Source of the DNA: an uncultured Bacilli bacterium
Lineage (GTDB): Bacteria > Bacillota_I > Bacilli_A > RF39 > UBA660
NCBI GenBank assembly: GCA_947624045.1
Contig: CANQIL010000005.1
Coordinates: forward strand, 149-64,148
DNA length: 64,000 nucleotides
Direction: 5' to 3'
Shown here: positions 1 through 64,000 of the stretch, in pieces
Layout: every line of letters starts with the position of its first letter
Position numbering within the stretch: the stretch's first letter is position 1
The notes under the pieces: model-generated
The model's database searches: none
Seen by the model: the letters and a program-made list of their open reading frames with translations, nothing else
Told to the model about the DNA's origin: nothing
Made by a program: the position numbers and the translations under genes

Positions 1-1
1 T

Positions 2-784
2 AGTTTTTTAAAACAAAGTGGTGTTAATGTTGATAAGAGTTTAGAAATCTTTGGTGATATTGAAACCTATAATGATACGATAGGTGAATTTTTAATTAGT
101 ATTGAAGATAAGTTAACTAAATTAAAAGGATTTATGGATGCTAAAGATATGGCTAATTATGCTATTTATGTTCATTCATTAAAAAGTGATGCGAGAAATT
201 TTGGTTTTGAAGAGTTAGAACAAATTGCTCAAGAGCAAGAGATGAAAAGTAAAATGAATGATAGTTATTATATAATAGAAAACTTTGATAAATTAGCGCA
301 AGTTGTTTTAAAAACTAAAAATATTGTCAAAGCTTATATGAGTGATGTTGATAAATTAAGTACAGAAAAAATAGTTTCTAATACCGATGGTTATGATAGT
401 AAAACTATTTTAGTAGTAGATGACTCCAATATTATTAGAAACTTTGTTAAGAGAATATTTAGTGATGATTATGCCGTTGGTGTAGCAGAAGATGGGGCTG
501 AAGCTATTGATATAATTGAAAAAAATAAAAGTAATAACAATATTGTAGCGATACTACTTGATTTAAATATGCCTAAAGTAGATGGATTTAAAGTACTTGA
601 CTATATGCAAGAGAATAATCTATTTGAAAAAATACCAGTATCAATTATATCAGGAGATTCAACTAAAGAAACAATTGATAGAGCTTTTACTTATAAAATA
701 GTTGATATGCTTAGTAAGCCATTTAATAATGATGATGTTAAAAGAGTAGTTGAAAAAACCATTCTTTATCAAAATATGAAATAA
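2..784 (+). CDS. Hpt + receiver (REC) phosphorelay protein, 5'-truncated by the window edge
   Basis: The frame is open from position 2 into ORF 134..784. Hpt motif YVHSLKSDAR; REC motifs VVDDS, LLDLNMPKVDG and SKPF; no output domain. Confidence 0.8.
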   Translation, partial: SFLKQSGVNVDKSLEIFGDIETYNDTIGEFLISIEDKLTKLKGFMDAKDMANYAIYVHSLKSDARNFGFEELEQIAQEQEMKSKMNDSYYIIENFDKLAQVVLKTKNIVKAYMSDVDKLSTEKIVSNTDGYDSKTILVVDDSNIIRNFVKRIFSDDYAVGVAEDGAEAIDIIEKNKSNNNIVAILLDLNMPKVDGFKVLDYMQENNLFEKIPVSIISGDSTKETIDRAFTYKIVDMLSKPFNNDDVKRVVEKTILYQNMK

Positions 785-795
785 AATACCAGTAG

Positions 796-1128
796 TTATT
801 TAACTATTGGTATTTTTGTATTTAACTTTAGTTCTTTAGCAGTACCTAGAGGGAGAAAATAAATATTTTTAGTTTTAAACTTAAAAATATATTTTTCTGA
901 ACGGACATTTTCTAATAAAGAGATAATTATATTATTTTTATCAGTTAGAACAATATCAATATTTTGACATAGAAAATTAGTACTAATCCATCTCTTATTA
1001 GGAAAGTAAAGACCATAATCTATTTTTTCTAAAACAAATTTTAAGCCTTTAAAACGTTCTGAAAAACTAGTTAATTCATAAAGTTCTATTTTTTTATTTT
1101 TAATTTTTAAATACATAATAATCACCAA
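796..1128 (-). CDS. DUF192-like protein
   Basis: SFSERFKGL..GLYFP..IDIVLTDKN..I pattern typical of DUF192. Confidence 0.55.
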   Translation of the reverse strand: MVIIMYLKIKNKKIELYELTSFSERFKGLKFVLEKIDYGLYFPNKRWISTNFLCQNIDIVLTDKNNIIISLLENVRSEKYIFKFKTKNIYFLPLGTAKELKLNTKIPIVK

Positions 1129-1226
1129 TTAAAATATTAAAATAATTGTATCATATAATATTTTGAAAAGAAACTTTATAATCTTAAAAAAATATGATAT
1201 TATATAAAAAAAGAGGAGGTAGAAGT

Positions 1227-1949
1227 ATGAGTGGACATTCAAAATGGGCAACAATTCATCGTAAGAAAGGTTTATTAGATGCTGCGAGGGGAAAAGTTTT
1301 TCAAAAATTAGCTAAAGAAATCATGGTAGCAGCTAGAGCTGGAGGTCCTGATGTAAGTCAAAATGCATCACTTCGTTTAGCTGTAGATAAAGCTAAAGCG
1401 CAAAATATGCCTAAAGATAATATTCAAAAGGCTATTGAAAAAGCTAGTGGTGGAGTAGATGGCGCTAATTATGAATCAGTTAGATATGAGGGTTATGGTC
1501 ATGGTGGCGTAGCTTTTATGGTTGATTGCTTAACCGATAATCGAAATAGAACAGCTTCCCAAGTTAGAAGTGCTTTTACTAAAGCAGGTGGTAATTTAGG
1601 AACAGATGGTTCAGTAAGTTATATGTTTAATAGACTTGGCTCTATTGTGATACCTTCTGATTATGATGAAGATAGTATTATGTTAAGTGTTTTAGATGCG
1701 GGAGCTTCCGATTTTGAAAGAATTGAAAATACCTATATTATCACAACACCAGCTGATAGTTTTGTAAACGTTCGGGAAGCCTTAGAAAAAGAAGGCGTTA
1801 AAGAATTTTTAGAATGTGAGCTTACTTATGTACCAACAATGGAAGTTACTCTTGATGATGAGGGATGCGAGAAAGTTCATAAGTTAGTTGATGCTTTAGA
1901 AGACTTAGATGATGTTCAAGATGTATATTATAATTTAAAAGAAGATTAA
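1227..1949 (+). CDS. yebC: YebC/PmpR family regulator
   Basis: MSGHSKWATI, YEGYGHGGVA, LTDNRNRT, LEDLDDVQDVY; RBS AGGAGG upstream of ATG 1227. Confidence 0.95.
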   Translation: MSGHSKWATIHRKKGLLDAARGKVFQKLAKEIMVAARAGGPDVSQNASLRLAVDKAKAQNMPKDNIQKAIEKASGGVDGANYESVRYEGYGHGGVAFMVDCLTDNRNRTASQVRSAFTKAGGNLGTDGSVSYMFNRLGSIVIPSDYDEDSIMLSVLDAGASDFERIENTYIITTPADSFVNVREALEKEGVKEFLECELTYVPTMEVTLDDEGCEKVHKLVDALEDLDDVQDVYYNLKED

Positions 1950-1951
1950 GA

Positions 1952-1983
1952 TAAAAATTGCCACTATTTAGGCAGTTTTTTTG
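1952..1983 (+). terminator. Intrinsic terminator after yebC
   Basis: AAAAATTGCC-actattta-GGCAGTTTTT hairpin followed by a T run. Confidence 0.7.
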
Positions 1984-1998
1984 TTTGAAGCAAAAAAT

Positions 1999-2027
1999 TT
2001 GACAAACGAACGTAAGTATGATACTAT
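1999..2027 (+). promoter_or_regulatory. sigmaA promoter of ruvAB with a possible LexA (Cheo) box
   Basis: TTGACA-17bp-TACTAT. The spacer holds CGAAC-GTAA-GTATG (2007-2020), versus the Firmicute consensus CGAAC-N4-GTTCG. Confidence 0.55.
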
Positions 2028-2081
2028 GCTTTTAGAGATATTTGCTAAAAGAGAGTTAATGCTTTATAATATATAAATGGA

Positions 2082-2654
2082 GTGATTAAGATGTATGATT
2101 ATATAATTGGAAAAATTACTAATATTAAGAATAATGCTATTGTTTTAGAGAATAGTGGGATAGGCTATTTAGTGTATGTATCTAATCCTTATTCATTTGA
2201 AATAGGTAGTGAAGTAAAAGTTTATCTTTACCAACAAATTAAAGAAGATGAAAATTCTTTGTTTGGGTTTAAAACTAATGAAGAAAAAGAGTTATTTTTA
2301 AAGCTTATTAGTGTAAAGGGATTGGGTTGCAAAATGGCGCTTCCTATCTTAGCCGTTGGTTCTATTGAGGGAATAATGGATGCGATAGAAAGAGAAAATA
2401 TCTTATATTTAAAAAAATTTCCGAAAATTGGGGAGAAATTAGCTAAACAGATAATTCTTGATTTAAAAGGCAAACTTGAATTTATTGGTGTTGGTATTTC
2501 CGATGATGAAGTTGATACGCAAGAAGAGTTGAAAGAAGTATTAATAAATTTAGGTTATAAAGAAAAAGAAATAAAACCAGTATTAAATCAAGTTGATAAG
2601 TCTTTATCAATTGAAAATCAAGTAAAGGAAGCTTTAAAGTTATTATTAAAATAA
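2082..2654 (+). CDS. ruvA: Holliday junction branch migration protein RuvA
   Basis: MYDYIIG..GIGYLV..LFGF..LFLKLISVKGLG..LKKFPKIGEKLAKQIILDLKGK. Confidence 0.95.
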   Translation: MIKMYDYIIGKITNIKNNAIVLENSGIGYLVYVSNPYSFEIGSEVKVYLYQQIKEDENSLFGFKTNEEKELFLKLISVKGLGCKMALPILAVGSIEGIMDAIERENILYLKKFPKIGEKLAKQIILDLKGKLEFIGVGISDDEVDTQEELKEVLINLGYKEKEIKPVLNQVDKSLSIENQVKEALKLLLK

Positions 2655-2655
2655 T

Positions 2656-3036
2656 ATGAAAGTAATTAATCTAACTAATAAAAAGAAAGAATATATTTTT
2701 GAAGAAGTAGCTAATATGCTTACTGAGCTAAGTGAATATGAAATAAAGATATCTTTAAATAGAGAAAGTTTAAGAATAATATTTGAAGAAATTTATGGTA
2801 TGTATGAAAAAAATAATATTAGTATTGGCGAGTTTAGATTAGATATTTTAACTTACTTTAATGAAATAATGGCTAGTTGTTTAGAAGAGAATGAGGAATT
2901 TTCTTATGAATATGTGCTTGATGGTTTTAAGTACTTTCAAAGAATTTATTCACCTGTTGAAATAACTACTAAAGAAATGGCTAAGACTTTAAAGAAAACT
3001 AGAAAGAAATTAGGAGGAGTAGATAATGGAAAATGA
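2656..3036 (+). CDS. Hypothetical protein between ruvA and ruvB
   Basis: 126-aa ORF tightly packed between both neighbours; no recognised motif. Confidence 0.7.
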
Positions 3037-4033
3037 GAGTGTTATAAAAAATTATGAATTAGTTGATGATAATATAATTGATAATACCATTAGGCCAGAG
3101 AGTATTGAAGAATATGTTGGTCAAAATGATGTTAAAGAAAATATAAAAGTATTTGTTGAAGCAGCCAAGATGCGTAATGAGCCTTTAGACCATGTATTAT
3201 TATATGGCCCTCCCGGATTGGGTAAGACAACTTTAGCTTTTATAATTGCGCATGAGTTGGGAACAAAAATAAAAACAGCCAGTGGACCTAGTATTGAAAA
3301 AAGTGGAGATTTAGCGGCTATTTTATCTACTCTTGACCCGGGCGATGTTTTATTTATCGATGAAATTCATAGAATGCCTCGTTATATAGAAGAAATTCTT
3401 TATCCAGCTATGGAAGATTTTTCTTTAGATATCATTATTGGTAGTGAAGGTAATAGCCGTAATATTAAAATAGACTTGCCACCTTTTACTTTAGTTGGTG
3501 CCACAACTAGAGCAGGAGATTTGTCTTCACCTTTACGAGACCGTTTTGGGATTATTTCTAAGCTACAATATTATACTATTGAGGAGTTAACGGCTATTAT
3601 CAAAAGAACATCACGAGTTTTAGATATGCCTATTTCCGATGAGGCAGCTTTAGAGCTTGCTAAAAGGAGTAGAGGAACACCACGTATTGCGAATAGACTT
3701 TTTAAGCGAGTTAGAGATTTTGCTATGGTAAAAAAATTAAAAGAGATTGATTTAGAAACAACTAGTGAAGCCTTAGACCGCCTTAAAATAGATAAAATAG
3801 GTTTAGATAATACTGATCATGAATTACTACTTGCCATCATTAATAAATTTAATGGTGGACCAGTTGGTATTGAAGCTATTAGTAGTTCCATAGGAGAAGA
3901 AGTTACAACTATCGAAGATGTATATGAGCCATACTTACTTCAAGCAGGTCTTTTAAAAAGAACAGCGCGGGGTAGAGTTGTGACTGATAAAGCTTATGAA
4001 GTATTAGGAATAAGCAAAGTTAAAAAGGAATGA
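3026..4033 (+). CDS. ruvB: Holliday junction helicase RuvB
   Basis: [45 protein letters not shown]. Confidence 0.97.
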
Positions 4034-4037
4034 TTTT

Positions 4038-5063
4038 ATGACATTAGATGATTTTGATTATGAATTAGATGAAAAACTTATTGCTCAGAGTCCTCTTTTA
4101 AAAAGAGATACTTCTAAGTTAATGGTTTTGGATAGAAAAACAGGAGAGATAGAACATAAGAAATTTACGAATATTTTAGATTATTTAGAAAAAGGAGATA
4201 CTTTAGTACTTAATGATACTAAGGTATTACCAGCCAGATTAATTGGGGAAAAGGAAGAAACTAAAGCTATTATTGAAGTGTTACTTTTACATAATATAGA
4301 AAATGATGTTTGGGAATGTCTTGTTAAACCAGCTAGACGTATTAAAGAAGGAACGGTTGTTTCTTTTGGAAATGGTAAATTAAAGGCTAAATGTTTAGAA
4401 GAAAAAGCTGAGGGTATTAGAATATTTGACTTTTCTTATGAAGGCATTTTTCTAGAAATATTAGAAGAGTTAGGTACTATGCCTTTACCGCCTTATATTC
4501 ATGAGCAATTGCAAGACCAAAGTAGATATCAAACAGTATATGCAAGAGAAGTAGGTAGTGCAGCTGCACCTACGGCAGGATTACATTTTACGGAAGAGTT
4601 ACTAGAAAAAATAAAAGCAAAGGGCGTAAATATTGTCTATATTACTTTACATGTTGGCTTAGGAACATTTAGGCCTGTAAATGTTTCTAAGATAGAAGAA
4701 CATAAGATGCATAGCGAATACTATCATATGACAAAAGAAGTAGCAGATACTTTAACAAAGACAAGACAGAATAAGAAGAAAATTATTGCAGTTGGGACTA
4801 CTTCAACTAGAACATTAGAAACAATAATGGCTAAATATAATGAGTTTAGAGAGTGTAGTGGTTATACTGATATTTTTATCTATCCACCATATGAGTTTAA
4901 GGGAATTGACGCTTTAATTACCAATTTCCATTTACCTAAATCAACTCTTTTAATGTTGGTATCGGCTTTTAGTAGCAGAGAGTTTATCTTAAACGCTTAT
5001 AATGAAGCTATTAAAAATAATTATCGATTCTTCTCTTTTGGAGATGCAATGTTCTTAAAATAA
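4038..5063 (+). CDS. queA: SAM:tRNA ribosyltransferase-isomerase
   Basis: [52 protein letters not shown]. Confidence 0.97.
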
Positions 5064-5076
5064 AAATATAGGAAGT

Positions 5077-5310
5077 CTAAATTTTTCTTCCTATATTTTC
5101 TGTATTAATTTCATCATTTGTATTTTTATTTTTAAAGATTATTTTGTAGTCACAAGCTGTGGCTATTTTTTCTATTATTTCAAAGGTTGGTTGAATTTTG
5201 CCTGTTTCATATTGTGATATAGTGTTTTGAGGGATATTAGTCATTTCAGATATTTCATTTTGCATTAATCTTTTATTCTTCCTCATTGCTTTTAAGATTT
5301 GCCCAATCAT
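5077..5310 (-). CDS. XRE/Cro HTH repressor (cassette 1)
   Basis: LKAMRKNKRLMQNEISEMTNIPQNTISQYETG HTH_3 pattern; divergent from the gene at 5433. Confidence 0.9.
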   Translation of the reverse strand: MIGQILKAMRKNKRLMQNEISEMTNIPQNTISQYETGKIQPTFEIIEKIATACDYKIIFKNKNTNDEINTENIGRKI

Positions 5311-5354
5311 TTTACATCACCAAAAGAATTATCTCATTTTTAAAGTGAAAATTC

Positions 5355-5411
5355 TTGAAATATCTGTAATACAGATATATAATTAAATTAATAATATCTG
5401 TTTAACAGATA
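5355..5411 (+). promoter_or_regulatory. Promoter plus two palindromic operators (cassette 1)
   Basis: TTGAAA(5355)-17bp-TATAAT(5378). The spacer is the palindrome TATCTGT-AAT-ACAGATA; a second copy TATCTGT-TTA-ACAGATA lies at 5395-5411. Confidence 0.8.
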
Positions 5412-5432
5412 AGTAAATTGGTTGGTGGTTAT

Positions 5433-7451
5433 ATGAATAGTAGAAAAACTAAATTAATTATAATAGCTTGTCTATGTGTGGCAGTACTTGGTTTATCAAT
5501 TGGCTATGCTTTATTATCAACAAGATTAAATATAACAGGTACCGCTAAAGTACCAGCTAATATGTGGAACGTAGTATTTTTAAAAAAAGATGTTATTATA
5601 ACTCCAACAGGTATGGCAAAATGTAGTTTAGGAAATATTGAAGGAACTAGTATTTCCGGAATGAGTGTAGAATTTACTAAACCAGGTGATGCTTGTACTT
5701 TTAGTATTCCTGTAGAAAATACAGGTAACATTTCCGCAAAATTAGTTGATGTTACAGGAAAAAGTTCTAATTTAACATTTGTAGGTAGTGGTAAGACTGC
5801 TTTAAGTGATCAAGATTTATTAAAAAGTAATGTAGTATATGAGGTCAATTATGGTAAAACAGCTATTAATGGAAATACTGATTTTTCAAGTATTGACTTA
5901 TTAAAAGCAACCACTAAAGAAACAGTAACTTTAAGAGTAACCTTTAATCATGATGCCGAGGATATTCCTAAAAATCCTGTAACAATAGGAGGTTTAGATA
6001 GAGGTTTTATCTTTGAAAGTTTAACCCAAGAAGAAAGCGAAGGACAAAGTGGATCAAGCTTAGATAATATACCAAATCCGCCTGAGTTAAATGGAGATAT
6101 GATACCAGTCTATTATGAAGCAACTAGTGATACAGAAGGCACATGGAAGAAAGCTGATATAAATAATGAAAATAATAATTGGTATGATTATAGTGAACAA
6201 AAGTGGGCTAATGCCGTAACAGTTACTTCTGATATAAGAGAAGAAATAAAAAAAGCTCCTGTTGGAACACCAATTGATATGAATAATATAAACACAATGT
6301 GGGTGTGGATACCAAGATATTCTTATACGATAAAAAGCGAAGATGGTGAAAATTATTATGGAAAAGCTAGTTTTGGAAACACTAATCCAACTCAGGTTTT
6401 GCCTGGTGAAATAGATGTAAAGTTTGTATCAAAAGTAACAGAAACGGGAACAGCTCAATATACAGGAAGTAATCCAACAAATTGGCGAACCAATGAAGCC
6501 TTTGATTTTGGAGGTGAAAAGAAAAGTGGAATATGGGTCGGTAAATTTGAAATAACAGGCAATTTATCAACATCAACAGAAGTTCAAGCATGTACAAATG
6601 AAACATGTGATGTAAGTAAAGTAACTATAAAACCAGATGCATCCTCTTTAAAAAATCAAACAGTAAGTAGCTTTTTCTATATGGCAAGAAGTATGCAAGT
6701 AAGTTATGATGATACCTATGGATTTAATGCAACTAGTGGTGATTTACACATGATAAAAAATGATGAATGGGGAGCCGTTGCCTACTTATCGCAAAGTAAG
6801 TATGGCAAATATGGTAACAGTGATTATACTGGAATCAATAAAGAAATATACATAAATAATCATATAAGTAAGACCGGCTATAGTGGAGGAAATCCCAATG
6901 CAAGTGAAAATGATGCGAAGTATGTATATAATGACATGACTAACTTAGAAACAGGACAAGGCCAAGCCGGCCCAGGCGCTTCAACAACTGGAAACATATA
7001 TGGATTATATGATATGAGTGGAGGGGCCTATGAATATGTAATGGGTGTTTTAGAGTACGATGCTCAAGGAATGAAAGATAATGAAGAAAAAATCGCAACA
7101 GGATCATCAGGATTTAAAGGCTTAAGTAGTAGTGGAAGTTTAATAGGAAAATATGATTTGCCAAATGAGAAATACTATAATAAATACAAAAGTGCTAATC
7201 CAACATCAAGTACTTGGTCATCAGCTAAACCAGAATCAGCTTGTAACGGTGGAATCTGTTATGGGCATGCTTTATCAGAAACTTCAAGTTGGTACGGTGA
7301 TTCTGCACATTTTATTTACCGTAGTTCTTCGTGGTTTGTACGCGGCGGCTCTTGTAGTTCTATCACGAGTGCAGGAATTTTCTACACGTATAACGTGAAT
7401 GGCAATTCCAACAACAACACTCGCTCTTGCCGTTTGGTTTTCACTCCATAA
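5433..7451 (+). CDS. Secreted TasA/camelysin-like + FGE-sulfatase/CLec protein with DGR-type variable C-terminus (copy 1)
   Basis: Signal/TM MNSRKTKLIIIACLCVAVLGLSIGYA; KPGD..F..PVENTG; CLec motif GNIYGLYDMSGGAYEY; VR-like tail WFVRGG..AGIF..NGNSNNN..CRLV. Confidence 0.8.
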   Translation: MNSRKTKLIIIACLCVAVLGLSIGYALLSTRLNITGTAKVPANMWNVVFLKKDVIITPTGMAKCSLGNIEGTSISGMSVEFTKPGDACTFSIPVENTGNISAKLVDVTGKSSNLTFVGSGKTALSDQDLLKSNVVYEVNYGKTAINGNTDFSSIDLLKATTKETVTLRVTFNHDAEDIPKNPVTIGGLDRGFIFESLTQEESEGQSGSSLDNIPNPPELNGDMIPVYYEATSDTEGTWKKADINNENNNWYDYSEQKWANAVTVTSDIREEIKKAPVGTPIDMNNINTMWVWIPRYSYTIKSEDGENYYGKASFGNTNPTQVLPGEIDVKFVSKVTETGTAQYTGSNPTNWRTNEAFDFGGEKKSGIWVGKFEITGNLSTSTEVQACTNETCDVSKVTIKPDASSLKNQTVSSFFYMARSMQVSYDDTYGFNATSGDLHMIKNDEWGAVAYLSQSKYGKYGNSDYTGINKEIYINNHISKTGYSGGNPNASENDAKYVYNDMTNLETGQGQAGPGASTTGNIYGLYDMSGGAYEYVMGVLEYDAQGMKDNEEKIATGSSGFKGLSSSGSLIGKYDLPNEKYYNKYKSANPTSSTWSSAKPESACNGGICYGHALSETSSWYGDSAHFIYRSSSWFVRGGSCSSITSAGIFYTYNVNGNSNNNTRSCRLVFTP

Positions 7452-7454
7452 TAA

Positions 7455-7475
7455 AACAGCAATTTTTTTGCTGTT
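7455..7475. terminator. Hairpin just after the copy-1 stop (bidirectional terminator, or DGR-type downstream hairpin)
   Basis: AACAGCAA-ttttt-TTGCTGTT between convergent genes. Confidence 0.6.
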
Positions 7476-7477
7476 AG

Positions 7478-7711
7478 TTAATTATTATCCTTAACGATTG
7501 ATTTTGGATATGGTTTTCTTTCATCGGTTCTATATAGTAAATAATCAACACTAGTATGATAAAAATCTGCTAGTTTTTTTAATGTATCAATAGGTATACT
7601 AATTTTTTCTAATTCATATTTACTATAATTAGATTGATCTATATTTAGATATTTAGCTATATCTTTTTGATATAAATCTTTATCTTCTCTTAATTCTTTT
7701 AATCTATTCAT
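7478..7711 (-). CDS. XRE HTH repressor (cassette 2)
   Basis: MNRLKELREDKDLYQKDIAKYLNIDQSNYSKYE..LADFYHTSVDYLL. Confidence 0.92.
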   Translation of the reverse strand: MNRLKELREDKDLYQKDIAKYLNIDQSNYSKYELEKISIPIDTLKKLADFYHTSVDYLLYRTDERKPYPKSIVKDNN

Positions 7712-7756
7712 ATTATCACGACCTAAATTACTTTTATCATAGTTATAAAATAACTA

Positions 7757-7813
7757 TTGACATATAGGCAGATTTTACCTATAATATTTTTTAAATAGGT
7801 AATATATACCTAT
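7757..7813 (+). promoter_or_regulatory. Promoter plus two palindromic operators (cassette 2)
   Basis: Perfect TTGACA-17bp-TATAAT; operators ATAGGCA-GATTT-TACCTAT (7764-7782) and ATAGGTA-ATATA-TACCTAT (7795-7813). Confidence 0.82.
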
Positions 7814-7843
7814 AGGATTAGAACGATTTTTAAAGAGGTAAAT

Positions 7844-9838
7844 ATGAATAATAGAAAAACTAAATTAATTATAATAGCTTGTCTTTGTGTAGCAGTATTA
7901 GGGTTATCTATTGGATATGCCTTGCTTTCAGCTAGTTTAAAGATAAATGGTACAGCTAAAGTAGAAGCTAAATGGGACGTAGTCTTTTTAGAAAATGAAA
8001 TTGATACTGTTCCTACTGGTACAGCAGAGTGTAATATAGGTACTGTTACTGGTACTTCGATTGAAGGCATGAGTGTTGTTTTTAATAAGCCGGGTGATTC
8101 TTGTACTTTTACAGTGCCTGTTAAAAATATAGGTACAATTCCTGCTAGATTAGTAGATGTAACAGGCAAGAGTTCTAATTTAACATTTTTGGGTAAATCA
8201 GCTGATCAAGATATTCTAAGAAGTAATGTAACATATGAAGTAAATTATGGAACAACTCAAATAAAAGGTACAACTGATTTTTCTACTATTCCTGTCTTGA
8301 ATGAAAAGGCAAAAGAAACAGTAACATTAAAGGCAACATTTTTAAATTCGTCTACGGAAATGCCAACAGGAGAAGTAATAATAGGCGGATTAGACAGAGC
8401 TTTTATTTATGAAAGTAACATAAATGGAGAGACTAGTGGTTCAATTACTCCAGTAGTAGATAATATTCCTAATCCACCTGAATTAAACGGTGATATGATA
8501 CCAGTTTATTATGAAAAAATAACTGATAAAACAGGTAATTGGAAGAAAGCCGATATAAATAATGAAAATAATAATTGGTATGATTATAGTAAACAACAAT
8601 GGGCTAATGCTGTAACTATTGTTTCTGATAAACGTGATGAGATAAAGCAGGCAGGAGTAGGTACTTCAATTGATATAAATTATATAAATACCATGTGGGT
8701 ATGGATACCAAGATACTCATATACAATAAAAAGCGAAGATGGAGAAAATTATTTTGGTAAAGCTAGTTTTGGTAACGATAATCCAACTCAAGCTTTGCCT
8801 GGCGAAATAGATGTCAAGTTTATTTCTAAAGTAACGGAAACAGGAACTGCTCAATATACAGGAATTACACCAACCAATTGGCGTACCAACGAAGCATTTG
8901 ACTTTGGAGGAGAAAAGAAAAATGGAATATGGGTCGGAAAATTTGAAACAACTGGTAGTTTAGAAGGAGGTGGTCAAGCCTGTGTAGATGAGACATGTAT
9001 TGTAAGTAATGTAACAATAAAACCTGGAGTAGAATCCTTAAGGAGTCAAACAGTAAGCAGTTTCTTTTATGCAGCAAGAAGTATGCAAAAAGATACCTCA
9101 ACTTTCGGATTTAGTGCAAAAAGTGGCGACTTACATATGATGAAAAATGATGAGTGGGGAGCAGTAGCCTATCTTTCTCAAAGTAAATATGGAAAATATG
9201 GAAATAGTGATTATACAGGAGTAAATAAAGAAATATACATAAATAACGATAGTGGTTATATAACAGGACACAGTGGAGGAAGCCCAAGTGCAAGTAGTTC
9301 ATCAACAAATTATGCCTACAATGATATGACTAATTTAGGTGAAGGACAAGGGCAAGTTGGACCTGGAGCTTCTACTACAGGAAACATTTACGGAATATAT
9401 GATATGAGTGGAGGTTCTTTTGAATATGTAATGGGTACGCTAGAATATGATGAACAAGGAATAGAAAAACATAATGGGCAAATCGCGACAGGTTTATCAG
9501 GATTTAAAGGTCTAGATAAAAATGAAAGTACAACAGGAAACTATGACTTGCCTAATGCTAAATATTATAATAAATATAAAAGTGCTAATCCAACATCGAA
9601 TAATTGGACATTAGCTAAACCTGAATCAGCCTGTAATGGTAGAATATGTTATGGACATAATTTAAGTGAAACGTCAAATTGGTATAATGATACTAGTATC
9701 TTTGCTAACTACGATAAGCCATGGTTCAGACGTGGTAGTGGCTATAATCAAACTACTGGTGCAGGAATTTTTTACATTTCTGTCCATACTGGTGGTTCAG
9801 ACAATTTTAGCCCTTGTAGATTAGTTTTAACACCATAA
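7844..9838 (+). CDS. Secreted TasA-like + CLec protein (copy 2)
   Basis: Paralog of the 5433 gene; GNIYGIYDMSGGSFEY; tail WFRRGS..AGIF..CRLVLTP. Confidence 0.8.
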   Translation: MNNRKTKLIIIACLCVAVLGLSIGYALLSASLKINGTAKVEAKWDVVFLENEIDTVPTGTAECNIGTVTGTSIEGMSVVFNKPGDSCTFTVPVKNIGTIPARLVDVTGKSSNLTFLGKSADQDILRSNVTYEVNYGTTQIKGTTDFSTIPVLNEKAKETVTLKATFLNSSTEMPTGEVIIGGLDRAFIYESNINGETSGSITPVVDNIPNPPELNGDMIPVYYEKITDKTGNWKKADINNENNNWYDYSKQQWANAVTIVSDKRDEIKQAGVGTSIDINYINTMWVWIPRYSYTIKSEDGENYFGKASFGNDNPTQALPGEIDVKFISKVTETGTAQYTGITPTNWRTNEAFDFGGEKKNGIWVGKFETTGSLEGGGQACVDETCIVSNVTIKPGVESLRSQTVSSFFYAARSMQKDTSTFGFSAKSGDLHMMKNDEWGAVAYLSQSKYGKYGNSDYTGVNKEIYINNDSGYITGHSGGSPSASSSSTNYAYNDMTNLGEGQGQVGPGASTTGNIYGIYDMSGGSFEYVMGTLEYDEQGIEKHNGQIATGLSGFKGLDKNESTTGNYDLPNAKYYNKYKSANPTSNNWTLAKPESACNGRICYGHNLSETSNWYNDTSIFANYDKPWFRRGSGYNQTTGAGIFYISVHTGGSDNFSPCRLVLTP

Positions 9839-9913
9839 TATTTATCTTGCCTGTCTTTTCATAAAATGCTATAATTCTTTATGTAAATATAAGAATAAAG
9901 GGAGTTATGCTTT

Positions 9914-12538
9914 GTGAAAAGATTTTTTGCTTTAGAAGTAGAATCAGTAATTAATGATGTATCTGCCTCACTAACTGGCTTAACCGAAGAAGAAGCTACG
10001 AAACGACTACAAAAATATGGTAAGAATGAACTACCTAAGAAAAAGCCAGATAGTGTTATTAAGATATTTTTTCAAGAATTATTGGACCCAATTGTTTTAA
10101 TATTAATAGTTGCGATAATTGCTAGTATAGTAATTGGTGAAACAATTGATGCGATTGCGATAACTTTAATTGTTTTAATAGACTTAATAATGGGTACTTT
10201 TCAAGAAAAAAAAGCTAATAATACCGCTTTAGCTTTAGCTAATCTAGTTAAAGAAAAAGTTAATGTCTTAAGAGATAATAAAGAAAAAGAGATACTTTCA
10301 ACCGACTTAGTAGTTGGCGATATCATCCTTTTAACATCAGGGGATAAAATAGGAGCAGATATACGTCTAATAGAAACTCATAATTTTACAGTTGATGAGT
10401 CTGTTTTAACGGGAGAAAGTTTGCCGGTTGAGAAGAATTCTAAGAAGTTAGCTGATAAAGACCTAGCTATTGTTGACCAAACCAATATGATTTTTGCTGG
10501 TACTAGTGTTGTAACAGGAAGAGCTTTAGGTGTTGTCATTGGAACAAGTATTAATACCGAGATAGGTAAGATTGCCGATACGTTAAATAAGACAGAAGAA
10601 GAAAAATCTCCTTTAACTATTCGCGTTGAACAATTTTCTAAACAAATAACTATTATTATAGTAGTAATTGCTTGTATAATTACATTACTTCTTTTATCTA
10701 AAGGTCTTCCATATAACGAAATTTTCTTATCAGTAATTGCTTTATCAGTTTCAGCTATGCCAGAAGGACTACCTCTTGCTTTAACAATGGCTTTAAGTAT
10801 AGCTTCTAATAAAATGGCTAAGAAAAAAGTTATTGCGAAAAAGCTTCATTCAGTAGAAAGCCTTGGTAGTGTAACTGTTATTGCCTCTGATAAAACAGGT
10901 ACTCTTACCGCTAATGAACAGACGGCTAAAAAGATTTTACTACCTAATGGCTATGAGTATGATATTACCGGAGTAGGTTATAATATAAAAGGAGAAGTTG
11001 TTGGTAAAGAACTATCTTTGGCTAGAGAAATAGCTCTTTTAGGAGTTATCAATAATGAAGCTAAATTTACTAAAGAAGAACAAATGGGAGATTCTATTGA
11101 TATGGCTTTTTTAGTATTAGGTGAAAAGCTTAATCTAAATAAAGAAGATATTAATATCCTAGAAGTAATTCCTTATGAATCAGCTAATAAGTATTCAGCT
11201 GTTTTCTATGAAAAAGATGGAGAAGCTTACTGTACGATTAAAGGCTCACTAGAAAAAGTTTTAGAGTTTTGTAATAGCGTTAATTTAATAGATGCTAAAA
11301 TGCCAAAACAAAAGCTAATTAAACAAAATGAATATTTAGCTAATTTAGGATACCGCGTAATTGCTTTAGCTAATGCTAAAATTACTAAGAAAGATGAATA
11401 TACTGAAAAAGACTTAAAGAATTTAACATTTATGGGTTTAGTTGGTTTTATTGACCCAATTCGTAAAGAGGTAATTTCTTCGATAAAACAATGTCATAGT
11501 GCTGGTATTAAAGTTTTAATGATTACTGGGGACCATCCACTTACGGCTTTTGCGATTGCTAAAGAATTGAAATTAACAGTTGATTATAAAGAAGTGGCTA
11601 CTGGTGATGAAGTAGAAAAGTATTACTCAATGGGAGAAATAGCTTTTGATAAATTTATTAAAGCTAAAAAAGTCTTTTCCCGAGTTGCGCCTTTACAGAA
11701 ATTACAAATTGTTGAATCTTTAAAAAGACAAGGTGAATTTGTCGCTGTTACAGGAGATGGCGTTAATGATGCTCCAGCTTTAAAGACAGCTAATATTGGT
11801 GTTGCCATGGGTAGTGGTACCGATATAGCTAGAGAAACAGCTAAAATGATTATAATTGATGATAATTTTAAATCAATAGTAAGTGGAGTTAGAGAAGGTC
11901 GTATTGCTTATAGTAATATCAGAAAGATTGCCTTTTTCCTTATTTCTTGCGGCTTAGCCGAAGTATTATTTTTCTGCCTATCAACGCTTTTTAATATGCC
12001 TATGCCACTTGTTGCGATACAACTACTTTGGTTAAATATTGTAACTGATGGCTTGCAAGACTTTGCTTTATCTTTTGAAAAAGGTGAAGATAATATTATG
12101 AAAGAAAAGCCTAGAAGCCCTAAAGAAAGCTTATTTGATAAAACACTATTTTCTGAAATTGCCTTTTCAGGTAGCGTAATTGGCATATTAGTTTTCATTT
12201 GTTGGTTTTATTTAATTAGAAAACTTCATTTAGATGTTAGTATTGCTCGAGGTTATATAATGGCTTTAATGGTATTTATTCAAAATATTCATGTCTTTAA
12301 TTGCCGCAGTGAGAAAAAATCAGCCTTTTCTGTTCCACTTAAACAAAATTTAATGATAGTATTAGCTGTCTTTGGCTCAATTTTCTTACAAATTATTGTA
12401 ATGGAAGTAGATTTCTTAGCTTTATTCTTAAAAACAACACCAATTCCTTTTATCCATCTAGTTTTCTTATTTGCTATTTCATTATTTATTTTAATAATTA
12501 TGGAAATTTACAAGACAATTAAATATAAAAATACATAA
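9914..12538 (+). CDS. Cation-transporting P-type ATPase (Ca2+/type II-like)
   Basis: VLTGES, PEGL, SDKTGTLT, MITGDH, TGDGVNDAPAL. Confidence 0.95.
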   Translation: MKRFFALEVESVINDVSASLTGLTEEEATKRLQKYGKNELPKKKPDSVIKIFFQELLDPIVLILIVAIIASIVIGETIDAIAITLIVLIDLIMGTFQEKKANNTALALANLVKEKVNVLRDNKEKEILSTDLVVGDIILLTSGDKIGADIRLIETHNFTVDESVLTGESLPVEKNSKKLADKDLAIVDQTNMIFAGTSVVTGRALGVVIGTSINTEIGKIADTLNKTEEEKSPLTIRVEQFSKQITIIIVVIACIITLLLLSKGLPYNEIFLSVIALSVSAMPEGLPLALTMALSIASNKMAKKKVIAKKLHSVESLGSVTVIASDKTGTLTANEQTAKKILLPNGYEYDITGVGYNIKGEVVGKELSLAREIALLGVINNEAKFTKEEQMGDSIDMAFLVLGEKLNLNKEDINILEVIPYESANKYSAVFYEKDGEAYCTIKGSLEKVLEFCNSVNLIDAKMPKQKLIKQNEYLANLGYRVIALANAKITKKDEYTEKDLKNLTFMGLVGFIDPIRKEVISSIKQCHSAGIKVLMITGDHPLTAFAIAKELKLTVDYKEVATGDEVEKYYSMGEIAFDKFIKAKKVFSRVAPLQKLQIVESLKRQGEFVAVTGDGVNDAPALKTANIGVAMGSGTDIARETAKMIIIDDNFKSIVSGVREGRIAYSNIRKIAFFLISCGLAEVLFFCLSTLFNMPMPLVAIQLLWLNIVTDGLQDFALSFEKGEDNIMKEKPRSPKESLFDKTLFSEIAFSGSVIGILVFICWFYLIRKLHLDVSIARGYIMALMVFIQNIHVFNCRSEKKSAFSVPLKQNLMIVLAVFGSIFLQIIVMEVDFLALFLKTTPIPFIHLVFLFAISLFILIIMEIYKTIKYKNT

Positions 12539-12879
12539 AACTTATGATGTTATATTAGCAAAACATTTAAAAATAAAGTTTCCTACAATTAATTAGAGTT
12601 GTACGTAAGAAATTTAAGATACTATAAAAATTTGCTAGTGAATTTGATAATAATAAATTTTTGCAAGGAGCCCTTGCAAAATTATCTTGGACTTCAATTA
12701 CAACTATTATGGATGCCTTTATATTCATCGTCGCCCTTGTAAAAAACTAAAACAAGGAGTATAATTGTGAACATGAAGTGCTATAAAAAACAAAAAAAGT
12801 ATGTTCAAAATGAACGCAAATAGACTAACAAATTTTTTAATTTAGAAATTGATGTAATCTAAGTAAAGGAGGTTTTATT

Positions 12880-14868
12880 TTGCTTACAGATAAAACTTTA
12901 AAAGAAACTAATGAAAAAAGAATTATTGATTCTATTTCTACTTTAGCAATTGATATGATTGATAATGCTCAAAGTGGGCATCCGGGAATTGCTTTGGGAG
13001 CAGCTCCTATAATTTATACGTTATATGCTAAACATTTACGTTTTGATGTTGATAGTCCAACTTGTTTTAATAGAGATCGTTTTATTTTATCAGCTGGTCA
13101 TGCTTCAGCTCTTTTATATGCAACACTATTTATGGCTGGTTTTCCTTATACTTTAGATGATTTAAAAGCATTCAGACAGATAGATTCTATAACTCCGGGC
13201 CATCCGGAGTTAAATCCCAAGTTAGGAGTAGAAGCAACAACCGGCCCTTTAGGGCAAGGTTTCGCTATGGCCGTTGGTATGGCAATGGCCGAAGCTAATC
13301 TTCGTAGTCGTTTTAATAAAGGCAAAAAGGAAATAATTGATTTTAATACTTATGTCTTATGTAGTGATGGCGATTTAATGGAAGGAATTAGCTATGAAGC
13401 CGCTAGTTTAGCCGGTACTTTAAAACTAAATAAATTAATTGTTTTATATGATTCTAATTCAGTTTGCTTAGATGGTAAGACATCAGATACTTTTACGGAA
13501 AATATTGCGATGCGTTTTGTTTCCTTAGGTTGGAATGTTATAACGGTTGATGATGGCGAAGTTTATGAGCTAATTAATAAAGCTATTGAAGAAGCTAAGA
13601 GTAGTACTGATAAGCCTACTTTAATTGAAGTTAAGACAACTATCGGTAAAAATTCTTTCTTGGAGGGTACTAATAAAGTTCATGGCAGTCCTCTTACAAA
13701 AGAAGATATTACTAATATAAAAGAAAAACTTAATATTCGCGATATTCCATTTACCGTTTCCCAAAGTGCGATGGAAGATTTCCAAGCTTTAATTAAAGAA
13801 AGATGTCATAACTTAGTTAGTGATTTTGAAAAGAACTTTAAAGAACTAAGTGAAACTGAGCAGGAAGAGTTAAGCTACTTTATGAATAATGATAAGAAAA
13901 TTGATATAAAAGAACTTATCTATAATCCACCCGAAGACAAGTGGGAGTCACCTCGTGAAACTTCTCATAAAATATTAAATTCTAATGTTTTAAAGATTCC
14001 TTATGTCATAGGTGGTAGTGCTGATTTAGCTAGTTCTAATCGTACCTGTATTGAAGATGGTGGCAATTTTTCTAGTAATGACTATCTAGGTAGAAATATT
14101 TTCTATGGTGTTAGAGAGCATGCTATGGGAGCAATTACTAATGGGCTAGCTTTATGTGGTTTTAGACCATTTGCTTCAACGTTCTTAAGCTTTAGTGATT
14201 ACTTGCGTCCCGCTCTTAGAATGTCTGCTTTAATGAATTTAGCGCCTATTTATATTTTTACGCATGACTCTATTAGTGTAGGAGAAGATGGACCAACTCA
14301 TCAACCCGTGGAGCAACTACTTTCCCTACGTAGTATTCCTAATATGGATGTCTTTCGTCCAGCCGATGCCAATGAAGTAATTGGCGCCTATCGGGTGATT
14401 TTCTCAAAAAACAGCAACCCCTCAGTTATAGCTTTATCAAGAAATAAGCTACCTATATTAGAACTAACTAAAGCTAACGAAGTAGAACGTGGTGGCTATA
14501 TCCTATATGACCCGGAGAAGAAAGCTAATGGTATTTTAATTTCTTCCGGAGAAGAAGTTCATAGTGCCCTAGAAGTAGCTTATCGCTTAAAACCAAAAGG
14601 TTTTGAAATAAGAGTTGTTTCTATGCCTAACTTAGAACGTTTCTTAGCTCAAAGCCCTGAATATATCGAAGAAGTTTTACCAGTAGAAATTCGTAAGATT
14701 GCGATTGAAGCCGGAAGCTCCTATAGCTTTAGTAAACTAATTTTCAATGATAAATACTTAATTACTTTAGATAAATTTGGTGCTAGTGGTAAAAAAGAAG
14801 ATGTTTATAAGAAGTTTGGTTTTGATATTGATTCACTAGAAGAAAAAATTGAAAATTTACTAAAATAA
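12880..14868 (+). CDS. tkt: Transketolase
   Basis: SGHPG, RDRFILSAGH, TTGPLGQG, GDLMEGISYEA, GVREHAM, THDSISVGEDGPTHQP. Confidence 0.97.
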   Translation: MLTDKTLKETNEKRIIDSISTLAIDMIDNAQSGHPGIALGAAPIIYTLYAKHLRFDVDSPTCFNRDRFILSAGHASALLYATLFMAGFPYTLDDLKAFRQIDSITPGHPELNPKLGVEATTGPLGQGFAMAVGMAMAEANLRSRFNKGKKEIIDFNTYVLCSDGDLMEGISYEAASLAGTLKLNKLIVLYDSNSVCLDGKTSDTFTENIAMRFVSLGWNVITVDDGEVYELINKAIEEAKSSTDKPTLIEVKTTIGKNSFLEGTNKVHGSPLTKEDITNIKEKLNIRDIPFTVSQSAMEDFQALIKERCHNLVSDFEKNFKELSETEQEELSYFMNNDKKIDIKELIYNPPEDKWESPRETSHKILNSNVLKIPYVIGGSADLASSNRTCIEDGGNFSSNDYLGRNIFYGVREHAMGAITNGLALCGFRPFASTFLSFSDYLRPALRMSALMNLAPIYIFTHDSISVGEDGPTHQPVEQLLSLRSIPNMDVFRPADANEVIGAYRVIFSKNSNPSVIALSRNKLPILELTKANEVERGGYILYDPEKKANGILISSGEEVHSALEVAYRLKPKGFEIRVVSMPNLERFLAQSPEYIEEVLPVEIRKIAIEAGSSYSFSKLIFNDKYLITLDKFGASGKKEDVYKKFGFDIDSLEEKIENLLK

Positions 14869-14917
14869 TTCAACAAAAATAGACTTTTCTATTTGCTACT
14901 ATAAAAGTGGTGATAAT

Positions 14918-15355
14918 ATGAAAGTTTATTTTATTTTCAATATAAAAGATGAATTTGTTAATCTTTACAAAGATAATAGTCAAGTTCTATATAATATTTT
15001 AAAACAAATTTATTATTTAAAAAAAGAAGAAGTAGAGTATGGTTATAATCTTTTTAGAGAACTAACTAAACCTATTGAAAAAGGTAAGATGGATAAAGAA
15101 ATCTTTATTAAGTTACATAGAGAATTACCTTATATGAAAAGAAAAGATACGCATATTTACAATAACTTATATAAAGATGAAGTAAGTCGCTTAACAATAA
15201 AGGGTAGTTATATAAAACTTAGTTTGGAACAAAACTTCTCAACCTTTTTAACTATTCTTAATGGCTTTTCTAAAAACTTTTTTGTCTGTTCTTTTATGAA
15301 AGATACTTTTTTCTTTTTAAATGACTACTTAGAAAGAGAAAAAACACTTGTTTAA
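14918..15355 (+). CDS. sirA: SirA/YneE-like protein (sporulation inhibitor of replication)
   Basis: MKVYFIFNIKDEF N-terminus, and the Bacillus-conserved position between tkt and yneF. Confidence 0.6.
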   Translation: MKVYFIFNIKDEFVNLYKDNSQVLYNILKQIYYLKKEEVEYGYNLFRELTKPIEKGKMDKEIFIKLHRELPYMKRKDTHIYNNLYKDEVSRLTIKGSYIKLSLEQNFSTFLTILNGFSKNFFVCSFMKDTFFFLNDYLEREKTLV

Positions 15356-15389
15356 TTAAGAGAATTTATGTAAAATATACCTTAAGGAG

Positions 15390-15608
15390 ATGATTTTTAT
15401 GTTTTGGGATATAATGCGTGTATTATTTGGATTGATTATAGGATTAGTTATAGGTTTTTTTGGAGCTAGACATTATATGAAAAAGTATTTTCAAAAAAAT
15501 CCACCTATCAACAGAGATATGATTAAAGCTTTAATGATGCAGATGGGAAGAAAACCTAATGAAAAACAAATTAATCAAATGATGAAAGCGATGGAAAAAT
15601 ACCAATAA
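15390..15608 (+). CDS. yneF: YneF (UPF0154) membrane protein
   Basis: [40 protein letters not shown]. Confidence 0.93.
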
Positions 15609-15634
15609 AGGTATTTTTTCTTGATATGTAAATT

Positions 15635-17395
15635 ATGAAAGACTTTAAAGAAAAATTAGCTCTAGTTCCTACTAAACCGGGCAGTTATCAAATGAAGAAT
15701 AAAGATGGTGTTATTATCTATGTTGGTAAAGCTAAAAACTTAAAAAATCGCCTAAAAAGCTATTTTACGGGAAATGCTACTGGTAAGACTAGATTATTAG
15801 TGGAAGATATTGATGACTTTGAATACATAGTTACATCATCTGAATTAGAATCTTTAATATTAGAAATAACTTTAATAAAAAAATATGACCCTAAATATAA
15901 TATTTTACTTAAAGATGATAAGAGTTATCCTTATATTGAATTAACAAATGATACATATCCTACCTTAAAAATAGTTAGAAATATTAAACGCAAAAAAAAT
16001 AAGAATCATTTATATGGACCATATCCGAATGCTACGGCAGCTAGAAAAACCGTCAATATGATAAATAGATTATATCCCCTTAGAAAGTGTGAGCATTTAA
16101 AGAAAGAGCCTTGCTTATACTATCATATACATGAATGTCTTGGTTACTGTACTAAGAAGATTCCCAAAGAAACTATTGATGAGATGAAAAGAGAAATCAT
16201 TACTTTTCTTAAAGGGGATGCTAGTATTGTTACTAAAAAATTAGAAGAAGAAATGTATAAAGCTAGTGAAGCTTTAAATTATGAAAGAGCTAATGAATTA
16301 AAATATATGCTAGAAGATATTAATACTACTCTTAGAAAACAAAAAATTGACTTAAATAAGAACTATAACTTTGATTTAGTAAATTATTATAATGATAAAA
16401 ATTATTTATCAATAGAAATCTTTTTTATTAGAGAAGGACGTCTTTTTGGAAGACACAATGAAATTATTCAGACGATTGCTGATGTTAAAGATGCTGTTTT
16501 AGAATACTTAATTAAGTTTTATGAAAAGACTCTTTTACCTAAAGAGTTATATATACCAAGTGAATTAGATGATGAGCTTGTTTCGTCATACTTCAATGTT
16601 AAAGTAATAAAACCTTTACGTGGTAAATTAAAGAATTTAATGGACTTAGCTTGTGAAAACGCTAAAGAGCAAATTGATTTACAAGAAGAAACACTTAAAA
16701 AAGATGAACAAGTAAGGCTTAATGCCCTAGAAGAACTTAAGAAGCTTTTAAAATTAGAGAAAGTTTCTCGAATGGAATCTTTTGATAATTCGCATTTGTT
16801 TGGTACTTTTTATGTAGGTGGTATGGTTGTTTTTGAAGACTTTTTACCAGTTAAAGATGAGTATCGTAAGTTTAAGATAAGTAGTAAAGTCAAAGATGAT
16901 TTAAGTGCGATGAAGGAAGTTTTGTACCGAAGATATTATAAAGTATTAATGGAAAATTTACAAAAGCCGGACTTAATTGTTATGGATGGTGGCGAGTTAC
17001 AGGTAAATGTGGCCAAAGAAATTATTTCATCACTACACTTAGATATTCCTATTATTGGTTTAGCTAAAGATAAGAATCATCGAACTAATTATATAATTAA
17101 TGAAAATCTAGAAAAGCTAGAAGTAAGTAAAGATAGTAATCTATTCTTATTCTTAACAAGAATTCAAGAAGAAGTGCATCGTTACGCTATTAGTTATCAT
17201 CGTAATATTAAAGCTAAAGGTGCTCTAGCAAGTGTCCTTGATTTAGTACCTGGTATTGGTAGTGTAAGAAGAAAAGAATTATTAAAAAAGTTTGGTTCTT
17301 TAAAGAAAATGAAAGAAGCCAGTGTTGAAGAGTTAGCCGAAGTTGTTTCTATGGATGTTGCACAGAATTTATTTAACTATTTGCAAGAATTATAG
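15635..17395 (+). CDS. uvrC: Excinuclease ABC subunit C
   Basis: IIYVGKAKNLKNRLKSYF, PKYNILLKDDKSYPY, FDNSH, MDGG, EVHRYAI. Confidence 0.97.
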   Translation: MKDFKEKLALVPTKPGSYQMKNKDGVIIYVGKAKNLKNRLKSYFTGNATGKTRLLVEDIDDFEYIVTSSELESLILEITLIKKYDPKYNILLKDDKSYPYIELTNDTYPTLKIVRNIKRKKNKNHLYGPYPNATAARKTVNMINRLYPLRKCEHLKKEPCLYYHIHECLGYCTKKIPKETIDEMKREIITFLKGDASIVTKKLEEEMYKASEALNYERANELKYMLEDINTTLRKQKIDLNKNYNFDLVNYYNDKNYLSIEIFFIREGRLFGRHNEIIQTIADVKDAVLEYLIKFYEKTLLPKELYIPSELDDELVSSYFNVKVIKPLRGKLKNLMDLACENAKEQIDLQEETLKKDEQVRLNALEELKKLLKLEKVSRMESFDNSHLFGTFYVGGMVVFEDFLPVKDEYRKFKISSKVKDDLSAMKEVLYRRYYKVLMENLQKPDLIVMDGGELQVNVAKEIISSLHLDIPIIGLAKDKNHRTNYIINENLEKLEVSKDSNLFLFLTRIQEEVHRYAISYHRNIKAKGALASVLDLVPGIGSVRRKELLKKFGSLKKMKEASVEELAEVVSMDVAQNLFNYLQEL

Positions 17396-17423
17396 TATAA
17401 TGGTAGTGTTGGAGGCAGTTATT

Positions 17424-17852
17424 ATGAAAATGAAAGATTCAGGATTTTCTTTAGTAGAATTATTGGCGGCCGTTGCCCTTTTAGGAATACTTACAGGAGT
17501 AGCGGTAGGTGCTGTGACGGGATATATCGATAAAGCTAAAAATCAAGCTTATAATAGTTTATATAAAGCTGCGTATGAGGGATGCGAAAATTATGTTTTA
17601 GAAACAGGCGCTGCCCAAATTTTAGATAATAATGCAACGGGTAGTGTTTCTATTACAAAGTTAACTGATGATGGTTATATAACAGACCCAATTGACCCTA
17701 ATACCAAAACAAAATGTACTGGTACTGTTAACTATAAAATGAAAAAAGGTAGTGGGAAAGTTGCTGATACACTAGTTTTTAAAGTATCTTTAAGTTGTCC
17801 AGGAAGAAGTAGCTTGCCAGCTAAAGTTTTTCCTGAAGGGGCAACATATTAA
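17424..17852 (+). CDS. Type IV pilin-like protein
   Basis: MKMKDSG|FSLVELLAAVALLGIL prepilin cleavage motif; RBS GGAGG before ATG 17424 (the track start at 17343 overlaps uvrC). Confidence 0.88.
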   Translation: MKMKDSGFSLVELLAAVALLGILTGVAVGAVTGYIDKAKNQAYNSLYKAAYEGCENYVLETGAAQILDNNATGSVSITKLTDDGYITDPIDPNTKTKCTGTVNYKMKKGSGKVADTLVFKVSLSCPGRSSLPAKVFPEGATY

Positions 17853-17866
17853 AAGGTGTGAAGTAT

Positions 17867-19657
17867 ATGAGTAAAATTCAAGTAATGGATGATGTTTTAG
17901 CTAACAAGATTGCGGCTGGAGAAGTCGTTGAAAAGACGATGAATGTTGTTAAAGAGTTAGTTGAAAACGCTATTGATGCTAAAAGTACAGAGATAAGTAT
18001 TAAATTAATTGATTCAGGTGTTAAAGAAATAGAAGTTAGTGATAATGGCATAGGTATGGATGAAGAAGATGCCAAGCTTGCTTTTTTACGTCACGCTACT
18101 TCTAAATTAAAAAAATTGGATGATTTATTTTATATCTCATCTTTAGGTTTTCGTGGTGAAGCTTTACCATCTATTGCTTCGGTTTCAAATGTTGTCTTAA
18201 AAACATCGGATGGTGAAGTAGGAACCCTTTTAACTTTAAATGGTGGCAAAGACATGCAGATTTCTCGTAGTGATCTACAACAAGGTACTACTGTTATAGT
18301 AAAAGATTTATTTTATAATACACCGGTACGCCTAAAATATTTAAAAAATCTTTATATAGAATTAGCTAATATAGTTGACTATGTAAATAAAATGGCTCTT
18401 TCTTATCCTCATATTAAATTTTTATTACAAAATAATGATAAAGTACTTCTTAATACCGATGGTAGTGGCGACTTATTAAAAGTAATTTATGAAATATATG
18501 GCGTAGATGTAACAAAAAAAATGGCTCCTATTTCGGGAGAAAATGATGATTATTATATAAGTGGCTATATATCTTATCCAGAGGTTACTAAGAGTAATCG
18601 TAGTTCTATTACAACTCTTGTTAATGGACGGGTTATTAAAAATAATGAATTAAATAAAATTATCGTTGATTGTTATCATACGTATATTCCTAAAGATAAG
18701 TATCCCATCATTGTTTTAAATATTGATGTTGATCCTATCTTAGTAGATATAAATATTCATCCGACTAAAATGGATATTAAGTTTTCGAAGATGGATACTT
18801 TAAAAGAGATTATTTCTAAATTAATAACAGATAAATTAAAAACGTTACTTTTAATACCTAATGCAACTGTTAGAAATACTTCTAGTGTTAATGAAGTTAG
18901 TAGAGAAATTAATTATCATGAAGCAGAAAAGAATTATGATAAACCTAGTTATGAAGAGCTAAAGTTAGACTTTTCTGTTAAGGAAGATGAAGTGCCTTAT
19001 GAAAAAGTAGCTGATACTACTGATGAAGTTCCTGAAGAAACCGAAGAAGCTGTAGAAGAAGAAAAAGAAGTTTATCGTATTAAAGAAATGACACCGCGAG
19101 GTATTGTTTATTTAACTTATATAATTGCCGAAAATGAAGATGGTATGTATATAATAGATCAACATGCGGCGGCTGAACGTATCAATTATGAAAAAGTCTT
19201 AAAAGCTCTAAAGGAAAAAGTTGTTATAATAGATTTATTAGTACCTGTAAAAATAGAACTACCCGCTAATGAATTTATTATTTTAAAAGAACATTTTTCT
19301 TTGCTTGAAGAGTATGGTTTTCAAGCTTCGGAATTTGGTCTTAATACCGTTATAATAAGAACGCATCCTAGTTGGATTAAGGATGATGAAGCTGATGAAT
19401 GTATTCGTAAAGTAGTTGATATAATTATTTCTAAAGAAGGCTTTAATTTTGATGAGTTTGTCTGGAGAATGGCTGCTACCCAAGCCTGTCGCATGTCGAT
19501 TAAAGCTAATGATTTTATTTCTTATGATGAACAAGTATATCTCTTAAATGAATTACGTAAGTGTGAAAATCCTTTTACTTGTCCTCATGGTAGACCTACT
19601 ATTATTACTTATACTAAGTATGATTTAGAAAAATTATTTAAAAGAAGTCTTGATTAA
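17867..19657 (+). CDS. mutL: DNA mismatch repair protein MutL
   Basis: NKIAAGEVVE, KELVENAIDA, GFRGEALPSI, DQHAAAERINYE, CPHGRP. Confidence 0.97.
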   Translation: MSKIQVMDDVLANKIAAGEVVEKTMNVVKELVENAIDAKSTEISIKLIDSGVKEIEVSDNGIGMDEEDAKLAFLRHATSKLKKLDDLFYISSLGFRGEALPSIASVSNVVLKTSDGEVGTLLTLNGGKDMQISRSDLQQGTTVIVKDLFYNTPVRLKYLKNLYIELANIVDYVNKMALSYPHIKFLLQNNDKVLLNTDGSGDLLKVIYEIYGVDVTKKMAPISGENDDYYISGYISYPEVTKSNRSSITTLVNGRVIKNNELNKIIVDCYHTYIPKDKYPIIVLNIDVDPILVDINIHPTKMDIKFSKMDTLKEIISKLITDKLKTLLLIPNATVRNTSSVNEVSREINYHEAEKNYDKPSYEELKLDFSVKEDEVPYEKVADTTDEVPEETEEAVEEEKEVYRIKEMTPRGIVYLTYIIAENEDGMYIIDQHAAAERINYEKVLKALKEKVVIIDLLVPVKIELPANEFIILKEHFSLLEEYGFQASEFGLNTVIIRTHPSWIKDDEADECIRKVVDIIISKEGFNFDEFVWRMAATQACRMSIKANDFISYDEQVYLLNELRKCENPFTCPHGRPTIITYTKYDLEKLFKRSLD

Positions 19658-19670
19658 AGAAGTTGATGAT

Positions 19671-20543
19671 ATGAAACAAATAATTGTTATTGTAGGGCCA
19701 ACAGGTGTTGGTAAAACTAAGTTAAGTATTGAATTAGCTAAGAAGTTAGATGCCGAAATTATTAATGGCGACTCGGTAAGTATTTATAAAGAGCTAAATA
19801 TTGGTAGTGCTAAACCAACTCGCAAAGAACAAGGTGAAGTTAAGCATCATCTAGTCGATGTTTGCTCGGTTACTGATTATTATTCAGTTTATAATTACCA
19901 ACAAGATGTTAGAAAGCTCCTAAATAATTCTAATAAGAAAATGATAATAGTAGGGGGAACCGGACTTTACATAAAAGCTAGTTTATATGACTATGTTTTT
20001 TCTAAAGAAGAAAAAGAGGCATCTTACAAAAAACTATCTAATTCAGAACTTATTTTAAAAATAAAAGCTTTTGGTAAAGATATAGAAATGCCTCATTTAA
20101 ATAATAGACAACGTCTAGAAGGCCTACTTAGAAAATTAGAAAATAATGAAGAATTTACTACTAATAAAGATAAAGCTCTTTATGATTTCACAGTAATTGG
20201 CCTAACTACTGATAGAAATTATTTATATGAAAGAATTAATAATAGAGTAGATACTATGTTTAAAAGTGGCTTATTAGAAGAAGTAGCCTCTTTACAAGAT
20301 AAATATAGTAACTCTCGTGTTTTAAATACCGCTATAGGTTATAAAGAATTTATTCCTTATTTTAATAATACTTCTACTTTAGAAGAAGTTAAAGAAAAGA
20401 TAAAACTAAATAGTAGACATTATGCTAAAAGACAATATACTTTTTTTAATAATCAATTTAATGTTAATTGGTTTAATGTTAACTTTGATGATTTTGATAA
20501 AACTATTTATGAAGTTTTAGAATTCTTAACAAAAGAAATTTAA
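19671..20543 (+). CDS. miaA: tRNA dimethylallyltransferase
   Basis: GPTGVGKT, NIGSAKP, VGGTGLY, AIGYKE, YAKRQ. Confidence 0.96.
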   Translation: MKQIIVIVGPTGVGKTKLSIELAKKLDAEIINGDSVSIYKELNIGSAKPTRKEQGEVKHHLVDVCSVTDYYSVYNYQQDVRKLLNNSNKKMIIVGGTGLYIKASLYDYVFSKEEKEASYKKLSNSELILKIKAFGKDIEMPHLNNRQRLEGLLRKLENNEEFTTNKDKALYDFTVIGLTTDRNYLYERINNRVDTMFKSGLLEEVASLQDKYSNSRVLNTAIGYKEFIPYFNNTSTLEEVKEKIKLNSRHYAKRQYTFFNNQFNVNWFNVNFDDFDKTIYEVLEFLTKEI

Positions 20544-20631
20544 TATAAGCTATTATAGCTTTTTTTGTTGAGGTTGCAATTTCCTCATAAATGTGCTATA
20601 ATAGGTGCCGAATGTGAAAAGAGGGGTTAAT

Positions 20632-21594
20632 ATGGACTTTGTTAAAGTTAATTTAGATAATATTAATTTAAATGAATTATTATCTATAATGGATAAAAAT
20701 CATAGTATTGCTAAACGTAAAAGTGAAGAAATAGTTAATATGAATAACTATAGTAATGAAAAAATAGTTGAAAAAGAAGAAAAAGTCGAATGTGTATCTA
20801 ATAAAGCTAAAACACAAGAAATAGCCCAAGTAGATGAAGCATTTGAATTAGCTATAAAAGAATATTTAAAAGAACTAAATAAGTTAACTTTAGATAATAT
20901 AGATGAAAAAATACTTACTATATTACCAGATAAAAGTAATTATGAATTTGAAAGAATTATTTATCGTTTACAATTAGAAGTATTAAAAAGCATCAATGAG
21001 TTAGAAGAATTCATGGAAGAGGCAAGTCTTACTGATGATGATAGAGATGCTTTTGATTTAGAAAAAGACTTAGAAGAAAAGAAGTTAGCTTATTTAAAAA
21101 ATGCACTAGTAAATGAAGAAGAAAAAGATGAGAAAGTTGAAAATACTTTAATATTTGTACCAACAACAGGTGGAAATATTAGAGTACTAAATGAACTTGA
21201 AAAAATGCCAATGGAATATTATGAAGCTTTTTTAGACTTACTTTTATCAATAAAAGATGGAACGTTTAAAAATTCAAGACACTTTATTAATAATGCCAAT
21301 TTATCAGGAATTAGAGAAGTAAAAGGCTTTCAAACGAGAATTCTTTATGAAAGACTAGCTAAAAATAAATATGCCATAATTACAGCGTTTATTAAAAAGA
21401 CTAATGTTGATAGAGGCTATCTAGAGTCAATTTATCAAAAGACAAAGGATTACTTTTCTGTAAAGGAAAATATAAAAGCTTTACTTGATAATGAAGAGTT
21501 TTTACAAATGAATAAAGAGTATGAAGAAGAGATATATAACTTATTAAAAGGCTCTAATAATAAAGCTAAAGAGAAGGAAAAACAATATGAATAG
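20632..21594 (+). CDS. Acidic coiled-coil protein with a RelE/Gp49-like C-terminal domain
   Basis: GIREVKGFQTRILY..YAIITAFIKKT resembles the RelE/ParE (Gp49) signature; own promoter TTGCAA-17-TATAAT at 20574-20602. Confidence 0.5.
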   Translation: MDFVKVNLDNINLNELLSIMDKNHSIAKRKSEEIVNMNNYSNEKIVEKEEKVECVSNKAKTQEIAQVDEAFELAIKEYLKELNKLTLDNIDEKILTILPDKSNYEFERIIYRLQLEVLKSINELEEFMEEASLTDDDRDAFDLEKDLEEKKLAYLKNALVNEEEKDEKVENTLIFVPTTGGNIRVLNELEKMPMEYYEAFLDLLLSIKDGTFKNSRHFINNANLSGIREVKGFQTRILYERLAKNKYAIITAFIKKTNVDRGYLESIYQKTKDYFSVKENIKALLDNEEFLQMNKEYEEEIYNLLKGSNNKAKEKEKQYE

Positions 21595-23434
21595 TAAAGA
21601 AGAATTAATAAAAAAATTAGACCAAGAAATAGAAGAGTTAGAAGACCAAAAAAAGGCAAATGATGATTTAAATAATTTTGTTCATAAGTTTTGTTTGGAA
21701 AATGCTAATTTACGAGTTAGTGATTTTGATAATTTAGATGTTTATAATTTTTTAGTTTTACATTTTTTAGCGATGCGAAATGATTTAACTCTTGAAGGAA
21801 CTAAAGAAATACTTATTCCAATAAAAGAGATAATTCAAAAAATCCCTTTACCAATAAGTATACAAGATTTATTTTTAAATTTAGATTGTGCAGTTACTTT
21901 AAGTAATGTTGATACCGTAAAGGAACTTTTACAATTAAAGGACTTTGAACAGGCAGAAAGAGATGATAAAAAGAAGCGAAAAATAGATTTTAGAGTAGTT
22001 GATTATGTTATTTCAGCAATTAATATTATAGATAGTTTTAAACTAGATAAAGATAATGTACAAAAAATAATTGATTTATTTTTTAAATATAATTATGAAA
22101 TGACTGTTTTTATAAATGTTGTTTGTATTACTAAATTAGTTGATTTAATTAAAACTAAAAGTGCAATGGGTCTACTTAGTGAAAAAAGGCCTGATAAATT
22201 AGAGGAATTTATTAAATCTAAATCACATACAGAGTATTTAGAAGAACAACTTAAAAAATTATTTGATTTCGAAAAGCAAATTCAAAAAAAAGAAAGTATT
22301 CGTATATCAAAATTACAAAAGAAACAAGATGATTTAAAAGACTTTATTAATGAATTAGATATTAACGATGATGTAGAAATAACAGAATATCGTAGTTTAT
22401 TAGAAAAAATAAATGAAAAATTTAGGTTAGATGCTTTAAAAGTTATATATGAGCATAACGAAGCTATTTATGAAAATATTGCCAAAGAACATGGTAATTT
22501 ATTAGAAGATAAGAAAATAAAATATCAAAATCTTTTAGCTAAATATGGACTAAAACAAGAAAGTTTGAAATTAGAAAAACTAATAAATATAGATTATATG
22601 GAGTTAGAAAATAGTTTAGAAATACTTAGTAAGTTTGAACTTACTGAGCAAACTTTAGTATATATTATTGAAAATGCTAAATATGAAGATATAAAAAAAA
22701 TAAATTCTTATTTTGATAGAGGTATTTTAAATAAAAAGTTTATAAGAAATAATTATTTGATATTTATAAGTAATAGTAATGAAAATACTAATCTACTTAA
22801 AAATATTGAATTACTTGAACAAGAAAATATTAATCCTAATAACTTTGCTTTATCAGCTAAAATACTATTAATTGATTATAAATTATTTTTTAAAAATGTT
22901 ATGATACTAAAAGAATATAACCTATTAACTAGTATAAAAACAACTCAAAGCTATAACTTCTTACAAGATGAAAATTTAACTTTAAAAATAGATAAGCTTT
23001 TAGAACTTGGTATGGAGAAATTTTTAGAAGAAAATCTAGGACTACTTAATAGTAAAAATATTGATAGATTATATATTTTAAGAGAATTAAATATACCTAT
23101 TGAAAATATAGAACAGTTAAAAGAATTTTTGAAATTAAAAAAATTCTATGTACCTGATGATAAGATATTTGCTTATGTTTTTACTAAGAAAAACTTTAAT
23201 GAATCTTTAGAAAAAGACTATACTATTGATTTAGATAAGTATACGAAAACAAGTAGAACTTTAGATATAAATGGTGTTATATTTTCTAAAAATAAAGTTA
23301 AAAGAAAGCTAGTATCTAATAGTTATAATGATGTAAGATGCGCTTTATATAGTGATATTTATTTATCAAATGATGAATATGACTTAGTAGAAGCAGCCCT
23401 AGATAATGATAAAGAATATACTTATAAGATATAA
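21587..23434 (+). CDS. Hypothetical 615-aa helical protein
   Basis: Long ORF overlapping the upstream stop; no recognised motif. Confidence 0.75.
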   Translation: MNSKEELIKKLDQEIEELEDQKKANDDLNNFVHKFCLENANLRVSDFDNLDVYNFLVLHFLAMRNDLTLEGTKEILIPIKEIIQKIPLPISIQDLFLNLDCAVTLSNVDTVKELLQLKDFEQAERDDKKKRKIDFRVVDYVISAINIIDSFKLDKDNVQKIIDLFFKYNYEMTVFINVVCITKLVDLIKTKSAMGLLSEKRPDKLEEFIKSKSHTEYLEEQLKKLFDFEKQIQKKESIRISKLQKKQDDLKDFINELDINDDVEITEYRSLLEKINEKFRLDALKVIYEHNEAIYENIAKEHGNLLEDKKIKYQNLLAKYGLKQESLKLEKLINIDYMELENSLEILSKFELTEQTLVYIIENAKYEDIKKINSYFDRGILNKKFIRNNYLIFISNSNENTNLLKNIELLEQENINPNNFALSAKILLIDYKLFFKNVMILKEYNLLTSIKTTQSYNFLQDENLTLKIDKLLELGMEKFLEENLGLLNSKNIDRLYILRELNIPIENIEQLKEFLKLKKFYVPDDKIFAYVFTKKNFNESLEKDYTIDLDKYTKTSRTLDINGVIFSKNKVKRKLVSNSYNDVRCALYSDIYLSNDEYDLVEAALDNDKEYTYKI

Positions 23435-23506
23435 GACTTTTTCCTTTTTAAGTCTTTTTTCTTTTGATTTTTTGCGTTATACTTATCTTTAGAAAGAAGG
23501 GTAATT

Positions 23507-24538
23507 ATGATAAAACCAGAAAAATTAAAAAAAGGGGATAAGGTTGCGATTGTTAGCTTATCAACAGGATTATTAGGAGAAGATAGTTTAATTCATAAAT
23601 ACTATATAGCAAAAGAAAGATTAGAAAAAGACTTTGGCTTAGAAGTTGTTACTATGGAAAATACTTTAAAAGGAATAGCTTATTTATATGAACATCCAGA
23701 AAGGCGGGCTAAGGATTTAATGGATGCTTTTAAAGATAAAAGTATTAAGGGTATTTTTTGTGCCATAGGTGGCAATGATACGATAAGATTGCTTCCCTAT
23801 ATTGACTTTGATGTAATTAAAAATAATCCGAAAATATTTATGGGTTATTCGGATACAACAGTTAATCATTTTATGTTGCAAAAAGCAGGATTAGTTTCTT
23901 ATTATGGACCATCTATTATGTGTGAAATAGCTGATTATGGTAAAATGCCTGATAATGTTAAAAAGGCGATTACAAATATATTATTTAATGATAGTGCTAA
24001 CTTAGAAATAGAGTCTTGCGAGTATTGGTCAGATGACTTTGTACCTTGGCAAGAAGAAAATATTAATAAAGTAAAGAAAATGAAAAAAGAAGAACATGGT
24101 TATGAAATATTGCAGGGTAATGGTAAAGTGGCAGGCTCTTTAATTGGTGGTTGTATTGATGTTTTTCCTGTCATTAATGGAACATCTCTTTGGCCTGAAA
24201 AAAAGGCTTGGCAAGATAAAATACTACTACTTGAAACTAGTGATGAAGAAATAAATCCTGATTTATTACTTTTATATTTAAGAAACTTAGGAGCTCAAGG
24301 AATACTTGATGTTATAAAGGGTATTATTGTTGGTAAGCCTCATAATGAAAAGTATTATGAAGAATATAAAGAAGTTTATAAAAAAGTCTTAAAAGAATAT
24401 AATCAAAGTACTTTACCAGTTATTTATAATGTTAATATTGGACATGCTTTTTTTACAGGAATCCTACCTTTAGGTATAAATATAGAGATAGACTGTCAAG
24501 AAAAAAAGCTAACTCTTATGGAGTCAGCAACCAACTAG
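23507..24538 (+). CDS. S66 family LD-carboxypeptidase (MccF-like)
   Basis: RAKDLMDAF.D, CAIGGND, KIFMGYSDTT, GGC, LLLETS, NIGH. Confidence 0.9.
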   Translation: MIKPEKLKKGDKVAIVSLSTGLLGEDSLIHKYYIAKERLEKDFGLEVVTMENTLKGIAYLYEHPERRAKDLMDAFKDKSIKGIFCAIGGNDTIRLLPYIDFDVIKNNPKIFMGYSDTTVNHFMLQKAGLVSYYGPSIMCEIADYGKMPDNVKKAITNILFNDSANLEIESCEYWSDDFVPWQEENINKVKKMKKEEHGYEILQGNGKVAGSLIGGCIDVFPVINGTSLWPEKKAWQDKILLLETSDEEINPDLLLLYLRNLGAQGILDVIKGIIVGKPHNEKYYEEYKEVYKKVLKEYNQSTLPVIYNVNIGHAFFTGILPLGINIEIDCQEKKLTLMESATN

Positions 24539-24552
24539 GCCTTAGGCCTTTT

Positions 24553-25011
24553 TTAGTTTAAGATAAATATTCCTATAGTAAGATAACTTGCGAATAAAAT
24601 CCAAGCCATATAGAAATAATTTAGATAAGCAGATATTTTTACTTTGTCTTTGAAAAGTCTTATCATATATAAAACTAATAAGTCTAGTAAGATAATCCAT
24701 AGTATAGATATAAAACGCCATTTCAAAACAAAGAAGATTATTGACCAAAGTAAATTTACAAATAATTGAATGTAATAAACTTTTGACTCATATGAGTAAT
24801 TATAAGTAATTTTTTTACGAAAAATATAGTAAGATATGCCCATAAGTAGATAAATAATACTCCAAGCAATTGGGAAAAATATTTTAGGAGGTGCAAGGGG
24901 AGGTTTTACTAAAGTAGAATAGTCCATAAAATTAGAAATTAATAGTCCAACTAAGGAACCAAGTACTAAAGGTAAAAATATATAGTAAATATTTTTTAAT
25001 ATTTTATTCAT
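24553..25011 (-). CDS. TspO/MBR family membrane protein
   Basis: LVKPPLAPP..FPIAWSIIYLLMG, QLFVNLLWSIIFF, YMAWILFASYL. Confidence 0.92.
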   Translation of the reverse strand: MNKILKNIYYIFLPLVLGSLVGLLISNFMDYSTLVKPPLAPPKIFFPIAWSIIYLLMGISYYIFRKKITYNYSYESKVYYIQLFVNLLWSIIFFVLKWRFISILWIILLDLLVLYMIRLFKDKVKISAYLNYFYMAWILFASYLTIGIFILN

Positions 25012-25102
25012 TTAATCATCCTTTCTTACTTTATTTTATGTCTAAATATGTTAAATATACTTTTCTTTTGCCAAAAAATAGTATAAAATAAAAATAGTTA
25101 AT

Positions 25103-25178
25103 GCCGATTTAGCTCAGTTGGTAGAGCAACTCATTCGTAATGAGTAGGTCGAAGGTTCAAGTCCTTTAATCGGCACCA
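25103..25178 (+). tRNA. tRNA-Thr(CGT)
   Basis: GCCGATT..AATCGGC acceptor stem, anticodon arm ACTCA-TT-CGT-AA-TGAGT, TTCAAGT T-loop, encoded CCA. Confidence 0.97.
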
Positions 25179-25273
25179 GATTGATTTTACTCGAGCTTTT
25201 AAATTAATTGATAAGTTCGAGTTTTATTATATAATAATTTATGGTACAATATATGCCAAGGAAGTGAATTAGT

Positions 25274-26116
25274 ATGTCAGATTACCCAAAAGTTATTGAA
25301 GTTCAATTTCATAATAAATGTAATTCAAATTGTTTGATTTGTCCGTACAAGGATATGGATTATTCTTACGAGAGTATGACTGATGAATTATTTGAAAAAC
25401 TATTAGATGAAATTGATGAAAGTAAATTAAAACGAATAATACCTTATTTAAATAATGAGCCTTTTTTAGATAAAAGATTTATAGATAAGGTAAAGAAAAT
25501 TAGAAATAAATTTAATAAAGTCGAAATTGAGATATCATCAAATGTTTCTATGATAAAGGAAGAAGATATTATAGAAATGTGCAAGCTTAATATTACAGAA
25601 TTAAGATTAAGTGTCTTTGGATTTGAAAAAGAAACGTACAATAGAATGATGCCATGTTTAAATTATGAAAAAACATTTGAAAAATTGAAAATGATAAGTA
25701 ATAAAATGAAAAATTCCGATACTATTATTTCGATAGTTATGATAGATAATGGTGAAATAAATGAGCAAGAGTTTATAAATATGGAAAATATGTGCAATGA
25801 ATTAGGATTTAAATTTGAAAGATGGGGATTTTTAGATAGAAGTAATAATGTAACATATAAATCTAATAATATCTATAACGAAAATGTATATTATTGCGAA
25901 CAGAATAGACCATTAGAAAGAATGCATATACTATCTGATGGAAGAGTTATATTTTGTTGCCAAGATTGGTCTCATTCATTAGTTGTTGGTAATATAAATA
26001 CTAATACAATTAGTGAAGTTTGGAATAGTGACATATATAATAATGCAAGAAATTCATTATACGATAAAGAAAAAGATAGTCCTATGATTTGTAAAAAGTG
26101 TAAATTAGGTCATTAA
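25274..26116 (+). CDS. Radical SAM enzyme with SPASM/twitch domain
   Basis: CNSNCLIC (CxxxCxxC); C-terminal C..DGRVIFCCQD..GNI..ISEVWNS..CKKC. Confidence 0.9.
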   Translation: MSDYPKVIEVQFHNKCNSNCLICPYKDMDYSYESMTDELFEKLLDEIDESKLKRIIPYLNNEPFLDKRFIDKVKKIRNKFNKVEIEISSNVSMIKEEDIIEMCKLNITELRLSVFGFEKETYNRMMPCLNYEKTFEKLKMISNKMKNSDTIISIVMIDNGEINEQEFINMENMCNELGFKFERWGFLDRSNNVTYKSNNIYNENVYYCEQNRPLERMHILSDGRVIFCCQDWSHSLVVGNINTNTISEVWNSDIYNNARNSLYDKEKDSPMICKKCKLGH

Positions 26117-26126
26117 AGGAGTAGTT

Positions 26127-27602
26127 ATGAATAAAATTGGAATTTGCTATTTTAGAAGTTTGTATTCACAATCAGCTTGTTCTTTATCAGTTGGTAAAGT
26201 ATCAGATTATTTATTGAATAGAGGATATAAAACTAATTTATTTTTATTGAAAAAAGATGATTATGTTTCACTAATTACTAAATATAATAAGATTATGGAA
26301 AATGATATTATTATTTATAAAACTAATTATAAAGATTTTGAATATGGAATTCGCCTATTTGAAAATATGTGTAGAAAATATAATAAAAATATTTATTTAA
26401 CAGGTCCCTTTGCAATAATGAATAAAGATAGAATTATAAAAAAATATCCTTTTGTTACAGATGTGATTGATATTCAAAATAGTGAAGAAATTAATCAAAT
26501 TTTCTCTGACTTAGGAAATAAAGTTAAAAAGGATAGTGTTATTTGTGGAGTAGATCGAGAAATAGATATTCAGGAAAAAGGACATTATATAAATTTAGAA
26601 GCATCTACAGGTTGTATTTATAATTGTGCATTTTGCCATATAAAACTAATGAATTATACTAAAACAGAAAAGAAAATTGAACTAGTAATAAATGAAATAG
26701 AACAATTACATAATAAGTTAGGAAAAAATTACTTTATATTTAATGATAGTGTTTTTTGGAAAAACAACAATGATAATGAAAGAATTGAAACATTTATAAA
26801 GCTTTTAAAAGAAAAAAATCTTAATATTTATTTTATGATTTATTTGTCATTAGCTGGGAAGATTAGCGATGAATTATTAAAAAAATTAAAAGAAGTTGGT
26901 TTAATACGAGTTTTCTTTGGTGTAGAAAATGTTTCTAAAAATTTTTCGATACAAAATAATAAATATATTTCAGATGTTGATGCTGAGAATTTTATAAATA
27001 AGTTAGAAAATTTGAATATTAGTTATCATATTGGATTTATGTTGTTCAGTAAAGAAACAAAATATGATGAATTGCAAGAAAATATTGATTTTCTTTATAA
27101 AATTAAAAAATTATTTAGACCAGGTATGCTAGTTGAAAAAATGAGAATATTGCCTAATTCTAAAGACGCAAAGTATTTATATAATGATGAAAATAACATT
27201 GATCAAGCCTATAATTATATAATTGATGACTCCAAAGTTGAAAAATTTTATATAATTATTAACCAATTATTTTCAAATATCAACATTAGAAATTTTGAAC
27301 AATTTTTTTCTGGGATAAAGATAGGATTGACTATTATTAAAAGAGAAAATTTAATAAATGATTATATTGAATATGAAAAAAAATATAATAATACTTTGAA
27401 TTATATCAATGATGGTGTTTTTAAGATTCTATCGAAAATGTTAAAGAAATTAGAACTAACAGAAGCAGAAATCGCAGAAATAAAAAATCTATATTCTATT
27501 GCTGAAGCAAATTATATTGAATTTATGAGTTATTTAAAGAATCATAATAAGAATATTTATGAAACAATACCTCATGGAACAGAGGATTTAAATATATGGT
27601 AA
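26127..27602 (+). CDS. B12-binding-type radical SAM enzyme
   Basis: GCIYNCAFC after a ~150-aa N-terminal domain; FIFNDSVF, LKEVGLIRVFFGVEN, GFMLF, typical of class B radical SAM enzymes. Confidence 0.8.
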   Translation: MNKIGICYFRSLYSQSACSLSVGKVSDYLLNRGYKTNLFLLKKDDYVSLITKYNKIMENDIIIYKTNYKDFEYGIRLFENMCRKYNKNIYLTGPFAIMNKDRIIKKYPFVTDVIDIQNSEEINQIFSDLGNKVKKDSVICGVDREIDIQEKGHYINLEASTGCIYNCAFCHIKLMNYTKTEKKIELVINEIEQLHNKLGKNYFIFNDSVFWKNNNDNERIETFIKLLKEKNLNIYFMIYLSLAGKISDELLKKLKEVGLIRVFFGVENVSKNFSIQNNKYISDVDAENFINKLENLNISYHIGFMLFSKETKYDELQENIDFLYKIKKLFRPGMLVEKMRILPNSKDAKYLYNDENNIDQAYNYIIDDSKVEKFYIIINQLFSNINIRNFEQFFSGIKIGLTIIKRENLINDYIEYEKKYNNTLNYINDGVFKILSKMLKKLELTEAEIAEIKNLYSIAEANYIEFMSYLKNHNKNIYETIPHGTEDLNIW

Positions 27603-28735
27603 TTGGCATAGAGGGTAACGTACATGTTGGCAAAACAACATATATAAAGAATAATTTTAGTAAGTTTAATATAATAGCAGAAACTGAATTTAAAAAGGAT
27701 TTGAATGATTTTGACAGACAACTATATTACATAGAAAGTGAGATAGAAAAGAAAAAAAGATTAGATGATGATACAGTTTTAGATAGAACAATTATATCGA
27801 CAATACTTTATACTTTTTATACAGAAACTTTAAATTTAGCCGAAAAAAATAAAATAATGGAGATTATAAATGAAAATCTTGATAAAGATAAAATGATTAT
27901 TCCATCACTTGTTCATTTAATTATTTATCCGTATAAGCTAATTTCTTTAAATCATTTAAAGCTAATGAAAGAAAAAGGAACGCAAAATAGCTTAGTTGAT
28001 TATAACTATTACTTACACTATTCATTATTCTTTTCTAATTGTTATTATGCAATTAATAATATATTAAGTACTGAAGATTATAGACAAATAATATCATATA
28101 ACTCGGATATTTTTAAAAATATTACTAGTCCTAAAATGTCTAGTAGTAAAATTTTACTTGATGGTTGTCCTGCGATTGGAAAATCAACAATAGGTATGTA
28201 TCAAAAGAAATATGAATATATAAAAGAGTTTAAATATAAAAAATATACATTAAATGATTATTCAAATCAAATAAATAGTATTATCGAAAGAGTAGAAGTT
28301 TTAAATAAAGAAAATATTTTATTAGATACAAGTTTTTTAATGGGAATAACTCATTTGTTTTACAATAAAACAACTACAAAAAAATTAAAATTAAAGATGA
28401 TCGATGAAATTATGAAGAATATAGTTTTAAATAATTATATAACTGGAATATTTTATTTGGTTTTAGATAAACAAAAGATTATTGAAAGAAAGAATATGGA
28501 TAAGAAAAAAGAAAGAAAACATTTTTTTGACAATCTTAATTATTTAGATATGGAAATAAATTTTTATAAAGTTTTGCATAAGAGGTTAGGTTTAATGTCC
28601 AATATTAGTTTTATTGATGCTTCTCAAAGTGTTGATGAATTGGTTAATATTATTGAAAATCACAATGATAAGCCATTGATGTTGATAGATTTATTTTACG
28701 AGATAAAAGAAGCAATCAAAGAAGGTGAATTATAA
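27596..28735 (+). CDS. Tandem (two-domain) deoxynucleoside/thymidylate kinase-like protein
   Basis: Two P-loops, GIEGNVHVGKTT (with LDR) and LLDGCPAIGKST (with LLDT). Confidence 0.75.
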   Translation: MVIGIEGNVHVGKTTYIKNNFSKFNIIAETEFKKDLNDFDRQLYYIESEIEKKKRLDDDTVLDRTIISTILYTFYTETLNLAEKNKIMEIINENLDKDKMIIPSLVHLIIYPYKLISLNHLKLMKEKGTQNSLVDYNYYLHYSLFFSNCYYAINNILSTEDYRQIISYNSDIFKNITSPKMSSSKILLDGCPAIGKSTIGMYQKKYEYIKEFKYKKYTLNDYSNQINSIIERVEVLNKENILLDTSFLMGITHLFYNKTTTKKLKLKMIDEIMKNIVLNNYITGIFYLVLDKQKIIERKNMDKKKERKHFFDNLNYLDMEINFYKVLHKRLGLMSNISFIDASQSVDELVNIIENHNDKPLMLIDLFYEIKEAIKEGEL

Positions 28736-29922
28736 TGTTATATTTTATTTGGTTTTGTATAATATTACTTGTATTTACAAATATTAAATCATTAATTAGA
28801 TTAAAAAAATCCTACATATTTTTAAATAAAAAACATAATTTATCAATCAATATTGCTAAAAAAATAATTGTTATAATTCCTGCAATGAATGAAGTTAATA
28901 ATGTAAAAAAGTCTATTAATTATTTTAAAAATTTAAATGATATATGCGATGTTATATATGTGACTACTTCAAAAGAAAAGACTATGGCAACTTATAACAA
29001 ACTTAATAGTGAAATAAAAATACAAAAAGCTAATAATATAAGAGTAATTAATTGTCCCAACACTACTGGAACTATGGCTAATCAAATTAATTATGCTATT
29101 AAAAGATTAAAAGATGATGATATAGTTGCTATTTATAATATTGATTCTCAACCTGAACGAAAAACTTTTAAATATGTCTTAAAAAATACTAATGATGATA
29201 TAGTTTTACAACAAGTTAGTTTTTTTGATGATAAGTTAAAAGGAATTATGAAAAGTGCTGAAAATTGGCAAAATAGATGGTCAGTTGTTTATGAAATGGG
29301 TAAATATTTAAATGATATAAAACTAGAATTTAAATATTGTATAGGACATGGTTTATTTTTAAAAAAGACAATTTTTAATAAAATTGGATATTTTTCTGAA
29401 AATGAAATAAATGAGGATAACGAGTTTGGTTATAGACTAAATATAAATAATATTTCCATTAAGCCAATTCCTTTTATGGAGCAAGCTGATTTTGCAAAAA
29501 GTAAAAAAATATATATAAAGCAACAATCAACTTGGGTAAATGGGCCTTTATATGCATTTAATTATTTTAAAAATAATACAAGAACAATTAAAAATTTTGT
29601 ATTGACAGTTTTAAATTTTAAAGCATTTTTATCATGGTGGCTATTTCCTTTGATTTGTTATTTAGGCATAATATTTTCTGCTATTGTTGATATAAGACTA
29701 TTTGTATTAACATTATTCCTAGTTATCTTTTATGTAACTGGAATTAATTATTTTTCTAATAGATTATTGATTAAATTAAATTATATCAAAAATAATTATC
29801 ATATCAATATAATAAGTGATTTACTGTTTTTTTCATTACACACCTTTGGGAGCTATATAACTATTTATAAATTAATTACTGGAAAAAATAATATTAAAAA
29901 TAAATATAATACTGAAAAATAA
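28735..29922 (+). CDS. Membrane GT2 glycosyltransferase
   Basis: VIIPAMNE, YNIDS, EDNEFG, QQSTW (QxxRW-like); N- and C-terminal TM helices. Confidence 0.85.
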   Translation: MLYFIWFCIILLVFTNIKSLIRLKKSYIFLNKKHNLSINIAKKIIVIIPAMNEVNNVKKSINYFKNLNDICDVIYVTTSKEKTMATYNKLNSEIKIQKANNIRVINCPNTTGTMANQINYAIKRLKDDDIVAIYNIDSQPERKTFKYVLKNTNDDIVLQQVSFFDDKLKGIMKSAENWQNRWSVVYEMGKYLNDIKLEFKYCIGHGLFLKKTIFNKIGYFSENEINEDNEFGYRLNINNISIKPIPFMEQADFAKSKKIYIKQQSTWVNGPLYAFNYFKNNTRTIKNFVLTVLNFKAFLSWWLFPLICYLGIIFSAIVDIRLFVLTLFLVIFYVTGINYFSNRLLIKLNYIKNNYHINIISDLLFFSLHTFGSYITIYKLITGKNNIKNKYNTEK

Positions 29923-29974
29923 TTGTAATTTATTATTTTTTAGTATAGAATATATAAAAAAGGAGAGAGCTTTT

Positions 29975-30448
29975 ATGGAAAATAAGCAAAATTTTAAATT
30001 GATTGCACATGCTTTAGTAAAATTAGATGATAAATATTTATTAATTAAGAGGACACCAATCAAAAGAGGAAAGCCAAATTCATTACCAGAATATTGGGAT
30101 ATACCTGGTGGAATGGTAGAAGAGGGAGAAACACCTAGTATAGCTGCGATTCGTGAGACAAAAGAAGAAGTCAACTTAGATGTTGCTATTGGTCCAATTT
30201 TACATGAAGATAGTAACTATGATAAGGCAAAAGGAACAGTTTTCACTAGAATTGTTTATCAGGCAGAATTATTAGATGGTCAAGATGAGAATAATATTAT
30301 TTTGCAAGAAGATGAACATTCTGAATATAGATTAGTAAGTGATATTAATGAGGTGGATAAGCCAGTTGATTATTTATATGATACTATTGATCACGCTAAC
30401 ACTTACAATTCAGGTTCTAAAGCATTAAAAAAGACTAGAAAAAGATAA
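29975..30448 (+). CDS. NUDIX hydrolase
   Basis: PGGMVEEGETPSIAAIRETKEEVNL Nudix box. Confidence 0.93.
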   Translation: MENKQNFKLIAHALVKLDDKYLLIKRTPIKRGKPNSLPEYWDIPGGMVEEGETPSIAAIRETKEEVNLDVAIGPILHEDSNYDKAKGTVFTRIVYQAELLDGQDENNIILQEDEHSEYRLVSDINEVDKPVDYLYDTIDHANTYNSGSKALKKTRKR

Positions 30449-30449
30449 T

Positions 30450-31088
30450 CTAGTCATTTTTTAATTTTATCTGTTTTGATTTTATTAATTTTTTACTATT
30501 TGTTAAATTAGAAATATATTTTAAAGCTTCTTCTAAAACTTGTTCTTTAGTTAAATTATCTGTATTTATAGTATAACAAGGTAAATCTGGATGTTCAAGT
30601 ATAAATTGATTCATTGAATCATATCTAAGATTTCTAATTTTATCTAGTTCTAAATCTGGATCATTTTCATTCCTTTTTTTAATCCTTTTGATTCTTTCTT
30701 CATTTGAAACAGTAACAATAATTGCTGCATCAAAGAATACTCCAAGATTAATTAAAGTTTCAAATACAGGTTTTGAATTTGTATCACCATTAAATGCAAA
30801 TGCTGATAATAAACCTCTATCAATTATTAAATTTCTATCGGACATACATTCTTTTATGTATAAAAGACTTAACCCAGTAAAATAACTTTTTAAGGTATTA
30901 GAATCTGTCTTATTATAAATTAAATCTTGCATATGATATATTTCATTATATAAATAATTATCATCACCCTTAACATTAAACAATTCATATAATGGTTTAT
31001 CTATATATTCATAACCTAATTTTTCAGATAAACTTTTTGCTAAAGTTGATTTACCTGCTCCATCTAATCCATCGATAGTAATTATCAT
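30450..31088 (-). CDS. Thymidylate kinase-like protein
   Basis: ITIDGLDGAGKST, IIDRG, RIKRIKKR. Confidence 0.82.
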   Translation of the reverse strand: MIITIDGLDGAGKSTLAKSLSEKLGYEYIDKPLYELFNVKGDDNYLYNEIYHMQDLIYNKTDSNTLKSYFTGLSLLYIKECMSDRNLIIDRGLLSAFAFNGDTNSKPVFETLINLGVFFDAAIIVTVSNEERIKRIKKRNENDPDLELDKIRNLRYDSMNQFILEHPDLPCYTINTDNLTKEQVLEEALKYISNLTNSKKLIKSKQIKLKND

Positions 31089-31181
31089 GACTATCCCCCC
31101 TTAAATTGTTTTTTATTTTAGCAATTTTTATGTACAAAGTCAATATATATGATAAAATAGGTTATATGGAGTGTGGTTATA

Positions 31182-31586
31182 ATGAATGGAAATAAAATAA
31201 TTGTTCATACGTTGATAAAGACAAAAGATGGATATTTGGTTACAAAAAGATCAAAACAAGAAACAACATTTCCAGAATATTGGGATATACCTGGAGGTTT
31301 AGCAGAGTATGGTGAACTTCCTCGAGAAGCAGTAATTAGGGAAACTAAAGAAGAAGTTGGCTTAAATATCATACCAACAAAAGTAATTCATGAAGATAGT
31401 AATTTAGACGAATCTAAAAATCTTATTTTTATTAGATTAGTATATTTATGTGAATTAAAATCAAGAATTGATGATATAATTTTGCAAGAAGAAGAGCATT
31501 CAGAATATAGATTTATTAATTCTTTAGTAGAATTACATGATGAAAAGATTTCACCCTTTCTTATAGAAGTATTTAATAATTTGTAA
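31182..31586 (+). CDS. NUDIX hydrolase (paralog of 29975)
   Basis: PEYWDIPGGLAEYGELPREAVIRETKEEVGL; shares HEDSN, RxVY and ILQExEHSEYR with 29975. Confidence 0.93.
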   Translation: MNGNKIIVHTLIKTKDGYLVTKRSKQETTFPEYWDIPGGLAEYGELPREAVIRETKEEVGLNIIPTKVIHEDSNLDESKNLIFIRLVYLCELKSRIDDIILQEEEHSEYRFINSLVELHDEKISPFLIEVFNNL

Positions 31587-31694
31587 AACTACGGTATATA
31601 TAGATATTATACACACATGCTTATTTTCAATTATATGAAGATTTTTGAATATGAGATTAGTTGTTATTAATGATGAGTCAAAAGGTGATTAAAA

Positions 31695-32306
31695 ATGTAT
31701 AAGAATATATTAATACTTGGTGCTGCTAGAAGTGGTAAGACTACTCTTGCAAAAAGAATTGTAAAAGAAAAAGGATATAGTTTAATTAGTATAGATAACA
31801 TTATTAGTGGCTTTGAAGCATATCCTGAACTTGAAATACATCATGATGGTGATGCAATTGATACAGCAAAAAGATTAGCTCCATTTTTGATAAAGTATTT
31901 TACTGAATTATCAGAGGGCTCTACTTTTTATGATGAAATAAAATTTGTAATTGAAGGAACTCATTTTGATTTTGAACAATTAATGCCATTTTTACTAAGT
32001 GAAAAATATAGAAAAAAATATCATATAATTGGATTAACATTTAACAAAATAACTGAACAACAATTATACGAATACATAAAAAAATATGATACTGAAGATG
32101 ATTGGACATATTGGTGTGATGAAGAAGAATTAAGAGAAAATGTTAGATATTTCATTGATAGGAATAAATACTTTAATGAAATGTTTAAAAAATATGAAAT
32201 AGCAACATTTGATACTTCATTTGATAGAGATAAAGTATTAAGTGATATTATTAATAATCTAGATGAATTGGAAAAAGGAAATAACAATACAAGTAAAATG
32301 AAATGA
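31695..32306 (+). CDS. P-loop kinase-like protein
   Basis: ILILGAARSGKTTLAKR, VIEG. Confidence 0.75.
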   Translation: MYKNILILGAARSGKTTLAKRIVKEKGYSLISIDNIISGFEAYPELEIHHDGDAIDTAKRLAPFLIKYFTELSEGSTFYDEIKFVIEGTHFDFEQLMPFLLSEKYRKKYHIIGLTFNKITEQQLYEYIKKYDTEDDWTYWCDEEELRENVRYFIDRNKYFNEMFKKYEIATFDTSFDRDKVLSDIINNLDELEKGNNNTSKMK

Positions 32307-32340
32307 TGATTCTAGATTTGAGAAGTAGCAAATTTTGTTC

Positions 32341-32447
32341 ATATAGTACTATTGACATCTTGTCTATTTTGCAGTACTATATTTGCAGATAACGAACCAA
32401 TGGAGTTTGGCAATTGTAGCCACTGTCCGTTGATTCGTTATTTTTTT
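32341..32447 (+). ncRNA. Putative small hairpin RNA with its own promoter
   Basis: TTGACA-17-TACTAT flanked by inverted ATATAGTACT/AGTACTATAT. A long stem follows (ATAACGAA..CAATGGA..TGGC / GCCA..TCCGTTG..TTCGTTAT), then a T7 run. Confidence 0.45.
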
Positions 32448-32592
32448 CTTGAATTTTTAACTGATAAGCAAAAAGCAAAAAATGATGAAGATAACAATTA
32501 AATTTAATTGAAAATAAAAGAAATAAGTGATATTTACTATATCAAATAGGAAAGTTTTGTTATAATTTTATTGGTTGATGATTTAAGGGCTT

Positions 32593-32641
32593 TTTCTAAA
32601 GAGTGGTGATAAATATGCAGAAAAGTAAGTATTTCTATAAA
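32593..32641 (+). repeat. 49-bp direct repeat, copy A
   Basis: TTTCTAAAGAGTGGTGATAAATATGCAG(A/G)AAAGTAAGTATTTCTATAAA; one mismatch to 33683-33731. Confidence 0.9.
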
Positions 32642-32722
32642 ATATTATGATGAAATTATATTAGATAAAAAAATTAACAAATTGGAAAGACACGTTTGAT
32701 TAATTTAGAAAGGAGCATACTT

Positions 32723-33614
32723 ATGAAAAATAATATAATCCAATCAGAGATGGATGTTAAAGGTAGTAAAATAAATGTTATTAGAGTTGATAGCTACGAA
32801 TATATATCACTTACTGACTTAGCAAAAACACAAAATGATGAAAGCACCAGCAGATGTTGTTAAAAATTGGTTAAGAAACAAAGAAACAATTTCTTTTCTA
32901 GGTGTATGGGAAGAATTAAATAATGAAAATTTTAAAGTGGTCGAATTCGACCAGTTTAAGAATGAAGCCGGAAGTCATTCGTTTACTATGTCCCCTCAAA
33001 AATGGATCAGAGAAACAAATGCTATTGGTATTATTTCAAAATCTGGTAAATATGGTGGTGGAACTTTTGCAAGAAGTGATATTGCATTCGAGTTTGCTAG
33101 TTGGATTAGTCCAGAATTTAAATTATATTTAATTAAAGAATTTGAAAGATTAAAAAGAAATGAGGCATATCAAGAAAAAATAGAATGGCATGCTAATAGA
33201 TTATTATCTAAATTAAACTATGTTGTTCACACTGACGCAATAAAGAAATATATTGTTCCAACTTTAACAGAACAACAAATTAAATTTGTATATGCAAATG
33301 AGGCAGATGTGTTAAATGTTGCTTTATTTGGTATGACAGCTAAAGAATGGAGAGAAAATAACCTAAAACTTGCTAAAAATGGTAATATGAGAGATTATAC
33401 TGATTTACTTCATTTGATTATTTTAAACAATTTAGAGAATACTAATGCAGAATTAATTAAAATGAATATAAAACAATCTGAGAGATTAATTAGGTTAAAT
33501 GAATCAGCAAGAAATCAAATGGAAGCATTAAAAAATAATAAAAATATTAGAGAACTAGAGGTATTGCAACAACAAGTTAATGAGGAAAATAAATACTTAA
33601 TTGAAAATAAATAG
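32723..33614 (+). pseudogene. KilA-N domain protein with a one-base frameshift near 32841-32843
   Basis: RBS AGGAG + ATG 32723 gives ..EYISLTDLAKTQNDE; an extra A then shifts into APADVVKNWLRNKETISFLGVWE..GGTFARSDIAFEFASWISPEF. Confidence 0.8.
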
Positions 33615-33682
33615 AAATTTGACGTTCAAATGTAAATATATTATTAATAATCTAGAGGGGTTGGAAATTAGTTGAGGATTTA

Positions 33683-33731
33683 TTTCTAAAGAGTGGTGAT
33701 AAATATGCAGGAAAGTAAGTATTTCTATAAA
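33683..33731 (+). repeat. 49-bp direct repeat, copy B (RBS and start of the repeat-sigma gene)
   Basis: Matches 32593-32641. Confidence 0.9.
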
Positions 33732-35936
33732 GGCATACCTTTATCTAAATATTGTAAAGATAAAGGTATTAATATAAATACTATTAGAACAAGAATATGG
33801 AAGAAAAAACATGATAAAAAGTTTGAAAATTATACTGAGCAAGAAATTATAGATATGGTTATAGAAACTTGTGGAACTTCTGTTAAATATATGTATAAAG
33901 GAATGACTTTAAGAAAGTATTGTCTTAAAAATGGTATTAGTGAAAAAGCAATATTATCTAGAATAAACAAGTTAAGAAGTACTGATAATAATCTTTCAAA
34001 TGATGAATTAGTTACTTTAGCAATCGAGGAATTTGTTAATAAAAATTATAAGTATTTCTATGAAGGTGTTACTTTAAAAGAATATTGTGAAAGTCATTCA
34101 GATATAACTTATGGTACTGTTTTAGCTTATATAAATCGCGAAAAGAAAAAAAATAAAGATATATCGATAGAAGAAATAATTAAGCAATATATAGAAAAAG
34201 AACATAAGGGTATTTATAAATACTATTATTTAGGAATACCTTTAAAGAAGTATTGTGAAGAGAATAATTTAAATTATAAAAGTATAATTACTTATATGAG
34301 TAAACATAGAAATACTTCTCAATTTAAAGACTTAAGTGATGATGAATTTGCTTCAAAAATTATAAATTCATATCAACCTTTTGAACCCAAATATTTATAT
34401 CAAGGTGTAACCTTAAGTGAATATTGTAAAAATAATAAACTATCTTATTATAGTATTATTTCCTATGTTAAAAGAAAACTAGCCAAGGATAATACTAAGA
34501 ATATTGATGAGCTAATTGATGAAGCCATAAAAACAGTAAATAGATATGGAATAATTTATTATTACAAAGGTATGCCTTTAAAAGATTATGCTAAAGAAAA
34601 AGGTTTAAATGTTAATTCCCTTCGAAGTGCCATTTTAAGAAAACAAGCAAAAAGTAATAAGCCCCTCCAAGAAATAATTGATGAATGTGTTGAAGCTTAT
34701 CAAAAGTTTTCTATTAAATATTATTATGATAGAATACCACTTATAACATATTGTAAAGAAAATGGTTTAAATTATATTACTATTATTCAAAAATATTTAA
34801 CTGAATATGCTGATGCTTCATCTATTTCTAAAGATGAAGCAATAAAACAAATAGTTGATTATTATATAGAAAATCCTAAAGGAAGAACTAAATATTATTT
34901 TAAAGACCAGTCCTTAGCTAAGTTTTGTGATACTTATGGTTATCCTTATTTAGCTATCTTAAGAAGAATTAAAACTTTAGAAAATAAAGAAAAAAAACTA
35001 GATAAAGAAAAAATTATATCACTAGCTATAAAAAAATATGAAGAAAGATTAGAAATAAATAAGATAAATGAAATTTTTAATAATTTAAAAAAGATAGAAA
35101 GTAAAGATACTAAACAAATTAAAGATATTTGTAACTTTCTAAAAATTAGCTTTATAAATGTAAGTGATTTAGTTGATATGGATTTTTCATATTATCAAGC
35201 AATTAATATGATATGGTATTTTTTTGATAATAAAACAGATGATGGCTATAAAATAATTACGGATAATAAAATAAAAAATATTTTTTCTATAATTAATAAG
35301 CTACAAAATAATAATATTAATATAAATAAGGTTGAATTATATGATTTAATTGGTATATATAAATGCGAATTATATGATTCAAGAAGTGAAATATTAAAAA
35401 AAGAAAGTAGATATATTTATAAAGTCATTTTTTCCTTAGCAAAAAGTTATGGTATTAAGGTTTATAATAACTTTGAAGACTTTGAAAGTGAATTAAAATA
35501 TTATTTATTAATAGTTATAAGTAGAATTAATTTAAATAATTTTGGTCAAATAATTAAATATATTGATTTATCAGTAAAGGGTTATTTTAGAAATTATCTA
35601 AAGGAATATATAAAGCAACATGATAGTTTGTCACTGGATAGTAATACTGTTAATAATGATAGTGGTAATAAAAAAATAACAAAGATAGATAATATAACTT
35701 GTGATAGTAAATATTATGATAAAGATGATTCATTTAGTATGGAGATGATGCAAGTACTTGAAACTTTAGAAGCTAAAGATTTAGAATTTATAATGTTAAA
35801 GTATAAAGAAGATTATAGTTATGATGAATTAGCAACACATTTTAAATTAAGTATTGAAGATATAAAATTAAAAGAAAGAGAAATTTTATCTTTACTTAAA
35901 AATAACGATAAAGTAAAAGTAATGAAATTGAAATAA
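33705..35936 (+). CDS. Protein with eight tandem HTH-like repeats and a C-terminal sigma70 region-4-like domain
   Basis: Repeats KY.Y.G..L..YC...L.Y..I; C-terminus LETLEAKDLEFIMLKY..YSYDELATHFKLS.EDIK..E..IL..LK. Confidence 0.7.
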   Translation: MQESKYFYKGIPLSKYCKDKGININTIRTRIWKKKHDKKFENYTEQEIIDMVIETCGTSVKYMYKGMTLRKYCLKNGISEKAILSRINKLRSTDNNLSNDELVTLAIEEFVNKNYKYFYEGVTLKEYCESHSDITYGTVLAYINREKKKNKDISIEEIIKQYIEKEHKGIYKYYYLGIPLKKYCEENNLNYKSIITYMSKHRNTSQFKDLSDDEFASKIINSYQPFEPKYLYQGVTLSEYCKNNKLSYYSIISYVKRKLAKDNTKNIDELIDEAIKTVNRYGIIYYYKGMPLKDYAKEKGLNVNSLRSAILRKQAKSNKPLQEIIDECVEAYQKFSIKYYYDRIPLITYCKENGLNYITIIQKYLTEYADASSISKDEAIKQIVDYYIENPKGRTKYYFKDQSLAKFCDTYGYPYLAILRRIKTLENKEKKLDKEKIISLAIKKYEERLEINKINEIFNNLKKIESKDTKQIKDICNFLKISFINVSDLVDMDFSYYQAINMIWYFFDNKTDDGYKIITDNKIKNIFSIINKLQNNNININKVELYDLIGIYKCELYDSRSEILKKESRYIYKVIFSLAKSYGIKVYNNFEDFESELKYYLLIVISRINLNNFGQIIKYIDLSVKGYFRNYLKEYIKQHDSLSLDSNTVNNDSGNKKITKIDNITCDSKYYDKDDSFSMEMMQVLETLEAKDLEFIMLKYKEDYSYDELATHFKLSIEDIKLKEREILSLLKNNDKVKVMKLK

Positions 35937-35963
35937 GCATAAATAGAAAGTGAGGATTATAAT

Positions 35964-36560
35964 ATGGAAAAATTTTTCCTAGAAATACCATCAATAGAAA
36001 GGAAAAAAGAAATAATTGCGTATTTAGATGAATTTGTTCAATATGGTTCCGATATTAATGGCGCCGGTTCTTTAGCTAAAATATATGATGGTTTATCATT
36101 TGAAGAAGCACTAGATAGATGCATGAAAATGACAAATGAAGAATTTGCTAGAAGTATTAATAGATGTCCTAGTAAAACTTTTCTCTTAATTAGAAAAAAT
36201 GATAATAAAATCATAGGTAGTATTAATATTAGATGGAATTTATCTTTAGAAATGCTAGAGTTTGGTGGTCATATAGGTTATGGAATTAGGCCTACTGAAA
36301 GGAAAAAGGGGTATAATAAAATAAATTTATATTTAGGAATGATTGAAGCTAAAAAAGTAGGCTTAGATAAAGTAATGTTAGACTGTGATGTTAATAATAT
36401 TGCCTCAGATAAAACTCTAAAAGCCTTAGGTGGAAGGCTAACTAGAACAGAAATAGATCCAAATGATGGAATATTAACTAATGTTTACTGGTTTGATGTA
36501 GATGAAACTTTAGAAAACTATAAGAGCATTTATGATCCTTATATAACAAATAAAGATTAG
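35964..36560 (+). CDS. GNAT acetyltransferase
   Basis: IIGSINIRW..GGHIGYGIRPTERKKGY..N.AS.K.L..LGG. Confidence 0.9.
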   Translation: MEKFFLEIPSIERKKEIIAYLDEFVQYGSDINGAGSLAKIYDGLSFEEALDRCMKMTNEEFARSINRCPSKTFLLIRKNDNKIIGSINIRWNLSLEMLEFGGHIGYGIRPTERKKGYNKINLYLGMIEAKKVGLDKVMLDCDVNNIASDKTLKALGGRLTRTEIDPNDGILTNVYWFDVDETLENYKSIYDPYITNKD

Positions 36561-36638
36561 GATAAAAAGTAATAAAATTTAATTGTCTTATATGTAGATA
36601 CATGCTAAAATATTCTTAAGGGTAGGAGTTGATTTTAG

Positions 36639-37160
36639 ATGTATATGGAAAATAATTTTCCAGTAAAATATGCCATATTAGAATTAAAAGAAGATGGAGG
36701 CTATTTAAGTAATTATAGTGATATTACAAGAGGCTTTATCGTTTCTAAGTGTTATGTTTTAGAATCAGTAGTTAAATATTTAGCTAATGGAAAAAGTAAA
36801 GTTTTCTATAAAGTATTTTTTCCTTTTCAAAATTTAAATATTTTAAAATTAGCTCTTCAAAATAATCAATTAGATATTGGACAAAAACTAGAACCTACAT
36901 TTAATTTAAATGGGGAAGCAAATCCTACAACTGTGGTTTCCAATTTATTTGATACTTATGAAGACGCTAAAAGATTTACTCATATAAAGAATGAATTTTT
37001 AAAAAATGAATTACCTATATATATTTCCTCTAAAGAATATAAGGAATATTTATCTATATGCCAATTATTTGAAGAATTAACTGAAGCTAATACAGAAGAT
37101 ATGCTTATTACTGAAGAAAATATTAAAGATAAACACTTACAATTAATTAAAACTTTATAA
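36639..37160 (+). CDS. Hypothetical protein
   Basis: 173-aa ORF with RBS AGGAG. Confidence 0.65.
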   Translation: MYMENNFPVKYAILELKEDGGYLSNYSDITRGFIVSKCYVLESVVKYLANGKSKVFYKVFFPFQNLNILKLALQNNQLDIGQKLEPTFNLNGEANPTTVVSNLFDTYEDAKRFTHIKNEFLKNELPIYISSKEYKEYLSICQLFEELTEANTEDMLITEENIKDKHLQLIKTL

Positions 37161-37182
37161 TTAAAAAAGACTATTTGGAAAT

Positions 37183-37710
37183 TTAATTTCTCGATAGTCC
37201 TTTTATTTTATTATCTTTTTTTTGAAGATTAGCTTTTATTTCTGCAGGAAAAGTTAAATAATTCATTTTTTTAGATAGCTCTTTAACTTTAGCTAACCAT
37301 TTAGTATCATCATTAACCATCTTACGACCACTCAAAGTAAGATAAAGTGAATCAATTTCACCAAGATTATTTATATTATTTCCTACTGTATCTAAGTCAT
37401 TGTCTATAAAAGAACAAGCGTGAGAGCAAGCAAGTAAAATATCTAAAGCAGCAAAGTCCTCCATACTTTCAAGTTTATTCCAAACTTGTCCATCTTTTAA
37501 AGTAGTTAAGGAATCTAAAGTAATTAAAGGATAATTATCAACTCCTAAATCATGCAAAATATTCGCAAGCATTTCCTTATTTTCTTCTAACTTCATTTTA
37601 GAAAAAGCTATTTTCATAGAAGTTAAAACTCCATTACCAATTACAAAATCTTCATCTTCATTAGCCATTAATTTAGTAATATAATTATTTATCTCTTTTG
37701 AATTTAACAT
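37183..37710 (-). CDS. Hypothetical protein
   Basis: 175-aa ORF with RBS GGAGG. Confidence 0.7.
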   Translation of the reverse strand: MLNSKEINNYITKLMANEDEDFVIGNGVLTSMKIAFSKMKLEENKEMLANILHDLGVDNYPLITLDSLTTLKDGQVWNKLESMEDFAALDILLACSHACSFIDNDLDTVGNNINNLGEIDSLYLTLSGRKMVNDDTKWLAKVKELSKKMNYLTFPAEIKANLQKKDNKIKGLSRN

Positions 37711-37795
37711 ATTATGCCTCCATTTATACCTATTATAATTATTTCTTTACTTTTGTCAAACAGAAAAAAACGACCATAGTCGTTTAGAAAAATTG

Positions 37796-38281
37796 CTAAT
37801 GTCTTAATTGTTTTTCTAGTAAAGAAATTTCTTTATTCAAATCAGTTTTTATTTCTTTTAACAACTCACTAGTAGAAAAATCATTTATTTTAGCTTTTAG
37901 AGTTTCATAATAATTTTTAGCTTTAGTTTCATTTAGAAAAGAGATTTGAAAAAACTTATAATCAATAGATGAAAATTGTAAAAAGACTAAATACTTTACA
38001 TAAGACGTATCAGCGTGATTATAATCAGAAATAGTAATTTGTTTTTGGATAAATCTTTTATAAATTACTTTAAGAAAAAGATTATCTTTTTTTATAATAA
38101 AACTTTCTTCACTTGGTTTTATTAGACAAGGCTTTTTTATATTAGCAAAATATTTATTGTCTAGTTCTTTATCAATACTACTATTTAAAGGTTTCTTTAA
38201 ATTATATATAGCTAAATCATGTTTTAATTTACTTATTAAATTACATTTACTAATTATAAAGGCTTCATCATTGTAGTTCAT
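37796..38281 (-). CDS. Hypothetical protein
   Basis: 161-aa ORF directly downstream of an HTH gene. Confidence 0.6.
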   Translation of the reverse strand: MNYNDEAFIISKCNLISKLKHDLAIYNLKKPLNSSIDKELDNKYFANIKKPCLIKPSEESFIIKKDNLFLKVIYKRFIQKQITISDYNHADTSYVKYLVFLQFSSIDYKFFQISFLNETKAKNYYETLKAKINDFSTSELLKEIKTDLNKEISLLEKQLRH

Positions 38282-38296
38282 ACTTTTCCTTATAAA

Positions 38297-38536
38297 TTAA
38301 CTATGTTTATATTCAATAATATCTGATAAATTACAATTTAAGTAATCACAGATTCTAGCTAAAACATAAATATCAATTTTTGTAATTGTACCTGATGAGA
38401 TTCTTTGAATTACTTTAAAATCTGTTTCTGTATCACGCATTAGTTTGTTTTTACTAATATTCATTTCAGCTAAAATATCATCTAACTTAAATAAGAATTC
38501 TCCCATACCAACTTTAATTTTAACAATTCTTTCCAC
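38297..38536 (-). CDS. Cro/XRE HTH regulator
   Basis: LDDILAEMNISKNKL..LARICDYLNCNLSDIIEY; near-palindrome ACTATTGGCT-aatg-AGCCAGTAGT upstream (38584-38607). Confidence 0.85.
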   Translation of the reverse strand: MERIVKIKVGMGEFLFKLDDILAEMNISKNKLMRDTETDFKVIQRISSGTITKIDIYVLARICDYLNCNLSDIIEYKHS

Positions 38537-38735
38537 ACTATCACCCGTTTCTTATAAAATTTTACCAGTATATGAGCTGAATAACTATTGGCTAATGAGC
38601 CAGTAGTCATATATATTATTCGCAATTACTTTGATTTTTATTAAAAAAAAGGTAAAATTTATAAAAAAAATTTTTTTCTCTTGACTTATTTTAGTGTAAA
38701 GTTTAATATATAGATACTAAAAAGTTACGAGGTGA

Positions 38736-39860
<1,125 letters not shown>

Positions 39861-39886
39861 TGTTTTAAATAATATTACACTATTTT

Positions 39887-40201
39887 TTAAATATAAAAGA
39901 TAGGTCGATTACTATTATTTGTAGTTATATTATTAGCTGTATTATTTATATTAGTATTAACAGTATTATTAGTACTAGTACTTCTTATATTTGAAGAAGT
40001 GTCAACTGAAGACATTTGGGAAGCTATTCTAAGCATCGTTTTTGCATTATTTATAATAGGCTTTACTTGATATACAATGGGAATTGCTTGATTAATAACT
40101 CCTAGAGTTTTTTGTGTACCATCAAGAAGATTTCCCCAATTTATTCCACGAGTTAGTCTAAGACCTCTAGTAAGTAGACCTGGATTACCATAGGGATACA
40201 T
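39887..40201 (-). CDS. YqfQ/VrrA-like protein
   Basis: NLLDGTQKTLGVINQAIPIVYQVKPII core with a low-complexity tail ending PIFYI. Confidence 0.55.
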   Translation of the reverse strand: MYPYGNPGLLTRGLRLTRGINWGNLLDGTQKTLGVINQAIPIVYQVKPIINNAKTMLRIASQMSSVDTSSNIRSTSTNNTVNTNINNTANNITTNNSNRPIFYI

Positions 40202-40315
40202 ATCACACCTCTTTATAATAGTGTATGTAAAAGTAGTTAAAAAGTTAAATTAAAGTATTTAAAAACAGTAATTATTATGATAAAATTATTTATAGTTAGA
40301 GTAGGAGGAAGTATT

Positions 40316-41800
40316 ATGGGCTTATTTAAAAAATCAAAAAAAGCAACGGCTAATATGCCTATTCAAGATAATGAGGTTACAACTAATTCTCAAATAGTTG
40401 ATAGTACACCAGCAACTCCTGCATCACAAAATAATACTATTATAAATCAAAATAGTAATATATTACAAAATAATCAAACCCCTATGCAGCAACAAAGTTT
40501 TGTAAATTTAAATCAGCAAGCAGTTAATGATGATAAAGACTTAATTAATAGTATGACATCTAGTGCTGATATAAATAAAAAAGTAGAAAGACCAATTAAA
40601 AGATTTCATTATGTTGTCATAAATGGAGTTGGTAAAAAAGAACAAGGAAACTTTGATGCTGAATCAGCCGATGATATTCGAAACTTCTTTCTTACGCAAG
40701 AGTATCAAGTTTTAGAAGTAAAAGAAAGGTCTAAATATGATATAGATATTGGAGGAAATGGAAAGATTAAATCTTCTGATTTAGCTTTTGCTTTAACTCA
40801 ATTATCAACTTACATAAAAGCCGGAATTCCACTAGCCGATTCAGTTAGAATATTAGCTAAGCAATCTAACAAAAAAGGTATGAAAAAAAGTTTCATGGAA
40901 CTTGTTTATGAGTTATTAAGGGGAGAGAGTTTATCAGTTGCGATGGAGCGCCAGAATAAAACGTATCCTAAATTACTTATAAATATGGTAAAAACAGCTG
41001 AAATGACAGGAGATTTACCTACTATTTTAGATGATATGGCTGATTACTATACAACAATGGACCAAACCAAAAAGCAAATGAAAAGTGCAATGACATATCC
41101 ACTAGTCGTATTAACTATTGCCTTTGCCGTTTTAATTTTTATGCTTACATATTTGGTACCTCAATTTTCGGTAATGTTTGAAGCTAACAATGCTGAACTT
41201 CCCGCTTTAACATTATCAATATTAGCAATAAGTGATTTTATCAAAGCCAAATGGTATATTTTATTAGCTGTTATACTAGTAGTAGTTATTTCATTTATTC
41301 TTTGTTTTAAGAAAATTCAGAAGTTTCGAAAAGGTGTTCAGATTTTTCTTATGCATATTCCTATAGTAAAAAATGTTATTATCTATAATGAAATAGCTAA
41401 TTTTACGAAGACTTTTGCTTCTTTAATAAATCATGGTGTATTTATTACCGATAGTATGGGAATATTATCAAAAATTACAAATAATGAAGTTTATAAAGGT
41501 ATTATTAATAAATCACTAACTAATTTAGCTAAGGGAGATTCTATTTCTACAGCTTTTAGAGGTGAATGGGCCGTTCCGGTTGTTGCCTATGAAATGTTAG
41601 TAACAGGTGAGACAACAGGACAACTTGGTAATATGATGGAAAAAGTTGCTGCTCACTTTCAAATGCTTCATAAGAATATTATTGACCAGATGAAAAGTTT
41701 AATTGAGCCCATTTTGATTTGCTTTTTAGCTTTAGTTGTTGGTGTTATTCTTATGTCTATTATTCAACCAATGTTTGCGATATACGAACAGGTTAAGTAA
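40316..41800 (+). CDS. Type IV pilus/T2SS platform protein (PilC/GspF family) with Q/N-rich N-terminal extension
   Basis: QLSTYIKAGIPL, GESLS, AEMTGDL, SAMTYP, GETTGQL, LIEP; RBS AGGAGG before ATG 40316. Confidence 0.92.
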   Translation: MGLFKKSKKATANMPIQDNEVTTNSQIVDSTPATPASQNNTIINQNSNILQNNQTPMQQQSFVNLNQQAVNDDKDLINSMTSSADINKKVERPIKRFHYVVINGVGKKEQGNFDAESADDIRNFFLTQEYQVLEVKERSKYDIDIGGNGKIKSSDLAFALTQLSTYIKAGIPLADSVRILAKQSNKKGMKKSFMELVYELLRGESLSVAMERQNKTYPKLLINMVKTAEMTGDLPTILDDMADYYTTMDQTKKQMKSAMTYPLVVLTIAFAVLIFMLTYLVPQFSVMFEANNAELPALTLSILAISDFIKAKWYILLAVILVVVISFILCFKKIQKFRKGVQIFLMHIPIVKNVIIYNEIANFTKTFASLINHGVFITDSMGILSKITNNEVYKGIINKSLTNLAKGDSISTAFRGEWAVPVVAYEMLVTGETTGQLGNMMEKVAAHFQMLHKNIIDQMKSLIEPILICFLALVVGVILMSIIQPMFAIYEQVK

Positions 41801-41812
41801 GGAGGGTAATTA

Positions 41813-42577
41813 ATGAAAATTTTATACTTAATTATCTTTTTTATTTTTGGCTTATTCTTTGGCTCATTTTTTACCGTAATCGGTCTACGTTTGCCTCAAA
41901 AAGTCTCTTTTGTAAGCGGACGTTCTCACTGTGATAAGTGTGCTCATGAACTTAGTTTCATAGACATGATTCCTGTTTTTTCATACCTTTTTTTAAGAGG
42001 AAGATGTCGCTATTGCAAGGAAAAGATTAATCCTTTATCAACTTATATGGAAATTTTTACAGGAATTTTATTTGCTTTAGCTTATTATTCATTTGGCTTT
42101 TCACTATCTTTATTTATTGCTTTAGGAATTGTTGCGTTATTAATAATTGTAACAGTAAGTGATATGTCATATTTAGTAATACCAGATGAAGTATTAATCT
42201 TTTTTACCATTTATTTTATCTTTTTTGAATTTTTAGATTTAGGTTTAAAAGCAACTTTTTTAAAAATCATTTCGGGAGTATTTTTATTTTTATTAATGTA
42301 TTTAATTATGTTAGTTGGAAATAAAGTTTTTAAAAGAGAATCAATGGGGGGAGGGGATATAAAGATGATGTTTATCTTTGGCGTTATTCTGCATCCTCTC
42401 TTAGGAGTTATTTCTATTTTTTTAGGTAGTTGCTTAGCTTTACCGGTTTCTTTAATGATACTAGTTAAACATAAAGAAAGAATAGTACCCTTTGGACCAT
42501 TCCTTTTACTAGCTTTAACTTTATTATACTTTACTAAAATAACACCTCAAACGATATTAGATATCTTAAAATTTTAA
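41813..42577 (+). CDS. Prepilin peptidase (A24)
   Basis: GSFF..RSHCDKC..IPVFSYLFLRGRCRYC, MGGGDIK, VPFGPFL. Confidence 0.95.
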   Translation: MKILYLIIFFIFGLFFGSFFTVIGLRLPQKVSFVSGRSHCDKCAHELSFIDMIPVFSYLFLRGRCRYCKEKINPLSTYMEIFTGILFALAYYSFGFSLSLFIALGIVALLIIVTVSDMSYLVIPDEVLIFFTIYFIFFEFLDLGLKATFLKIISGVFLFLLMYLIMLVGNKVFKRESMGGGDIKMMFIFGVILHPLLGVISIFLGSCLALPVSLMILVKHKERIVPFGPFLLLALTLLYFTKITPQTILDILKF

Positions 42578-42578
42578 A

Positions 42579-43799
42579 TTATTGATATTTTTCATTTATT
42601 TTTTGGAGTTTTTCGTATATTTCTTTTAATTGCTTTTCATAACCAACATCTTTAGGTGTATAATACTTTTTATTTTTAATTTTATCAGGTAAATATTGTT
42701 GAACTACATAAGCACCTTTATAATCATGAGGATATTTATAATCAGGTGATGATGTTTTTAAATGATTAGGAATATTACCAGTATTACCTTTTTCAATATC
42801 TTCTAAGGCTAAGTCTAAAGCAACATGAGCAGTATTACTTTTAGGGGATAAGGCCATTTCCGTTACAATGGTGCCTAAAGGAATTCTTGCTTCCGGAAAA
42901 CCTACTCGTAAAGCAGCATTAATAGCGGCATCTAATCTAGGTCCAATAGCCGGGTTAGCCAGACCAATATCTTCATAAGCTATTACACTTAGGCGTCTCG
43001 CAATTGATTCAATATCACCTTCTAATATTAATCTAGCTAGATAATGAAGAGAAGCATTTACATCACTACCTCTAATAGACTTTTGTAAACCACTTAACAC
43101 ATCATAGTGTCCATCACCATTTTTATCGGCAAAAAAGACGGGCTTACTATTAATAGTTTTTATTTTTTCTTTAGTAATAGTTTTATCATCAGAAGAAAAG
43201 TAAGCAATTTCTAAAAGATTATAGGCATATCTTAAATCATTTCCTGATATATTCGCAATTACATCAAGAGTAGCATTATCAATCTTTATATTTTTTAAAT
43301 CAGGATGCTTAATGGCTTTTTTAAGGCCTTTCATGATGTCTTCTTTAGTTAACTCGTGTAATTCAAAAAGTTGACATCTACTTCTAATAGCTGGGTTTAT
43401 GGAATGATATGGATTAGCTGTTGTCATACCTATTAAAGTAATTAGGCCACTTTCTAATAGAGGCAGTAAAATATCTTGCTTATCTTTGTTTAGACGATGA
43501 ATCTCGTCCATTATTAAAACTAAGCCATCATACATTTTAGCTTCTTCAATAACAATATCTAAGTCTTTCTTAGTATCAACTGAAGCATTTAAAAAGCGAT
43601 ATCTTACCTTTAAATCATTAACTAAAGCATTCGCAATAGATGTTTTTCCTATACCAGGTTTTCCATATAAAATCATCGAAAAAAGCTTTTTATTTTTAAC
43701 TAAATTACTAAGTATTTTATCTTTACCAATTAAGTGCTCTTGTCCTATTACTTCTTTTAAACTTGTTGGAGCTAGTTTTAAGGCTAAAGGCTTATTCAT
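42579..43799 (-). CDS. rarA: Replication-associated recombination protein A (MgsA/RarA)
   Basis: IGQEHL, GKPGIGKTS, DEIHRLNK, QKSIRGSD, AYEDIGLA, YKYPHDY. Confidence 0.95.
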   Translation of the reverse strand: MNKPLALKLAPTSLKEVIGQEHLIGKDKILSNLVKNKKLFSMILYGKPGIGKTSIANALVNDLKVRYRFLNASVDTKKDLDIVIEEAKMYDGLVLIMDEIHRLNKDKQDILLPLLESGLITLIGMTTANPYHSINPAIRSRCQLFELHELTKEDIMKGLKKAIKHPDLKNIKIDNATLDVIANISGNDLRYAYNLLEIAYFSSDDKTITKEKIKTINSKPVFFADKNGDGHYDVLSGLQKSIRGSDVNASLHYLARLILEGDIESIARRLSVIAYEDIGLANPAIGPRLDAAINAALRVGFPEARIPLGTIVTEMALSPKSNTAHVALDLALEDIEKGNTGNIPNHLKTSSPDYKYPHDYKGAYVVQQYLPDKIKNKKYYTPKDVGYEKQLKEIYEKLQKINEKYQ

Positions 43800-43927
43800 A
43801 GAAAGACCTCCTTTTACTTATTATTTTATCAAATTTATGAAGAAGAAAAAAGTACTCATAAATAAAGAATTACTCAAGTTATTGTTATTTAAGGAAAATG
43901 ATATTATAATTATTATAGATAAGTGAA

Positions 43928-44824
43928 GTGAGATATATGAATTTAAAAGATGCTATCTTTGATTTTATTAATTATTGTATATTTGAAAAAGGCTTATCAG
44001 ATAAGACAAAGGTATCTTATGAAAATGATTTGAAAGTCTATAGAGAGTTCTTAGAAAAAAGGCATATTTATAAGGTTGAGGATATTTCTAGTGATGAAGT
44101 TACGGCTTTTTTAAAGTTACGTTCTAAGGAAGCTACGACAACGGTTGCGCATAATTTGACAGTTATTAAGAATTTTCATAAATACTTATTAAAACAAAAA
44201 ATTGTAACTAAAGATGTTACAGAATTTATTGAAAGGCCTAAGTTAAGAAAGGCTTTGCCAAAGACTTTAAGTATTGAAGATGTCGATAAGCTACTTGATA
44301 TCAAACTAGTAACACCATTTGACTATCGTAATAAGGCTATGTTAGAATTAATGTATGGATGTGGGTTAAGAGTAAGTGAGGTTATTAATTTAACGATAAA
44401 TGATATTGATATTAATAATAGATTTATTCGTATAATGGGTAAAGGTAGTAAGGAGAGAATTGTTCCTTTAGGTGAATACGCTATTAATTATTTAGAAGAG
44501 TATTTGCAAATAAGGGATAGTCTTTTGAAACAAAGAAGTTGTGATAAGTTATTTTTAAATAATCATGGCTTAGCTATGTCTAGACAAGGATTCTTTAAGA
44601 ATTTAAAGAAATTATTGAAAGAAAAAGGTCTTAATCCGGATGTATCACCTCATACTTTAAGGCATTCTTTTGCGACACATCTAATAAATAGGGGAGCTGA
44701 TTTAAGAAGTATTCAAGAGATGCTTGGGCATTCGGATATTTCTACTACTAAGATTTATACAGAAGTTAGTGATACTAAAGTTGTTGAAGATTACAAGAAA
44801 TATCATCCACGTAATAGCAAATAA
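43928..44824 (+). CDS. xerD: Tyrosine recombinase XerD
   Basis: RNKAMLELMYGCGLRVSE, GKGSKERIVP, SPHTLRHSFATHL, LGHSDISTT.IY; upstream of deoB as in Bacillus. Confidence 0.88.
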   Translation: MRYMNLKDAIFDFINYCIFEKGLSDKTKVSYENDLKVYREFLEKRHIYKVEDISSDEVTAFLKLRSKEATTTVAHNLTVIKNFHKYLLKQKIVTKDVTEFIERPKLRKALPKTLSIEDVDKLLDIKLVTPFDYRNKAMLELMYGCGLRVSEVINLTINDIDINNRFIRIMGKGSKERIVPLGEYAINYLEEYLQIRDSLLKQRSCDKLFLNNHGLAMSRQGFFKNLKKLLKEKGLNPDVSPHTLRHSFATHLINRGADLRSIQEMLGHSDISTTKIYTEVSDTKVVEDYKKYHPRNSK

Positions 44825-44838
44825 GGAGATAGAAATTT

Positions 44839-46005
44839 ATGAAATTTAAGAGAATATTTTTAATGGTTTTAGATTCTTTAGGGGTAGGAGAAACAGCTGA
44901 TGCGGTTAACTTCCAAGATAATGGCGCAAATACGCTTAAACATATTAATGAAGCCTGTGATTTATTTATTCCTAATCTAAAGAAGATTGGTTTTTTAGAT
45001 ACTATTAATATGAGTGATAATGCTGATGTGGAAGCTTATTATACGATTGCGAAGCCTATAAATGCCGGAAAAGATACGTTAAATGGTCATTATGAAATGG
45101 TAGGAATAAAAAATGATATTCCTTTTAAGACCTTTAATGATGGTTTTGTTTTTGATATTTTAAATGGCATAGAATTAGTCACAGGACGAAAAGTTATTGG
45201 TAATAAGTGTTGTATTGATGATACTATCATTCAAGAATTAGGGGAAAGACAAATTAATTATGGTTCTTTAATTGTTTATACCTCAGCTGATTCTGATTTA
45301 CAAGTTGCCGCTCATGAAGATAGTATTCCTATTAGTACATTGTATCAATATTGTGAAAAGATTAGAGCTTTGACCTTAGAAGAAGATTGGCGTATCGGCA
45401 GAATTATTGCGAGACCCTTTACAGGAACACCAGGTAAATATAAATTAATTAATAGTGGTAGAAGAGATTACGCTATTAAGCCACCAAAAAGAACGGTATT
45501 AGATAGCTTGCTTGATAATAATTACAATGTTATTGGTATTGGTAAGATTAATGATATTTTTGATGGTCAAGGTATAAATAAGAATATTAAAGCAACTAAT
45601 AATATGGAAGCGATTAGTAAACTTACAGATATAATGGATAAGAAATTTACAGGACTTTGTATGGTTAATTTAGCTGATTTTGATTCTTTATATGGACATA
45701 GACGAGATGTATTAGGTTATGGAAGAGCTATTGAAGAATTAGATGTTGAAATGCCTATTATTTTAAATAAATTGGAGTTAGATGATTTATTAATTATTAC
45801 AGCTGACCATGGTAATGACCCAACATTTAGAGGCAATGACCATACCAGAGAAAATGTTCCTGTTATTATGTATAGTCGTAATTTTAAGGAGCCTAAACGT
45901 CTTAAACCGTTTGAAACTTTTGCAGATATCGGGGCAACAATTGCGGATAATTTTGATGTTGAAGCTCCAGAGATTGGCCAAAGTATTTTAGAAGAATTAA
46001 TATAG
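44839..46005 (+). CDS. deoB: Phosphopentomutase
   Basis: VLDSLGVG, GKDT..GH.E, YTSADS, RIIARPF, YGHRRD, TADHGNDP, DHTRE. Confidence 0.95.
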   Translation: MKFKRIFLMVLDSLGVGETADAVNFQDNGANTLKHINEACDLFIPNLKKIGFLDTINMSDNADVEAYYTIAKPINAGKDTLNGHYEMVGIKNDIPFKTFNDGFVFDILNGIELVTGRKVIGNKCCIDDTIIQELGERQINYGSLIVYTSADSDLQVAAHEDSIPISTLYQYCEKIRALTLEEDWRIGRIIARPFTGTPGKYKLINSGRRDYAIKPPKRTVLDSLLDNNYNVIGIGKINDIFDGQGINKNIKATNNMEAISKLTDIMDKKFTGLCMVNLADFDSLYGHRRDVLGYGRAIEELDVEMPIILNKLELDDLLIITADHGNDPTFRGNDHTRENVPVIMYSRNFKEPKRLKPFETFADIGATIADNFDVEAPEIGQSILEELI

Positions 46006-46044
46006 AGTGGGGGAAGAGTAGAAAAAAAGAGGGCACTTCCCCTC

Positions 46045-46248
46045 TTACATTTCTGAAGTTACTTCATAGACATTGTCAGTTATAGGACCGCCTGTATTTT
46101 CAAAGCTTTGACAAATTGTCTCTTTAGATGTTTGACAATTATTTTTATTGCAAGTACAAGATACTTTGATAGTTTTTAAGCGACAAGTCCCCTCTTCGCT
46201 ATTATTGTAATTGCAACTGTCTACATCACATATAATCTTATCAATCAT
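46045..46248 (-). CDS. DUF1540-like Cys-rich small protein
   Basis: I.CDV.SC.YN..C.L..I.V..ETICQSF. Confidence 0.75.
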   Translation of the reverse strand: MIDKIICDVDSCNYNNSEEGTCRLKTIKVSCTCNKNNCQTSKETICQSFENTGGPITDNVYEVTSEM

Positions 46249-46476
46249 AAATTAACCTCCTATATATAGTTTGGCTAATATTTAGAAAATAATTAAAAAA
46301 CTTTAAATGCATTTTAAGCGATTTTTATTTTAAAAGATGGATAGTTCTTAACCTAAATTTCTTAAAATGCATTTTTTTTTGCTAAATTAAAGTAGGGGGA
46401 GTATTGTTATTAAAGAATAGTTATTTATTTAGATTAAGTAATAGTATTATTAATAATATAGTTATTATTTTATAGA

Positions 46477-46504
46477 AGTTAACATAATATCAATTATAGG
46501 AAGC
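46477..46504 (-). other. dif site (Xer recombination, replication terminus)
   Basis: Minus strand GCTTCCTATAA-TTGATA-TTATGTTAACT versus B. subtilis dif ACTTCCTAGAA-TATATA-TTATGTAAACT; gene orientation flips here. Confidence 0.88.
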
Positions 46505-46602
46505 TGTTAGTATAAGTAAAAAGCCTTATAATATAAAGGTTTTAAACTTATAAGTTAACAATAATTCTAGATAATTATCTTATAAGTTTTAAATTTTTAA
46601 TA

Positions 46603-48639
46603 TTAAGGTGTTAAAACTAACCGTGAAGTTGCATAAGTCACAGAATGACCTTCTCCTGCAGCTGAGTGAAATATTCCTGAAGTTGTAGAGTCATCATAAT
46701 AGCTTCCTCTTAAGGACCAAGGACGCTCATTGTATATAAATCCTGGATTATCATTATACCAACTTGCTGTTTCTGATAATGCTTGTCCATAACATATACT
46801 ATTATTACAAGCTTTAGCTGAATTAATAAGATATGAATTGCTTGGTATTGTTTCTTTGGTAGTGCCAACTTTATATAAGTTATAATATTTTTCTTCTGGA
46901 AATTTTATAGCTGGATTATTTGTATAATCAGGATAATTACCATTTTCATATATTTTTCCTTTAAATCCTGAATTATTTGTTGTTGAGTAACCGCTCAACG
47001 GTGTATATGGATATTCATAGTAAGCTAATACTCCCATTGTCCTATCCCAAGCTCCTCCACTCATATCGTATATTCCATAAATATTTCCTGTTGTTGAAGC
47101 TCCAGGTCCAGCTTGACCTTGCCCTTCACCTAAATTAGTCATATCATTATAAGCATATGTTGTTGCTGAACTACTAGCGTTTGGACTGCCCCCACTTTTT
47201 CCAGTTATGTAAAAACTATTATTTATAAATATTTCTTTATTCAAACCAGTATAATCACCATTTCCATATTTACCATACTTACTTTGGGATAAGTAAGCCA
47301 CTGCTCCCCATTCATCATTTTTCATTGTATGTAAGTCACCAATATTTTTATTAAATCCATAAGTACTTGCATTATTTAACTGCATACTTCTTGCCATATA
47401 GAAATAACTACTTACTGTTTGACTTCTAAGTGATGATAACTCTGGTTTTATTGTAACTTTACTTGTATCACATAATTCATTTATGCAAGCTTGGTCATTA
47501 GTTAATAAGCTTCCAGTAGGTTCAAATTTGCCGACCCATATTCCACTTTTCTTATCTCCTCCAAAGTCAAAAGCCTCGTTGGTACGCCAATTGGTTGGGG
47601 TATTTCCTGTATATTGAGCTGTCCCTGTTTCTGTTACTTTTGAAATAAACTTTATATCTATTTCTCCTGGTAAAAGAGCCGTTGGACTAGGATTTTCAAA
47701 ACTGGCTTTGCCAAAGTAATTTGTTCTGTCTTCACTTTTTATTGTATAACTATATCTTGGTATCCATACCCACATTGTATTTATATCTTTCATATCAATT
47801 GGAGTTCCAACAGGCTCTTTTTTTATTTCTTCTCTTACATCAGAAGTAACTGTTATAGCATTGGCCCATTTTTGATTATTATAATCATACCAATTATTGC
47901 TTTCATTATTTATATCGGCTTTCTTCCACTCACCTGTTGTTGTACTAGTTGCTTCATAATAAACTGGTATCATATCTCCATTTAACTCTGGTGGATTTGG
48001 TATATTATCTAGGCTCGAACCGCTTTGCCCTTCACTTTCTTTTTCAGATAAGCTTTCAAAAATAAAACCCCTATCTAAGCCTCCTAACTTAACAGGACTT
48101 TTAGGAATAGCATCAGCACTATGTTTAAAGGTTACTCTTAAAGTTATTGTTATACTATTGTCTGCTTTTAATAATTCAATATTTGAAAAATCAGTATTGC
48201 CATTTATTTGAGTAGTACCATAATTCACTTCATATATTACATTTTTTTGTAATAATTCTTGGTCACTTAATGCTGTTTTACCACTACCAACAAAGGTTAA
48301 ATTAGAACTTTTTCCTGTTACATCTACTAATTTAGCGGAAATATTTCCGGTATTTTTTACGGGTATACTAAAAGTACAAGAATCTCCTGGTTTAGTAAAT
48401 TCGACACTCATTCCGGAAATACTAGTTCCCTCAATATTTCCTAAACTACACTTAGCCATTCCTGTTTCAGTTTTATTAATTTCTTCTTCTAAAAATATTA
48501 CGTCCCACGTATTAGCTGGAACTTTAGCTGTTCCGGTTATATTTAATCTTGTTGACAATAAAGCATAGCCAATAGATAAGCCTAAGACTGCCACGCAAAG
48601 ACAAGCTATTATAATTAATTTAGTTTTTCTACTATTCAT
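46603..48639 (-). CDS. Secreted TasA-like + CLec protein (copy 3)
   Basis: MNSRKTKLIIIACLCVAVLGLSIGYA identical to copy 1; GNIYGIYDMSGGAWD; tail PWSLRGS..SGIF..SRLVLTP. Confidence 0.8.
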   Translation of the reverse strand: MNSRKTKLIIIACLCVAVLGLSIGYALLSTRLNITGTAKVPANTWDVIFLEEEINKTETGMAKCSLGNIEGTSISGMSVEFTKPGDSCTFSIPVKNTGNISAKLVDVTGKSSNLTFVGSGKTALSDQELLQKNVIYEVNYGTTQINGNTDFSNIELLKADNSITITLRVTFKHSADAIPKSPVKLGGLDRGFIFESLSEKESEGQSGSSLDNIPNPPELNGDMIPVYYEATSTTTGEWKKADINNESNNWYDYNNQKWANAITVTSDVREEIKKEPVGTPIDMKDINTMWVWIPRYSYTIKSEDRTNYFGKASFENPSPTALLPGEIDIKFISKVTETGTAQYTGNTPTNWRTNEAFDFGGDKKSGIWVGKFEPTGSLLTNDQACINELCDTSKVTIKPELSSLRSQTVSSYFYMARSMQLNNASTYGFNKNIGDLHTMKNDEWGAVAYLSQSKYGKYGNGDYTGLNKEIFINNSFYITGKSGGSPNASSSATTYAYNDMTNLGEGQGQAGPGASTTGNIYGIYDMSGGAWDRTMGVLAYYEYPYTPLSGYSTTNNSGFKGKIYENGNYPDYTNNPAIKFPEEKYYNLYKVGTTKETIPSNSYLINSAKACNNSICYGQALSETASWYNDNPGFIYNERPWSLRGSYYDDSTTSGIFHSAAGEGHSVTYATSRLVLTP

Positions 48640-48656
48640 ACTTATCGCCCTTTCAT

Positions 48657-48712
48657 TATGTGCTTTGCACATATTATATTATAAATATATACGTAAAACA
48701 CATAAAAGTCAA
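48657..48712 (-). promoter_or_regulatory. Promoter plus two operators (cassette 3)
   Basis: Minus strand TTGACT-17-TATATT; perfect palindrome TATGTGC-TTT-GCACATA (48657-48673) and a degenerate copy at 48688-48704. Confidence 0.7.
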
Positions 48713-48747
48713 TAAGTCATTTATAAATATTATAAAATATGTAAAAG

Positions 48748-48972
48748 GTGATGTTGATGAGAATTAAAGATTTAAGAGAGGATAATGACTTACCTCAAAA
48801 GAATGTTGCCGATGTCTTAGGAATAACTCAAGCTCATTACTCGAGAATTGAACGAGGTATTTATCAACTTTCTTATGAAGAACTAAAAAAATTAGCTTTA
48901 TTTTATAATACAAGTATTGATTATATATTAGATTTAACTAATATAAAAGAGCCCTACCCTAGAAAAAAATAG
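48748..48972 (+). CDS. XRE HTH repressor (cassette 3)
   Basis: MRIKDLREDNDLPQKNVADVLGITQAHYSRIERG..LALFYNTSIDYIL. Confidence 0.92.
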   Translation: MMLMRIKDLREDNDLPQKNVADVLGITQAHYSRIERGIYQLSYEELKKLALFYNTSIDYILDLTNIKEPYPRKK

Positions 48973-49022
48973 ACAATAAAAAACTATTGATGTGATATCA
49001 GTAGTTTTTAATTTAATTTTTT

Positions 49023-49790
49023 TTATACTTTACGAGACTGAATCTCGGCTATTTTTTCAAATACTTCTTTAGCATTATCTTCATTTATTTCTGTAAAACC
49101 TAACTCTTTTAAAGCTTGTACTTTAACAGTATTAAGTTCTTGAGTACGAGATAATTTTTCTTCTTTCTTTTGCTCAATATTTTGAACAAATCTTTTATGA
49201 GACTCACCTAGTTTATTTTTAGAAGCACCACCATTATTATATAGTGTCATAGCACTAAAGATAATACTTTCAAAAATAAATTGCTTATCCTTATTAAAAG
49301 TAAACTCCATTGGGTCGGTAAAACCTAATGACTTAGACATATAAGCTAAGATATACTTTAATTCTTCAGTTGTCTCCATTGATTGTAAAAAATGATAAAG
49401 ATAAAGTAAAGTATTATAAGACTCCTTTGTTTTATCATTAGAAAGCTTTTCTTTTAAAATATTAATAATTTCTGATAAAAGCTCTTGTTCTTTCTTATTA
49501 AAGCCCTTTAAATCAGCTAATACTTCTTTATTAGAAATATCTTTTACTCCTTCATTTAAGCGATTTTCTACTTCAATAATATATTCGCCTGTTACTTTAA
49601 TATTGACTAATTCACCTATGCTTTCAACATTTAATAAACTTAAAAGTTTAGCAGCTTTTTCTTTAGGCCAATCACTAATATTATCAATTGCTAGATAATT
49701 ATAAAGCATTTGTCTTGATACACCCAAATATTTAGCTAAACGTACCTTGCTTATTCCTAATTCGGCAAGCTTCTTGTTTAATTCTTTCAT
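49023..49790 (-). CDS. N-terminal HTH protein of unknown function
   Basis: LAELGISKVRLAKYLGVSRQMLYNYL; promoter TTGATT-17-TATAAT overlapped by GTGTAAAT direct repeats (49824, 49838). Confidence 0.7.
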   Translation of the reverse strand: MKELNKKLAELGISKVRLAKYLGVSRQMLYNYLAIDNISDWPKEKAAKLLSLLNVESIGELVNIKVTGEYIIEVENRLNEGVKDISNKEVLADLKGFNKKEQELLSEIINILKEKLSNDKTKESYNTLLYLYHFLQSMETTEELKYILAYMSKSLGFTDPMEFTFNKDKQFIFESIIFSAMTLYNNGGASKNKLGESHKRFVQNIEQKKEEKLSRTQELNTVKVQALKELGFTEINEDNAKEVFEKIAEIQSRKV

Positions 49791-49876
49791 GTTTACCCTC
49801 CTAATATAATTATAGATAATTAGGTGTAAATAATCAAGTGTAAATTGACAGTTTTTGCAAAAAATCTAGAAAAAAT

Positions 49877-50479
49877 CTAGAAATAAATTATTTTAATTAT
49901 TTTAGGTATTAAAAAAGTCTCTAAAATACTAGAAAGTAAAGCAACTACTAAAAAAATAATTAATATTTTTAAATATCTTTTAACAATAACTCTCCTATTA
50001 TATTCTTTCTTACGAAAAAAATAATTAAAAAGCATTATAGAAAAACTTAAAGCATAGTAAGTTAAAAAGAAACAGCTAATTAAATTAATAAGCATAGGAA
50101 TACTATAAATAAGAGCAAATAAAACACCCTTTAGACCTAAGTTATAAATAATACTAGTAATAGTAAAACTAAAAAGAAAACACTTAAAAAGATATATTAA
50201 AAAAATAAAAACAATACCTATTAAAGAAATACCTAATAGCCAAATAATTAAGTTAGTTAAAGTATTACTAGTAGTTGTCCTAATAAATGTAGTTTGATAC
50301 TTTACAGTATTATTTTTAACGGCGTTTAAATAGTTATTAGTATTTTCTTTAATAAGAAGTTTATTATCATTATTTAAAACTGTGATATAGAAAAAACCTA
50401 ATAGACCAAAGATTAAAGCAACTATTATAAGTAGAGTTAATAGTTTATTAATTTTTAATTTTTGTAATATTTTTTTCAT
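49877..50479 (-). CDS. SpoIIM-like membrane protein
   Basis: Multi-TM protein; IWLLGISLIG..K.F..FTI, SSILETFLIP pattern typical of SpoIIM. Confidence 0.6.
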   Translation of the reverse strand: MKKILQKLKINKLLTLLIIVALIFGLLGFFYITVLNNDNKLLIKENTNNYLNAVKNNTVKYQTTFIRTTTSNTLTNLIIWLLGISLIGIVFIFLIYLFKCFLFSFTITSIIYNLGLKGVLFALIYSIPMLINLISCFFLTYYALSFSIMLFNYFFRKKEYNRRVIVKRYLKILIIFLVVALLSSILETFLIPKIIKIIYF

Positions 50480-50581
50480 ATCATCACCTACTTAATCATA
50501 TTATTAGAAAACTAAGATTAGACATTAAAGTAATTTACTTTTTATGACAAATATTTTATAATTAGTTAGAGGTGAATAGTT

Positions 50582-50668
50582 TTGAGTGATAAAGTAATAA
50601 AAGTAGTAGCAATTATAATGGTAATTGCTATGATAGCGGGTTTTTTGAGCGTTTTGTTATTCATATAA
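50582..50668 (+). CDS. 28-aa single-TM small protein (Prli42/DUF4044-like), absent from the ORF track
   Basis: RBS GAGGTG, TTG start, MSDKVIKVVAIIMVIAMIAGFLSVLLFI*. Confidence 0.6.
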   Translation: MSDKVIKVVAIIMVIAMIAGFLSVLLFI

Positions 50669-50679
50669 ATAAGAAAGCA

Positions 50680-51000
50680 TTATTTGCTTTCTTTATTTAT
50701 ATACCCCTCTATTTCAGGTACTATCATATTTTTATCATCTAAATCAAAATTATATTTATTAACGATATCATTTATTCTTTTATTATCTTTGGCTAAATAA
50801 AGCATTAATAAGCCAGCTATACGATTTTTAGTATATTGATTCAATTGAATTAAGTCTTTATTATCAATTTTATATTTACGAGCAATATCTAATATTGGTC
50901 CATAACCATATAAGTAATTAGTTAAAGAATTACTTATAGTATCAATATCTTTATTTTTATCGGTAATATGTATTTTAGTCCAAATCTTCATAGTTAACAC
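50680..51000 (-). CDS. Hypothetical protein
   Basis: 106-aa ORF; no motif recognised. Confidence 0.6.
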   Translation of the reverse strand: MLTMKIWTKIHITDKNKDIDTISNSLTNYLYGYGPILDIARKYKIDNKDLIQLNQYTKNRIAGLLMLYLAKDNKRINDIVNKYNFDLDDKNMIVPEIEGYINKESK

Positions 51001-51059
51001 TTCCCTATGGCTTAATATAATACCATAAAGAATAAAAAAAATAAAGCTATTATGTTGCT

Positions 51060-51584
51060 TTATTTTAAATAAGTGTTATTTTCTTTTTCATACTTTAAAG
51101 TTGTTTCTTCATTATGACCAGGATATAGTTTTATATCATCAGGATATGTTAAAATTTTCTTTATACTCTCTTGCATTTCTGCATCACTGCCTCCTGGTAA
51201 GTCAGTTCTACCAATACTTTCTTTAAAAAGAAAATCACCATCAAACATAACTTTTTCATCTTCAAAGTAAAAGCTAACGGAATCTTTGGAATGACCTGGA
51301 GTATAAATACACTTAAACTTAAAACTACCAACTGCATATTCTTTCTCTTCTAGATTGCTTTTTTTAAATATTTTAATACTTCTTTTAGTAAGAAAATTTC
51401 TTAAAGCACCTATATGGTCAAAATGCGAATGAGTAATTAAAACAGCTAAGACTTTAGCTTCCCCAATTTGTTCTTTTATTTTCGGAAAGTCATCACCTGG
51501 GTCAATTACTAAACATTCTTTATTATTAACTAAAACATAACAATTTTCATCTAAATAACCAGTAACAATTTTTTTAATTTCCAT
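51060..51584 (-). CDS. MBL-fold metallo-hydrolase (glyoxalase II-like)
   Basis: THSHFDHIG, TPGHS, GDFLF..IGRTDL, YPGH. Confidence 0.93.
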   Translation of the reverse strand: MEIKKIVTGYLDENCYVLVNNKECLVIDPGDDFPKIKEQIGEAKVLAVLITHSHFDHIGALRNFLTKRSIKIFKKSNLEEKEYAVGSFKFKCIYTPGHSKDSVSFYFEDEKVMFDGDFLFKESIGRTDLPGGSDAEMQESIKKILTYPDDIKLYPGHNEETTLKYEKENNTYLK

Positions 51585-51597
51585 CTTTTACACCCAC

Positions 51598-52542
51598 TTA
51601 ATATTTTTCTACGTATTCTTTACTAATATAAATATAGTTATAATTAGTATCTAATTTAAAAGTATATTGATAAGTTCCACTCCGTAAATTAGCAGGAACT
51701 TCAGCATTTTGATTGCCAATATATTTAACATTTTCTGTTAGAGTAATATAATTACCGTAACTCTTAGCTTCCGTTAGTGTTTTCTCAGCTCTAAAAATTG
51801 TAGCTGACTGTTCTTGACAATAGCCTTTAACAAATTCACCTCTTTTAGCAATATATTGATAACCACCCATACAGTTTTTACCTATTTGGACATTACCTAA
51901 AGGTATATTATTATTTTCACCAAAAAGCTTATTTAATTCTAACTTCATTGTTTCTTCCTTAAAGGCCATTGGCATAAAAGTTTCAATCTGAGGACAAGTA
52001 TAAGGCTCCATGACTGTATTACTAAATAAATTACAATTAGATTCATATATTTTATCTTCAGCAATTTGCCTATAAGCTAAATATAATTTCATAGCGTTAT
52101 CAAAATTTACAGATGCTAAATCTTCTCTTATATTAGTTTTAACTTTATTGTATAAATCTTGAACTAGTGTTGAATTTATATCTAATTTAGTTTCTTCTTT
52201 ATAGCCAACAGGACTACATTCAAAACTTAATCTAGCTACATCTGCCTTATTTTTTTGCATTAAAAAGACTACAGCACCAATTAATATTAATATAATAACT
52301 ATTAAAATTGGGACATAATTAAATTTCTTTTTAGTTACTTCTTTAGGTTTTTCTTCAGCTGTTTTTTGAGGAACTACCCCTATAGGTTGACCATTTACAA
52401 TTTGTGTTGTTGGAACATTGACGCTTTGCGTGATAACTGGTTGTGGTTGATTGTCAGCATTTTGTAAATGTGGATTTACTGTATTTTGTTGTGTACCATT
52501 ATTTGGATTGTTTGGTGTAACCCCATTATTCATTCTTCTCAC
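51598..52542 (-). CDS. Membrane-anchored hypothetical protein with Q/N/P-rich N-terminus
   Basis: Low-complexity N-terminus, TM VPILIVIILILIGAVVFLM, Cys-containing ectodomain. Confidence 0.7.
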   Translation of the reverse strand: MRRMNNGVTPNNPNNGTQQNTVNPHLQNADNQPQPVITQSVNVPTTQIVNGQPIGVVPQKTAEEKPKEVTKKKFNYVPILIVIILILIGAVVFLMQKNKADVARLSFECSPVGYKEETKLDINSTLVQDLYNKVKTNIREDLASVNFDNAMKLYLAYRQIAEDKIYESNCNLFSNTVMEPYTCPQIETFMPMAFKEETMKLELNKLFGENNNIPLGNVQIGKNCMGGYQYIAKRGEFVKGYCQEQSATIFRAEKTLTEAKSYGNYITLTENVKYIGNQNAEVPANLRSGTYQYTFKLDTNYNYIYISKEYVEKY

Positions 52543-52603
52543 CTATCCTACTATATAGATTTTAATATATTTTTGACTTTTTTACAATAGAAAAGAAGAA
52601 AAA

Positions 52604-54412
52604 TTATTCTTCTTCTGTTTGAAATTGAGAATTATATAAATTAGCATAAAAGCCATTTTTCTTTAATAATTCATTATGTGTTCCCTGTTCGACGATGTCT
52701 CCTTCATTCAAGACTAAGATTAAATCAGCATTTTTAATAGTGGAAAGACGATGAGCAATGATAAAGCTTGTTCTTCCTTCCATTAATTTATCCATTGCTT
52801 CTTGAATTAATAATTCTGTTCTAGTATCAACACTACTTGTTGCTTCATCAAGTATTAGTATTTTAGGGTTAGCAAGTATGACTCTAGCAATAGTTAAAAG
52901 TTGTTTTTGACCACCGGAAATATTATCGGCTTCTTCATTTATTTGCATATCATAACCATCAGGAAGTGTTTTAATAAAATGATCAACACTGGCTGTTTTA
53001 CAAGCTTCACGTACTTCATCTAGAGTAGCATCTAGTTTTCCATATTTTATATTATCTCTAATAGTTCCACTAAATAACCAAGTATCTTGTAAGACCATAC
53101 CAAAAAGTTTTCTAATTTCATGACGGTCAAAGTCATTTAAATCTTTACCATCGATTAAAATTTTACCAGAATTAAGCTCATAAAAATGCATAAGTAACTT
53201 AACAATAGTTGTCTTACCAGCTCCTGTTGGTCCAACAATCGCAATCTTTTGGCCATCTTTTATCTTAGCCGAAAAGTCTTTAATGATAACTTTTTCATCA
53301 TTGTAACCAAACTTAACATTACAAAATTCAATATTACCTTTTAAGCCCTCAACTGATAGAGCTTTATTTTTAGTAGGCTTTTCTTCTTCTATGCTTAAGA
53401 AGTCAAAGACACGTTCACTAGCGGCGATAGCTGATTGAATATTAGCCATTACTTGAGATAATTGATTTATTTGTTGGGTAAAATTTCTAACGTATTGTGT
53501 AAATGATTGAATATCCCCTACTTCGATTTTATCTAGAATAACCATATAACCACCAAGTATAGAAATAACAACATAACCAAGGTTACCAATAAATTGCATT
53601 ATAGGGTGCATTGATGTTCCTAAAAATTGACTTTTCCAAGCACTTTGATAAAGTGTTTGATTTAGTTCATTAAATTTCTTCATAGCATTTTCTTCACCAT
53701 TAAAGGCTTTAACAATATCATGACCACTATAAATTTCTTCAACATGACCATTCATATGACCAAGATAGTTTTGTTGCATAACAAAGAAGCGTTGACTTTT
53801 TTTAATTATCTTATTTAGAATAAACATACAAAAGGGAATAATTAAAAGTGCTGTTATTGTCATAGGAATATTTATAGATATCATCATTATCAAAACACCA
53901 ATAATAGTCGCAATGCCTGTTACGATAGATGTTACTGATTGGTTTAAGCATTGAGTTAAGACATCAATATCATTAGTAACAATAGATAATACTTCACCAT
54001 GAGTTTTAGTATCAAAATACTTCATTGGAATTTTATTAATTTTACTACTTAATTCATTCCTTAATTTATAAGATATATCATTAGAAATACCTGTCATAAT
54101 AATTCCTTGAATTGCAGAGAATAAGGAACTTATAATATATAGAATTACTAAGATAAGTGTTGTATGTCTAATATAGGTAAAATTAATGCCACCCGTATTA
54201 GTTATTTTTTTCATAAGACCACTAAATATTTCGGTGGTAATATTTCCCATTATCTTAGGTCCAATTATTAAGAAAACAGTTGACGCAATAGCAAACACTA
54301 TAACAAAGAAAATCTTTAATTTATAATTTTTTAAATATGATAGTAAGGTTAAAAGTGTACCTTTAAAGTCTTTAGCTTTTTCATTAGGTATATTTCGATT
54401 AGGTCTAGGCAT
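52604..54412 (-). CDS. ABC exporter ATPase/permease subunit
   Basis: GPTGAGKTT, ISGGQKQ, ILILDEATS, IAHRLST. Confidence 0.95.
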   Translation of the reverse strand: MPRPNRNIPNEKAKDFKGTLLTLLSYLKNYKLKIFFVIVFAIASTVFLIIGPKIMGNITTEIFSGLMKKITNTGGINFTYIRHTTLILVILYIISSLFSAIQGIIMTGISNDISYKLRNELSSKINKIPMKYFDTKTHGEVLSIVTNDIDVLTQCLNQSVTSIVTGIATIIGVLIMMISINIPMTITALLIIPFCMFILNKIIKKSQRFFVMQQNYLGHMNGHVEEIYSGHDIVKAFNGEENAMKKFNELNQTLYQSAWKSQFLGTSMHPIMQFIGNLGYVVISILGGYMVILDKIEVGDIQSFTQYVRNFTQQINQLSQVMANIQSAIAASERVFDFLSIEEEKPTKNKALSVEGLKGNIEFCNVKFGYNDEKVIIKDFSAKIKDGQKIAIVGPTGAGKTTIVKLLMHFYELNSGKILIDGKDLNDFDRHEIRKLFGMVLQDTWLFSGTIRDNIKYGKLDATLDEVREACKTASVDHFIKTLPDGYDMQINEEADNISGGQKQLLTIARVILANPKILILDEATSSVDTRTELLIQEAMDKLMEGRTSFIIAHRLSTIKNADLILVLNEGDIVEQGTHNELLKKNGFYANLYNSQFQTEEE

Positions 54413-56564
54413 TTTCTAATTCCTCCTTACTTAGTTGCGATAAGGCAATTTCTTTATAGACTTGACAATTTTTTAATAACTCTTGATGTTTACCAATACC
54501 AACAACTTCCTCTTCGTGTAGAACAACTATTTTATCGGCATGCATAATTGTTGAGATTCTTTGAGCTACTATTAAAACCGTTTTATCTTTCGTAATTTTA
54601 GCTAACTCGTGACGTAACTTAGCATCTGTTTTATAATCAAGAGCTGAAAATGAATCATCAAATATATAAATATCTGGATTTTTAGCAATCGCTCTCGCAA
54701 TAGAAAGACGCTGTTTTTGCCCACCAGAAACATTGGTACCACCTTGAGATATTTGATAGTATTCTTTGTCTGGTAATTTAGAAACAAATTCTTTAGATTG
54801 GGAAATATCAAGTGCTTTTTCAATATCTTCATCAGTTATATTTTTATTACCATAACGAACATTTTCTTTGATAGAGCCGGTAAAAAGAATACCTTTTTGT
54901 GGAACAAAACCAATCTTATCACGTAAGTTTTTGATATCAACATCTTTAATATTTACACCATCTACTAAAATTTCGCCACTTGTAACATCATAAAAACGAG
55001 GTATTAAATTAATTAAAGTAGATTTACCAGAACCAGTTGAGCCAATAAAAGCCGTTACTTCGCCTGGATTAGCTGTTAGGTTAACATCCGTTATAACGTC
55101 ATAATCTGCATCTGGATAACGGAAAGAGACATTTTTAAAACAAACTTCGCCTTTTTTAGTATTAGTAAAGTCTTTTAAGTTTTTACTATTAGTAATCGTA
55201 TTTTTAGTTTCTAATACTTCTACTACTCTCTTAGCTGATACATTAGCACGTGGTAACATAATAGACATCATTGATATCATTAAAAAGGCCATAATAATTT
55301 GCATCGTATATTGAATATAAGCTAGAATATCTCCTACTTGCATAGAACCACTATCAACGCCCTTAGCCCCACTATAAACAATAGCAAGACAAACAAAGTT
55401 CATAACAAGCATCATTATAGGCATCATAAAACTCATCGTTCTATTAATGAAGATATTTATTTTTGTTAAATCCTTATTAGCTTTTTCAAATCTTTCTTCT
55501 TCATGTTTTTCATTAGAAAAAGCTCTAATAACGGGAAGACCTGTTAGTATTTCTCTTGTTACTAAATTTAGTTTATCAATTAATTTTTGAACTTTAGTAA
55601 ATTTAGGCATAGCTATTGCAAAAAGAGTTATTACAATTACTAATATACTAACAACCGCAAGCCCTATTATATAAGTCATGGATGAGTTAGTATTAAGCGC
55701 TTTAATGACTCCACCTACTCCTATAATTGGAGCATAGATAACTACTCTAAATAAGAATACTATAACCATTTGAATTTGTTGAATATCATTAGTTGTTCTA
55801 GTAATTAAAGAAGCTGCGCCAAATGTCTTCATTTCATTTTTAGAAAAACTTACTACTTTCTTAAAGACTTTTTCTCTTAGTTTCTTAGCTAATCTAGCTG
55901 CCATTTTGGAACCAATAAATACTGTTAATAAGCCAGAAATCATACCTGCTGCCGCAATTAAAATCATTATAAGACCAACTTTAAAAATATAATTAATTTG
56001 CATTTTATCTAAGTCAACATCTATTCTTTCATATTCATCTTTTATAAAAGTAATAGCCATTTGGTCTATAATAGTATCAGGATAATCTTTAAATTTAGTA
56101 TCTATTTGTTTAATAATTTTTGCCTTTTCTTCATTAGGAGCATTTTGTAAGACAGTAAAGATATCCATATTGTCAGGTATATTCATACTACTAGCTAATT
56201 CTTTACTATTAAAAACACTAATTAAAGTCATAGGTTTTGAAACAATAGAACTAATCTTTTTTCTATCAGCTTTTGCTTTTAAAACATAAATTGTTTCGTC
56301 TTTATATTTACTACTTTCTTTATAATTAGCTAGTAAGTAATTTTTATCTTTTTCTGTTAAGAAAAGGGTTATTTTATCAAGAGATGTCTTACCTATTTTT
56401 TCAATAGCCGCATTTTCAATACCATTTTGTTGCACACCAACATTTATTATTTTAGATGTATATTCTGGTAATGTTAAATCAAGATAAGCTTGGACAATTA
56501 ATAAAAGTATAATTGCTAAGACAGATATTGTTTCATTTTTTAAGTACTTAAATATTTTTAACAT
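54405..56564 (-). CDS. ABC exporter ATPase/permease subunit (degenerate partner of a heterodimer)
   Basis: GSTGSGKST, VSGGQKQR, IFDDSFSALD, VAQRIS. Confidence 0.95.
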   Translation of the reverse strand: MLKIFKYLKNETISVLAIILLLIVQAYLDLTLPEYTSKIINVGVQQNGIENAAIEKIGKTSLDKITLFLTEKDKNYLLANYKESSKYKDETIYVLKAKADRKKISSIVSKPMTLISVFNSKELASSMNIPDNMDIFTVLQNAPNEEKAKIIKQIDTKFKDYPDTIIDQMAITFIKDEYERIDVDLDKMQINYIFKVGLIMILIAAAGMISGLLTVFIGSKMAARLAKKLREKVFKKVVSFSKNEMKTFGAASLITRTTNDIQQIQMVIVFLFRVVIYAPIIGVGGVIKALNTNSSMTYIIGLAVVSILVIVITLFAIAMPKFTKVQKLIDKLNLVTREILTGLPVIRAFSNEKHEEERFEKANKDLTKINIFINRTMSFMMPIMMLVMNFVCLAIVYSGAKGVDSGSMQVGDILAYIQYTMQIIMAFLMISMMSIMLPRANVSAKRVVEVLETKNTITNSKNLKDFTNTKKGEVCFKNVSFRYPDADYDVITDVNLTANPGEVTAFIGSTGSGKSTLINLIPRFYDVTSGEILVDGVNIKDVDIKNLRDKIGFVPQKGILFTGSIKENVRYGNKNITDEDIEKALDISQSKEFVSKLPDKEYYQISQGGTNVSGGQKQRLSIARAIAKNPDIYIFDDSFSALDYKTDAKLRHELAKITKDKTVLIVAQRISTIMHADKIVVLHEEEVVGIGKHQELLKNCQVYKEIALSQLSKEELENA

Positions 56565-57154
56565 TTTTCTTCCTCCTTAAATATTCCATAAAATATTATG
56601 TCTAATTTCCATAAATATTTATTTTTTATTCTTTCAAAATCATTTGTTTTAGCATATTCATCTATAGCAAAAAACAAATTATGTGAAATAAAGGTGAAAA
56701 TAAACTCTAAGTCATAGTCTTTTAAATTAGTTGTATCTATATAATCTTTTACAGCTAGAAAAAGCTTATGATTAGGATTTTCTAAGTTTTTTTCTCTTAA
56801 CCTATTAAAAATAAAGACATTTTTTAATATACCTATATTCATAGTATCATCAAAGTTTTCAGTTAATTTGAAAAATAATTTTATAAAGAATTCTCTTAAA
56901 TTACCATTAACTGATTTTATTATTTTTTTAGCTTCACTATCTAATGATTGCATTTTTAAATCTATTAAATATTCAAATAACTCTTCTTTATCAGTAAAGT
57001 ACATATAAAAGCTTCCTCTAGAAATATTAGCATTCGCAATTATTTTATTAATAGAAACATCTTGATATTTATGAATAGAAAATTCATTTATAGCTTTTTG
57101 AAGTAACATTTCTTGTTTAGCTTTATCTAAATTATAAAATGTTTTACTAGGCAT
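56558..57154 (-). CDS. TetR family regulator
   Basis: MPSKTFYNL..SINKII..ANISRGSFYMYF.DKEELF. Confidence 0.93.
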   Translation of the reverse strand: MPSKTFYNLDKAKQEMLLQKAINEFSIHKYQDVSINKIIANANISRGSFYMYFTDKEELFEYLIDLKMQSLDSEAKKIIKSVNGNLREFFIKLFFKLTENFDDTMNIGILKNVFIFNRLREKNLENPNHKLFLAVKDYIDTTNLKDYDLEFIFTFISHNLFFAIDEYAKTNDFERIKNKYLWKLDIIFYGIFKEEEKC

Positions 57155-57185
57155 ATTAATTCTTCTTTCTTACATAGGCTTAACT

Positions 57186-57215
57186 ATTATAATATGACAG
57201 GTTGTCATAAGTCAA
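57186..57215 (-). promoter_or_regulatory. Promoter with TetR operator
   Basis: Minus strand TTGACT-18-TATAAT; palindrome TATGACA-ggt-TGTCATA (57193-57209) in the spacer. Confidence 0.75.
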
Positions 57216-57260
57216 TAGGAAAGCTAAAAAAAAACGACTATTTGTCGTTTAATAATCATT

Positions 57261-57337
57261 TGGTAGTCTGTACGGGGTTCGAACCCGTGAATGCCACCTT
57301 GAGAGGGTGGTGTGTTAAGCCACTTCACCAACAGACC
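57261..57337 (-). tRNA. tRNA-Glu(CTC)
   Basis: GGTCTGT..ACAGACT-ACCA, anticodon arm CCACC-CT-CTC-AA-GGTGG, GGTTCGAAC T-arm. Confidence 0.96.
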
Positions 57338-57390
57338 AGAAAATGTCCTTAGACATTTTTAATTTTAACATAGAAATACTATAATTTCAA

Positions 57391-60300
57391 CTATCTTTTC
57401 ACTTGATTTTCTATATATGAAGCTATACATTTTAAATATCGTTTATTATTTTCTTCAATATTAGATTCTCTACTTATTTCTAAAATATTTCTAAGAGCTT
57501 TTAAGAAATTTTTTTGCAAAAGATTATCTATATTAGGCATTTTTTCTTCTAAAAATAAATTATCAAGTAAAACTCTATCACTTTCAGATAATTTATTTCT
57601 TGTTTCTTCGTTTAAATTTAAATATATTTTTCTAATTTGTTTAAAGCTTTCTTGTAAAAGAGTTCTTCTTTCTTTTTCTTTATTTTGCTTATTAATTTTT
57701 CTATTTATTTTCATACTAATATTTTTATATAGATTATTTTCTGCAGCAGTTAAATTAGTATTATACTCATCTAAATTAGGACCAAATTTTTTATAAAAAA
57801 CACTTTGCTCTTCTTTAGATAACTCAGCTACAATCTCTTTTAAATTTTCTCTAGTTGTATTATATCTTAAATTACTATTTTTTTCATATAAGCTATTTAT
57901 TTTTATAGAAGTATTAGGAGTAATAGTACCTTTAAGTTTTAAATTATTAATAATATTTTTTAATACAGGAAGTAATTTACTTACTATTCTAATATAATCT
58001 TTTTCTGTTAAAACATAATCATAGTCTTTGTAATTATATAAAGTATTCAAAAGTTTTTGGTCTTCATTTTCAAAATACGTAATAGCTCTTTTAACAGTAG
58101 CACTATCAACATCCAAAGCCTTTTCTAAAGGCATTCTTAATTTTACAATGCGTTCATTAAGTTTAGGAAGAATTTTAGTAACTATTCTTCTTTTTTTAGG
58201 ATATTCGATATCATGTAATTTTATTTTTTGTAAAAAATTAGTACCAAAACGTAAATTTAGAAGTTTAATTTCACTTGGTAAAAGAAAGTTTAAATGATAT
58301 TTCACTTCTTCTATTGAAGTTGCACTTGTTAATGATAAAAAGGAAGCAGTTTTAATATCTATATCAAATTTAGAAGTATTTTCAATATTATTAGCATATT
58401 TAATTAATTTTAAAAAAGCATCATCTTTACTCATAATAATTAAATTTTCTAAGAAGTACTCTTCTTCATCACTAGGTTTAAATAAATTAAGTATCTTTTC
58501 TTTTTCTTCTGTTGTAAGGTTAGAAAAAGCTTCTCTTAAACTAGTTAAGGTAATAATATTATTACTCTTTTTAATAGTTTCTTCCTTTTTTTCTTTTAAT
58601 TTTTTACTTATATTACCAAATACTTCTCTTTTTAAATAATCTTCATAAGCAACAGGCATAATAATTGGCTTTTCATCAAAACCATTAGGATACTTCTCTT
58701 TTAATAATTTTTTCTTATTATCAGATAAAGTATCTATGGCTTCTAAGATATCTTCTTTTTCATAAAAAGTAAAATAAGAAAATAGACTGTTATTAAGTAT
58801 AGTAATTTTTTCTGGTTTTTTAATCGCATAGGTAAATATTTTCAATTTGATTATTAGTTCATTTAATTCATCACTATAATTTGCTTCTACTTTATTTTCA
58901 TAATTTTTACCATAAGCATCAAAAAGAAGTTGCCTTTCTTCTTCATCTAAATAAGTAATAGCTTCTAATACACAATCTTTTTTAGAACCAATAGTTTTTA
59001 CTAATGTAAATTTTTGCTTAGGTAAAGAAATACTTTCAGGATTATCAAGATAAATCATCGTATCTTTTATTTGCTTTTTTCCCCGTAATTTAATTAAAGC
59101 TTTTTCTTCTATTTGTCTAACTCTTTCTCTAGTAATGTTTAATGTTTTCGCAACAGATTCTAAGGATTTCCTATTAACAATTCTCTCTATTAAAATATAT
59201 TGTTCACGAGATGACAGATTTTTTAAAGAGGGAATAATTTGTCTTTTTAAATCATCTCTTATAAGATCATTTTCAATATCAATATTAGCTTCTAAAAAGT
59301 CTTGTAATTCATTTTCCTCTTTTTCCCCTACTAAAACATTATAACTAATACTATCAGAAGTATTTTTAAGAAAATCTTCTAAGTCTTTTTCATTCATATT
59401 CATATACATAGCAAGTTCTTTAGTAGTAGCATCATGACCTAAATTATTACTTATGTAATGTTTTAAATAATTAATTTTTCGCAATTTTTGATTTACATAA
59501 GCAGGTAATCTTATAGTCCTACCCTTTTCATTAATTGCAATAATAATAGCTTGTCTTATCCACCAAGAAGCATAAGAAACAAATTTAAAACCTTTTTCTA
59601 CATCAAATCTTTCAACGGCTTTAATTAAACCAATATTTCCTTCTTGAATTAAATCCATAAGAGCAAGCCCTTTTCCTTGATAACGTTTCGCAACACTCAC
59701 AACAAATTTTAAATTATGCTCAATTAAATAGTTTTTCATCTCTTTTTGGCCACTTGCTAAAGCTAAAAAACACTTTCTTTCCTCATCAATTGTTAAAGCC
59801 GGAGGTAGACTACGTAAATAATCATGAACAATATTATCAGTTAAGTAATTATCATTTTTGCTTTCTTTAGAATTATATTCATAAATTTCATCGTTTAGTG
59901 AATCATTATCTTCAGTACTAATATTATAATACTGACAAAATGGTTCAAGTAAAATAGAAAGATTAGTTTGTAATAATTCATCTATTTTAAATAAATTTAT
60001 CTTTTCATTAGCTGAGTAGATTATAGTTTCTAATCCATTTTTAATATATTCATTATTTTTTATTAAATAAAGACAATCTTCATAAGAAATATTTGGATTT
60101 AAAGCAATTAAATCATCGGTATAATTTTCTAAGTTTTTACTAATGTCTTTACTAAAAGCTTTATAAGTAAAATAATTATTAGTATAATCATTTAAAACTT
60201 TTTTATTATCTTCTAAAACTAGTAATTCTTTTAATAAATTTAGATATTCTTTATTTAGATAATTTTCTATTTCTAAAGAGATATTATCATCATTTATTTT

Positions 60301-60471
60301 ACTTATATTTTGTAAAAATTTAGTAAAGGCTTGTTGCAATAATTTATCTTTTTTTTCATTATTTAATACTAAATAAGAATATTTATCTTCTACTATAAGA
60401 CTAATTTGTTTAAATTTAGAAAAAAGCATTTGTTCTTGCTCTATTAACTTATTATTCAAAACTACCACCAA
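57391..60471 (-). CDS. Oversized (1026 aa) sigma70-family protein with C-terminal repeats
   Basis: LIEHNLKFVVSVAKRY..DLIQEGNIGLIKAVERFD..FVSYASWWIRQAI..RTIRLP; ITRERVRQIE; plus a long repeat-containing tail. Confidence 0.88.
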   Translation of the reverse strand: MVVVLNNKLIEQEQMLFSKFKQISLIVEDKYSYLVLNNEKKDKLLQQAFTKFLQNISKINDDNISLEIENYLNKEYLNLLKELLVLEDNKKVLNDYTNNYFTYKAFSKDISKNLENYTDDLIALNPNISYEDCLYLIKNNEYIKNGLETIIYSANEKINLFKIDELLQTNLSILLEPFCQYYNISTEDNDSLNDEIYEYNSKESKNDNYLTDNIVHDYLRSLPPALTIDEERKCFLALASGQKEMKNYLIEHNLKFVVSVAKRYQGKGLALMDLIQEGNIGLIKAVERFDVEKGFKFVSYASWWIRQAIIIAINEKGRTIRLPAYVNQKLRKINYLKHYISNNLGHDATTKELAMYMNMNEKDLEDFLKNTSDSISYNVLVGEKEENELQDFLEANIDIENDLIRDDLKRQIIPSLKNLSSREQYILIERIVNRKSLESVAKTLNITRERVRQIEEKALIKLRGKKQIKDTMIYLDNPESISLPKQKFTLVKTIGSKKDCVLEAITYLDEEERQLLFDAYGKNYENKVEANYSDELNELIIKLKIFTYAIKKPEKITILNNSLFSYFTFYEKEDILEAIDTLSDNKKKLLKEKYPNGFDEKPIIMPVAYEDYLKREVFGNISKKLKEKKEETIKKSNNIITLTSLREAFSNLTTEEKEKILNLFKPSDEEEYFLENLIIMSKDDAFLKLIKYANNIENTSKFDIDIKTASFLSLTSATSIEEVKYHLNFLLPSEIKLLNLRFGTNFLQKIKLHDIEYPKKRRIVTKILPKLNERIVKLRMPLEKALDVDSATVKRAITYFENEDQKLLNTLYNYKDYDYVLTEKDYIRIVSKLLPVLKNIINNLKLKGTITPNTSIKINSLYEKNSNLRYNTTRENLKEIVAELSKEEQSVFYKKFGPNLDEYNTNLTAAENNLYKNISMKINRKINKQNKEKERRTLLQESFKQIRKIYLNLNEETRNKLSESDRVLLDNLFLEEKMPNIDNLLQKNFLKALRNILEISRESNIEENNKRYLKCIASYIENQVKR

Positions 60472-60495
60472 ACTTCTTTACTATAATTATAAACC

Positions 60496-62355
60496 TTAAT
60501 TTTTCTTTAGTAAAACTTTACTTTTCTTTTGTTCTTTAAGTGCTTTCATCTTTTTAATAATACCTTTTACAAAATAAACTTCTAATGGATAAGCCAATTC
60601 TTTAGGAGCATTATCAATACCATTAGGATATTTTCTTATTAATATATCTTGGTCACTTTGATTTAATTTTTCCATAAGACAAAATACTTCTTCTTTAGAA
60701 TCCATTCTTAATATTTCTACTAAGGTTAAATCACTTAATGTTAAATAGCTTTCTTTTTTTAAAGCTTTAGTAATTATATCTAATTTATCAATTAATTCTT
60801 TAAATTCCAAAGTATTAATAGCTAGAGCTTTCTTATCAAAATATTCACCATAAATATTTTTTAAGTAATGAACTTCATTTTCTTCTAAGTATGAAAAAGC
60901 ACTAAAGAGATATTTTTGAGAATTTTTAAAATAATCATAAATATGTAACATTTTTTCTTCTTTAGATAAATCAATAACTTTATCTAAATAATTAACACTA
61001 TTACGAACTTTTTGTTGCTTTTTTAATTTCTTTAAAGCCGCTTTTTCAATTTGACGAATTCTTTCACCACGAACATTTAAATGTTTACCAATTTGTTCTA
61101 AAGTTTCTTCTTTTTCATTATTTAAACCAAAGTGGTGAATCAAGACATAGCGTTCTTTTTCATTTAAGGTATCTAGAATTTCTAATATATTTTCTTGGAG
61201 ATTTGTTTTAAGAAAATTATCTTCAATATCAACACTATCATCACGGACAAAGTCAATTAGTTCAAAGTCGTCATTATTTTTATCAACTTGAACATTGTAA
61301 CTAGTAGTATCAATAGAAGCATTAATTAAATCTTCTACTTTTTTTACTGAAATACCTAATTTTTTTGCAAGTTCTTCTTTAGTAGCTTCTCTACCTAAAA
61401 TATTATTAAGTTCTACTTTTGTTTTATTTAACTCATTAATTTTTCTTCTTAAAGAAATAGGTATTCTAATAGTTCTACCATAACAATTAATAGATGTTTT
61501 TATTGAATTACTAATAAAAGCAGTAGCATAAGTTGAAAATCTTACTCCTTTACTAATATCAAATCTATCAATAGCTTTCATTAAGCCAATATTACCCTCT
61601 TGAATTAAATCATCTAAATCTAAACCTCTATTTTGATAATCTTTAGCAATACTTATAACTAATCTTAGATTATGTTTAATTAAATATTCTTTAGCTTCTT
61701 TATTGCCTTTTAATACTTGTTCAAAAAAATACTTTTCTTCTTCAGCTGTTAAGATTTTACTTGGTATTGTGCCAATATATGTATAAGCGCCAAGTTGATT
61801 AGTTTGGAAATTATCTGTTTCATAATCTCTTTCTTCTAAAAGATAGTTATTATTAAAATATAAAGTAATTAAAGGATAAAGAGGCGTATCTAAAAGTAAA
61901 TCAATTTTATCATCAGCAATACATTCTTTTATTAAAACTCTTAGTATAGTATTATTAAGTAAAAATTTATAATCTTCTACATCAAGATATGTTAAAGATG
62001 AATTTAACTCTTTAGAAAAGATAAGTAATTTTTCATAAGACTCAACTTCTGTACTTGTTAATAAACAGTTGATATAGTCTTGTAAAATTTCCCTAGTATT
62101 ATCATTTAAAATTTTATCTTTAAGTATTTCTTGATATTCTAAGTTATATTCTTTTTCTAATTTATCTAAAAATAGATTTAAATCTATAAATCTTTCTTGG
62201 TTTAATAATTTATTACAGACATTTTGAAATAAATTACTAGTAAAATCTTTAGATAAATTCAAAAATGTATAGTTCTCATCTACTTTATTTTTTATTTCGT
62301 TAATTTTAGTAATAATTTCTTTTTTATCGCTTTTCATAATGTTTAGAGTACTCAT
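60496..62355 (-). CDS. Oversized (619 aa) sigma70-family protein
   Basis: HNLRLVISIAK.Y..DLIQEGNIGLMKAIDRFD..FSTYAT; TLEQIG..ERIRQIE. Confidence 0.88.
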   Translation of the reverse strand: MSTLNIMKSDKKEIITKINEIKNKVDENYTFLNLSKDFTSNLFQNVCNKLLNQERFIDLNLFLDKLEKEYNLEYQEILKDKILNDNTREILQDYINCLLTSTEVESYEKLLIFSKELNSSLTYLDVEDYKFLLNNTILRVLIKECIADDKIDLLLDTPLYPLITLYFNNNYLLEERDYETDNFQTNQLGAYTYIGTIPSKILTAEEEKYFFEQVLKGNKEAKEYLIKHNLRLVISIAKDYQNRGLDLDDLIQEGNIGLMKAIDRFDISKGVRFSTYATAFISNSIKTSINCYGRTIRIPISLRRKINELNKTKVELNNILGREATKEELAKKLGISVKKVEDLINASIDTTSYNVQVDKNNDDFELIDFVRDDSVDIEDNFLKTNLQENILEILDTLNEKERYVLIHHFGLNNEKEETLEQIGKHLNVRGERIRQIEKAALKKLKKQQKVRNSVNYLDKVIDLSKEEKMLHIYDYFKNSQKYLFSAFSYLEENEVHYLKNIYGEYFDKKALAINTLEFKELIDKLDIITKALKKESYLTLSDLTLVEILRMDSKEEVFCLMEKLNQSDQDILIRKYPNGIDNAPKELAYPLEVYFVKGIIKKMKALKEQKKSKVLLKKN

Positions 62356-62438
62356 AAAATAACCATCCCCAATTGCTCACTTATTATAACAAAAGTTTCT
62401 AAAAAAGTCCAGAAAAAAAGCTCTAAGTAGAGCCTTAG

Positions 62439-63743
62439 TTACTTAAGTATATTTTTAAAAGCATTAAGTATTCCATCAACATATGCACAACCCATAAAAC
62501 ATACGACGTTATCTTTTTCTTTTTCTAACTTGTTTATTGTATCGATACTTATTATTTCACTATTAGGAATTTCTTTTGTTATGATACTAGAGTTTATTCC
62601 AGGATAGTCTTCTTGTTTTTCTCTATTACAATCAATTTCTGTTAAATATACTTTATCAGCTACTTTTAAAGAAGAAACAAACTCATCTTTAAAGTCTTTA
62701 GTTCTAGAATAAGTATTTGGTACAAAGACAACTGTCAATTTTTTATCGGGGTATTTTTGCTTAACAGCTTCTAATGTAACTTTAATTTCCGTAGGATGAT
62801 GAGCATAATCATCAATAATTATAGTGTTATTAACTACTTCTTCAGCAAATCGTCTTTTAGCATTTTTAAATGTTTCTAAGTATTTTTTTATTTCTTCTAA
62901 AGAAATGCCTAGTTCTCTACATAAAATAATAGCGGCAGTAGCATTAGAAACCATATGTTTTCCAAATAAAGGAATACTAAAGTGATCTAGGAAAACATCA
63001 TTATAATATAAATCAAATGAAGAATTTTTACTATTCAAATCGATATTTCTAATGGAATAGTCATTTTCTCTTTTATAACCATAATAAATTACTGGTGTTT
63101 TAAAATTAATTTTTCTTATTTCGTCATTATCACCATTTACAATAATTTTCTTTTTCGTTTGATTAGCAAATATTTCAAAAGTATTTCTAATATCATCTAT
63201 ATTTTTATAACATTCTAAGTGTTCTGCTTCTATATTTGTAATTATAGAATAAGTTGGGTGATAGGCCGTAAAATGTTTATTGAATTCATCACTTTCAAAA
63301 ACAAAGTATCGATTATTTTTAGAAGCCATACCATCTCCTGCTCCAATAAAGTAATTACAACCAACTGTTTCGGTTAAAATATGTTTTATTATTGATGAAG
63401 TAGTTGTTTTACCATGAGTTCCTGCTACTCCTATTGAATTAAAATCATTCATCAAACTACCAATTATTTCATTATATTTAACTACTTTTAAGCCAAGTTC
63501 TTTAACTCTTTTTATTTCTTTATGGTCTTCTTTAAAAGCAACACTGTAAGTTACAATAGTATCTTTATCTATATCATGATTATTATCATAATAAATTTTT
63601 ATATTACGTTTTTCTAAGCCATCTTGGGTAAATTTATGTTCTTTGGCATCATCATAACCACTTACTTCATTACCTAAGTCATATAAGATTTGCGCAAGTG
63701 TTGACATACCAGTTCCTTTTATACCTATACAATAATATTTCAT
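62439..63743 (-). CDS. murC: UDP-N-acetylmuramate--L-alanine ligase
   Basis: IGIKGTGMS.LA, VAGTHGKTTTS, ESDE, KRRF, DDYAHHPTEI. Confidence 0.95.
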   Translation of the reverse strand: MKYYCIGIKGTGMSTLAQILYDLGNEVSGYDDAKEHKFTQDGLEKRNIKIYYDNNHDIDKDTIVTYSVAFKEDHKEIKRVKELGLKVVKYNEIIGSLMNDFNSIGVAGTHGKTTTSSIIKHILTETVGCNYFIGAGDGMASKNNRYFVFESDEFNKHFTAYHPTYSIITNIEAEHLECYKNIDDIRNTFEIFANQTKKKIIVNGDNDEIRKINFKTPVIYYGYKRENDYSIRNIDLNSKNSSFDLYYNDVFLDHFSIPLFGKHMVSNATAAIILCRELGISLEEIKKYLETFKNAKRRFAEEVVNNTIIIDDYAHHPTEIKVTLEAVKQKYPDKKLTVVFVPNTYSRTKDFKDEFVSSLKVADKVYLTEIDCNREKQEDYPGINSSIITKEIPNSEIISIDTINKLEKEKDNVVCFMGCAYVDGILNAFKNILK

Positions 63744-63808
63744 TCACAACACCTCTATTTAAGTATACTCTTTAATATTTTATAAGTAAAGGTGAAAAAT
63801 GGTGAATT

Positions 63809-63967
63809 TTATGGCATTAAAACTAAATGGCAAGAATAATTATGGGTGAAGTTGCCATTGTTGTTGTCTACACCGAATACTCCCACAAGCGTGCTATCAA
63901 AGTAGTTGCCACCGCGATAAAACCAAGGATGAACACGGTACACAAAGAGTCTGTAATCACCATACCA
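63809..63967 (-). pseudogene. 3' end (variable region only) of a fourth CLec paralog
   Basis: WYGDYRLFVYRVHPWFYRGGNYFDSTLVGVFGVDNNNGNFTHNYSCHLVLMP* aligns with the tails of copies 1-3; the sequence upstream of it is non-homologous. Confidence 0.8.
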
Positions 63968-64000
63968 CCCGAGTTTGACAGTTGATAGAAATTGAAAAAG
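63967..64000. mobile_element. Probable IS982-family terminal inverted repeat (element extends beyond the window)
   Basis: ACCCGAGTTTGACAGTTGA begins exactly where paralog homology breaks; it fits my recollection of IS982 ends (ACCCGA..TT..AGTT). Confidence 0.5.

Follow-up and report, generated by a model that had tools for sequence, protein, structure and literature searches.

The window, that is, the whole stretch of 64,000 nucleotides analysed here, encodes three full-length surface proteins (S1, S2 and S3), and, as the first-pass annotation had stated, all three genes are divergent to a small gene encoding an HTH_3/XRE protein of 72-77 amino acids (X1, X2 and X3, respectively; Table 1). 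The three small proteins pass the curated cut-off of the Pfam HTH_3 family (PF01381), which identifies them as XRE, or Cro/C1-type, helix-turn-helix regulators. X2 and X3 share 47% identity, and X1 shares about 31% with either of them. The X3 gene likely starts at the ATG at 48757, behind GGTGA, as judged by eye. The genes located 3' of the XRE genes are all convergent with them, namely queA after X1, S1 after X2 and a gene encoding a 255-aa HTH protein after X3. In searches of NCBIfam, PHROGs and PADLOC, the XREs received no more than generic HTH names and the S proteins had no match; a reading of the pairs as a defence system or toxin-antitoxin module gained no support from these searches and was dropped.

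Table 1. Genes, promoters and operators of the three divergent XRE/surface-protein pairs
Feature	Position	Strand	Description	Evidence
X1	5077..5310	-	77-aa XRE/HTH_3 regulator, recognition helix QNTISQYE	ORF; PF01381, 47.6 bits vs cut-off 23
S1 promoter	5355..5383	+	TTGAAA-17-TATAAT, 11/12 consensus matches
IG1 operator O1	5361..5377	.	TATCTGTAATACAGATA (TATCTGT-AAT-ACAGATA); exactly fills the 17-bp spacer of the S1 promoter
IG1 operator O2	5395..5411	.	TATCTGTTTAACAGATA (TATCTGT-TTA-ACAGATA); in the S1 leader, 34 bp downstream of O1, centre to centre
S1	5433..7451	+	672-aa surface or secreted protein	AF2 model, fold match, homologue search
Terminator-like hairpin	7455..7475	.	Bidirectional, between convergent S1 and X2	Terminator listed on both strands
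X2	7478..7711	-	77-aa XRE/HTH_3 regulator, helix 3 QSNYSKYE, conserved tail ...TDERKPYPKS	PF01381, 48.7 bits vs cut-off 23; homodimer model
X2 promoter	7736..7763	-	ATGTCA-16-TATGAT, 9/12 matches
IG2 operator O3	7739..7757	.	ATAGTTATAAAATAACTAT (ATAGTTA-N5-TAACTAT); variant site filling the X2 promoter spacer, 2 mismatches to the O2 consensus
S2 promoter	7757..7785	+	TTGACA-17-TATAAT, 12/12 matches, best match in 5-10 kb
IG2 operator O1	7764..7782	.	ATAGGCAGATTTTACCTAT (ATAGGCA-N5-TACCTAT); one mismatch, covers the S2 promoter spacer and extends 3 nt into the -10
IG2 operator O2	7795..7813	.	ATAGGTAATATATACCTAT (ATAGGTA-N5-TACCTAT); perfect, 31 bp downstream of O1
S2	7844..9838	+	664-aa paralog of S1	ORF, sequence comparison
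S3	46603..48642	-	679-aa paralog of S1	ORF, sequence comparison
IG3 operator O2	48657..48673	.	TATGTGCAAAGCACATA (TATGTGC-N3-GCACATA, minus-strand reading); perfect, between the -10 and the ribosome-binding site of S3
S3 promoter	48684..48712	-	TTGACT-17-TATATT, 10/12 matches
IG3 operator O1	48687..48705	.	TTATGTG...CGTATAT (S3 strand); hybrid or imperfect palindrome
X3	48748..48972	+	72-74 aa XRE/HTH_3 regulator, recognition helix QAHYSRIE	PF01381, 56.9 bits vs cut-off 23

Pairwise identity among the S proteins is 64-72%, and 4658 of the 8000 candidates scored are homologous to S1 at E <= 1e-10. The AF2 model of S1 (pLDDT 81.6) has a hydrophobic helix at its N terminus, together with a beta domain and a C-type-lectin-like domain of the type found in DGR variable proteins. 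In a Foldseek search, this model matched TaqVP (5vf4, E 4e-9, probability 1.0), Mtd (rank 6) and TvpA (rank 37), all with the C-type-lectin fold of DGR variable proteins, and, weakly, the TasA fibre (8aur, rank 5, probability 0.44). Certain other paralogs of this genome are genuine DGR targets, their mismatches being confined to adenines. The same status was considered for S1-S3 and rejected: comparison of S1 with the TR regions gave 71-72% identity with mismatches at all four bases, not at adenine only, S2 and S3 showed no match to template repeats, a whole-genome blastn search with the 3' ends of S1-S3 recovered only coding regions of paralogs with mixed substitutions, and no reverse transcriptase is encoded near the three genes. 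S1-S3 are paralogs of DGR targets and not current targets. The proposal that expression switching is added here to sequence diversification is inapplicable to these three genes because they match no DGR template.

In each of the three intergenic regions (IG1-IG3), palindromes particular to the locus overlie a strong promoter of the sigma-A type. The operators differ among the loci, as originally noticed, and a genome-wide search found perfect copies only at their own loci: O1 and O2 of IG1 are the sole two perfect copies in the 1.65-Mb genome, and O2 of IG3 has no other match even with up to two mismatches. The initial description of a palindrome filling the spacer of a near-consensus promoter, with a second copy about 30 bp downstream, holds for IG1 and IG2; in IG3, the spacer copy is imperfect, with three mismatches between the 7-nt arms and about four, by eye, relative to the perfect site, and this hybrid form is retained in the orthologue from a genome of the same genus (G006). 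IG2 contains a third site, O3, which was absent from the initial list and is conserved in 12 loci, and the -35 hexamers of the S2 promoter (7757-7762) and the X2 promoter (7763-7758) overlap by 5 bp. Inspection by eye for an O3-like site in IG1 and for a clear XRE promoter in IG3 identified none that was convincing. Counting palindromes loosely (7-nt arms, up to one mismatch) discriminated poorly between paired and unpaired upstream regions (mean 1.83 vs 0.88 sites; per-locus shuffle fractions mostly above 0.1) and was replaced by two other tests. One of these, which called for two or more occurrences, in both orientations, of an exact 6-mer half-site (at least two G/C) in the 130 bp upstream, was positive for 5 of 14 XRE-paired genes and for none of 47 unpaired paralogs; the other, based on a fixed frame, is described below.

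In the AF2 model (pLDDT 84.5), X2 is a five-helix bundle (helices at residues 3-10, 15-22, 26-33, 41-50 and 55-58), the third helix of which, the recognition helix, is QSNYSKYE; the recognition helices of the three XREs had been read correctly at the outset and differ among the loci. The XREs lack a sensor domain and end about 15 residues past helix 5, with a tail, ...DYxLxxT(D/N)xxKPYP(K/R), that is conserved across members differing in DNA specificity and is missing from the X1-type and C16/C72-type XREs. The homodimer model of X2 scored 0.58, compared to 0.02 for the best of three controls, and passed a mark attained by 20 of 30 proteins whose solved structures are pairs of one chain and by 1 of 23 with single-chain structures, although, given that solved XRE dimers exist, the pass may merely mirror likeness to them. 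Contact agreement among the three runs was at least 95% and the partner pLDDT at least 86, and the predicted interface takes in the conserved tail (residues 54-73). The closest solved relative of the X2 profile by sequence is the Xre-type regulator of ICEBs1 (7t8i, E 2.7e-15).

The surface-protein family includes 62 paralogs of at least 450 aa in this genome. A divergent XRE gene accompanies 12 of these, plus 2 split-gene loci; 30 have a conserved poly-G promoter (G9-G11), 7 have another conserved promoter, and 13 fall into none of these classes. The XRE cassette is one of three alternative promoter cassettes in the 62-member family, with poly-G as the commonest alternative, so that the generalization that each variable surface gene has its own XRE does not extend to the family. 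No G/C run of at least 6 nt, and hence no simple-sequence-repeat promoter of this kind, was detected upstream of S1, S2 or S3. On contig C16, one XRE gene adjoins a poly-G promoter, and a matching operator is absent. Joint inheritance of an XRE with its S gene was rejected: on a quick maximum likelihood tree that covered 35 of the 62 paralogs, all full-length (640-700 aa), the 9 XRE-linked members required 8 changes compared to a shuffled mean of 8.1, in a tree that may be blurred by mosaic recombination.

At 80 related loci in other genomes, the cassette precedes unrelated surface-protein genes (DUF285, fn3, Big_2 and others), and an N-terminal hydrophobic segment is found in 39 of 44 divergent targets vs 364 of 1206 ORFs in the genome analysed here. 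With the frame fixed as the 19-mer ending 3 nt into the -10 (frame 0), 28 of 49 X2-type loci had at most one mismatch between the 7-nt arms, compared to 0-2 of 49 in each of 24 shifted frames; 11 of the 49 had more than two mismatches in frame 0, and no promoter was called in 9 of 58 loci. The recognition helix varies along with the half-site: DQSNYSKYE occurs with ATAGGTA (12 loci), SQTGYSQYE with ATAACTT (6 loci), SQTGYSKYE with TTAACCY (5 loci), SQTNYSKYE with ATAGTCA, TQVAYSCYE with ATATAGC, and others likewise, the loci with a common helix being close relatives, so that the counts per group do not represent independent events. Across the 12 loci with the X2 helix, only O3, the -35, O1, the -10 and O2 are conserved, and the target genes differ (187-804 aa). 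In G006, an X1-like gene, 77% identical and with the same helix, has TATCTGT operators in the same positions, and the S gene behind it is only about 35% identical; the X1 orthologue at queA in the same genome is 57% identical, has the helix QTTLSGYE and is accompanied by TAACGAG-N3-CTCGTTA in the same register. The X3 orthologue of G006 has an identical helix, yet its downstream site is TATACGT-AAT-ACGTATA instead of TATGTGC-N3-GCACATA, so the helix-to-operator rule is not strictly one-to-one; both X3-type sites fit TAT-R-Y-G. The existence of a modular cassette of a repressor and a surface-protein gene with locus-specific operators, as proposed in the first-pass annotation, is supported. The suggested survey of relatives bears out the covariation of helices and operators, whereas the pairing itself is patchy: G006 has about 5 pairs beside about 33 matches, none was seen in G018 among the matches listed, and the XRE/S insert is missing from the queA locus of G001, G002 and G005 and from the deoB locus of G002 and G005. 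Taken as a unit, the XRE gene, the back-to-back promoters and the three operators in fixed register behave as a portable cassette, which is new here.

Given the gene order, the promoters, the palindromes with their register and uniqueness in the genome, the covariation of helices and operators and the supported dimer model, each small XRE is probably a dedicated local repressor that acts on the adjoining surface-protein gene as well as on itself; that these proteins bind DNA, repress and autoregulate is inferred, as is any relief of the repression. An XRE dimer would bind the 17-19 bp palindromes, the inner bases of which are locus-specific and which lie in fixed register on back-to-back promoters with overlapping -35 hexamers. 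At the strong promoter of the surface gene, O1 would cover the spacer and the -10 edge, and O2, about three helical turns downstream, the start site and the leader, so that occupation of both would shut the surface gene. At X2-type loci, the weaker variant O3, located in the spacer of the likewise weaker XRE promoter, would provide negative autoregulation. The near-consensus S promoters need no activator, and the operators are located inside the spacer and the leader. The XRE gene and the intergenic region up to O2 would be the unit that, in Firmicutes of the gut, was placed before numerous genes for secreted or surface proteins that are unrelated to each other.

It is scarcely credible that the palindromes are chance occurrences in AT-rich DNA, or RNA hairpins or terminators, next to unrelated XRE genes. 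The loose palindrome count separates paired from unpaired genes only weakly, and 48657-48673 was scored as terminator-like on the plus strand, but the O1 sites lie in untranscribed promoter spacers, the register is specific (28 of 49 loci against 0-2), the perfect sites are unique in the genome, and the sites co-vary with helix 3 and are conserved while their flanks diverge. A role of the XREs as activators or dual activator-repressors, by analogy with the controller (C) proteins of restriction-modification (R-M) systems, appears very improbable: it would be in line with a weak sequence likeness to C.BclI, C.AhdI and the PADLOC profile 'Control_protein', and C-boxes also consist of two adjacent operators of unequal quality, but the target promoters already match the consensus at 10-12 of 12 positions with 17-bp spacing, the operators occupy the spacer and the start region, positions at which protein binding blocks RNA polymerase, neighbouring R-M genes are absent, and the genes are divergent rather than co-transcribed. 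Another, unlikely, scenario concerns relief of repression, with one common protease or anti-repressor recognising the conserved tail and inactivating all X2-type XREs together, which would result in co-induction instead of independent switching. The conservation of the tail across members with different DNA specificities, the relationship to the ICEBs1 regulator, a weak CapH-like match in PADLOC and the presence in the genome of one HTH-M78 peptidase gene (C1:128094-128888) speak in its favour, ImmR and CapH being relieved by M78-type proteases. However, the location of the tail in the predicted dimer interface alone accounts for its conservation, no protease or anti-repressor gene adjoins any cassette, and the X1-type and C16/C72-type XREs do not have the tail.

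A special case of local repression, not an alternative to it, is an epigenetic bistable on/off switch for each variant, which is conceivable but doubtful. Because the promoters of the S and XRE genes share the -35 region, RNA polymerase at one would exclude the other; abundant XRE would keep the S promoter off and its own promoter accessible, and upon loss of the XRE, the S promoter would take over and XRE would stay low, such that single cells would heritably express or silence each variant. The 5-bp overlap of the -35 hexamers, with 12/12 consensus matches in the S2 promoter vs 9/12 in the X2 promoter, the two strong sites about 31-34 bp apart, suggestive of cooperative binding, and the conservation of O3 as a weaker site in 12 loci are compatible with such a switch, and heterogeneous expression would suit a family in which 30 of 62 paralogs have poly-G promoters, a classic phase-variation device. 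Conversely, there is a single regulator and no Cro-like antagonist, the negative autoregulation predicted from O3 favours one stable state, and promoter exclusion is deduced from geometry alone. Promoter competition may still give bistability; the phage-like version envisaged at first, which needs two antagonistic regulators, does not fit intergenic regions that are each flanked by one regulator gene and one surface-protein gene. A broader view, in which the private repressor and mutually exclusive promoters make the cassette a protein-based heritable switch and in which poly-G slippage and XRE switches act in parallel on one antigen family, seems rather unlikely. If it were true, a tiny genome would run two parallel phase-variation systems, one by slippage and the other epigenetic, and the helix-operator pairs in one promoter architecture would amount to a ready-made orthogonal repressor library with a readable recognition code.

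Among known regulators, CylR2 of Enterococcus faecalis, a 66-aa XRE repressor of the cytolysin operon, is similar to X1-X3 in being a minimal XRE without a sensor domain and in having a divergent gene, and its sequence is a match to the X2 profile (1utx, E 1.4e-6). The published account describes the CylR2 gene as divergent from the target operon, with overlapping promoters and binding of CylR2 to the target promoter, and as co-transcribed with the gene for CylR1, a membrane protein that passes on a quorum signal (PMC3709268). By contrast, the XRE genes described here stand alone, without a co-transcribed membrane transducer, and whereas CylR2 is one regulator of one operon, here 14 private pairs in a single genome, with two or three operators each, precede surface proteins. 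SinR matches the X2 profile as well (1b0n, E 3e-4), with 111 aa in that structure compared to the 72-77 aa of the XREs. SinR contains a C-terminal multimerisation domain, has the antagonists SinI and SlrR and is a global regulator acting at GTTCTYT sites, with a gene that is not known to lie divergently, back to back with its target. The XREs have no multimerisation domain, no adjoining small antagonist gene and, unlike the global sites of SinR, a private operator set. Two studies present SinR/SlrR of Bacillus subtilis as an XRE-type HTH repressor of tapA-sipW-tasA, and so of a secreted fibre or surface protein, and describe heterogeneity between cells (PMC3917956, PMC6123443). The CI and Cro proteins of lambdoid phages, 434 and P22 belong to the same HTH fold family as X2 (434 repressor 1per, E 2.3e-7; P22 C2), and their operators likewise are three spaced palindromes of graded quality between divergent promoters. 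In CI/Cro, helix-3 residues set the specificity. Unlike these phage systems, the cassettes have neither a second, antagonistic regulator nor a prophage around them, the gene under control codes for a structural surface protein, and the operators lie inside promoter spacers in fixed register. Controller genes of R-M systems have C-boxes upstream and are co-transcribed with the endonuclease gene; here, the arrangement is divergent, and the neighbours contain no R-M domains. The ImmR/ImmA and CapH/CapP pairs include an adjacent gene for an M78-family protease, and the sole PF06114 match of this genome (C1:128547-128888) is on another contig. Simple-sequence-repeat promoters, such as the poly-A promoters of Mycoplasma vlp genes, also control large families of surface-protein paralogs one by one, and 30 of the 62 paralogs here use promoters of this type; S1-S3 have no repeat tract and would be controlled by a protein and its operators, not by slippage.

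Literature searches on RF39 DGRs, on divergent XRE repressors with adhesins and on surface-protein phase variation in RF39 did not turn up the arrangement. Small Cro/CI-like repressors with palindromic operators are classical; what is unusual is the presence of about 14 private repressor-operator pairs in one 1.65-Mb genome, on a single 62-gene surface-protein family, the recurrence of the same cassette, in the exact promoter register, before unrelated adhesin-like genes in many uncultured gut Firmicutes, and a clear natural series of loci whose inner operator bases change in step with helix 3. If the XREs bind as predicted, this would account for the gating of individual surface variants in these unculturable gut bacteria and would give synthetic biology a set of small repressor-promoter pairs that are orthogonal to one another, as well as data from which to read the rules of XRE-DNA recognition.

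Three paralogous surface-protein genes (S1-S3) are each divergent from a small XRE gene of the HTH_3 type (X1-X3, encoding 72-77 aa), and the promoter-overlapping palindromes that the first-pass annotation described in the respective intergenic regions (IG1-IG3) were confirmed at all three loci, with the caveat that the spacer site of IG3 is imperfect. The window corresponds to C5:149-64148 of the source draft genome (G000; 1.65 Mb, 27.7% G+C, 83 contigs), and the S3/X3 locus lies forty kilobases from the X1/S1/X2/S2 cluster. The S proteins share 64-72% pairwise identity; X2 and X3 are 47% identical, and X1 is ~31% identical to each of them. The promoters of S1-S3 rank first or close to first among the sigma-A-type matches of their regions (12/12 for S2, 11/12 for S1 and 10/12 for S3, with a 17-bp spacer throughout). 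The two IG1 palindromes are the sole perfect copies genome-wide, and the perfect IG3 palindrome is the sole genome match with up to 2 mismatches allowed. The IG3 spacer site mixes two half-site types, TATGTG and TATACG, both in the source genome and in G006, a genome of the same genus (L037:3230-3290).

Genes, promoter and palindromes of the three loci, with palindromes of further XRE-paired loci in the source genome
Feature	Position	Strand	Description
X1	5077-5310	-	HTH_3; in queA to P-type ATPase interval
S1	5433-7451	+	in queA to P-type ATPase interval
X2	7478-7711	-	HTH_3; in queA to P-type ATPase interval
S2	7844-9838	+	in queA to P-type ATPase interval
S3	46603-48642	-	between deoB/DUF1540 and conserved 255-aa HTH gene
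X3	48748-48972	+	HTH_3; between deoB/DUF1540 and conserved 255-aa HTH gene
IG1 spacer palindrome	5361-5377		TATCTGT-AAT-ACAGATA; exactly fills S1 promoter spacer
IG1 second palindrome	5395-5411		TATCTGT-TTA-ACAGATA; 34 bp downstream of spacer copy
IG2 O1	7764-7782		ATAGGCA-N5-TACCTAT; over S2 spacer and first three bases of -10
IG2 O2	7795-7813		ATAGGTA-N5-TACCTAT, perfect; 31 bp downstream of O1
IG2 O3	7739-7757		ATAGTTA-N5-TAACTAT, third symmetric variant; fills X2 promoter spacer
X2 promoter	7763-7736		ATGTCA-16-TATGAT
IG3 perfect palindrome	48657-48673		TATGTGC-N3-GCACATA; between S3 -10 and ribosome-binding site
IG3 spacer site O1	48687-48705		hybrid or imperfect palindrome only
C1 XRE-paired locus			GAGTAT-N5-ATACTC
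C9 XRE-paired locus			TAGACT-N5-AGTCTA
C13 XRE-paired locus			ATAGYTCA-N3-TGAGCTAT; three copies
C30 XRE-paired locus			TACACGC-N3-GCGTGTA
C72 XRE-paired locus			ATAGTAAT...ATTACTAT

Association, shared design, recurrence in relatives, promoter register, covariation and conservation point to the palindromes as putative operators (O1-O3) of the adjacent XRE. In the 130 bp upstream, 5/14 XRE-paired genes and 0/47 unpaired paralogs have an exact 6-mer half-site (at least 2 G/C) in two or more copies, both orientations being represented; the same test with 5-mers yields 6/14 and 0/47, respectively. Further XRE-paired loci of the genome follow the same design, each with its own palindrome sequence. 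The relatives were surveyed with a profile of ten X2-type XREs against one-genome-per-species contigs, and the best 80 of at least 574 relatives were analysed; 49 loci from these best 80, together with 9 from the source genome and G006, were used to examine the register of palindrome and promoter. A promoter was callable at 49 of these 58 loci (9 gave no call), and the 19-mer ending 3 nt into the -10 had at most one mismatch between its 7-nt arms in 28/49, at most two in 38/49 and more than two in 11/49, whereas each of 24 shifted frames had at most one mismatch at 0-2 of the 49 loci.

The recognition helices quoted in the first-pass annotation are correct (in the X2 model, helix 3 comprises residues 26-33, QSNYSKYE), and the anticipated covariation between helix and operator was found in the relatives. 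Helix DQSNYSKYE pairs with half-site ATAGGTA at 12 loci, X2 included, SQTGYSQYE with ATAACTT at 6 and SQTGYSKYE with TTAACCY at 5; further pairs are SQTNYSKYE with ATAGTCA, TQVAYSCYE with ATATAGC, TQ[AP]QYSRYE with ATATGCG/ATATACG and several singletons, the loci that share a helix being relatives and hence non-independent events. Where the X2 helix occurs (12 loci), only O3, -35, O1, -10 and O2 are conserved, while leaders and target genes diverge. Within G006, an X1-like gene (77% identical, helix identical) has TATCTGT palindromes at the same two positions in front of an S gene that is ~35% identical to S1-S3; at queA, the X1 orthologue, with 57% identity, carries the helix QTTLSGYE, and TAACGAG-TAT-CTCGTTA exactly fills the spacer there, with a second copy 34 bp downstream. 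An X2-like gene of the same genome (63% identical) combines the helix QQQYSEYE with the palindrome ATACATGAAATTTCATGTAT. X3 departs from a strict pairing: the G006 orthologue (82% identical) has an identical helix and shares the hybrid O1, yet carries TATACGT-AAT-ACGTATA as its downstream site, compared to TATGTGC-AAA-GCACATA in the source genome. This difference under an identical helix speaks against a simple helix-operator code, as do the 11/49 loci with more than two mismatches, the 9/58 loci with no promoter call and the kinship of loci that share a helix. Both downstream sites fit TAT-R-Y-G, and together with the hybrid O1 they suggest that recognition is degenerate (TAT-R-Y-G) or that the operator is in transition.

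The closest solved sequence to the XRE proteins is the ICEBs1 Xre-type regulator (7t8i, E 2.7e-15), and other close ones include PezA, DdrO, the 434 repressor, CylR2, C.BclI/C.AhdI and SinR. The X2 homodimer model passes its controls, with a score of 0.58 against 0.02 for the best control, a mark attained by 20/30 proteins solved as one-chain pairs and 1/23 solved as single chains; at least 95% of contacts recur across the runs, and partner pLDDT is at least 86. Helices 4-5 contribute to the modelled interface, as does the conserved tail (residues 54-73). Since solved XRE dimers exist, this model represents a likeness and not a proof.

Under the mechanism that we propose, an XRE dimer on its own O1 and O2 would block RNA polymerase at the strong surface-gene promoter, and in cassettes of the X2 type the weaker O3 would let the XRE restrain its own, weaker promoter. 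The -35 hexamers of the X2 and S2 promoters overlap by 5 bp, so that occupancy by polymerase should be mutually exclusive between the two. Such exclusion could make the system bistable, a possible if somewhat doubtful outcome. The XRE proteins lack a sensor domain. Relief of repression through a common partner that targets the conserved XRE tail appears unlikely, though the genome does encode one protein that might fill this role: its sole Peptidase_M78 (ImmA/IrrE-like) match (L141, G000:C1:128094-128888) is fused to HTH_3 in a 354-aa frame and is a candidate protease acting on the XRE repressors. Returning to the proposed local repression, the cassette would function as a predicted Cro/CI-type repressor at divergent overlapping promoters. 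Its nearest counterpart in function is CylR2 at the cytolysin promoters (PMC3709268), and it resembles SinR and tasA in theme, but it lacks the partners that define the CylR2 and SinR systems. No description of such a cassette was found in the literature searched. The points of interest are the number of private pairs within a single small genome, a cassette that is portable, and the series of helix-operator combinations.

The claim of a separate XRE for every variable surface gene holds in the window and not in the family. The genome encodes 62 S-family proteins of 450 aa or more, in addition to fragments, and a divergent small HTH gene lies upstream of 12 of their genes; genes adjacent to S genes make up 13/38 HTH_3 matches of the genome. 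A conserved poly-G cassette, TTGACA-N9-G(9-11)-TATGMT, precedes 30/62 (C16 counted), and one further gene has an interrupted poly-G tract. Another conserved promoter, type B, precedes 7/62, namely the 'MDSRKQKY...' paralogs on contigs C2, C10, C14, C19, C30, C36 and C39; another 12/62 have some other upstream region (6 directly behind a short same-strand N-domain gene), and one with insufficient upstream sequence was left outside these classes. In two of the split pairs, on C13 and C14, the XRE is divergent to a short upstream N-domain gene. The type B region is ~110 bp long and highly conserved (...AAGTAAACCATAAATCTACA...TGTATAAT...), without poly-G or XRE. Poly-G promoters, as at G000:C9:5650-5800 and C16:27900-28010, are absent from the three loci of the window; most of the 38 G/C runs of at least 8 in the genome fall within such promoters.

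On a quick maximum-likelihood tree of 35 S paralogs (640-700 aa), promoter types are scattered, the 9 XRE rows requiring 8 changes where shuffling gives a mean of 8.1. Joint inheritance of regulatory cassette and coding sequence is therefore rejected, and recombination among paralogs may add to this scatter. The C16 S gene has a poly-G promoter and, 211 bp from that promoter, a divergent HTH gene, and the matching operator, that of the C72-type relatives, is missing there. This XRE (L058, G000:C16:27500-28100) is near-identical to the XREs of C72 and G006:C55, and it looks like an orphaned regulator that remained after a promoter cassette swap.

Pairing in relatives was conserved only in part. 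At queA of G006, the X1 orthologue stands opposite a 274-aa gene with a hydrophobic N-terminal segment; at deoB of the same genome, an 887-aa S gene lies opposite an X2-like gene and a 266-aa gene opposite the X3 orthologue. G001 has a 64-aa XRE opposite a 219-aa gene at deoB and no XRE/S insert at queA, and G002 and G005 have no cassette at either locus. The 255-aa protein gene adjoining X3 and spoIIM (49023-49790, minus strand; weak N-terminal HTH) occupies the same position in G001, G002 and G005 at 85-95% identity in the absence of S3/X3, and is therefore core and outside the cassette. The S family was matched in 11/18 genomes of the same bacterial family, expanded to ~18-38 matches each in G001, G006, G011 and G018, and in 0/12 other genomes searched (1 of the same order, 11 of the same class). 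XREs beside S genes are common mainly in the source genome and G006.

In 44 of the best 80 relatives, the XRE faces a divergent ORF (at least 100 aa) whose start lies 60-260 bp away; in 9 of the 80, the divergent neighbour belongs to the S family. A hydrophobic N-terminal segment is found in 39/44 divergent targets vs 364/1206 ORFs of at least 150 aa from the source genome, a crude control. The 29 targets scanned against Pfam yielded DUF285 (4, one also with a Cellulase domain), DUF6273 (3), fn3 (2) and Big_2, Flg_new, FGE-sulfatase and PGA_cap (once each), the remaining 15 having no family.

The first-pass annotation, as a whole partly supported, had placed this regulation on top of sequence diversification, which was rejected for S1-S3 as current targets of a diversity-generating retroelement (DGR). 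Reverse transcriptases are encoded on C1, C29 and C62, with a broken copy on C22, and true DGR targets, with adenine-only or adenine-dominated mismatches between variable (VR) and template (TR) repeats, on C1, C21, C29, C41, C3, C60, C22 and C13. S1 shares only 71-72% identity with the template regions and its mismatches involve all four bases, neither S2 nor S3 has a match to them, and genome-wide blastn of the S1-S3 3' ends recovered only paralog coding regions with mixed substitutions. S1-S3 are paralogs of DGR targets and not themselves current targets. At the contig end lies a VR- or TR-like remnant, a 76-aa ORF (~63809-64000, minus strand) whose resemblance to S proteins is confined to their final ~50 residues, with 47% identity to S1 over positions 620-672.

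The S family is large and has no name, with 4658 proteins at E <= 1e-10 among 8000 candidates scored; S proteins gave only sub-threshold FGE-sulfatase or DUF11-like matches in Pfam and none in NCBIfam, PHROGs or PADLOC. The AlphaFold model of S1 (40-sequence alignment; pLDDT 81.6, pTM 0.69) comprises a hydrophobic N-terminal helix (4-31), a beta domain (47-196), a linker and a large C-terminal domain. Its top Foldseek match is the DGR variable protein TaqVP (5vf4, E 4e-9, probability 1.0), followed by weaker matches to the TasA fibre (rank 5), Mtd (rank 6) and TvpA (rank 37). The S-family N-termini (...LSIGYALLS..L.I.GTAKV; window 5433-5530) resemble the SipW-type signal of TasA and camelysin, and so do those of many other XRE-guarded targets (...ATYAYF..., ...VGYAAF...), among them L084, L095, L125, L063, L067 and L090. 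Prepilin-like N-termini were observed in the XRE-guarded targets L086, L093, L115, L116 and L133. Between the convergent S1 and X2, a hairpin (7455-7475, AACAGCA-N7-TGCTGTT) flanked by T runs on both sides would shield X2 against read-through from S1.
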